A stretch of DNA of 50,965 nucleotides, counting the filler, from Sphacelaria rigidula (Eukaryota), in assembly GCA_964200075.2 (NCBI GenBank). It is 3 parts of 3 records of this genome, joined end to end, with 100 filler letters (N's around TTAATTAATTAA, not from the genome) between each part and the next. Parts side by side here need not be neighbours in the genome. Positions count along the whole stretch, not along the records: positions 1 to 16,924 come from CAXNAA020001216.1; 2 more parts are not named here. One strand, given 5' to 3'. The notes below the pieces were generated by a model, which had not been told where the DNA came from, made no database searches, and was given only the letters and a program-made list of their open reading frames with translations. The position numbers and the translations under genes are program-made. Shown one piece after another: positions 1 to 50,965 of this stretch. How positions within the stretch are numbered: the stretch's first letter is position 1; the number at the start of each line of letters is the position of its first letter.

Positions 1-1956
1 CCGCGCTCGGGTGCCCCCCGGCTGGGGCGGGGGCGTGGGGGGGGGGGGGGGGGGGGGGGTGGGGGGTGTTATCGACGTATTACTCGTTTGCGGGGGAACT
101 ACAACATGCTTTTGAGTGCATGAAATATATCGTCACAACATCGACACCCATACTATATACCCTTGGGATGGCCAGGGGCACCGCCGTTCGTTTGCGACAG
201 GACAAAACGATGGATACCACCGCAGAAACGACTACTTTCCCATCCATGGGGTACCATGCGTCCAACTTTCACGTGTGACATGACCAATCCACGTGAGATA
301 TTTTCCATTATCATAGTCGAACGTGCCACACACCAAATTTCCGACTCTTGATGACATGTTGAAAGTACTGAAACAGTCGACACAAAAGCGGGGTAACATT
401 AGCCCGTAAGTTGATCGAAATCCAAATGAATAGGTCAAGACCCGTGGGTCCACGTGCCGAAACTTGTCTTGGCGTGTGTGAAACCAAACTGCACCCGATT
501 TGGCGGCAAGATTTTCCCTGACTCCACGAATTCAAAAGCGTAGACGAATTTTCCGGGTTACATTTTCCCAAATACCCCGACTTGCCAATCTCGAATGTAA
601 TATGGCCATTTTCCAGTCAAGGGGGGCTATTATTGCAAAAAGGAACCTTGGATTCGGCGTCTTCACGAACTGCTCAGTCGGGGTACATTTTCTTCGTCGA
701 CCAAAGTTAGAATTTGGCACGCAAAACTTTGGCCTCGACGTTTTCCGGATACTTTGTGCTTCAACCCTTCAACAGCCTGCATAGGTCATCTATTGAATTG
801 GCATCAATTTCACTCGAAAAAATAACGCACATCACCCAAACTACCTCCCCTTGCGGCCGAGGAGCTGAGCAGCTTTCATGTTTGTGTGCCGAAAAAAAAA
901 AAAAACCCCCAACATCCCTGCGGGCTCCCCCCTCTTCTCCCCGCCCCAAAAAAACTACANNNNNNNNNNCCTTGGGGCCGGGGGGCGGGGCGGTTTGCAG
1001 GTTGGTGGGCGAAAAAAAAAAAAAAACGTGCCACTTGCAGGCGGCATCACTCGTTTACACAGAGCCGTTGATTATATGAATTTGCGTTGGCATGCAAACA
1101 TGCATACTTCGTACCCCCCAAAATATCTGCTTGATATGCCGCTCACACTTCTACGGAACAAATACCGACTACCAAAAGCCTGTTTAGAGGGCGAGGTTGC
1201 AGGACTCGGGGAACATGAGTAATGTGTTTCCCGCAGTTGTGTGAACTGATGATGACTCTCCGACGGGTACTCGCAGGATTATTTTCTCTTTATGTGGTTG
1301 TGTCGACATCACTCCCCCCTGCCCTGTGAGCTTCTTTGCAGGCCTTTGACGTGAAGGGGTGTGCAGAGGTGGTATTTTCCCGCCTGCGAGCGATGAGGAT
1401 ATTTGTGCACCATTCCTCATCTTGCATGTGCTGCAATGGCCAAGCCAACAATCTCCGGAGAAGGCTTTTTCTGGAAGGTTGTGAACACTGCTTGCTATGA
1501 TAGCCATGCGCCAACTTCGTCTCTTCCGTTTCTCGTCCAACCCTGGGATGAGCACTAATTGCTTGAGTTGGTCGGGATCGGGATTCGAATCCAATAGCTT
1601 CTGCTCACGACGCAACTAGAGCCATCACATGGTGTCACCTATACAAAAAGGTGACGAGTTCTCCATGGACACTAACCCCCTGATGTGGTATGATGGTGTC
1701 CGTAGTAGATCGTGAAAGATTTTGCTGCTCTTTCCGAGTGTCCTTTTAGCGACCGTTTTTGTTCACTGCACCTCCAGGCACGCCTTCCCCATATCCGCCC
1801 AACCTACTCCGGTATCTCCCCACCCCTGCTCGCGACCATGCATGAACATACCGCACATTAGTTATCGCGTCACAATCTATCAATCAACCAACCAACCGAC
1901 CAAGCAACAAGTCATTCAATATGGTCGCCACAACATGAACTCAACAAAAAACTCAC

Positions 1957-4900
1957 CACGGCCGCCTCCCAAGCGCATTCCTCTCGTTGCTCCTTTTCAT
2001 CAACCAGGCCGCCAGAGCCCGACTCCCGTTCGGCATTTCAATCCACGGACCATCTTCCACGGCCGACGACCTGGGCGAAGGCGCCTTCGTGGCTATACCG
2101 TTAGCCTTGGCATCATCAAAAGATGTGGTCATCTTGGGCACCATCGGCGGGAGGCCTACGGGCAGGGGCTCGGGCCGGACAGGAGGTCCAGTGGCCACCT
2201 TGAAATGCAAGTTCCGAACACGTGTTGAGTGAATCTTTTGAGCGCAGGCAAATTGAACACCTGAAGCAAACAGTCATTTTGCAAGCCAAACATAATGTTG
2301 ATGCCTACTTCACGGTTGGAAACATCTGTTCACACGAACGAAGGGTTGAAATCGACCACCGTCCGGGAAGCGGTGATCGTGATGATATGCAGTACACATT
2401 CGGTGCACCAGGCGCACCTTGTGGCCTGCCGAAACAGACATTGAAGGCATACCCCCGTCCTGACCGTCAGCGGCCTCAAACCACTGGTGGCCCAGCAGCT
2501 CTGTCGCCGAGGGAATCGCCAGAGAGGGGTCTGTCCCCAGCATCATGTCTATTGCATCTCTGTTCGTTCAAGTCCAGCAAAATACGTGGGTGAGGGAGAG
2601 GGTGGGGGTGAAAGGCGCTCATTTTTCAGGTTTTCATTAGAGTATGTGTGAGAATCGAAGTATTGTTAAATTCCTTAGAATTTGACACAATACGCAGCAT
2701 GCAGATACACACCATCATGTTCTGCTTTTTCAAAGAAAATGTACGTATTCCCTTCCCCTTTCTCCCCCGGCCACTCTCGATATTTCAACATTTTGGGGTC
2801 GAGAATCAAATCAGTACTCGTGCACCCAGTCCGTCTGCTCTCGCCACATTTCATTGGTTCTCGAAGCCTCAAGATTTCCAAGACGGAGAACAGATTCTGC
2901 TTAAAAAACGTCTAATCGGGATTCGAACTCATCACCTTCCGCCCCCAGCTGGCCGTCTGTGTCACGTTGAGACCGCCGGGCTGCAACACGTACATTCATG
3001 TGGATTTTCGTCATTCTCTGCGTCATTCGACGCAACAATCAGTGTGTAAAACTGTGGTTTCCAAGAGGGGGAAAGCCCTCCTGTTTTTGCTGTGATACGT
3101 GAGTCACGAACACATCGAAACAAAACAAAATGGAACCAAAAGGCTAACAAAGAAAATGAGTGGCGGCAGGCTATCATACAATGACGCATATCCACAGGCA
3201 CAGAAAATCTTGTTCAGACGCACAACATAAAACGATTGGAGCCAACAGGGCGAGCTCTATACTTCTGACGCGGGACTGTCAGGTAGGTAAGAGCCACGGG
3301 CTATCACCACCGACTGCTTCCTCCGTCGCCCGGCCAGTACGAGGGAACACATGAAACGACGCGCTCAGAGGCGACGACGTGAAAAATCTTTGTGTGTGAA
3401 TGATTCATGATATGCTGGTATGTTTTCAGCTGATATCCTCCACCCGCCACCCCAAAAAATGGCGTCCGGGCTGCTCTGATCCCTGGCTCAAGTCCGAATA
3501 ACCATGAGCCTGGGCATACGCGTAGCAACGGCCCGCTCAACCCTGGCCCCTCTACTCCCAGATGGGCGTTTTCTTGTCAGCAGCTACAAGAGCAGGTTTC
3601 ATCTATCTCCACTCCCTTTCAGCGAGTGTTTTTATCTTGTTTCATCTCCGGTATGTATTTCATTGACCACGGCTGGATCCCTGGGGGATCAATTAATTTG
3701 CGGCAGTCAATCAATCCCTCAATATATTTCCCGATCTCATGGACAATAGCGTCCATCGATATCCGAGTACAGTGCCGCATTCTGAAGGGGTCGGACAACG
3801 GTTATCAACGAGGAAAATACGGCATCAGACATTCGGGTACCGTCTGAGATCGCATGACACAAATTATACGAGTCGGTAGTTGTTTCGCTTGAAAAAAAGA
3901 GGGGAATAGCGCGTAAAAGACAACACATAGTCCACACACACACACATACATACACACGCACACGCACACGCAGCATTTCCTCCAGTGTACCATGAAATAG
4001 ATCATTTGGTTGTGTCATTCCACGGGAAGAAGTGACAGCTCCGGCAAATCCGTGATGCTTCACATGGATCCTCGGCATGATTTCGTCCGATATCCAACTT
4101 CGTGGAAAATGACGTGACATCGTATATCGTCTTCTTCTGTTTTTTGTCGTGCGGATTTCTCTTCTCGAAAGATCCTTGGTTATCAGAGGCAAAAAATCCG
4201 GCGTGCTCTCCACGCTCAACACCCTGGGAGAAAGTACTGTTCTGACCGTCCTCTGTTTTGTCCAAATTTCGATAAATATATTCAGTATCTTCGTTATTTT
4301 TCTTCAAATTGTATCGAGGTCGTGTTTATTCTGATGATATTCAACTCTTGCCTGCCGAGAGCAGACAGATCCGGCAACCCTGTGCTCTCCGCCGTAGCAC
4401 GGAAGCTCTCCAACGGCTCGCCCGCGGCGGCTCCAGAATCACCCATGAAGGAGGCGAACGCCGTAAGGCCTAGCGACACGATGTCAGCATCCCTGCAACC
4501 GTAACCAAAACACGACGAAATGGCCAGCGTGATGAGGTCAACTTGCATAAGCCAGCCAAATTGCCAAACACGGCACGTTCTTATACAGAAGTATTCCAAC
4601 TGGAGATGAAATACAGCAGTCCACGTAACTCTGTTGTTAAAGCTAGATTAGCGCCCCTTCAACTCCACCCAGTATGGCCTGCATCGTCATGAAAAAGTGC
4701 CGGATTTTTTTTTTTGGGGGGGGGGCATGAAGGAGCATGGAAATAGTTCCAACGACCTGCAATATTTCCAGTTTCTTCAAGAACCTATCCAACAATCCAA
4801 CACACACTACGCCCCGCCCCTGAAATCAGGAGTACGAACGGCGCTCCGTCTCGAAAGGGGTGCGCGTGGTCAACCATCAAAATACCGATGCAAACAACAA

Positions 4901-7900
4901 ATGGGTACGCCCCCATCCCCCAACCTCTGTAAGTAATTTCACCTGAAATCCTTGTCGGTAGTGGTTCCACCCGTTCCCTGCCAGTCGTCCATCGAGCGGG
5001 TTACTTTCTCCAGGTAGCATAGCTTTGCCGTCCCCGCTGCCTCCTCTGTGTTGCTCGGAGAAGAGAACAAGATTCTTCCCGGTGTGACGTGGCCGTGGAA
5101 AAGTCCCTGAGAGTGCAGCGCCTCCAGGGCCATAAGCACCCTGGGTATTCGGCAGGGAGCAGGGATCGTAGAGTACAGACATGCAGCACGAGCACCACTA
5201 CGATTAGTGCGCGTCGACTATACTAAACACCACCTAAACTTCGCCCGCACTTGTCGAGGGGCGGGTTCGAACAAAACTCTGAAATTGTGCGGAGAAATTT
5301 CGAACCGAAGAAAACAAGAGCGGTACAGCATACACGTTTTGGTTTCACGAATTGGATACAAAGAACGTATCTGGTGGATCATCTTTGAGAGGATTGAAAA
5401 TTAATCCTTACACGGCGATGTGGGTAGTCCATCTAGATCGCAATCATTTTTTTCAAGTGAAATTGATATCGATTCAGCAGGTGACCTACCCTTGCGGTCA
5501 AAGGGTTGACCATGAAAAAATGTATCGAGGAAAGGACTACATCAACCATTCCAAGAACTCTCGAACCGTAGTTCAACCCTCTGACCTCGAGCATAGGTCA
5601 TCTGTTGAATCGGCCATCAATTTCACTTGAAAATGAATGCATGACCAGATCGACAACAGTCGGGGTCACAGGGTTTATCTTACTCCTCGTCTACTCAAGC
5701 AATAAGCGAAATTGAGGCGGGGAGGATGTTTTCTGTCTATTGGTCTTTTGTGGAATCGAGAATCGCGACCGGAAACATTGAGGGCCCGTCTAAAACCCAA
5801 GGCGGTGAGAGAGTTGGTCGTGTCTTAAATCGGTATCAATTTTACTCCAAAAAAGTATGCATGGTCCAGATGGACTACCCTCGCGGTCCGAGGGTTAACG
5901 GGAGAATAATTATGAAGGCAAAGCTTTGATCTTGTTCATGGTTGTGACTGTACACGTTTTTTCATCATTCTGATTAGGTTAAGGCTGATGCCACTTGCTC
6001 AACGCCCTTTCAAACAACGCTGAAAAAAAACAATCATTTGGTGATAACCCCTTATACCGCGAGGGTAGTCCATCTCGATCATCCATGTTTTCTTCAAGTG
6101 AAAATGTTGCCGACTCAACAGGTGACCTACTCTTGCTGTATAAGGGTTAATTTTTCGAATACGGAAACGCGACGTAGATGACGTGTGCATGGGTTGTTCG
6201 GCTCATCATGGAGCCTGAACCACACACCAGAAGTTTACCAGTATTTTCTTTGTGTGACGCGCTGGGCTGTTCGCGTGTTTTCACGACGTCACGTCTTCAT
6301 ATCGAGACGAATTTGTACCTCCGATAAGAATGACGGGTGATTTCAGTTGTTCATGAGGTTTTGAACCGTCACAACCATGATCAACGGACATTTTTTCAAT
6401 CAAAATTCGTCTCTCGGTAAGAAACGGTCTGAGGGCGTGTCTTCGCAGATTCGTTTTCGGTCGAAAATGTGCGATGGAAAACAAAAACTCCGGTGTGATA
6501 GGTCGTAATTTTAACCATATTCAAAATTACCGATGGTTGAAATCACGACCTATCAGATCGGGATTTTTGTTTCCTACCGCACCTTTTCGATCGAAAAATG
6601 ATGCGCTAAGGGCCTGTCTTAGCACATGAGTTTTCGATCGAAAAAGTGCGGTGGAAAACAAAATTATGATCTGATAAATCATGATTTCAACCATCTTCAA
6701 AATAAACGACGATGGTTGGAATTACGGATTATCAGATCAAGATTTTTTTTTCCACCGCATTTTCTTTTATCGAAAACCAATTGCTGAGACAGGGCCCGAA
6801 ATAGCAACTTTCATGGCAACGAATCTCGATTTTTTTGAGACCCTGATTTGGAGAACTCAAATTCCCGAACTCAAAATCGGGGGGACCGTTTTATTGTACA
6901 GAGAGTAGAGTACCACAGATTTGTGAAACAGTTCTGTACAGTCATTTCTTGCATGAGTGTGGTACTGGGTCCTCGTGCATGACGCTGAAGAGCAGGCAGG
7001 CGGTAGACAATCCTTCGAGTACAGTGTCGTCCTTGGTACCCTAGGGTACTAGAGTGCAGGACACTCCATCACTACAGTACACGATGCCGTGTGGTAATAC
7101 ATGATGGCACATCGGTATTGCAAGAACAGAGAACATGCACGAGCAGTGCGGTATATCACCCCTCAAGTACAGCGGCAACAGCTAGGAGAGAACAGTAGCG
7201 TTCGTTAGAGTGATACATACGGCAGCGCAGCGCAGCATGAAATATTACCATCGCCGCAGGGTACAGCGTCAGCACTTATTATCCGCTTGTCAAACCCCGT
7301 GCGAAGTTGCTTCAGCGCCTGGCGCGGGCAGTAGGCACGCCCTGCGCTGTCACGAGACTATCTTCTGCTACCGTTGCAAAAATATCGTACGGGGAGTCGC
7401 AATCTCGGAACGATTTCCCCAGATTAAAAAACCCCCGAGGGAAATCGTTGCGAGATCGTGACTCCCTGATTCTTTCGCCTCCGATTTGGTCCATATCGGT
7501 GTCCATGAAATGCGTTCCCCGACTTCTTCCCCTCGATGCTCTAGAAAATCGAGATTGGTGACTGCCATAGAAGTTGGTCTAAGACACGACCTGAGAGGAA
7601 ACCTTCTACTACTCTAAGATTTTTCTCCCTGTTGTTAGCACTTTCTCCCCTTTCTCATTCGATCAAGTTTCCGGAACAAACATCCACCTTCATAGTCTGA
7701 AACAAGACAAAAAAACAGGGAGAAAAATCTTAGATAGGGTCTTACAACATGAAAAGTGATAAACAATAAACATTTAATGTTGAATGCAGATCAGAGGTCT
7801 ACCAAAGACTTTTTATTGCCGTGTATAATACTTCCTCCAGCACAGAAGGAAAGTCGGTTATGCTTATACGGGCCCTTGACTGTGTCCGATGACGTTAGCG

Positions 7901-10900
7901 ACGATATTTTCTTAATTTTTGTCATTTTTTTGGTTGAATCCTGTTCTTCCCTTCTTTTCTTGCGCAGCCTCCAGCATGGATCAGCGGCTAAAACGAAGGC
8001 AGTTGACCCAGAAATGGACGTTTTCCCCCCGTTTTCCGGAAAAAGTGGAGAAAAGCTGAAACTCGGAAAAACGGCGGAAAAAGCAAGACTATGCACAAAA
8101 ATGGTTTTTGTTTGCGCTCCATGATTGATAGACGATACCTGCGCCTCGTCTGAAAGCGTGTGGTCATGTTTTGGAGTACATACACCATACACACAGGCAC
8201 AAATCGTCCAAATTCAGCCGCAAACGGTGCAAATTGGACGGAATCGGCCTAAATTTGATCAAATTTAACCCACGATTTCTTTACAATACCAGCTCGTTTT
8301 TTTTTTCGTGAGCATTTCCGTCACTGTATCTTCTCAAATAATCTAACTACATCATCTTACACGCTTCCGTTCAAAAGTTATGATCCGTGCCCCATAACCG
8401 ACTTTACTTATGTGTTGGAGGAAGTGTATGTATTCGCCATGTTCCAGCGATGCTGAGATACCGTTATTTTCTGCATGCCATCCTGAATGTCTAAATCAAG
8501 ACGATGAGACGATCTCTACCCTTGACAGCGGGTCTGAGCCGGCACGATGGACCGCGGGGCTGCGCAGGCACTAATGGGCACTGCAGATAGTGAACAGAAA
8601 TGGGCTTTACCGTGAACACGTGAAGCAAGATGGCCGCAAACCTTGAAGACATCATCGATGGTGAAAACTATATTATTCAATCGTTCGACACAGAGTTCGC
8701 GTAAAAACAAATGAATAGTTCAGGCGCCCCGTACTATATTTCAGCAAATCGCGGAATAGGGAGTGGAGCATGACTTGCGTCTGCCTGACTTGGGCTGGCT
8801 GTCTAGTGACCGGCCGACAACTGGTGCGTTCACAATACCGTATGCAAAGCCAAGCATACAAGCGCTCAACGACCCGAGGCATGGCACCATCCGGAGCGGG
8901 CCCCAGCTCTAACCCACAGCACATCTCCAGCAGTATTTGCATTGATATACACGCACACGGCACGCCGTGTTTCCACCACCTTAGTCATTGCAAAATGGCC
9001 AAAACACGCAGAATGGTAGTCGCATGGAATGACAAGAAAAGCCCGACGCGCCGTTCCACATAAACTTGCACCTTGCAACGAAACTTGATGTAAGGAGTTG
9101 TGGGAAGCACTTTCTCGACTCCGTGCGCACGACGGTGAATCTATGGTATACTTGAGGGGGGTTTGGTGCTCGAGGGGCCGACCTTTCGACCGCTACGGTA
9201 GATCATCTGGATATTGCACGCATTTTCAAAGTGAAAATGATGCCGACTCAAGCGACGAGTCACCCTGGAGCCCAAGGGGTTATCCTTCTCACTACGGAGA
9301 GCTTGAGACCGTCATCCCAAGAGAGGCATTTTGCGAAACTCAGCACACGAAAGTAATACTTGCCTATTCAATGTACGTGGACTCAACTGGAGTGATTCGC
9401 TGCTAGAGAGGTGGGGGGTCGCCTGTGGCTGGGAACGCCGTAGCGGCCGACGCTACTCCAAAAACAACCATCCACAGCATCTGTACAGTAAACACAAAAC
9501 TGCAGCCGAAGACATTTTTCCCTCGGGAATCATCCCGCAATTGAGCAACAGGAGCCGGTTGTGAGCCGATATCATCTCTGCCCAAGTTGAGTCATGCCAA
9601 TCATGACCGGGGCTACCCCACTAGGCAAAACAGCCACAGGCTTCAAGGTTGGGCATCCCTTGACGTGATCCCCTTGTGGCCCAAGGTTATCAGTTTGCGT
9701 GAGGTCCGGGTTGCCTGATTTGGTCTCTTTCTGCATTCCATTAGCGGGAGTCCCCACGTATATGGATATTAGCATGTACGGCGCACCAGCGGTAAACGGT
9801 TGCGCTATAACTTTTTCTTGTAAGGCCATGTAAACCCCCCGATATGTTCACATATGGTCATCGACCGTCGGGCGTATTTCGGTAGCATTCTTGGTGCCCC
9901 CCGTCCATATCCATGTCCATCTGTTATGGTGCACCGACTGCTAACGCGCAGTGCTCACACTGACAAAGCGGTATGGGCTTCGCCTAGGACGGTGATACTT
10001 GCGCCGTAGGCGCGGTGTGGGTGACTTGTGTGTTTGCTGCTGTGCGGCAGCCTTATATGTTGAAGGTGCCTTACATGCGGTCGTCATTAGGCCATGTCTT
10101 ACCGGCGGCGATAATCTTCCACCTCCGCCCCCCGCCCCCCCCTAATGAAGTTCATTCTCGAATGTGATTCCTGGTTTCGGGATGTTACTGCATCTCTGAC
10201 GAATCCCTCTGAATTTCGCCAAAATCAGTTGGGCTGTTCACGCAGTGACGCTTGTTTTACTGTACTGCTGACACCTCCATTCACACGCACCCCTTCACAC
10301 AGCGTGAGAGAAAAATATGTACTTTTTAGCATATACCTCTCATCGAGTAGATAGCGGCCGAACTCGTGTGGAACACTTTCAATCTGGGGCGAGGCCATGG
10401 GGGAAGAGGACAAAGGGGGCACTAAGCGCAAGATTGGAGGGGCGGGGGGGGGGAAATGAACTGCTCCATTTCCACCTGTCACGATGAACGCCTGGTGGCC
10501 GGGCTCCGATAACGGCCTCCCTTTCTTGCGGGACAAGTTGTAACGTTTTGACATGTCCTGGTATGCAGAACATCAAAATTTCAGCCATTCTGCCACGTTC
10601 CTCTCCGGTACTTGATTCATCGTGCTGAATGATTCTTTGGCAGTTTGTGCTGCATGTCGGATCACTGGGCATCTCTAGGAGGAACGGGGGGCAGAAATCT
10701 CACAGGAATTCATACGAGACGGCGGGTGGGCTTTCACGTACCGTCCTGTTGTTTCTTCCGAGACGGGTTTGTTCCAGATCGGCGCCATTATACTGATGTG
10801 TTTTTGTTTCAATGCCGGTGACCCCGATCCAAGCTATACCGGGAACTCTCGGGCAAAAGGGGTTGCAATGGGTGCCTCAAGCACAGAGTGCGCGTTGGCA

Positions 10901-13900
10901 CGCCTCACATAGGCGCCTGTGGCAGTGATTCGGACAAAAACGTCTCCTGCGAGCGCCGGGGAGGACTTGGGACCGTCAGCCCAACTATTATAGAGATACC
11001 ATGCTCAACTCAATACAAACTCTACTGTTTTTGGCAGCGAACTTCACGTCCCGTCCGACAAGTTCCCAACTTTCCCGCCTCGTGCTGTTGTTTGGGACAA
11101 CATAAAACATCCCTGTCCTATCCCGCCCAACCATAACAAACCCTAAACCCTGTATACTTATACTCCCCTAAAGAAGGGATAAAGGGTACTCTATACAACA
11201 AGTATTGAAGGACTCATGATCGTTTCACAACGGTAGAACTCGCATGTTGAAGGCGCACGCAAGTGGCACATCATCTGCAACTGCACTCACCCTTCGATGT
11301 GTACGCGTCCCCTGTTCGATCATGATGTTGCCCACAGACAGACGCGAAGCACGGGGACAGATGGACCTTCCCTAGATATATTCGAATCTTCAGTCGAAAC
11401 ATGCACACGCTGTACAGCTATTACCGTTGCGCACCATGCACGATTGAAGAGTGCAGCAGCCCTATGATTTTCTCATCTCGACACATGTTGTGGTAGATTA
11501 TTTCCCACCACCGTTCATTGATGTTGGCCAACTTGACCGTCACGGCGGAACAATGTTTCCAAGGCATTTCGGCCATTTGCAGCTAACCGTGGACGTTTTC
11601 TTGGTGCAAGCGGGGTGGGGACGGAGTGGGGTGTCGGGACCACGCGGCGACAACACGTGCGGGTGAACGCGCACACGTCGTGGCTCGGGTAGAGAGCTAG
11701 CCGAAACCATACCATAATGTGCCACTGCTATTAGAACAGATAATGTATGCGTGCACTTGCAAATCGCCCCGGGACTCGAAGCAGTCGGTCAGTCGCATCT
11801 CTCGATTACTTCGACTTCAAAGATCAAGTGAGAGGATCAAAGGTAACACTTGGAGGTGTAGATGGCTATATTCTTCTAGACTCGTGGGCCGTGCACGACC
11901 GCATCAGGATAAGGTTGGCAATACGCGACCACAATGGCACATGAACTTTCGGACGTCTTCGTTTGTGGACGTGTACCGATCAACACGTGGCCTGACGTGA
12001 ACCGCACACTGTGATCCAACGGCTTTGGACTATAATACGAGAGCGATGTCACATACACACCACATGATCAGACGTACTGCACAGCATACAGAGGTTGAAG
12101 CCGTGGAGGTAAGTGAGAACCGCGGAGGAACAAACAAGTGAATTTTTCACGTACGTACAACTTACCGTACGGTTTTCAGTATCATCATGAACTCGCGTGG
12201 GTATCAGCGTTTCAAAATTCTTCAAGGTGCAGTTCAGGTGTTTCTCACACTTTTGTTATCGATTCAAGGTACAGATGCACCGGACTCGCACCTCTACGAA
12301 TATGAAACCGCATGGCGAGAACAAAAATCAGGGCTAACTGCGGAGAAACGCGTGTGACGTACTCACTCGTTACGGCTGACTCTGACATCACACGGGTACA
12401 TGGAGATAACTTTGACCGATATCACGCACATGAAATCCACGACAGCTCGGCGAAATACTGCTGCTAGTTGCTGTTGCCGCACCCTGAGAACCAACGTGAG
12501 ATGCTCCATTGTGTATGCTGATATGGGAAGCTTATTTCGTTCGTCACGTACCGATCACTATGCTGGGCTATAACCATAGTGCGTAGTTGTCTGGCTGCTG
12601 TTGTGTATTCTCTTGTGATGTACTTTGAAAAGAATCTCTGGCCAAAACTCCACATAGAAAAACACACGAGGTCAGTCGACAGATGAATGTTCTCAGGTCT
12701 ATTTGAATATTGATGGTATTTTCAGATATCAAGACCGCAAGCACAGCCCATCATGAGCTGTCACAGGGTGCAGGCTGCGCAGTGCATGCTGAACGAGCAC
12801 GAACATATCGCACGTAAGAAGACAGAATCCTTCAAACACAAGAAGCGCTGCTGTCAAGGCGATCGGCGATCCGAGTCTGTGTCGTTGACAGGTTGTCTTC
12901 GTACCACCGACAGGTTGGCCGTGGTAAAACCGGAGACGCCAAAACCGGCAACCTAGGCACGCCGGAGCCAAGGGAAGGCATGGTTGATATGTGGAAGGCC
13001 GGTAAACTCCGAAAAAAAAATACGTGGGAAGATCACTCGAGCAAGCAACGTACAAAAGTACTAGTGACTGCACTGTCCTCTCGAAGCCCACTGCCTTTCG
13101 TCTGCTTTCACGAATACTATAATTACTACAGAAAGGTACGCTCAACAGAACGGAACTAACCCTGAGTGGACCAACCCCACTGCGGGTACGCGTACCACCG
13201 GCGTTCCGCTACCCCCGCTTGACCGCGGACCTTCGAATGTGCGCCACTTGCCACACGTCATCACCCTCGTAGAAAGTACGACTTCATCTGCACAATACCA
13301 GGGTGTACGGACGATAGTGATCACCGTTCGTACTTTTGCCGCACTACGATGCAATGAGCTGATCGTCTAGCTTCATGTACGTGCTCACCGGTGAACCATA
13401 GTCTTCACTTCCCCCTCTGTGAACTGTCGCCCGGTACCCAGGAGGTCCGTCAAGCTTCCCCCAGGCATGTGCTCATATATTAGATAGCAGAATCGATCCT
13501 AAGAGGTGTTGCAGTACCGGGTCGAGAGGGGAGTAGTAGCAAAAAAATCACTAGTTTAATTCAACATTGATGGACAACCGTGCCGTCCGCACACCCCCCA
13601 GAACCAGAGCAGGACGTGGGACATCAAAGGCCGCGCAAACGTCCACTGATAAACTGTACGGAGCCAAAAAAAGGCAGAATAGTTAATCCGCCTGTTTGGA
13701 GAGGTCGTTCATACAACGGTCGCAGGTGCTGCTGGTCGACGTGTTACCGCAGAGTGACTACCCTCCGTTTCATGTTGACCCTTCGTGGTGCACCTGGGTC
13801 AAAGACTGAGACGTGCCGAGGATATCATATTTGCTTGATTGCAGCACATGGCACAAAAGCAATTGTGCCACAATTATCGAAGGACTCGAGACCGTAGATA

Positions 13901-14283
13901 CTACGACCAGAGCATCACATGCGAAACAAGTGAGAATTTGGACACACAGGTGGAGACGGCGACATTTCAAATATCGATCTCTCATACAAAAGCAAACGCT
14001 CGCTATACTCGACCATCAGAACACATACCTCAGGCTCCATGATGACATCTTGTAGCGCGAGTATGCATGGGTGCTTGGCCTTTCTGAAAGTTCGAATGTC
14101 CTCCCCGACTTGCGCCCTCTCTTCATTTGTCAGGCCAAATATGAACAAGCACTTGACGAGAGCTTTCTTTGACGGCGTAGCCCGGGTTTGGCCTTCGTGA
14201 AGAACGAAAGTCTCTGTCTTGAGTACCTCACGACCTAGCTTGAACAAATCAGAAAAAGACGTGAAGTTGGAATCGGCGGTCAT
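1957..14283 (-). CDS. Multi-exon CaMK-like pseudokinase with the start of a probable C-terminal PH domain (3' end not resolved)
   Basis: Manually spliced, phase-compatible exons: 14283-14029 (MTADSNFTSFSDLFKLGREVLKTETFVLHEG..KALVKCL..EDIRTFRKAKHPCILALQDVIMEPE|GTATGT); 13498-13389 (TAG|DRFCYLIYEHMPGGSLTDLLGTGRQFTEGEVKTMVHR|GTGAGC); 5140-4943 (VLMALEALHSQGLFHGHVTPGRILF..AKLCYLEK..DKDFR); 4492-4352 (DADIVSLGLTAF..LPDLSALGR, GC donor); 2559-2453 (DAIDMMLGTDPSLAIPSATELLGHQWF); 2260-1957 (Pro-rich linker then ALAAWLMKRSNERNALGRRPW|GTGAGT). Kinase subdomains appear in the correct order. An upstream acceptor opens the first exon at 14323, so the start codon is uncertain. Confidence 0.85.
2914..2981 (-). 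pseudogene. Degenerate tRNA-derived SINE-like head
   Basis: The reverse strand reads GCCCGGCGGTCTCAACGTGAC..GGTGATGAGTTCGAATCCCG. It has the same GCCCGG start and a B box like the 46.3-kb element. Confidence 0.4.
3933..3972 (+). repeat. (CA)n / (CACACG)n compound microsatellite
   Basis: CACACACACACACATACATACACACGCACACGCACACGC. Confidence 0.85.
5401..6150. mobile_element. Cluster of four family-A piggyBac-like MITEs (5401-5509 -, ~5573-5677 +, ~5791-5898 +, 6044-6150 -)
   Basis: Same internal motif (GAATCGGCATCAATTTCACTTGAAAA..CCAGATGGACTACC, with variants) and AGGGTTAA/AGGGTTGA ends as the 48.9-kb array. Confidence 0.8.
6433..6797. mobile_element. Two adjacent fold-back MITEs, Tourist/PIF-Harbinger-like (family B)
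   Basis: Copies at 6433-6609 and 6610-6797, each a hairpin with ~80-bp arms. Termini are GGGCGTGTCTT / GGGCCTGTCTT..AGACAGGGCCC, preceded by TGA/TAA. Related ends occur at ~38324, ~38953, ~39595-39736 and ~50710. Confidence 0.7.
7392..7734. repeat. Two short inverted-repeat elements (hairpin 7392-7466; TIR element 7613-7734)
   Basis: GGGAGTCGCAATCTCGGAACGATTTCCC / GGGAAATCGTTGCGAGATCGTGACTCCC, and TCTAAGATTTTTCTCCCTGT / ACAGGGAGAAAAATCTTAGA. Confidence 0.7.
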
Positions 14284-14816
14284 CGCACCGTGGCACTGCT
14301 CAACCAATGGTAAAACAGGTGACCTGCAAACTTCCTCCAGTGCAAAGTGTCGCTGTCGCTGTTACCACTGCTGTTGGTGGTGGTATTGTTGGTGTTGGTG
14401 TTGGTGCTACTCCTGCTGCTTTATGCTGATGTTGTTTTTACCCAGTACAGGTTGACAGCGGAAGATAATCCCGGATGAATGCAGATAGATGCTAAGTGTA
14501 GCATGTGGTCATTCGTTATCTCGTACAGTCGTCATTTTCTACCATTTATTGTGCTCCAACCGCGGGCTTGAACAACAGCTGTGTGAAATAGTATAATAAA
14601 GGAAAAGCCAGCATGCACTTCTACCGACCGCCGGTCAGAGCAGAGCAATGTCAAACGAATCACAGGTATGACATCACCATCAACGCACCCAACGTGCAGA
14701 CGAACCCTGTGCAACGACGCCTTCCTTGTCGATACCAGACGCTCAGCAGCCGGAGACGCGCGTCAATTTTCACGCGTATTTCACTTGCGTGTTAGTATTC
14801 TCCCAACTCGTACGCA

Positions 14817-15005
14817 ATGGGACGCGGTGGTGATGCAGGTGCCTTCGTGGCGCCCGCCAAAATTTTCGTGGCTGAGCACATCGTTTCGAAGTCGCCCCTG
14901 TCTGACCGACCTGTCGAGGAGCTCAGGAAGCTCGCCGAGCAGCGTGGACTAAAGAACGATGGAACTAGAGAGGACTTGCTCGTGAAGCTCAAGCCCTTTG
15001 CTAAG
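14817..15005 (+). CDS. FAD2: Exon 1 of a delta-12 (omega-6) fatty acid desaturase with a SAP-like N-terminal module; remaining exons not found before the scaffold end
   Basis: MGRGGDAGAFVAPAKIFVAEHIVSKSPLSDRPVEELRKLAEQRGLKNDGTREDLLVKLKPFAK followed by donor AAG|GTGTGC. The MGRGG start and EELRK.A...G......RE.LL..L.P(F/Y)A resemble, from memory, the N-terminus of Nannochloropsis-type delta-12 desaturases. No His-boxes are visible in the window. Confidence 0.65.
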
Positions 15006-15923
15006 GTGTGCCATATGCGAAGTGTTCTTAGAGGAGAGAGCGATAAAAGTTCGGTACAAAATTGGTTCGTCATCGTCCCCAATGTGCAGTCCCAACAGAC
15101 CGCTTGCTGTGTGTCGTGGGAGTACGTGGCTCCATTGAGAACTGCTTCGTCTGTGAGAAGTCTCCTCTCATGGCATGGCTTGAGGCATGCGAACAGCGTG
15201 AGCTTCGAGTGAAGGAAGAATGCATGCCCGGTTTGGATCTCGTGGCTGATGCCAAAAGCGGTGGCGCCAGAATTGCCTGAGGCAAAATTTGTACGTGTCT
15301 GTTTTGCTTTCTGTTGATTCCCAGACATGTCGCGTCATGCTGACGTTTGAATCAAAAGATACTGATGAGATTTTGTACCGATTTGTAACGCTCTGCACTT
15401 CCCTCGCGCTCTCGACTCTTTGTTCACATATCTGTCTCGCGAACAGCATTTCGAAATTACAAGCCCAGTCATTAGCCTCTTCGATTGCTCCTCTGATCCA
15501 GTAGAATTTGATGCACATGGATGTGATGGATTTTGTGCACGAGGGTAGGAAAGGAAAGCCATTATGTTGTATGACACGCTGACATTCACTGAACTCTCGT
15601 TCCAATCGCTATCAGAATACCGTTCAAAACAACTGTCTGTCATCACGGAAGACAACAGACAGCTGCCACGGCAGTGCAGCTGCGGACAGATATTAACAGG
15701 TTTACATTCCGATATTACGGTAAAGTTCAGGACCGTATCATCGTCCACACTCGTGCATACTTTGAGCCCAAAGCAATTCTCTTTGCGCGACGGCAACGCA
15801 TGCAGGCCCTGGATTCCGGACAAGGCTGCGATGCTACAGTAGATGCTACAACAGTCAGTAGTACAACTGTAGTAGACCGGACAGTTTTGGCCGTGAAAGA
15901 AAAGAAACGCGGAGGAAAATGAG

Positions 15924-16810
15924 GACGTCATCGACTGGTCGGAAGGACGTGTGCCGAACCTCCGCTGAACAGAACAGACGTTCTATCCCGAGTTACCTAG
16001 GTTTGGTATGCGACAGTGAATTTTTTTCATCGCCTCGTTCTTGACATGGGAAGCAAACCGGCCTGTGGCCGTTCGCGCCCCTCCGTACCACCCTAAACCT
16101 AGGGCGTACAGGAGCGGATGTGATCAATCCACCATAGGTGACCCGAGTAGCCCCAGAGCGTCGAAGGAAACGCGCCTCTAAAGTACATTCTGGATTTGGT
16201 GCAGCGGCTGTGTGCTGCTGCCTCTGATGCAGTGCGCATTCCGGAGAACCATCCCAACAGTCGCTTGTTCCGGTGTGTGGGAAGCACACGCATCAAAGGC
16301 CGCAGTCCAACACTTTGCTTGGTTGCCTAGACAACCTCGTTGACACAACAAAACACAGTACTGCAACACGAGCAGCAGCTCCTCTCTCCCTGCTGTTGTA
16401 TCCCTGTGCATAGGTGTACAGCAACGTCAGTCATGGCCTTGTCGCAGCATGTACTACAGTTATTGGGGTGAAAAAAGGCCTTACCGACCAAAAGTTCGTT
16501 TCCCACAAAAAAAAAAATGCGGAGGGATATTGAAGACGTCATGGACTGTTCGGACCTGTGCCGAGCATAACACACGCTCCATCCGAAGTTACCTAGGTTT
16601 AGTGTGCCACAGATGTAATTTTCTCCTCGCAATTATCTCGAGACAAAAAGCACAACGACCTCTGGAACATCACAGCCCCCCGCGCACACACTAGACCCAT
16701 TAAGCGCTGTAAGCGGGTTTGCTCAATTCGCCACAATGGACCCGAAAAGCCCCAGAACGTTGCAGGAAACGCGTTTTCAATAGATTTCGTGTTTCATACA
16801 GCAGTTTGCG
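15924..16810 (+). repeat. Diverged ~290-bp direct duplication (~15924-16210 and ~16535-16810)
   Basis: Shared ordered motifs: GACGTCAT.GACTG, AGTTACCTAGGTTT.GT.TG, GACCCGA..AGCCCCAGA.CGT...AGGAAACGCG. Confidence 0.6.
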
Positions 16811-16924
16811 AAGTTCTGCGGCCTCCGCGGCACGCATTACGAAAACCTGCTTGCAACACTTGCACGGTTAGGACAAATCATCATGACTCAAAATCACCAA
16901 ATTCACGACTTCTTCGGCCTGATT

Positions 16925-17024
16925 NNNNNNNNNNNNNNNNNNNNNNNNNNNNNNNNNNNNNNNNNNNNTTAATTAATTAANNNNNNNNNNNNNNNNNNNN
17001 NNNNNNNNNNNNNNNNNNNNNNNN
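16925..17024. other. Artificial scaffold-concatenation spacer
   Basis: 44 N + TTAATTAATTAA (stop codons in all six frames) + 44 N = exactly 100 bp. Confidence 0.97.
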
Positions 17025-17779
17025 GTGGTCAACGGTCAAACGACTAAGGCAAGCAACAGATGAGAACGCCCCCCCCCACGTCCCCACAAAACTTTTGGGC
17101 ACTCCGAAGTTGAAAATATCAGGGATTGCAACCAGTCAATCTCCCAATTGATCTATGTGCATGTTGCATTTTATTGGGGAGTACCTCAGGCCATCTGCTT
17201 CCCTGGCGTGACAATAGCTACCCCGAGCCGAGGATGGTCGTAGATGATCGAATTTCAGATCACATAATTCATTCCAACTCTGTTAGACGAAAATAATGAA
17301 ACTAAGACGACACCAAGACGATCGAGCGAGACGTGATCTGGTGTCTACGGATCAGGAGAGAAGTCTACACTATGCACCGTACATATGAATATATCGCATT
17401 GGATCAAGAACCGGATGATCATCAGCAACATTTCGTTCGTGCTGTGGTCATGCAGAGCTTGTGGGTCATAGTTTTTGCCCATCTGCGTTGGTCTCCAGAG
17501 AGATGCTTCGCCAGACACGCAACATGCCGTGTTTTTTTCATGCTGCTAACGAGGTTCCTTGATTAGCCTCCTCGTACTTCAATGGTCCAGCTTCCGACGA
17601 TCAACTGGCACGCTCGGACACCCCTCAATCCCAAGAGAAAGAGACGTTTGGGCGGTATGTGTGTGGCATCCAGGTACATGCTGGATAATAACGTCAGACT
17701 CTTGAGCGGGCAGGGCATTCGCCGGTTATCACGCCCTTTAATCCCCTACTCCTCCCATATCCAACGCTTTCGGGGCCTT

Positions 17780-18010
17780 GATGTGTTGATTTCAATTTAT
17801 GGGTGCCCTCGTCTGCACTTCAACAGAAGCGAGCATTCCGAACCAAACCCGCCCATCGTTTCCACAGAATCGCGTTAAGTAGGGCTATAACGAGTAATGC
17901 CGCGATAGCCCCCCCCCCCAAAAGCAGCCCCAACAGTGTCACGAACAAAACGGTCGTCGAGCGCATGATCGCCGTTAGTTTCAGGTAGCATAAAGCGCCT
18001 CATATGGGCG
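17780..18010 (-). mobile_element. Possible relic of a restriction-like-endonuclease (CRE/R2-type) non-LTR retrotransposon
   Basis: Minus-strand fragments NGDHALDDRFVRDTV and, after a stop codon, SVETMGGFGSECSLLL resemble the GDHAL.C..RH..VRD and VET.GG.G motifs of RLE elements. Heavily decayed. Confidence 0.3.
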
Positions 18011-19099
18011 ACATTGGCGAAAACGATCCCAAGCGTGGGGTTTCCCAGCTGCTTGGTGTGCTCGGCTTTTGTCATTTTGATTCACAAGCGGGAACCGTCA
18101 CACAGAAGGAAAAAAATCCCCCAACTGTACGTCGAGGGATCACCTATTCACATCGGCGACACCACGAGGTAACTCGCACGCTTCATGAACAGAGGGTCTC
18201 GAATCCCAATCCCGGCTGCCATCAAAAAGCCATTTGATGTCAAGTCGGGACAAAACGGTCGTAAGAATGGTGAGGGACCACACAACTGGTGGATGGCTTT
18301 GTGGCAGGAGGAAACAGTGGTTAAAATGGTGGGGGTCCACACAACAACTAGTGGATGACTTCGCAGCGGAGATCAGAAACTCACGGGAAAATCTTCTGTG
18401 GAGATTGTTGGCTTGGGAACCCAACACACGTAAAAGTTATGTGAAGAATCATGTACATCCTCACCACTAGCCAAAATGTTACTCCTACTAATAGTCTCCC
18501 TGTCAAAATAACGAAATAAAACCCTCATAGGAGGGGGGGGGGGTGCATTCATGATCATGCATGCCATAGTCATAAGCCCCTTTACCTCCCATCCCTACCC
18601 AGATAGGACGGAGCACGCNNNNNNNNNNGGCTCGCACTCAACCACCAAGCGCGAAGCGCCGTGGTGTCTTCTTCGGCGAGTCGCATGAAGGGTGTGCTGC
18701 ATCCTGCTGAGATTCTTCGGCCCGAAGTCTACTTATTATCTCGCGTTTGGATGACTGCCTACAATGAGTTGCTTTATTTTGTGGCATCGCCACTTCCAGA
18801 GATAGCCACGTCTTATGCACGGCCTCATGGGTGTCTCACCATGGAGGGGGGGAGGCTGATATGGGAACCACCACATGAACGGAGAAAATCCTCGAAGTGT
18901 CCGTCGAGAAATCACCTTTTCAGATACGTGTAGATTATGTCCCCTCAAACCAGTCGCTTTTCTCGGGCCGGCTATCGTCGCATCGTCTAACGACGACGTC
19001 AATTTCAAATAATTATGTAGCCTGCAGCCTTAATACGTGCACGATAAATTATGCTTGTGAATCAGATCATCAACATATTGAAAAATAAGCGATTCGCAC

Positions 19100-19641
19100 C
19101 TTTGATAGCCCACCGCTGTTTTTTCTGAAGATTACCACACGGCCCCCTCTGTCTCCAGTTGCTAAGTACTCCCCGGTGTGATCGAATTGCACCGCAGACA
19201 GAATATCCGCTAGATGACGTGGAAAATTGAACAGGGGAAGACAGCATCTATTGGTTGAGAAGATAATGCTGGTCCGATGCAGGAATGAGCACCAGGGAAA
19301 AATGAGAGAATGACTTCGCTACTTCTTCACCACTGGGTGTGTTTCGGCTCGAAGGTGGTGGTGGGAAACGCGGGTGGGCGTGATGATGAGTTTGCTATAC
19401 CTTGGGTTACTTCTTCCGCTGGCGAACAGTCGCCGAAACACTGACTGAGCCTGAACTCAGGTTTAGAATCGCCGGGCTCATCACTATCCCCACGTACGGT
19501 GTTCACTGGAGATATTTCCGGTGTGCAACGAAGAGCGTCATTGCTAATAGCAGTAGCACTTGGAGGGGACAGCGGGCGACCGTTGGGAAACGTGGGGAGC
19601 CCGCTCATATCGACCCCGGCGCCATCTCCGAGTGCGAGCAT
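19100..19641 (-). CDS. PPP2R2: PP2A 55-kDa regulatory subunit B (B55/PR55/Cdc55), exons 1-2 (partial gene)
   Basis: Exon 19641-19401 ends ..[21 protein letters not shown] (G|GTATAG). Exon 19209-19100 reads TAG|(A)[42 protein letters not shown]. This matches the B55 N-terminal signature FSQ.FG....ADIISAVEF...[15 protein letters not shown]. An alternative start lies at 19608. Later WD40 exons were not found before the scaffold end. Confidence 0.92.
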
Positions 19642-20347
19642 GAAATGTGTCAGCAGTTAACCGTGGAGGGATAGCGTGACATACGAGGTTGTGACAACCC
19701 CTATGATCCTCTCCACAAAAGATCTTCGACACGGTCCGGTACTGTGTGGGCTCTGTAGTGGTGAGCATGTCCCAAGATCGCGCCGAAACGGAACGGCACA
19801 CTATTGGTGTCATTTTCCAATGATTTCCCCCGTACATGTGGTTTTGATGTTTTTGCTCTGAGCCACAAACCACTCAGTTTCATCCTTCGCCTTTGTCCCA
19901 GGCACACGAAACGCTTCATCCTCAGGCAAGTTCGTATTGACAAAATAAACTTCACGCGAGGTAGAGCATAGTTTTGCCGATACTATCTTGTCACAGAGCA
20001 ATGCCTCTGCGCTTGCCTCTGGATCGGGTTTGATTTGGAAATGTACCTAGCTGCGAGGGTACTTTTTGGTCATGGCAGCAAGTCAAGGATGTGTCGACCC
20101 TGTTCGCTGCCCCGGATGGGCGCTGGAGACGAGCGGTTTGTGGAATGTTGCGTCGTGTATCACGTGTCATGGCCGGCTGTCGGGGTCCTTCGGAGAGTCC
20201 TGTATATCTTTGAGCTGGATCCAACATCGACCGATTCAATCTGTTGTCTGTTGCAAATTGATCGTGCGGGTAGCTAGAAATGTGCAAATGACGCCTGTCC
20301 TGCACTGTGCTTGCCCTGCTCTTTGTTTCTCAGTAACGACTGAACTC

Positions 20348-23300
20348 ATGGCTGATAACTTCGAAGACCCTAGCAAGAAGCGTCGGCTGGACGAAGACGG
20401 CACATCTGCAGCTTTCACCGAGTCCCCCGCAGACTCCCGTAAGGCGAAGCTTGAGTCATGGCTCAAGCCCTTGAACAATGAGCAGCTGTTCAAGCTCCTC
20501 CTTGACATGTACGTTGGCGTTTATTATTGGGTAAACTACGGTTCCGTGCAACCTCGCAGTACTGATACACTTGATGTGGGAATGCACTCGTCTGTGGCGG
20601 GAATCCTGCAGTCATTTCAAAACTTCGGCGCGTCACAATGGTACTCTAGTATAAACATAATCCAAAAAAGTATAGTGTACAATACAGTATCCTTGCAGTA
20701 TCAACACTGTAGTCCACTACGAGTACAGCATGCTAAAGTAAGTACCGGTACGTTGGCATTGTGGGTGGTTTGTTGTCTTCTCAATTTCCGTGTCCCATGG
20801 CTGCTATCGCGGTTGGCACAGACAGTTGACGTCGAGCTAACGTGAGTCGATGTATTCGTACCGACGGCTCCGTTGAACGAGCGAACGCGCTCTCTTCTGT
20901 CTTGTCTTTTGGAGGGTGACTGTTGTTTTTCTCGCTGCTGTCTCACCATTGTTCTTGTCTGGCGTGGCGTGGACTTCTGGCGTGCCTGGATTCCCGTGGT
21001 ATCTACTTCCTGTCAATGCACGGCGTGCTTGGAAACGGCTTGTTGCCATGCATTTCGTGTGCGGGTGTCGTGCCTGATTCTGTCGTGGATTTTGGTGGCA
21101 TTTTGGCTCTTCTGCTTCCTGCTGTTTCAAGTGGGTCTGTGAACCCGAGTGCTTACGACGAGATCCATCGGGCCTGCAATGAGATTCCGGTATGAGAACA
21201 TTGAATTTTCACGTGGTGTTGACTGTAGCATAACCTACACTCGGCATGAAGCAAGCTGTCTTGAAGCATGAAGACTACAGCATGCGTTACCTTCATTCAT
21301 TTTGACTTGAGTTCGAGAGGCCGTGTACGAGGGCATGTAATGTTGCGCTTCGTGTGTAAAGTTGTGATGAGTTGGACGAAGATGGACGATCTTGGGTACA
21401 TTTTTTTGCTCATTCATAGGTGTAGTAATTAACCAGGTCACCGTGGACCATGTTGAGTTTTGAATGCCTTCATGTCCAATTTACAATTTATCGGACGGTG
21501 ACTAGCAATGCCATGTCTCATGGCACGTGGTGTGGTGGCACGTTGATCTGTAGTGCTGCTGTACAGATAACTGCCACGAGCACCGCGGCCATTGCTGTTG
21601 AAGCAGAGGCCCAAATCAGACCATGGACTTTCGTGGGTCGATCCAGGCTGTACAAACAGCTGTGGCTCGTTGAAAACGGCTTGTGAAGACCAGTAGTGAG
21701 AACATTACCGGATGGCATCGGCATACCCTCGAGTATATCACAATTGAAGGTTTGCCATGCTGGAGGGAGGTGGACATGTCCCAATGCCCTAGACTTGATC
21801 TTGTGTAGGCTATGCGTTTGAGGGTTATTCCCAGAGTGCTGTGTACACAGTGTGACCGTTTTTACACGTGGCGAGACGGTCGTCAAAAAGTGGAACATGT
21901 TCACTAAAATGCACTTGTCAGAAGTCTCGCCTCATTCTAGCGATTGTGATGCAGGTGGCGGTACCGAATCGACAGATTTGGAACGGTACGAGATATGCAC
22001 ATCGTATCGTAACATATACAAAGACTCGAGACTCGAGTTCTGCTGACTTGCTTGAAATCAAAAGCATGCACGTGCTCGTTTCGTACTGCATACCTCACGA
22101 TGTTCAGGTGAACAGGAAGATCTTCGTGCGTGGTCTTCCCTGGGAGACTACCGATAGCTCTCTGAGGGCTGTTTTCGAACCGTTCGGAGAAATTATCGAG
22201 GTTGGTTGATGTGAATGGCGGTAAACCTGTAAAGGGTCGAACTGAGCAAGCATTGATGACAATAATTGAAACAACGTTAATCACGTGGCGTGCAACGGTC
22301 AAGAAAGATGATGACAGTGGTCGTGCTTGCCGGAGAAAAGAATTTTCTTGAATGCCGCTGCTCGAGCTTGAACTGAATGACATCGGCCTGACGCGCTGCG
22401 GCTGCATTAAAAATGGTGGAAGATGGGTGGCTTCTTGTTGGAGCGTCCCATCTTCGTCAAATTGAAAAAGATTTTTGTTCGGTTTACTGTGTCCAAGCTT
22501 TGGAAAGTGTCGAACCATCTTCGTGTCTGGAACTTACAATTAGGGAACATGTGATGTTCAAAAGGCACGATCCGAGCGTGTCGAACAAGACTGTTTTTTT
22601 TTAACTTGGAACTGGCGCCATTTGTGTAACTCTCGTCGCGGATGGTTGTCCCGGTACGCTCGCGAGCGTACACAAACGACAATGTGGTCCCAGTGACGTC
22701 GCACAGTTCGAGTTGACGCTCTCTCGATGCACCTTTTGTCCACGATACTCAGTTCATTTCTTCTCGCCCCCCGCGCCGCAGCGCTCTCACTGTCGTCGGG
22801 GTCACCCTTCTTCTCGGAGGTTGTGGGCACCATTTGAAACTTCCATATGTTTCTTCCACGTAGTATGGCACATCGACAGGTCCATGCTAAATAGAAGAAT
22901 GAACATGTTTGACGTTGCCTGGTGACTGCGCAAGCCCCCTTGATCACCTAGTCTCCGCAACAGCATGATGACTTGTCCATGAAATGCAGTGGTGAAAGCT
23001 GTGCCTCCTACAATGCGACAGCCAAGAGTGCTGACCGGGGATGCCCATTTAATGAAAATGACAGATGGAGGACAACGTATTTGGACAACCTGCGAGGATG
23101 TGGGGAATGACCCATGTTTTCATCGTAGAGATGACTCCTAGCGTGCGGGTTGAACTCAGGTTCGGCAATGCTGAAGTCTGACAAGTGACGTAGTCGACGA
23201 ACTCGCGCAAACGCATTTTTTTCAGCCCAAAGTCAGCGTCGGGGTTTCGCTGTTTTTTTGCCGCGATCCATCAAGGTTGGCAGTTTTCGATTAATGATCT

Positions 23301-26300
23301 CAACGTTGCAAACCTGTTCCGACTGACGTACCTCTCTCCGGCCCTTCCCCGATTTTTTTTGTCAGGCAACTGTGGTGATGGACAAGCAGACACAAAAGTC
23401 GAAGGGGTACGGGTTCGTGACATTCAAGGGGATGGACAGCGCAGCTGCTGCCCTGGAAAACCCAGAAAAAATGATCGATGTGAGATTGATTCGTATCGCG
23501 TAACTAGCCCCTCACTTACCGTCTGCGAAGAACGCGAGATTCGATTGTATGCCTTCGAAAACAATGTGGACGTTTTGTTCCGCCGTCGAGTCTTTTTTGG
23601 TCCCGGTGTATCCTTTCCAGCTAGTCGGATAATACCTAATCTCCGTCCAGTATCATTGAATTCGCTGTGTGGATGTTTTTATCTCCGGAGGTCTCGAATC
23701 CTCCGGTTGTGTGCGTGCCACTCCTCCTCGCGAAGTCCGCACTTGGCTAGGACACCATGCATACCTTTCATGCAAGAATTCCGTGGATCAGAGTCAAAAT
23801 TGCGGTAGAGTCATACCCGGACAACATCTACTGTGCTGAAGTGATTGACTAGCATTGACTCCCCTCGCTCGCTCCCTGTGGTTCAACCGAATTTTATCAG
23901 TGCACAACCGCTTCCCTCACCGTGAAGCGATCGTCTTGGGAAATGTGTTGACGTGCAAGGGTTGCATGTCGACGGTGTCGGATCATGGTCTGCCGGTATG
24001 GGTGTGTGTCATCCGTCATTCCTTCGACAGACGACCGATGTTGACAACTCCTTGACTCATCACGTTGAACGGCATGGTCCACTACTATACCATCAAGCAC
24101 ATGGTTCCCATTTGATTTGCACGAGATCATGACAGAAGATTGCTCAACATTCTGTATCGGCGCAGCTACGCTATGACTCCGTGGGCGCGCTGAAGGTTCA
24201 GCTTCATTTGGGGGTTTTGGGTTTGAAACAGTTTTTCTGAAAAGCCCAAAATGAGGACAAATTTATGGGAAAGTTACAGTGTGCTCGAAACGCGCATATA
24301 ATTGCGATATTTTTTCATGCACCTCCTGTAGCATTGTATTAGCTGCCCGAAAGTGCCATGGCCTATGGCGTGACCCGTCACTCGTCACCACCAGACGGGC
24401 TTCAATACTCCCAAATGTCATGGTTGCGGGTCTGATCCGAAAAATATTTCCATGTATATTCCATACATGTGATGCTAAGGCCAATTCTTACGGGAGCGTT
24501 CGTAATTTTATCTTGCAACAGTTTGAGAGGAGCTTTTTTTTATTTGTCATTTTTTTTTCAACAATTTCGGAGGATTTTTTTTCATTGTCATGGTGAACGG
24601 GCACAAAATACATGACCATGGCCAAGAAGAAAAGTCGTTGAAAATTATCGCGAAATAAAATTCTAAACGCTCCCGTAAGAGTTGGCCTACGTTGAATTGA
24701 AGAATGTTACACGGTTAGGACCAACCATCACGACTCAAAATCACCGAATTCACGATTTCTTCGGCCTGATTGCCCAAAAGAAAGAAGTTGATCGCTGGTC
24801 CAAAAGGGGTATCCAAGCAACTTTTGCGGAATTACACGTGTCTGGGCTGCGTGTACCTGGGTTGCCACGCTGAAATAAAGCTCGGGGATTGATTCGTCAC
24901 GAGTCGACTCATCATACGAGCCGGGCCAGCCGAGAAGCAAATTCTGCAGTTTTCAGGCCGATTATACGGCCAATACTTGGGGTTGTACCCTGAAATTTGG
25001 TATGGACAAAAAGTAGGGCATGATGAAAAAAATTACTGGCGTACACGATGGATTTTTTTTGCATGAGTTGAAAGCATTTTACCGATATCTGAAAACTGAT
25101 CATTGCCTTTGACTCATGAAAAAGACAAAAATCCCTTGTGTACGCCAGTGATCTTCGTCATCATGCCCTACTCGTGGTACATCCCAAATTTCAGGATCCA
25201 ACTCTGAGTATTGGCCGTATAATCGATCGTTTAGTGATGGTAGGAAAAATTCGGAACAGTATTTTGCAGGCCATTTACCGGCCCACGTGTGGTCTCTGTG
25301 TATTGAAACTTTGTGTGGGGCGTGGCTAGGGCATAATCAACAAAACAAAGCTGGTCAGGTTGATTATTTTCAATTTTTTCCACTGGTTTGGGGCTACTAT
25401 GGTGAAGATCATATTTTACGAGAACGCCCGAACCCCTATGAAAAAAACAATGGAAGGCTCACTTTTATTTTAATTCGGCACTCTTCGGTGTCCATACCGA
25501 AATTGGACATCCGCTAAATGCATCCTCGATCGGGAGTTTCATGGAGATTTTAGAATCGACGCTATCTCCCCTAGGTATAGGAATTACTTGACATGAGGTT
25601 TAATCAACGAGGACACATGGGCCCAAACTTTTGAGCAGATGGGCACCTTCCCCTTGGATTGAACGATTAATACGATATGCGGATCACGGCCCAACTCGTC
25701 TGTGTCGATGAGATATTGCTTTTAGAGCTTTGATCCGTTTTTAGGCTGGCCCAGCTCGTACCAGAACCAAGTAATTTTCAGACGACTCATTATTTGTCCG
25801 ACCCTTGAAATGTCATGAAGAGTTTTTCAAAAACTGTGCTAAGAAGCCCATTGTACATCGTACAGCGTACAACCTACAGCATTTTGGAGGGATTGTCAGT
25901 GAAAGCAGCAGCCAAGTTTGTAGCCAGTAATTCGCTGGGCGGGTGACCAATGACTCGAATATCCTCTGTCCAGGGGTTGCAATGCCCCACTTCCGCATCA
26001 TGTATCATGAGTGTACGACTATAAAGCGGCACCTGTTCTTTCGATGAAGAAGGTGGTTCAGAGTGGCCTTCGCCTTGATGACCAGAGGAAGGTCTCATGA
26101 AAAAATGGAGTAAAACTTGGAAACTTGTAATTCCCATTTTTTTGTCTTCTCATGCTTGAAGGCGCGCCTCGTAAGAGGATTCTGCAACAACCCCACAACG
26201 ATGACGCGGAGGAGGCGTATACAGGACGCACATTTTCGCTGTGAAAAGCTTCAAACGAGGCCTCACACCTGGGGGATGGGGATACGAAGAAACACGGAGC

Positions 26301-29300
26301 TTGATTTGAAAATAAAAACGGGCTCATGGAGCTCGAGTCCAGGCGCAGCATGACCTCTAGGCCTATGTTCCCCTGATAGGTATTCATCTAAAAAACGAGT
26401 CGTTCATGATATCGATATGGCATTCATACAACACAGCTTCTCCACGTATTTTTACAACCTGTAATTAACACGACTTCGCTTCTTCGCCATGTGTTGTACA
26501 TATTGACGACTAGCTGCCCACACGCATGCGAATACTCGTGCGCAATTTGTACATCCTTTCACAACTTCTCTTTGTACTTGAAAAACCTTCCAAACTTATC
26601 CTGATGACTGCTTCATGGTAACTGAGCTTCGACGCATCTGTCATACCGTCGACTTCATTCGTTCCCCCAGGGCCGCTTGAGCTTGTGCAATTTGGCTGCC
26701 CTACGCTCCACTCAGCCCTTGCCGCAGAGGATGGCCATGCATCAAGGTGCGGGCCTTGGGATGGCGATGGCGGGATCTGGAGAGGATGTCAGTGCCAGGA
26801 AGATCTTCATCAGGGGACTTTCGTGGTGAGGAAAAGCGCACGACTCAAAAAATACAACTGACCCTCGCTTCGTTCGAATGTCGCATCGCGTAAACGTCAC
26901 GGAGTATCTTGACGTAAAGAATATCTCTCGTGATTCGGTTCCAAGCCAAATCATGAGCAAATTGCTCGGGGGGCGCTCGTTTCTTCCGTGAACAATGACA
27001 CTCCACTCTTGTGCAGGCGCACGTGCTGATCTCGCATGTCTTACGCTGCTCGTGTAATATTCGTTTCGACGAGTCGTTTGATGGCAATTTGATGAAAACG
27101 TCTCGGCCCCGGGACCAATATTTGAGCAATGTTGAGCTCACCTCAAATGCTGGAAGTCATGGTTTTCCAGCTGTCACCTGTGATCATGACTCCAAAATAC
27201 ATGAAATTTTTGAAACGTGTCACGAAACCCTGGCTCATGTAGTATAAAGAAGCGCTCGTTCCACTCATGGTCCCGGCGTTCGGCCCGGGGCCTATCTGAG
27301 AACATTTGATACCGGTGGGTTGAATCGGCACCAACTTACCTCTCATCGGTTGCGTACTTTTAACATGGAGTCGAGACCAGCGGGAGTATTTCTGGATGAC
27401 TTCCCGTCTGCTTTTGTCGCACTGTTGTAACGCAGTTGGGGTAGCACCCCCATCGCACGTGGCTTGACTCCCAAGTTTGACTTGATGAAGAGTTTTTCGC
27501 CGAGTTTGTCTCCGTTTCTAGTCATGAAGCATGCCGTCAGTTTCCGATCAAGCAACGCATTTGATTTTTGCAGGGACACCACAACAGAAACTTTACGCCA
27601 AGTATTCTCTCAGTTCGGAGAGCTGGAGGATGCCATCGTGACTATGGACCGTCACTCGAATAAGTCAAAGGGCTACGGCTTCGTCACATTCCGCTATGCT
27701 GCCAACGCTGCCGCTGCGGTTGTGGAGCAGGAGAAACAGATCGATGTGAGTACCTTTGCGCAGCTTCCCACTGCCCGTGCAATTGAAGCGTGCTTGTCGA
27801 AGGTGGTGAATATCGAGAAAAACAAGCCCATGCTGTTGATTGTAGATTGTGCGAATTTTTCAACAGCACGACTGGAGTATGTTGATGGAATACTTGACTC
27901 GTACATGGTTTAAGTATATTATCTGCTGATTTTTCCATCTGCGCACTCTTTCGACGCATCGAAAACATGCGCATCGACACCGCGCCAGGCGTTGGTGAAG
28001 ATGCTGGGTTTTCGAAGTACGGAACTTTTAGCTGGCCTCTCCACCGATGGTGCTCCCCATGGAGCGGGAGAAGACGTTTCGCAGCACGTCAGCCGAATTC
28101 CTGAAGAATCTTGATGAACGAAACGGAGATGCAAATAAGGGAGGGGTGTACTCTCTGATCGTCAACTCGTTGCCACCTGCACATCTTTCACAGCGAACTG
28201 AGGACAACTTGATATGAATTACGCGTGCTATCATTCCGATAACTGCTTGAGAACAGACGGGGTGAAGTGCAGTCATGATGACTGTGCCCTTCGTTTGCTT
28301 GGAATATTCTGGTGGAACCGCTGCTGTGGCGAACGCAGGGTATCCAGTTGTATGTACAATACCTCACGTGAGCAAACGTTGTTATGCGCGAACAGGGCCG
28401 CCTTACTCACTGCAACATTGCCGCAGAGGGATCTTCAAACAGGGGGAAGCACCAAAACTACGGCGCCCAAAATGCCCAACAGTGGGGAATGGGACAGCAG
28501 CAGTACCAAGCTCAAGGTGAGTTGTCTTCGTCCGATTCTGCTCTCTTCACACCAGTGGTGCCGGGTATGCGCTTGATATCATCACGTTGTTCCACTTTCG
28601 CATCGCCGATAGGGAAAAGCCGCTAAACCGACCATTCGCCGCAACTCGGATAACCCACCCAGGTCAAGGGTCGGGGCAATGGGGTGCTGCCGCTGTGCAA
28701 GGGTATGGAGCTCAAGGTCAGTGGGGACAGCAGTACGGAGCTCAGCAACAGGTGAGATGACATCTTCGCTGGCGTTATATCTAGATGGAATCGCTTCGCC
28801 GAGATGGAAAAACCACACGCACAACGTGATGCTCAAAAGAGGGAAAAAAACATGCCCACCTCACATTGTTGAATCTCCTTCTATATCTGGACACCGGTTA
28901 GTTTGATGTTCGACAAGGCAGCCCCCCCCCAGGTCGAAGTGGAAGAAGTGATAACTCGTCCATGACGTTCCGATGCGGACATTCCAACCTCTGCAAGAAG
29001 TCAGTTGAAGGTCCGAACAAGTTGGAATGTTATTAAAACCGAAATTGTTTTTTCCCGACACGGAAGGGTCGAATCCAGTACCACTGCCATGAAGCCTAGG
29101 TAACAGACGGCAGGTCGTGGTGTAGAGTGTAATATCCGAGCTCAGTCTGTCCCAAACCAAGTATCATTCTTCCTAAAGGCGATCAATACTTGGGTGCCAC
29201 CCCAACTCTGTACATACCGAAACACCGTATGCAGCACGACATCTGTCCCGGCTCTCTCCAGCGCCCACCGCACCGTGATCGTGGAGTGTTTGACTGCAGA

Positions 29301-31721
29301 ACAGCACAGCTACAACTACAGTATATGAATGGGTTTGGGAAGCGCATTGTTCGCTTGAGTCGAGATGAAATAGCCAACACACCATGAAAGTGTCAACAGG
29401 AACGGTGTCTAAAGTGCACCACGTGTTGACACAGGGTTGACGGTATGATTTTTCGAGGAGACGAACGACCAAACCGTCTTCGAGAAGGTCTTGAGACACC
29501 ACAGCGCAGCGACAGCTACACCGCAAGAGACAACCTGAGTGTGTTTGTGCCGCAGCACAGTGATACAGGATATTGCCCATGCGATAGTTCTTCCCCTGAT
29601 TTCGGATGAGCTCGATGTTGGCCAAATGGCGGTTTACAAACGCTGGGCCATAACTGCGCTTTTCACGCGAAGCGAGATCATGGTCAAGCGTTCAAAAATT
29701 GGATCTCGGGGCAAAAAATGAGCACCCGCTCAAAATGAGGGGAAGAACTATTACATAGCATATCAAGGCAGACAGCTCCTGTCATCAAACGCGTGGGATA
29801 CAGCAACTCCGTGCTGGCTCAGTTTGTTCGCCACAACGTGCACGCGTCCGCCTTGCGTGTCTCCTCCGATCCCAGCACCCGATTACAGCTGAAGTACGGA
29901 CGGGGACGCCACAGACAGCTGCACAGTGCAGTCGTCACGTGATGGTTTCATCGGTTCACCTTCGTGTACAGACAGTAGCTATTGTAGCACTTTAATCTCA
30001 CCCCAGTTCGGTGCTGACCGGAACATCGCATGTAGCATTACAACTTTTCAGGCACTCTCCAGGGCACATCACACCATGTTCGTCGTGAAGTTTTCAAACG
30101 CACAACAGCACAGCGACAACTACAGCGCCAAAATGGTGGGCGTGGGAAACGCTATGTTCGTTTCATGGAAAACGAAACAGCCAACACACAACAGACAACT
30201 ACACACAGTAGTGTATAGATAGCACTGCGTACCGAAAAACATCTTACCTCATTTTCTGTAAGAACCAAGGCAGTGACGGTAAGTCAACTGACGGAATCCC
30301 AGCGGACACCAAACCGCTCTCGTGAAGGTCCGACCACACCACACCACACCACACCACACCACACCACACCACACCACACCACAGTGATGGGCGACAACAC
30401 ATGAGGGAGCGTGAGTATGTTTGTGCTGCAGCACGGTGAGGAAGCAAATGTCCCATGTCATAGTTCTTGCCCTCATTTTGGACGGATCCTCAATTCTTGC
30501 CGAGCGCCCATTTTCGAACACTCAGCCGTGCTGGCGCTCCTCGCACAAATCTTGCAACTCACCTTGAGTTACCCTCATCTGTGAGAGGTGAGTAAATGAA
30601 GGTCTCATGCTGTATCACATGCGTGCAAGCCGTATGCACGTTGCGGTTGTTTCATGCTGTTCGAGCTACTCGCTGTCCGTGTCAAGTTGTGCTCAACACT
30701 TATTTTTTGTGCATGATATATGCTGCTGTGCTGACTCCACGAAAACACTCGGTTCTCGGCATGTGGCCTCGTGTGCGCCCTACGTGCGATGATGGAGCTG
30801 GTGTGGCATGTGCCGGTGGAACGGGAAACCCTCCGGGCCCTTCAGCCACTAGCATGTATATCTAACAAACCAAACCGAGGGAAGACCATAATGCCTTTTT
30901 GGCTGCGAACTTTGGGGGCAAATATGCCCCCCAGACCATAGTGATCCAAACCGTGATGCGGCCTGGCCGGAAATGTTGGCCAAAAGGAAAGCCCGAGCCC
31001 AAGACCCACACTTGGTCTTTACATCACCGAAGTCGGTTGGCTCTTGAGAAACTTGTTGTTGAACCGAAATGGAAGACCGGACCCCATTTTTGTCTTGCGC
31101 AAATACCCCCGATAAAAAACAAACCCGATCGGACATTGTTGGGGGCCCCTACAAATTCACGTACCTTTTCTTATGGGACAGAGGAGGTATATTGCGAGCA
31201 AGGCGCATGTAACACGATGCAATCGCCCCAACGCAAACCGACGGCATCGTGACATTATGTACAAATACCGGTCTGTTGCCATCTTGATCCCCTGCAGCGC
31301 TGGTGACCACGCATGCGGTACCCGAAGTCCGCCTAGTATCAATATAGACTAACCGACGACACGTGTAATGAAATCTTGATTTCTCAACAGCCTCGAGTGA
31401 GCACCGGGTTCGGGGCGAAAATAAGGGATATACGTTTTCCTCTTGATGGCAAGTTGCAGGGGTGTCCGTTATTTGAAGAGACTTTCCACCAGCACGCGTC
31501 CCCAGGCGGTACTGAAAATACTGCACTACTAATTGTTGCGTTCAATATCTGCTGATCTACCGCATTGGTATGTTCGCGAACGAAAGGCTGGATATGGCAA
31601 CGGTGGTTATGCTACTGGTCAAAGTGCTGCATACGGTACCAATGGAGCGGCCGGAGCTTATGCCGCTGGTCAAACCGCCGGAGGAGCGGCAGCTTGGGGT
31701 GGTCAGCAGCAAGGTTACTAG
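20348..31721 (+). CDS. Two-RRM RNA-binding protein, UBP1-associated protein 2-like (hnRNP A/B-type), ~365 aa, 9 coding exons
   Basis: Phase-consistent GT-AG exons: 20348-20508, 21132-21189, 22108-22200, 23366-23479, 26671-26825, 27574-27745, 28396-28516, 28663-28751, 31587-31721 (1098 nt including TAG). The protein reads MADNFEDPSKKRRLDEDG..WLKPLNNEQLFKLLLD; RRM1 RKIFVRGLPWETT..KSKGYGFVTF; RRM2 RKIFIRGLSWDTT..KSKGYGFVTF; then a G/Q/Y/A-rich tail. A probable 5' UTR intron acceptor lies at 20332-20333. Confidence 0.92.
24491..24675. mobile_element. 185-bp TA-flanked MITE (Tc1/mariner-like)
   Basis: TA|CGGGAGCGTTCGTAATTTTAT..ATAAAATTCTAAACGCTCCCG|TA. Confidence 0.7.
24710..24910 (+). repeat. 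Interspersed repeat family C (CACGGTTAGG terminus)
   Basis: CACGGTTAGGAC(C/A)AA(C/T)CATCA(C/T)GACTCAAAATCACC.AATTCACGA.TTCTTCGGCCTGATT also occurs at 16863-16924 (scaffold end) and, more diverged, as the reverse complement at 34047-34230 (scaffold start). Confidence 0.8.
24959..25225. repeat. Long fold-back element (~120-bp imperfect inverted arms) in RRM-gene intron 4
   Basis: CGATTATACGGCCAATACT..GTAGGGCATGATGA..ACTGGCGTACAC is mirrored by GTGTACGCCAGT..TCATCATGCCCTAC..AGTATTGGCCGTATAATCG. Confidence 0.85.
29180..30574 (+). mobile_element. Two adjacent copies of a long-TIR non-autonomous DNA transposon (family D, ~0.9 kb) in RRM-gene intron 8
   Basis: Copy 1 (5'-truncated) spans ~29180-29665 and copy 2 spans ~29668-30573. 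Inverted ends are CAAAATGAGGGGAAGAACTAT / ATAGTTCTTGCCCTCATTTTG, with terminus ..GAGTTACCC. The body is shared with 45480-46262. Confidence 0.75.
30333..30383 (+). repeat. (CACCA)~10 microsatellite
   Basis: Directly visible pentamer array inside a family D element. Confidence 0.95.
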
Positions 31722-32918
31722 ACATGCGGATGAGGAAGGTGTAGGTCATCTGCTACCCAGCGACCTTCACACACACATGAACTTTCCTGGAAGCTCAAGC
31801 ATGGCTCCAGGCGTCCCGTATCTTCATGAGGGCTGATACTAAACAAATTGAATACCATAAGTGGGGTGCTTGATTTTTTCGGGTTGGAGCGCATCATTCA
31901 AGCAGTGCACAATTCTTGATATCTTTTCCGTCAGCACCTCTCGGTCTGGTCGAAACTGATAACTGTGAGCTATCATTCACCATGCTCCACTGATTGTAGA
32001 ATGTAGTCAGGTCTGGTGGCGTCCTGTTTTGATGTTTTGTCTTCCGTCAATGATCTCCTAAAGGGTGTAGAATGGAGTTGGTGCGTCTAACGCTACCGTG
32101 TTTTTGATTGGGGCTGGAACTGAGGGCGCAATGAGAAAGGGCACAACACGTCGTGTACGATGTTGGCGTTGTGTTCTTGTTGACATTCGTCGCCTACTTT
32201 TTCCCGTGTCATTGGAGTGTTGTTTGCGTTAAAATGATGATCTTCTCAGGCTTACCATCGCCCTTCCCGCCGACTTATACCGGTCGGTATGACATGTCGA
32301 CAAGAATAGTGTGTTTTCCGTAACTGCCATCGGTGACTTCTGCTGCTTCCGTTTGTGCTGTGGGAAGTGTCGCCGATGACATGTCGACGTATCGCTGTTC
32401 AAATTGTATAATGCATATTCGTACGTTTCAGGGATACGAAGCCTAAACCTCTTTCAGATGGGTGGAGGTGGAATGATTTGGTTTGTCATATTCCAACGCG
32501 AAGCGCGTTTCCGACCAGGGTCCAATATCGGCACTCGATTGAACGCCTAGCCATGGTGTCCCCTGCTCTCTCTTGGGTGAAACACAAACAAAACGCTGCA
32601 CATGTCCTTGCTTTTATGTAGTTGTCGCTTTACTGTGGTGCCCGCGAATCCCACGAACACGGGGCGACGTGCACTGGAGAGGGCCTGAGCTACTGTATAT
32701 CTGCTGTCTTGCGGTCTGTACAAACTTGGTGTTGGAATTATGGGCTGTCTATCGAAAGTCACGAGAATTAAATGATGGCTGCGTAGCCGTTCCCGTGTGT
32801 CTTCGGTGTTCCGGATGTGGCATGGTGGGCGGGTGCTGTAAGCGGGGAAGATACAAGGCGGAGGGATCCAGGGTGGTGTAAGTATACTTGGCCATTATGG
32901 ACACGCGGATCTACATCA

Positions 32919-33734
32919 ATCCATTGTCGCAGCTCTTTCGAGGCAGTGAACATCTTCATCGATCAAGGCATTTTGCAGCTCGTACATTTCGCAACTGTCA
33001 TGAAATTCTCAATTCATAAAGTTTGGTGGGGAACAAGAATTCCGAACAGATATGTTGTGTTTTCAACCATCGAACTTGGGCCGAGGACACGGAAGGATAA
33101 CGGATTTTTCGCTTCTGGGCGCGGCGTTGCACGCAGACTCACCACCTACAACGTACCTACAACCTTCCAGTGCCTCAGCCTCATGCCCAAGGTTTCTGCC
33201 TGGGCAACATGTCCGACCATTTTCCTTCTCAAGTGTTGCCAGGCTGAAATATGGCGTAGCAAATGAGAGTCTGCAACGGTATCTTTCTTGGTGAAAAAAC
33301 CGAAGAGGACAGCGTGGTCGTCGTGTCGGAGAGAGGAGTGCTGATCGAGAGCGGCTTTCATCGTTCACTTTATTTAACCCAATTTTTTCGTTCCGTGTGT
33401 GGCTCTCTTTGCCTCGATCACTAGTATGTGCCTTCAGCTACACGTCGATACCTCTCTCACGGATATCGAAGGTCTCATCGGCAAGGTACTACTCCAGGTG
33501 TATCGGGTGTGACAAGTGAGCATTTCGCAACGGAAGAGATCGTAACCTCTACTCACCCTCACGAATAAATCGTTGAGGGTACATACACGCTGCCCTCTCC
33601 CGAAAATATAGAGCGATGATCACAGAGGTGTTCCCTTTATGTATTTTGCTCTCCTTGGCCACATTTCGGCAAGGTATACCTTGGGTACTCTAAAGAATCC
33701 TTTTTCGGCCATACCCTGTCTGGATCACTGCAAC
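32919..33734 (-). CDS. Possible 3' exons of a hypothetical gene convergent with the RRM gene
   Basis: Candidate phase-compatible exons at ~33734-33679 (CSDPDRVWPKKDSLEYP), ~33243-33155 (TTTCAG|..LATLEKENGRTCCPGRNLGHEAEALEGC|GTACGT) and ~32994-32919 (CEMYELQNALIDEDVHCLERAATMD*). No recognisable homology, and another frame is also open. Confidence 0.25.
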
Positions 33735-33946
33735 CTTGTGTGTTGCAGGCGATGAAAAGGACGTCGTGAGAAGAGGCCAAGTAGAGACAAATGACGAAAC
33801 CCTCCCTTGATAAATGCTCTACTAATACTAGTAACTTTTCGTGAGATGGACGTGTTGCTGCGACGATTGAGGGTAGATCAACGTAAGCTCCAGATCGCAG
33901 CTGACGCACCCCTCTGCACGATGCTAGCATTAGTTAGGTCACCACT

Positions 33947-34046
33947 NNNNNNNNNNNNNNNNNNNNNNNNNNNNNNNNNNNNNNNNNNNNTTAATTAATT
34001 AANNNNNNNNNNNNNNNNNNNNNNNNNNNNNNNNNNNNNNNNNNNN
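33947..34046. other. Artificial scaffold-concatenation spacer
   Basis: Identical N44-TTAATTAATTAA-N44 structure. Confidence 0.97.
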
Positions 34047-35272
34047 CAATCCCTAGGCTTTGTTTTCGGCGTTGCAACCTAGGTACACGCAGCCCAGACA
34101 CGTGGAATGACGCAAAAGTTGCGTGGATACCCCTTGGACCAGCGCTCCACTATTTTCTCCCTTTTGGGCAACCAGGCCGAGGAAATTGTGGATTTGGTAA
34201 TTCGACCCGTGATGATTCGTCCTAACCGTGAAAAGTACTACCGCACTTGTGAAGTCTTATGAAATAATTTTCAGTCGACACGACACCATGGACCACAACA
34301 GAAATCCGACGGGGGGAAATTTGGTACGTCGATGCCGGCTGTTCATATCTCCAAGAACTCAAAAAGCTGAGCGCTGGCATATACGCGTGGTATCCGCCCG
34401 GGCTTGTCGGGGACGGGTTGTCTCCTCAATTTGGTGTAGAGTTTGTTGGGCTTTTGGCTTTGAAAAATAGTGGAAATGTCACGAACACACTTGGAAAGTG
34501 AATCTCGGCGAAAACAGAACCTTAGGGCACAAAAGCAAGTTCAAGGGGCATTTCTGGCTTTTTGATTTCCGCAATATATGTTCACCATCTTACGGGAAAA
34601 TTACAGGTGCTACGCTCGTTTTTGAGCTCTACTAGGCACACCATGTGCAAAGGTGCGCATTGAATCAACGCTTCGTGAATTGGCGTGGAATCGTCGACAA
34701 GTTTGGGATTTCCCATAGGATCATCGAAAATTTCAGCCTACGGTGAATAAAAACGCCAACTTATTCGTCTATTGTCGTGTCCTTTCATATGCGGTCCCAC
34801 ACTGGGTGATAGATGCGCCCATGTTGTTGGTGCTTTTGTCACGCTGTTGACACATTAATGACATGTGAGGTGTAGTAGGTGAGCAAAAACTGTTCATCAT
34901 GAATCAGCCCTTTCTCCATCCAATTCATGCCTTGAGCACCCCAGGGTCATGTCCCATCGCAAAACAGACGATTTTCTCGAATGACTGGAAAGAGTATATC
35001 ATGCATACATATATTATATATGTATGCGATTTTGACGAAAACGCGTCGTGCGCATGCCAGGAGCACGTGGGGCCGACAGCCCCAAGCAATGAAATTCCGG
35101 GAAAGTTTGAATCGACCAAGTGGTAAACTTGAGTGATGTTGGATTGCTCATATTGAACGGTTGCAAAGGTTATTGGCTGCCGAAAAACACTGAGTGGCAC
35201 AGAGTATGAACCACGTATACTACTGAGTACTCCATGATATGCAGATAATTGACTACACGAAGTACTGAGAAC

Positions 35273-35382
35273 TTAATCCTTGCGCCGCGGTGCAGGTAGT
35301 CCATCTGGATCACGCATACTTTTTTCAAGTGAGTATTGATGCCGATTCAGCAGGTGACCTACTCTCGCCGTCCAAGGGTTAA
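35273..35382 (-). mobile_element. Family-A piggyBac-like MITE with intact TTAA target-site duplication
   Basis: TTAA|TCCTTGCGCCGCGGTGCAGGTAGTCCATCTGG..CTACTCTCGCCGTCCAAGGG|TTAA. Confidence 0.85.
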
Positions 35383-38300
35383 GGGGTACCCACCCACTGT
35401 ATGACGCAGTGTGGTAACAGGAGTATCGAGTGCAGGTAATGATTATTGTACTTCGGGCACGCAGGCACCGCTTGCCAAATATCTCGATATCCCAGGGTAA
35501 ATATTCAAAACTTGAACCATGTCTTATCGAGAACCGAAAAATCCGTTCCCAGAATCAGTTTCGTCTCTGATTGGTCGAGGCGATACCACCGCCCTTTCCC
35601 TCCCCAAAAAAACAGTTGCGAACATGATTTCCGGTGGCGGTCATCTGATTTTTTCATCACCTTGATTATTTGTCCGGCAAAATGAAGATGTACCGGGACA
35701 GAATCTGCATAATTAAATTAGCGGGCGAAGCCCGCATCTCCAGCCAAACCTCCCACACACAGATTAGGGTAACCTAAAGTGAATTGAAAGAAGCGCGACT
35801 ATGGCCGAGTGTTCAAACACGGCACTGGCCCAAAATTGAATACCTCTCCACAATCAGACGGAGGACTAAAACATGGGACATGTCTTGTTACACTACTGTA
35901 CCGAAGCAATCACACTTAAGCCCTCTCTCATGTGTTGGAGCTTTCACTGTCTGTTCTGTTGTGGTGTATTCACACATTGCGAACACGCTTTGGATTGCAT
36001 GGGCTGCGATGTTGTCGTTGTGTTTGTCTCTGCAGAGAACAATGTTAGTCGGCGCGCAGTGCTGGCTGCATGCTGTTGAAAGCTTCATGGGTGTGTTGAC
36101 TGTTCCGTCTTCGGTAAGACGAACAACGCGCTTTCTATTGCTGCGACACTCCAGCAGGTGCCGTGCGTTGGGCGCCTGTACTGTACTGTACCGCCTACTG
36201 TTTTGTGTTCAGTGTACAATACTGTATAATCTACGATACTGCATTGGCCTGAAACGCGCTACGAGTTAGACGGCACGAACACTTGGTTTTGGACTACTCC
36301 CCTGGCGATTCCCAAGCGAAATGGAGCGATCTGATTGGTAAGTTATTATACCGAGCGAATCTGTCCCGCTCCAAATGCGGTCTGTCGATTATCCCGCGTC
36401 AAATGATCAACGAGGGATCCAGCTATGATCACAAAATAGCCGTACAAAAAAAAAAGAACAGAAACGCTGAGAGACAAGTAGAGAGAACGTGTGTGGTGGC
36501 TTCCGCATCTTTAGACTTGCTGATGCCCGCCAACGCTGTGCAGGAACGCGCACGCGATACCGCTCTCTTTGGTCAATTCCCCTCTGAATCGGTGTAGTCA
36601 TATGTCACTCGGTACCGTCAAGTACTGCGTCGTTACGAGCCCGCCGTCAAACCGGCACCTGGCATCGATGATGCATGGACGGCATTCACATCGTGTGCCG
36701 AGTGACATATGACAGCACTGATTGAGAGAGGAATTGAGTACAGTGAGCAAAATCGCGTGCGTGTTGCTGCACACCGTTGGCAGGCATCAGCGAAAGTATA
36801 AAAATGCAACGAACATAGCGAACCGAAAAAAAGTAACAAAAAAAATGTATTGAGGGCATTTTTAGGTGCGATAAAATTCAGAAAAATTCCCAACTAAGAA
36901 AATTACCAAACCGAGGTCTATAAAAAACACGGAGGGGGGGTTACATCAGTCCCGATCGCTCTCATGAATAATTTGATACATCCTTTTTCTTTATGCTCAC
37001 CTCTTCATTGCGCTAGAATAAAAAAGAAACGTGTTTTGGACCAAAAACAGTCAATAACAACGCTGTCAATCCAGCCCGTAAGTCGTTCAATATTGAGTGC
37101 AATGACGATTTTTGTTCGGAATGTGCAGCAGATGTTCATTATAGTATCTCCCGATCCCTAAACTCCGTGATCAAACATTCACTGGGACGAGCAGTAGCAC
37201 CCGAAAAAACTGTTCAAATCGCCGAAAACGAAAAAATTAGTAAATTCCCCCGTTCCAGCTGGAACCCACTGTACCACTTCCTCCTCCTGCACTTGCTGCT
37301 TTAATTGCGCTGAGTGGGTGGTGACGAGGCTGCGGGACGGACCCATTTATTTCGGTACGACGATTTGTACGATACAACCGTCCCTACGCAAGTCGTGTGG
37401 TGTCAAACACATACAAAATGTTTTTTCCGCGGGTCATTGAACGAGGCGTCAACGGTTCCCGTCCCGTTCCTCCTTGGTGCGTGACTCATGACTCATCATC
37501 CTGAATTTTTCTTTCTTGGGGCGTTTCTTGATCAGTGGGGGTTTCGATATGGCTCAATATGGTCGCTCTGGATTCAATCAGGTTCGATATGCTAATTTTT
37601 CGGGTTTCGATAAGACACGGGCGTAATAACCTGACCCGAACAGCCGTACGCGAAGGACGCCTCGATGGCGCAAATAGTGATCATGCTGCATGACGTCACA
37701 AGGTGACACCGGATGTTTGAGAAGCAAGCGAAATCGCGAATCGTAATCAGCATCCTTCGACACACGTCAGTGCACCCGATCATTTCCCTTTCACATCGAC
37801 GAACTCGCTCTCTACAGCACGGAGAGTACTCAACATCCCATAACCCAATTTTTTCAGCCAGTACAGAAGAACACCCGTCCTCAGTATTCGGTATCCACCG
37901 GCATGGGGATAGCCGCCCCCCCTATAGAATATCTGGTGTGCTACCTCGGGTCTTCAGTACAAGTACTGAGTGCTCCGGGGAAAGCATGGTACCGACTGCC
38001 GAACATGTTGAATATTCCGTGCGACGCAGGCAGGGTATCGACACAAAAAAATGCCCTGCCCTGTAATCCTACCTTTCCTTAACTCTTAGACCGCAAACCT
38101 CCCTCGGATTGACTCAGATGGACTATGCTACATATGGGGTTCAGGACAGCTATTTTTCCACTGTACAAGACGCTTTTCATGAAAACATGGATGATACACT
38201 ACAGCAGCCCCAGCGGTCGCCTGCGGCACCAGGAGTTATGGGGTTAGCAGTATATTTTCTTCTTTTACTGTGCATCGCGTCTGTGTGAACTTCCCTCGTC

Positions 38301-38640
38301 CAGACTTTTTTCTTCATTTCCTCAGGCCGTGTCTTACCAGATTGTTTTCGGGTCGAAAATGTGCGGTCGAATCGAATTCGCTCGTTTTTGATTCGCCCAC
38401 GCTATTTATTTTCTCGGATCGTTGAGGACATGAATGCCGTAGGCGTATCAGGTACGAACAAATTGGATTCCACAGTACGTTTTCGAGTCGTTTCTTTTTG
38501 GTTAGACGCGGCCTCATACCTTATTTTGGGTACTCAACCAGCGACCACGGGAGGCGTCCGCATCAGATGCTCAGTACGGAGCACTACGCAGACATCGGAA
38601 CGTTTTTTAATGTCAAGACAACAACGATAACTATACACTA

Positions 38641-38685
<45 letters not shown>
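38641..38685 (+). repeat. (TAC)15 microsatellite
   Basis: Directly visible. Confidence 0.95.
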
Positions 38686-40507
38686 AGAGAGTGTGTGAAG
38701 TTTTGCTGGCAATACAAAAGGGGCCAGGCAGGCGGCAAACATCACGGGCAGAGTAAAAAGCAAAAACCACGTTGTTTGCGCCCATGATATCTAGGGTTAA
38801 ATGGTCACGACAAAAACGGGATATCCGGCTAGCCTGGGAGGTAGTCCATTTGTAGTCCATCTGGGGCTTGTCTGGGGTGTGGCATATGCACCATTCTGAA
38901 TAATCACAGCTACAAAATGGTCACTCCGCTCCTCTCGGGCCTCGTTCTGGCTTAGGGCGTGCCTCAGTATTTTTTTCTTCGATCGAAACAATGGGGCGGT
39001 GGAGTCAATTTGAGCGAAATTTTATCGTTTTGATGCAGTTGGGTCCAGATGAATTTTCGAGTTTTCAACGGAAAAAATACAGTGAAATTCGTGAAACGGC
39101 TCATGGTCAATTGTGTACAGTATACACAGTCTGTATACTGTCTGCACTGCTTGCGAGCACAAGCAGTGTCTTGGGCGCGTGTGTGCGTGTTTCGTTCAGG
39201 GGGATATAAAAGAGAAGCGAGCAACGTGCAGTGCAGACAGCACGGGGGTCAGTTCTCTCTGCTTACGATGCGACGTGAAGAGGGCTTCAACAACGTGCAG
39301 CTTTGTGCTGCCTGCACTGTCCATGAGCGTGCACGCAACTCGGTTGCCCACCGTACCACGCAGTTCCGTCACTGATCCTCACCATGAGGGAAGATGCGCA
39401 GGTTTTGGCCAACAAAAATGAACAAAGCACACCCAACTGCTGCAGTGTATTTATCCCTGGGCTCAACTCGTGCTCTATGCTGCAGGGTGGCGGTGGTAGC
39501 TAGGAATGAGTTGGATGTGGTGTGCGTGGTCCTGTGAACAGGTGTTATCTGGCGTGGTGGCCTGTAAGATAAGAGTCAAGTGCCGCTTCGTGCCTTCCGA
39601 CCGCATGTTTTCGATCGAAAACGATTGTTTTTTACCTCGATGCGTTCTTCTCCGGGTGCCGCCAATTATAATTTTGAGTTGAAGCCTCCTGGGAACATAA
39701 TGCGGTGGACCTATCAGATCGGCGAAGACACGCCCCTTGAATTTCCCGTGGGAAACATTCAAACACAATTATAATGCGGAATGAGTTTTTCGTTTTTCAC
39801 GTTTTTATGGGAGTAGGCCCGCACACCCCACTGTCAAAACCACTCCCCAGCCTCCTGGAAAACTATGGATAACCCTGGGCTATCGGCCGGTGAAGTTCTT
39901 CCGAGGCGACGCTCGCAGTCTGAGCGTTAAGCACCTCTGGAAAGTTTCCAAAATCGAACCCCAACGTGTAGAGCGCGTTTAGATAGGGAAGGCGAACCAG
40001 CGCCTGTGCGCCTGTACGTTTTGTAGCACAAGGATCAGTACAGTACAGGCTGGACCGCCCAGGAAGCGGACTTTCCTTCAGCCGGTTCTAACTGACGATC
40101 TATCGCGAGTTGTGCCTACTATGAGACATCGTGGTAATCTGCAAATCAACGCGCGTCTTTCACTTCACGTAGCACTACGATCTGACAAAGTTCCCATCAA
40201 ACAAAATACCAAGCTGTAGTCAGCTGCGAAGTGTAGAGAGTTGAGGATGGCATGTGCGGCGGAATTCGGGGGAAAAACGGCTGAAATCGCATTTACGCTT
40301 ACAGTCGGTTGTGCCGCGGCCAGAAAGTGATGGTGCTGCACTAGTTGTCGTTGTACAACAAGGCATGTCGTACTGTACGCCCGCAGAGTCTGAGATGGCA
40401 CGCAGACGAGACCTTCAGCGCCCCAAGGCGTCGGGCTTATAGAAAACGTCAAAGTTCCGGCTGAGGTTATTGTAGTCTAAAAGCAAGTGAACCGGTTCTC
40501 GAGAGAA

Positions 40508-41133
40508 AAACGCGATTTCGCTGTTCAATTTGAAGTAGGTTTCCATTAAATTTTGACACGATGTACATAAGGTATATATGGAGCCCCTACCGTTTCCCCC
40601 TTTTTTATTTTATTTTCCTCGTGAGTTATTGGTGATTTGAATTTCGGAACACTTTTTCTGGTACAGAAGCCTCCACGAGTCATTGAAAAAATGCCAAGGG
40701 GGACTACGGGTACTTCACAAAATACCTCATGCGCATCGTGTCAAAATTTCGTGGAAAAATACTTGATATTGAACAGCATAACCGTGTTTCATTTTTTCGT
40801 GACTGGTTCATCTCTACATAGGAATCGGTCTTCGACCCGAACACGTGACTTAACAGCTCAATTTTGGGTCGTTTCCTCTAAACTCTTGACACTTGCACAG
40901 GACGCATGTGTGAAGACTCCATCTTCTGCTCCCTACATTTTTTTACTCTGTGAGTTTTTGGCGACCAAATATTTCAGAGCAGTTTATTTCGGAACAAAAT
41001 AGTGAATAACTCCCTAATAAATACAGTAAATAAAATGTAGGGGGCAGAAGACGGAGTCTTCGTACATACGTTTTGTACATCATGTCAAAATTTCATAGAG
41101 AACGACCCACAATTGAGCTGTTAAATCGCGTGT
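40508..41133. mobile_element. Two neighbouring related fold-back elements (40508-40789, more diverged; 40841-41133)
   Basis: ACACGTGACTTAACAGCTCAATT..GAAGACTCCATCTTCTGCTCCCTACATTTT is mirrored by AAAATGTAGGGGGCAGAAGACGGAGTCTTC..AATTGAGCTGTTAAATCGCGTGT. The other copy shares the TTTTGACAC/GTGTCAAAA arms. Confidence 0.75.
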
Positions 41134-42071
41134 TTACATCCCTGTCCGCGTCTTGGGCGGCCCAGCCTGTACAAAAGTACAGCGGTGTTGGAACCGGCAG
41201 TCCGATGCATCATGGAGTCAGGAAGGAAACAGCGAACCCAGCACCACTGTAACAACACGAGAACAGACGGTGACTATACTGGTGAACCGTGTCACACGGG
41301 CCCCCGACTAGACCAACAGAAATGCGAGTACTCCAACGTCAAACGAGCTGAGAATCGAAGTTCTCGTCTTTACGCCCCCTCACCTTGTACAAGCCCACAT
41401 ACACGCATGTGCAGGGTTCGTCTGGCTCCATCGACCAAAGTCCTGCAGCCCGCAACCCCACCTACCCCAGCATCGCCACATCCGTTTTTGCCAAACGGCA
41501 CATCGACAAAGCAAGATAGCTTGTGGTTTTGCTGAGCTACAATCACACGAGAGGTCGAAGCGAGTGCCCGCCTTTGGGTTTCCCGCCGTAGGATGCTGCT
41601 GCAAAGCATTTCACCCAGTACGCACTGCCCGATGTTATGCTGTACCGTACACGATGACATACTAGGCGCTACGCATTACTATTGTTATTAGCTTTTATCA
41701 GTCATTCGAATGTCGATCGGGCGAACATAAAGAAAACTGTGAGCATTTAATATTGGAGTTGGAGGTATTCCCTACTCGTGCGTAGAATATATTTGATGCC
41801 GAAAAATGACTGTGGTATGAGTTTCATGCGACTCTGCTTCCGATTGCTTCTAAAACCAAATAACATTCATCATTTGACCGCGGACCTGAAACTGAAGCAT
41901 CGCCCGACTGTGCTATCTCGTTCCTGTCTCCCAAAGGGTATGACATACAGATTACATACCCTTTCCTGTCTCCCTCACAATCATCTCAAACCAACTATTA
42001 TCCTTATGTCACTATGCGCAAAGAACTGAGTACTACATACCGCGGTTTCGAGAGTGAATGGGAATCTACAG

Positions 42072-42332
42072 TGCTGGGTTCTCTTCGATATAAGGGCTCA
42101 TGGCAACATTGCAAGTACAGCTGCTATATTGTCACAACCCTTTGATGTGCGTTCGTTGCCGTGCCGAAACGTTATTATTCCGTAAATATATTGGAAAATG
42201 GCAAATGTTCAGGTGAAATTTAATCATATTCCGTGTATCCGAGGCCTGGAGGGTGGACGCCATAAAATATTGAAACAAAGTATCGAAGGCGACCCCACCA
42301 ACACGGATTGGACAAACGCCGGAGCTTGGTAA
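42072..42332 (+). CDS. Possible terminal exons of a hypothetical protein gene
   Basis: CAG|42072-42146 (CWVLFDIRAHGNIASTAAILSQPFD)|GTGCGT and TTCAG|42213-42332 (VKFNHIPCIRGLEGGRHKILKQSIEGDPTNTDWTNAGAW*) join in phase 0. A candidate upstream exon at ~37535-37580 (GGFDMAQYGRSGFNQ) also ends in phase 0. No family recognised. Confidence 0.3.
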
Positions 42333-45300
42333 TCTGCCCCTCTGTCAAAAGCAACACAGCTTCCGCAGCTACGTGGGGCAGATATAATGCCTTCCACTCC
42401 TTACGCAGGTGATTGATCGTGCTCGTCGTTTGTCATTGCTGCGTAGGTCGAACGAATGATCACAGGTGGGAGTAAAATTGTATACCGGCCTTTTCGTATT
42501 CAGTGTTCAGCCCCAAATACCCAAAACGTGTGACGGGCATGAGTTGAGTCTCGCCGGCGGGTGTCGGTTTAGGCCTCCGAGTTCCGTGCTGTTTTGGAAA
42601 CAGTAACAAACCTATACAGTGCATACGGCCACGATCACAGATGAGTTTATGAATTTAGCAGCGCCGACTTTTCTACCGGAGTCGTAGTCGGCATGCGTAT
42701 TTTTTGTAATCACTCTTTGAAGCCGGTTGTGTCTCTCTCACCGTGCATGTAAAGGGGTACCTGAAATGATTATAAAACGGTACACGTTGGGATTTTGGTT
42801 TGGCGACAGGCATCGCCCCCATTTATACTGGTGTTGGTAAGCAGCGGGGCATTTTTGGGCTGCGCTGCGTGCATGGACGAAGAACAGCTCCTCGTAATGT
42901 ATAACGCCATATTTGTTGGTAAAGTGTGGTGATGATTGATAGCTAATATGATCAGGAGGTGCTCGTTGCACACAACGGCTCGACAACTTTTATTTGTTTG
43001 TTCTCTCCAAGCACGACAGTTCTGCCCTCCTCTGTCCACGTCTAGATGTATGTACCCCTGTGTGTTGAAGAACAGAGATGTGAAACTGCTTGTCCCAACC
43101 TTCCTTCGACAACATAAAAATTGTCGCAAAATTCCCTCCACCCCCCCTGTCCCTAACCTCTTCTCACAGAATAATGGGCTATAGTTGGCGTGAGCTTTCA
43201 GTTACACTGCAATCACCGTGGCAGTAGCTCCCGTGCCTTTTGTGATCGATACGCTGCTTCGTTGGCGTGTCATCTTTGTGGTGTTGCCGTGCCGCAACAG
43301 GGAGAAACAAACGAAAAGCCGGTACAGACGGTATGGACAACAGGTAGTTGTTCTCTGTCGTACGCATCTGTGCAGCACCCGGACGGGCCAATAACACAAG
43401 ATGGTGGTTTGCTGTCCAACCGCAGAGAGTGTGATGGAAATTTGCAAGCGATATACTGTGGTCTCCGAGTTGGCCGATGCAGCGCAGGGTATGCACGAGG
43501 CGAACCATGCCTTGTGTCGCCGTCCGCGATTTTGCTTGTGTGAGGATGAGCACGACTTCGTACTACTCATTCCACTCACTGTGTTCCATCCATCCTACCG
43601 GAGAATTTTCTTGTGTTGCCGTAACTATAATATACTACTGCATGTACTATACAGACTGAATTTGTACCCGTTTGGCTTTTTTTTATAATTCTATGGAACA
43701 GACACAGTACAGTGAAGTGCGCCCGCACGCATGCTCTGGTATTTTCACATCTCACGAGTCGTGACTGATGTTCATGAAAAAGTGTTCTGAGCCCTGACAA
43801 TGTTCAACTCTCGCCCCAAGTCAGCGGTAGCTCACACCAGAATTGTTGACAGAAGGGGCCAAGGAGAGCGGTGGTCGGGGAAGGAACGGGATACCTGTCA
43901 GTTGGACATAAATCGATTCCGTGTATAAAGACGATATGCTCTTTTTTCACGCTGAGTTTTTGACCGTTGGTATTTATATCGTTCTACTATCGCGCGAGAA
44001 ACAAGGAGCGTTGTCGAGGCGGGAGGGGTAGGGACGGACAGGGTAAAACAGGATCTAGGATTGCTGAGGAAGGCATGCTATCCTCCAGGCCAAGAGAGTG
44101 GCTCGCCACCGATGCCAGGCGTGTCTGTATGAATACAGAAATGGGCGTATTCTACCTGATATGGTACTTGTATGGTAGTCGCACAGTACAGCACAGTAGC
44201 ATAACGTCCGCATGTGATGAATCTTCAATCTTTGGGGGCCCGAAAAGTTTTACCCGACGGTGTGTCGAGGATTTGACTGATTGTTGCACATGAAAAATTA
44301 TGGTGATGATCAGCCATGGTCGCAAGATAGATGAACTCAGGGAAACAAAAAGGAAACGCTCGCTGAAGAAAATGAACCGTGGAAATATACAAGAACCAGT
44401 GAACCAGCAGAGTAAGTTCAAGAAGGTACAGGATCATATCCTATATGACACGTTCCTGTACCTTCCACTATTCGAGTTGTCGACAAGGTGCGAAAGAAGC
44501 GGACCACACATCAGGGTTGTTTCCCAAGAGAGCGTCTTGTTTTTTCAGCCTATGAGTGTTGTACTTTGTATGATACTGCTGGCTGTGCACAGTCGTACGT
44601 CCCGTGCTGCACACCACAAAGTCGTGTCTGCGCTATCGACCACAGAGAGTGGAATTTTTTTCCGACCAATCAGAGTCTTTGACCCTGTTGGGACCGGTCC
44701 TCCAGAACGACCAAGGAGGCTGGTCAGGAATGACGTGTCTGATGTCTGCACGAAACAGTGGCGTGTTGCCGAAAATCCGCGAATGTAACCGCAGGGTTAT
44801 GACAAAGACTAAAAGTTACCGCTGCATACTCCCGTGCACGTTCTGGGCAGCTCTCAGCTACCGAGATCAACTGAATACCGCTTCTTCACCCCCGCCCACT
44901 TCATACATATTAACTGGACACTGCAAGTCATGGGCAGAGGGATAAGCAGAATTCATGACGGTAGCTCTTGTCGTCTTTCCACGGCCCACCTACCTGGGTT
45001 CAGTGCCTCGTGAAAATGACCACATTGTAGCGTGGACACTCCTTCCCGGTTTTCCTCACTCCATCCTGTGTTGATGTAATTACTGCGTTTTAGTTTAGGC
45101 TGGCAACCCCCCCATAATCCCGGGAACGCGATACTGAATGAAAGTAATATCATAAACCAAGCTGCCACTATCCTGCATTCTGAAACCTGGGAAGGCTTAT
45201 CTTGGCCAGGGATAGAGCCCCCACAAGATCTTCGCAGTGACATCACCCTCGGCAACAGTCCCCGTGCTGGTCGTTCGGGTCTGGTCGATCAATTTCGCCT

Positions 45301-45479
45301 CGCCATGACCGGGCAGGTCGCTCCCTGACTTATTTTTTATTATTTCACTACTAATACTAGTAAAAACACAGGGTCAGCCCCGTGTAAGTGGAGGGTCGGT
45401 CACAAAAGGGTTAAATGCACCACAATGCGGGGGCCTTTTTTCAATCAAATAAGAAAAACGAGTGAAATATGAGTCGAGA

Positions 45480-46262
45480 AGTAGCTTTGATTAATCCACA
45501 CATTGCGCCCCTGCGAGACAGACAGCTGCTACCATCAATCATCGAAGATATAGCAGCTCCGTGCTGGGCAAGTTTGTTTGCCCAAACCTGCACGCACCCG
45601 CCTTGCGTGTCCTCCCCGACCACAGCACCCGACTATAAGTGAAGTACCAGAGAAGACGCAACTGACAGCTGCGCAGCCGTTACGTGACGATTGTTTCAAC
45701 CTTCATTGTTTGAACAGCACTTGGATCCCACCCCAATTCTGTGCAGACCAGAATACGGCATGCAGCAGTACATTTTTTTCAGGCACTCTCCAACGCACAT
45801 CGCACCGTGATTGTCGTGAAGTATTGGGATGCACAACAGCACAGCGACAACAACTACAGCGTATAATTGAGGGGTTAGGATAGCGCCTTGTTCGTCTGAC
45901 TCACGACGAAACAGCCAACACACGACGAAGGTTTTAACACTGTGAAGTAGAGAGGACTGGGTGCCGACCACATTATTTTTCATAAAGACGAACGCAATGA
46001 CAATGAAGCAACTAAGGCAGTTCCAGGGGAGATCAAACCGTCTTCAAAAGGCCTGAAGGCACGACAGCGCAGCGACAGCTACAGCACACGAAATAGAGCA
46101 TGAGCGTGTTTGTGCTGCAGCACAGGGATACAGCCCATGTCCCATTTGATAGTTCTTCCCCTGATTTCGGGTGGGTCCTTGATTTTTGCCGAGTGGCAGT
46201 TTTCAAACGCTCGGCCATAATTGCGATTCGCGCAAAAATACTTCATTTCATTTTGAGTTACC
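45480..46262 (+). mobile_element. Family D copy
   Basis: CGTGCTGG..AGTTTGTT..CCGCCTTGCGTGTC..TCAGGCACTCTCCA..CAACAGCACAGCGACAAC..ATAGTTCTTCCCCTGATTTCGG..GAGTTACC. Inverted or partial relatives occur at ~35765-36270 (TTA|GGGTAACC terminus) and ~48000-48160. Confidence 0.75.
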
Positions 46263-46270
46263 TTGCCGGC

Positions 46271-46337
46271 GCCCGGTGGCTCAGTTGGTAACCTCGAAAC
46301 CTTGTGACGGTTGGGTCGTGGGTTCGAATCCCGGAGC
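46271..46337 (+). pseudogene. tRNA-His(GTG)-like pseudogene or tRNA-derived SINE head
   Basis: A box TGGCTCAGTTGG (46277-46288), AACC-TTGTGAC-GGTT anticodon-like arm, and B box GGTTCGAATCC (46321-46331). The acceptor and T stems pair poorly, so it is not a canonical tRNA. Confidence 0.6.
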
Positions 46338-48882
46338 GATCTAGGACTTTTTCTGACCCAGTGCCTAACAGTGGACAGCGATTATGTCGTGAGTATACAA
46401 AATTGGACTTGACGGCCGACGAGAGAAATGGACCGTTGAAACCTCTGGCGATGAAAAATTAAGGCAAGGACGGCAGAAGGAGTGTGGAAAACTAAAAACA
46501 AATATTGGAGCAAAAACTCCTGTGCTGGCCTTCCTCCTGTTTGACCCTGGCTGGTGCGCTCACATATGTACCGAAAGGTGTAGACCGGCGTCCAGAGTAG
46601 ATGGGATGACAACACAGCACACAGACACCCCCATCTGAGGGAGGTGAACCGAGAATGCATGAAAATCAGACGTGACATAAAACTCAGTCCACCGTTGGTG
46701 CTGCATCGGCCAAGATGAAGCATGACACGCCTGTGACCCACCCATCCAGGCAATGCGTCCGGACGCGCCAAGTCCCTTTGACATCAAGCATGGGTCATCT
46801 GTTGAGTCAGCATCGCTTTTACTTGAAAAATGAATGTGTAACCAGACCGCCTACCGTCTCGGTCGAAGGCTCAAGTCGAGGAATCTGTCGAGGTCATCAC
46901 CTTCACTGTTGTTGTTTGTTGTTGTTATTTTCACATTAAAAAACCGTTCCGATATCTAGCAGGACTCTGTACTGGGCGTCTGATGCGAACGCCTGCCGTG
47001 GTCACAGGCTACCTACGCCAATATATAGGATAAAAGAAAATCAAGAATGAAATCAGACCCAGAAAAATGCACACAGACGCGATACAAAAAAATGAAGATA
47101 AGAAAAGGAAGGGAAAAAATATCGCTAGCCCTCTAAGTTCCGATGCCGTATGCGACCACTCGAGCTACTTGAGGCAGGGCTCACTGGTCCACTCAACACG
47201 CGAAGCCAAAAAGGAAGGGAGCCAAACTCAAGAACCACGATCACCAAAAAGAATCGCAGGGTTTTATCCCCATACCTCTAGGGGGACAGCTATGTGTACG
47301 AATATACTAGGCACAGAGAGAAGAGCACCACATAACAGCACACACCACCTCGGGGGAGGGGGTGCATGGAAGTCAGCAATTTGCAGAGGCGACAAGTACA
47401 AGGGAAGATGATGGGGTGTCCTGCCACTTTCGCCCTGTTCAGTTTGGTACACGCTGGCTACGCATTCTTCCATCTCCTCCCTGCTGTCCTCAAAGCTTTC
47501 GTTTAATCGCACGTCATCGGCTGGCCTCTTCCTCGATCTTGTGCCAAGACGTCATCACTGGAGAGAAGGATCTCGAACCTAGCAGATGACGCATCCTGGT
47601 GGTCAAGAATTTGGGAATCTTGACCGTTTTATTTGTATTATTATCGCGATGCATCGATATTTCACCACGAGCTGGACCAACTGACGGTGTTTTTTGCCGA
47701 TAATCGGGTGACGCGGTGCTTCATTTGAGGAGCGTGAGACCTATTCTCACTGCGTTGTGAGAAAAATCCTGTCGAAAACTGTCGTTCCGGCCGTTCTCCG
47801 TCGTTTTACGCATGAGAGGAGGGTTAGGCGGATATTTACACCTTGGAATGACTTGCTCTACTCGGTGAGACCGTTACAGGGTACCTTTGCGTTCCCCGTT
47901 GGTCGTAGTTTTATTTTTGGCCAAACTTGCATTTTCAGTAACAAACGGTCAACTGATTGAGAAAGTGGCATATTGGTTCTCCCCTGTTTTTTCATCACCG
48001 TTTGTGACTGTGCAGCTGTTCGTTTTATCTTGTTTGGTACTTGAGTTGTCGTTGTCGTCGTGTGCTGTGATCGGGGAAGACGCGCAAGGCTGGTGCGTGC
48101 AGGTTGGGGTAAACAAACTGAGCCAGGGCAGATTGCTCTTTCCTCAGTGATCGATGGTCAATCAGACCCATTTTGCAACTTAGATGTACAACGGTGCTCT
48201 CATGTGATGGGTGGAAGGCCCCCTCATTTCCGTGCTTTGAATCGCTTTGATAGGTCCAACAATCTTGCAACCCATATTTATTTCCCCTATCCCGTATATG
48301 TGGGAGGTGTGCCAGAAAGTAAGGCACTCCCTGAAATCAATTCCACCGACCTTTGTCTCGATCGATAAGAAGATGTTCCGAGACACCCCCGTGTTATATA
48401 CGGGTATAGGAAGCGGAAATCGCAGCAGGGTTCACGCGAGATCATCGTTACATCATCACCGCTGATACATGCGAGTTCTTGATTTCAGTTTATAATTACG
48501 GAACAGATGCAGACCTTCAGATGGCTGACAGTCCCAAGTACTCATGGTCCATGTGCGAACCACGTGTTTATGCCGTGTGTCAATTGCCCGGAGACTCGGC
48601 GAGACCGCCTCTTGGAAGTAATGACAACCTGAAGCAACTTGGTTCAGTGCACTCGCCGCCCTTCCACGGCCAAGGTAGATATTGCGGTTATGCACCAACT
48701 TTTGGAATAGAAGTGGTGCCATTTCAACCGCTACCCTGTCCTGGCTGTCAGAGGGGTTCAACCATTTCAACGCGAGGTCCGGGCAGACCATTCGAGTCCG
48801 TGTATGTGCCGTTGCAGCACTTCGTGTACTGGATCTTGTGCACAATCGCTCCCATATTTGGGATCCCACACTCTTACCGTGG

Positions 48883-49283
48883 TTAACCCTTAGACGACAA
48901 GAGTAGGTTACCTGCGGAATCGGTCTCAATTTCGCTCGAGAAAACCGTGTGTGATCCAGATGGACTACCCGCATCGCGGTCTGAGGGTTAATTAACCCTT
49001 GGACGGCGAGAGTAGATCACCTGTTGAATCGGCATCAATTTCACTTGTAAAAAGTATGCATGATCCAGGTGGACTACCCTCGCGTTCTGAGGGTTAACCC
49101 TTGGACGGCGAGAGTAGGTCATGTGTTGAATCGGCATCAATTCGACTTGGAGAATGTATGCATGATCCAGATGGACTACCCTCGCGGTCTGAGGGTTAAC
49201 CCTTCGGCCGCGATGCGGGTAGTCCATCTGGATCACACATACTTTCTCAAGTAAATTTGATGCCGATTCAGCAGGTGATCTAT
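48883..49283. mobile_element. Tandem array of ~100-bp piggyBac-like MITEs (family A): three direct copies plus one inverted, truncated copy
   Basis: Units 48887-48987, 48996-49093 and 49098-49195 each read TTAA|CCCTT(A/G)GACG..GAGTAG..TGGACTACCC..GCG(G/T)TCTGAGGG|TTAA with ~24-bp imperfect TIRs. An inverted copy starts at 49200. TTAA with CCCT..AGGG ends is the piggyBac signature. Confidence 0.85.
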
Positions 49284-50123
49284 CAGCATCACCATGTCAA
49301 CGACCGGTAGGGACCATACCACCGCAGGGTTCGTGTTGTACTTTCACACACATACACAGCATGTGTAACCTCGTATATTAGCCCTTGGACACCGAAAGGT
49401 GTATGTAGACTGACGTCTAGGATATATATGATGACACAAGACAAAAAGAGACAGTGAGTGTCGCCCGTAAACAGTTTCACCGGCTGACAATCCGAAGACA
49501 TGCGGGGGTTTCCAGGGGGAGGGAGGGTGGTTCTTGACAGGGGGTGGGGGCCTGTTCGCAAAGCAGCTGAAAAGCTCACCAAGTCAACCATGTGTGCTTG
49601 GAAGTTTCCCACGGAAAATTATGAGCCAGGAACAAGACCAGGGATGAGCAGAGTACTCCTTCTGGTCAATCATGGCTGTCAGAATAGTCACTTTGTTCTC
49701 CTACATATGGACCGCAGGTGGGCTACTTCGCTGCCTAGCCGCATTTCTCATGTTGGTCAGGACAATTCAACCATGAATTACGTGGGCAAAGACAGCGCGC
49801 TTTTCATTTACCCCGTTCGCGTCTGTGCCGCCTGCTTGGCCCCTCATGTGTTGCCAGCATCGCTTCACAGTCTGTAGTGTTTTTGTGGAACCCTGGTCTA
49901 CGCCTTCCGGGAGATGTGTGCGCATCAGCCAGGGTCATACGAAGGAAGGTCAACACAAAGATATTATATTTCTTCCTTGTTTTTTATAGCACTTCCCCTC
50001 TCTTCTCCGGTCCATGACGTCAAACTTTGTGTGCCCACGGCATGGCCATTATTTTCACTTGAACACCGGGCTGGAGACCCGTATCACCCACGCGGGTGGC
50101 CGAAGGATTTCTCTCGTTGAATC

Positions 50124-50710
50124 CTAACCCTTAGACCGCGAGAGTAGTCTTTCCGGATCATGCATACTTCTTTTTCACTTGAAATTGATGCCGATTCAAC
50201 AGGAGACTAACCTCGCGGTCTAAGGGTTAAACTGCGGAGTGTTGTTCTTATAGGACCTACCGCTTGGTTGATCAGGACTTTCCCGGAGTTCGATTACTTG
50301 ATTTGACTATCAACATCGATATTCGGATCTTTAGTGGGGCTGATCAAGTGGTGAACTAACCTCGATCCAGATGGACTACCCGCATCGCAATCTAAAGATT
50401 AAGTCGGAAACACCGAGAAAAACTTGCTTGATGTTTTCAGTATTTTCGGCTATCCATTGTTACAATAATTACGTGAAACATAACCGCCACTATCACTTTC
50501 ACTCTCACGTCACGTTCCCAGTTGTCGGGCCTCGCGAGGGTAGTTGACCTGCTGAATAAGCATCAATATTCACTCGAAAAAAGTATGCCTCATCGCTATG
50601 GACTACCCTTTTAGACCGCGAGGGTAGTCCATCTGAACCACGTATACCCTTTTTCAGGTAAAAGTGGTGCGGATTCAACAGTTGACTTACTCTCGTCATG
50701 TAAGGGTTGA
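50124..50710. mobile_element. Further family-A MITE copies (50124-50230 full; ~50360-50402 partial; ~50530-50710 two fused copies in opposite orientation)
   Basis: CCCTTAGACCGCGAGAGTAG..CCTCGCGGTCTAAGGG|TTAA and related motifs. Degenerate copies also occur at ~762-862, ~9180-9283 and ~46773-46870. Confidence 0.75.
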
Positions 50711-50965
50711 GGCTGTGTCTTATAAAATTGTTTTCGTGTTGAAAACGTGCGGTGGAATCGAATTCGCTCGTATCTGATACGTCCATGACATCTATTTCAT
50801 CAGATGGCTGAGTACATATGGATGCGTTTCTGAGCCTAGCCACATGTCGCGATGAAGCTGAATGCTCTGATCATGAAACGTCGTCTAAGTAAGGCAGTGC
50901 ATACCCCCCCCCCCTTCTGGCGGCGTTCAAATGGTGAGACACCCAGGAGGCAGTGTAAAAGCTGT

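What the first reader, a model, noticed from the sequence alone, without database searches (positions are those of the whole stretch)
1957..14283. Intact, spliced CaMK-like pseudokinase that has lost nearly every catalytic motif and is fused to a probable PH domain
Seen: six exons splice in phase with no stop codon over ~370 codons. The Gly-loop GxGxFG is replaced by LKTETF, HRDLKPEN by HGHVTPGR, and DFG by YLE, and no APE motif is visible. The beta3 Lys (ALVK), hinge (YEHMPGGSL), alphaF (DIVSLG) and subdomain XI (DP..SATELLGHQWF) are kept. After a Pro-rich linker comes AAWLMKRS..GRRPW, which resembles beta1-beta2 of a PH domain. Established: loss of the catalytic Asp and the DFG Asp defines pseudokinases. 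Inference: this is a maintained, possibly membrane-targeted scaffold pseudokinase of a lineage-specific, uncharacterised family.
Basis: partly seen in the sequence, partly recalled or inferred. Interest (0 to 1): 0.7.

Follow-up and report, generated by a model that had tools for sequence, protein, structure and literature searches.

The report
Ancient algal dead-kinase adaptor protein
This is the front end of a spliced brown-algal gene for a kinase-shaped protein that has lost its catalytic residues and is joined to a membrane-binding-type domain and a domain normally found in ubiquitin-removing enzymes; relatives in distant algae have the same layout, so it is most likely an undescribed adaptor protein.

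Summary
Six minus-strand exons give 362 codons without a stop. All five introns, one GC-AG, are joined in contigs of three putative RNA runs of one study and not in a DNA-like run; intron 5 is 2199-2417. The window holds only about 1.3 kb of a 6.8 kb contig. Full-length relatives (Ectocarpus, Chrysoparadoxa, chrysophyte-type sequences) read pseudokinase - Pro-rich linker - PH - helical region - DUSP (domain in ubiquitin-specific proteases) - acidic tail, with no protease domain. The DUSP end and stop lie on another contig. No family member examined has the HRD or DFG aspartate or APE. The replacement loop HGHVTPxR stands in 22 of 23 brown-algal-type rows. The kinase domain is 76% identical to Ectocarpus against 42% for the linker. 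The nine family kinase domains form one clade beside CaMK-type kinases. Best reading: a catalytically dead, probably membrane-recruited adaptor tied to ubiquitin-pathway partners. Function is untested. No description was found in seven literature searches. A new variant of a known kind; interest 0.5.

The parts
14284..14473 (-). 5' untranslated part of exon 1 (about 190 nt; contig end, not a mapped start)
   Evidence: RNA-type contigs begin at 14469-14473
14029..14283 (-). Exon 1 coding part, aa 1-85: N-lobe with degenerate Gly loop (EVLKTETFV, 14229-14203), beta3 Lys44 (14154-14152), alphaC with Asp in place of Glu
13499..14028 (-). Intron 1, 530 nt, GT-AG
   Evidence: joint in X1, X2, X4
13389..13498 (-). 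Exon 2: beta5, hinge YEHMPGGSL, start of alphaE
5141..13388 (-). Intron 2, 8248 nt, GT-AG, with high-copy repeats
   Evidence: joint in X1, X2, X4; DNA depth up to 87,490 at 6822-7353 against about 70 in unique parts; repeats
4943..5140 (-). Exon 3: alphaE, dead catalytic loop HGHVTPGR (5097-5074), YLE in place of DFG (5016-5008), short activation segment without APE
4493..4942 (-). Intron 3, 450 nt, GT-AG; joined whole, so no hidden APE exon
4352..4492 (-). Exon 4: alphaF (DIVSLG) and following C-lobe helices
2560..4351 (-). Intron 4, 1792 nt, GC-AG
   Evidence: joint with CT..GC ends in X1, X2, X4
2418..2559 (-). Exon 5: alphaH-alphaI, HQWF end of the kinase fold, start of linker
2199..2417 (-). 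Intron 5, 219 nt, GT-AG (corrects the sequence-only model 2452-2261)
1957..2198 (-). Exon 6: Pro-rich linker, then PH strand 1 and basic loop (2012-1957)
   Evidence: PH in orthologues
1..1956 (-). Start of intron 6; the gene runs off the contig. The next exon is seen only as a 30-nt loose end; the last two exons (DUSP end, acidic tail, stop) lie on G000:C15422 (L015, 6925-6773 and 6360-6006, minus strand)

Best explanation
A catalytically dead, CaMK-derived pseudokinase that works as a three-module adaptor. Shown: spliced gene, kinase-family domain without catalytic Asp, metal-binding Asp, Gly loop or APE, conserved layout pseudokinase-PH-DUSP in several ochrophyte classes. Inferred mechanism: (1) the basic PH loop brings the protein to anionic membranes; (2) the pseudokinase domain, with its activation segment cut short and its catalytic loop fixed as a new conserved surface, binds a client protein and probably needs little or no ATP; (3) the DUSP domain, the best-conserved module, binds a partner of the kind that DUSP domains of USP4/15/11/20/33 bind (substrates, targeting factors, ligases, the protease itself). 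The protein would thus steer ubiquitin removal or addition to clients at a membrane, much as Tribbles pseudokinases bring clients to an E3 ligase. My odds: about 0.9 that it is a maintained non-catalytic protein, about 0.5 for this adaptor mechanism.
For: Splicing. Pfam Pkinase + PH + DUSP over cut-off in P0014, P0015 and P0026; in P0032 the cut-short DUSP scores E 4e-6, under the cut-off. No UCH hit in these. HRD Asp absent in 23 of 23 brown-algal-type rows and in the 6 distant rows. Beta8-to-alphaF distance 31-33 (brown), 18-23 (5 chrysophyte-type rows), 40 without APE (Chrysoparadoxa) against 35-54 in 11 active kinases. Kinase domain 194/255 identical to Ectocarpus, linker 33/78. Family clade 99 SH-aLRT. 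Family DUSP set apart from the three UCH-bearing DUSPs in the tree (97), about 46-48% identical between Ectocarpus and chrysophyte-type proteins (P0034, P0048) against 26% for the kinase domain. DUSP as a binding and regulatory module: passages of PMC7935551 and PMC4624187. Tribbles precedent: passages of PMC10211241.
Against: No partner, localisation or activity is known. The PH lipid-binding motif is only partly kept (W-T-R-R-W here, W-Q/H-R-R-W in Ectocarpus), so lipid binding is unproven. What a DUSP binds outside a protease is unknown. The middle of the window's own gene is missing from the assembly, so its link to C15422 rests on orthology. About 4.2 kb of the RNA contig is not accounted for by the expected coding sequence. 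The family-only AlphaFold model left the C-lobe under pLDDT 50; confidence rose only after 11 active kinases were added to the alignment. 9 of the 23 motif rows are Ectocarpus near-copies and 13 are unnamed single-exon fragments.
Confidence: 0.5

Rival explanations
1. Allosteric regulator of an active kinase: the pseudokinase domain pairs with a CaMK-type kinase (as STRAD with LKB1, recalled), perhaps binding ATP without metal, while PH and DUSP only set location.
For: N-lobe, hinge and beta3 Lys are kept in most members (Lys in 17 of 19 brown-algal-type rows; Lys and alphaC Glu in 5 of 5 chrysophyte-type rows). CaMK ancestry; the genome holds other kinases.
Against: The Lys is Glu in Hapterophycus and Val in Chrysoparadoxa; the Gly loop is filled with large side chains; the DUSP is better conserved than the kinase domain across classes.
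Confidence: 0.25
2. Decoy: the free DUSP competes with DUSP-bearing proteases for their partners and so dampens deubiquitination, under control of the pseudokinase and PH modules.
For: DUSP without a protease domain in the full-length members; the genome has other DUSP matches (3 places).
Against: The family DUSP forms its own clade with its own conserved residues, which suggests its own partners rather than mimicry.
Confidence: 0.12
3. Atypical active enzyme with migrated residues (like WNK or POMK) or with another transferase chemistry (like SelO), using the brown-algal His139, Arg144 and Glu166.
For: His at the catalytic position and Arg at the Asn position in 23 of 23 brown-algal-type rows; an acid in YLE/FLE/FLD in 22 of 23. 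Precedents in section 4 of PMC10211241.
Against: None of these residues is shared with Chrysoparadoxa or the chrysophyte-type rows, where the catalytic position is R, M, A or G; the substrate-binding P+1/APE part is gone in all.
Confidence: 0.07
4. In this species the gene encodes a longer protein with further domains (for example a protease domain) in the unseen part of the 6.8 kb transcript.
For: Only about 1.3 kb of the contig was laid; the middle exons are not in the assembly.
Against: The last exon on C15422 ends in a stop at the same place as in Ectocarpus; the 6 kb behind it has no open frame over 132 aa and no match to a USP; orthologues end after the acidic tail.
Confidence: 0.05
5. 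Decaying pseudogene or chance reading of exons.
For: Loss of nearly all kinase motifs.
Against: Exact splicing, no stop, same substitutions in distant brown algae, domain conserved far above linker.
Confidence: 0.01

Closest known systems
CaMKII / CaMK1 and other CAMK-group kinases (MNK2, RSK C-terminal domain, STK33)
   Same: Best sequence-profile hits among solved structures (CaMKII delta E 5e-31); best fold matches (Foldseek E 7e-13; VIA Z 22-24 for several kinases, tied); N-lobe, hinge and HPWF end alike.
   Different: No Gly loop, HRD Asp, DFG or APE; Pro-rich linker where the calmodulin-binding segment would stand; PH and DUSP appended.
Tribbles pseudokinases (TRIB1-3)
   Same: Pseudokinase lacking the DFG Asp with a C-terminal module tied to the ubiquitin system, acting as a scaffold (passages of PMC10211241); CAMK-group origin (recalled).
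   Different: Tribbles use a short COP1-binding tail; this family has a folded DUSP and a PH domain and has lost more motifs. An analogy, not shown homology beyond the kinase fold.
DUSP-bearing ubiquitin-specific proteases (USP4/15/11; USP20/33 type P0164)
   Same: DUSP domain (Pfam PF06337, E 1e-10 to 2e-12); weak matches to solved USP15/USP4 DUSPs (E 0.006-0.02).
   Different: No UCH catalytic domain, no UBL; the DUSP is C-terminal to a pseudokinase and PH.
Kinase-PH proteins (GRK2; oomycete PH-CAMK proteins)
   Same: Kinase followed by PH (GRK2 ranked first for the low-confidence first model); PH-CAMK proteins in Phytophthora (passages of PMC3019232; P0144).
   Different: Those are active kinases, with no DUSP; 'DUSP' occurs 0 times in the main text of PMC3019232.
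Database entries CBJ49161 / UniRef100_D7FQQ4 (Ectocarpus siliculosus) and CAM9228993
   Same: Same gene family.
   Different: Split or cut models named 'conserved unknown protein', 'DUSP domain-containing protein', 'unnamed protein product'; the N-lobe is a separate entry (P0194), which hides the full layout.

Membership tests
Pseudokinases (protein-kinase fold lacking VAIK Lys, HRD Asp or DFG Asp) | Protein-kinase domain | tested here: met
   Pfam Pkinase 52.3 bits over cut-off 31.7 for P0001; model of orthologue P0015 matches kinases at Z 23.6, rmsd 3.5 over 233 residues, with the caveat that active kinases were in its alignment
Pseudokinases (protein-kinase fold lacking VAIK Lys, HRD Asp or DFG Asp) | HRD catalytic Asp missing | tested here: met
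   His in the window; Asp in 0 of 23 brown-algal-type rows and 0 of 6 distant rows
Pseudokinases (protein-kinase fold lacking VAIK Lys, HRD Asp or DFG Asp) | DFG Asp missing | tested here: met
   Tyr or Phe at that place in 23 of 23 rows; S or F in the distant rows
Pseudokinases (protein-kinase fold lacking VAIK Lys, HRD Asp or DFG Asp) | No phosphotransfer; nucleotide-binding class | not testable with these tools
CAMK group (CaMK1/CaMKII) | Kinase domain groups with CAMK kinases | tested here: inconclusive
   Top profile hits are CaMKII/CaMK1; quick tree puts the family beside CaMK-type rows at 86 SH-aLRT, long branches, no named reference kinases, careful search unfinished
CAMK group (CaMK1/CaMKII) | Catalytic motifs intact | tested here: not met
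CAMK group (CaMK1/CaMKII) | Autoinhibitory / calmodulin-binding helix after the kinase domain | tested here: inconclusive
   Pro-rich, low-confidence linker (pLDDT under 50, residues 273-355, no helix) in the model; no dedicated motif search
Tribbles pseudokinases | C-terminal E3-ligase (COP1) binding motif | not tested
   Motif known to me only from memory; not searched. The C-terminus here is DUSP plus acidic tail
Tribbles pseudokinases | Tribbles among the closest relatives | tested here: inconclusive
   Not among the 60 rows shown of 1370 nor the fold rows shown
DUSP-bearing ubiquitin-specific proteases | DUSP domain | tested here: met
   Pfam over cut-off in orthologues; second half found in the own genome on C15422
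DUSP-bearing ubiquitin-specific proteases | UCH catalytic domain | tested here: not met
   No UCH hit in P0014, P0015, P0026; none behind the stop on L015. The unseen middle of the window's own gene could not be examined
PH domains | Complete PH fold | tested here: met
   Pfam PH E 2e-10 to 1e-8 in Ectocarpus, 3.5e-11 in Chrysoparadoxa, 3.7e-8 in P0032; no PH hit in P0031/P0177; the window itself holds only strand 1 and the loop
PH domains | Phosphoinositide-binding K-Xn-(K/R)-X-R motif (recalled) | tested here: inconclusive
   First Lys and last Arg kept, middle position T/Q/H in brown algae, K or R in distant rows

The most novel reading that the evidence does not exclude
The protein supplies a DUSP domain in trans: the PH and pseudokinase modules pick a membrane and a client, and the DUSP docks on and activates a separate ubiquitin protease, as the DUSP-UBL of USP4 does in cis. 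That would be a deubiquitinating mirror image of Tribbles, older than the brown algae.
Probability: 0.12. Interest if true: 0.75.

Novelty: new variant of a known kind. Interest (0 to 1): 0.5.

Why it matters
Pseudokinase scaffolds are well known, but I found no description of one joined to a DUSP domain, nor of any pseudokinase family in brown algae or their relatives, in the searches run. The family has kept a dead kinase domain, a PH domain and a protease-free DUSP together across classes that split before the brown algae arose (about 450 million years ago). It is a natural test of what a DUSP does alone and of how small a kinase C-lobe can become (18 residues from beta8 to alphaF in chrysophyte-type members). 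Ectocarpus has the gene, so it can be studied. It answers no long-standing question directly.

Tried and rejected
Sequence-only intron 5 (2452-2261): open but not used in the RNA contigs. A hidden APE exon in intron 3: the contigs join straight across it. A JAK-like active kinase or a USP domain downstream, my guess from the 6.8 kb contig: orthologues show neither. Single exons against Pfam: only exon 2 gave a weak Pkinase hit, E 0.03. Search for exon 7 and the middle exons in the own genome: no match; the assembly is in 27,214 pieces, so this shows nothing about the gene. dN/dS: not computed, because two metagenome scans returned no relative's DNA. First AlphaFold job with a family-only alignment: mean pLDDT 42.6, C-lobe unresolved; its GRK2 matches have TM about 0.2 and are given no weight. 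Complex prediction of pseudokinase with DUSP: no answer, score 0.00, alignments not used; no evidence either way. ESM Atlas: generic kinase and kinase-PH clusters for the whole protein, no usable hit for residues 480-760. No run is on record as RNA; the four candidates are guesses of the tool; depth was not used to rank genes. Range outside the named classes: most hits carry no taxon, so absence from diatoms, oomycetes and others was not tested. Earlier findings of the scan: none by sequence, words or place. C1215 is not a neighbour of the window's first contig (same length class, contigs appear sorted by size).
Full report
Observation. The gene lies on the minus strand of the window's first contig (G000:C1216). 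My first splice model was open over 371 codons. I then laid 3 of the 4 putative RNA runs and 1 of the 4 other runs found on 970-16900. One contig in each of X1, X2 and X4 (6874, 6831, 6811 nt; one study) skips exactly 530, 8248, 450, 1792 and 219 nt, with GT-AG ends except a GC-AG fourth intron; X5 covers the region as unbroken DNA and has none of these joints. The corrected model has 1088 nt, 362 codons and no stop. The tool marks these runs as RNA only by guess, but precise intron removal is what RNA shows. The identical database record P0001 covers only exons 1-3 and is labelled Sphacelaria rigidula.

What lies beyond the window. The contigs go on past 1957; the loose end in X2 continues the frame as W-T-R-R-W-F-V-L, the second strand of a PH domain. 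That exon and the middle of the gene were not found in the assembly. Searching with P0001 gave three Ectocarpus proteins at E 1e-14 or better among 6 hits, and their clusters hold full-length forms of 825 and 828 aa. These score Pkinase, PH (356-474) and DUSP (617-697) over Pfam's cut-offs and nothing else but the related kinase family. DUSP here is PF06337, the domain in ubiquitin-specific proteases, not a dual-specificity phosphatase. With P0015 as query the own genome gave the six window exons and two exons on C15422: the second half of the DUSP (about 80% identical to P0025) and the tail with a stop. That both contigs belong to one gene is inferred from orthology, not bridged by a read. 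The expected coding sequence is about 2.45 kb, leaving some 4.2 kb of the RNA contig, most simply a long 3' UTR; the 6 kb behind the stop has no frame over 132 aa and no match to a USP.

The family. A search of 1.84 billion representatives listed the best 150 of 6549 hits. Among them are a 780-aa protein of Chrysoparadoxa australica with all three domains, a 569-aa unnamed protein with all three (DUSP cut short), and proteins that cluster at 90% with Synura sphagnicola and have the kinase and DUSP hits but no PH hit. Named fragments come from Choristocarpus tenellus (N-lobe), Hapterophycus canaliculatus (N-lobe) and Phaeothamnion confervicola (DUSP only). I call P0032, P0105, P0110, P0127 and P0177 'chrysophyte-type' because they group with the Synura-linked sequence; their taxa are not on record. 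In a quick tree of 90 kinase domains the nine family rows form one clade (99 SH-aLRT; P0110 was left unlabelled in the script but is a member), next to CaMK-type rows at 86; near-duplicates P0031 and P0178 and domains covering under 190 profile positions were left out, and branches are long. A profile of 11 members finds CaMKII and CaMK1 first among solved structures. Brown algae and Schizocladia split about 458 million years ago (passages of bioRxiv 10.1101/2024.02.19.579948); that Chrysoparadoxa, Phaeothamnion and Synura branch earlier is recalled. So the layout is older than the brown algae.

How dead is it. Among stored proteins at least 45% identical to the window model, 23 cover the catalytic loop: 18 HGHVTPGR, 3 HGHVTPAR, 1 HGHVTPSR, 1 HAHVTPAR, none with Asp; the same 23 have [K/R]LC[Y/F]L[E/D/Q] for the DFG strand; none of 19 has a Gly loop; beta3 Lys stands in 17 of 19, with Glu in Hapterophycus and one misaligned row. 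Nine of the 23 are Ectocarpus, one is the window's own record, 13 are unnamed fragments. In the six distant members the catalytic position is R, M, A, G, G, G and Chrysoparadoxa has Val for the Lys. The stretch from beta8 to the alphaF Asp is 31 residues here, 33 in Ectocarpus, 18-23 in chrysophyte-type rows and 40 in Chrysoparadoxa, against 35-54 in 11 active kinases; no member has APE. By the definition in section 4 of PMC10211241 this is a pseudokinase on two counts. It is not decaying: the domain is 194/255 identical to Ectocarpus while the linker is 33/78; it is 35% identical to Chrysoparadoxa and 26% to P0032. I could not compute dN/dS.

Structure. Both models are of the Ectocarpus orthologue. 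With 11 family rows the C-lobe stayed under pLDDT 50. With 31 rows, 11 of them active kinases, residues 11-160 and most of 191-270 reached 87-97, the activation segment stayed low, and alphaF extends into a long helix (182-206); PH and DUSP reached 50-78 and linkers under 50; pTM 0.41. Part of that confidence is borrowed from the added kinases. Fold searches return kinases over residues 6-274. The ATP pocket could not be inspected.

Mechanism. Shown: the layout and the loss of catalysis motifs. From established knowledge: DUSP domains bind substrates and partners and, in USP4, speed ubiquitin exchange (passages of PMC7935551; PMC4624187; listing and abstract start of PMC4243247); Tribbles pseudokinases bring clients to an E3 ligase (passages); PH domains often bind anionic lipids (recalled). 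Inferred: PH sets the place, the pseudokinase surface binds a client, the DUSP recruits a ubiquitin-pathway partner. The family DUSP has seven invariant columns in 20 rows and its own S-x-R-R..PGP and GGGP..GPP..RW pattern, and lies apart from UCH-bearing DUSPs in a quick tree of 53 rows. The PH loop is basic in all rows shown but lacks the middle basic residue in brown algae. I put this mechanism at 0.5, a kinase-regulating partner at 0.25, a decoy at 0.12, an atypical enzyme at 0.07.

Novelty. Seven searches aimed at the family listed no paper on it; I saw listings and abstract starts only, and one search's three hits concern phosphatases. The brown-algal genomics preprint has 0 occurrences of 'pseudokinase' and 'DUSP' in its main text; its supplements are closed and may list the family among orthogroups or fused genes. 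The library lacks most subscription papers, and automated pseudokinase catalogues (recalled, not seen) may hold these sequences without comment. Databases carry it as split, unnamed models. Verdict: real, expressed, conserved; a new variant of a known kind; interest 0.5.

Noticed in passing
window 14817-15005, + strand: A head-to-head gene starts 533 nt from the pseudokinase ATG; its first exon encodes a SAP domain (Pfam E 4e-6). RNA-type contigs of the two genes begin at 14473 and 14736, about 260 nt apart, which suggests a two-way promoter.
   Followed up: partly
window 16925-17024 and 33947-34046: Runs of N around TTAATTAATTAA: the window is three unlinked contigs (C1216, C1217, C1218) joined by a linker, so nothing beyond 16924 is a neighbour of this gene.
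   Followed up: yes
window 5408-7466 and 7830-8425 (intron 2): High-copy repeats with hairpin and terminal-inverted-repeat structure (arms 7830-7862 / 8393-8425, 91% complementary, 530 nt apart; nested hairpins at 6441-6763), like non-autonomous DNA transposons.
   Followed up: partly
G000:C15422 (L015) 1-6005: About 4.2 kb of the RNA contig is not explained by coding sequence; a 3' UTR of that length would be unusually long.
   Followed up: partly
window 27431-27910, + strand: Exon of an RNA-recognition-motif protein (Pfam RRM_1 E 1e-11), on another contig.
   Followed up: no
P0127 and P0048: Both are recorded on contigs of 6598 nt from the same sources; probably one family gene split by a gene caller into kinase and PH-end/DUSP parts, the latter with a long extra tail.
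   Followed up: no
P0141, P0139, P0147, P0152, P0168: Other proteins with a DUSP and no UCH hit, one with two DUSPs and a RING finger; some may be fragments, but protease-free DUSP proteins may be more common in protists than described.
   Followed up: no
G000:C10263, C21694, C18953 (L017-L019): Three other DUSP matches in the genome; none matches the family DUSP of P0015 or P0025.
   Followed up: partly
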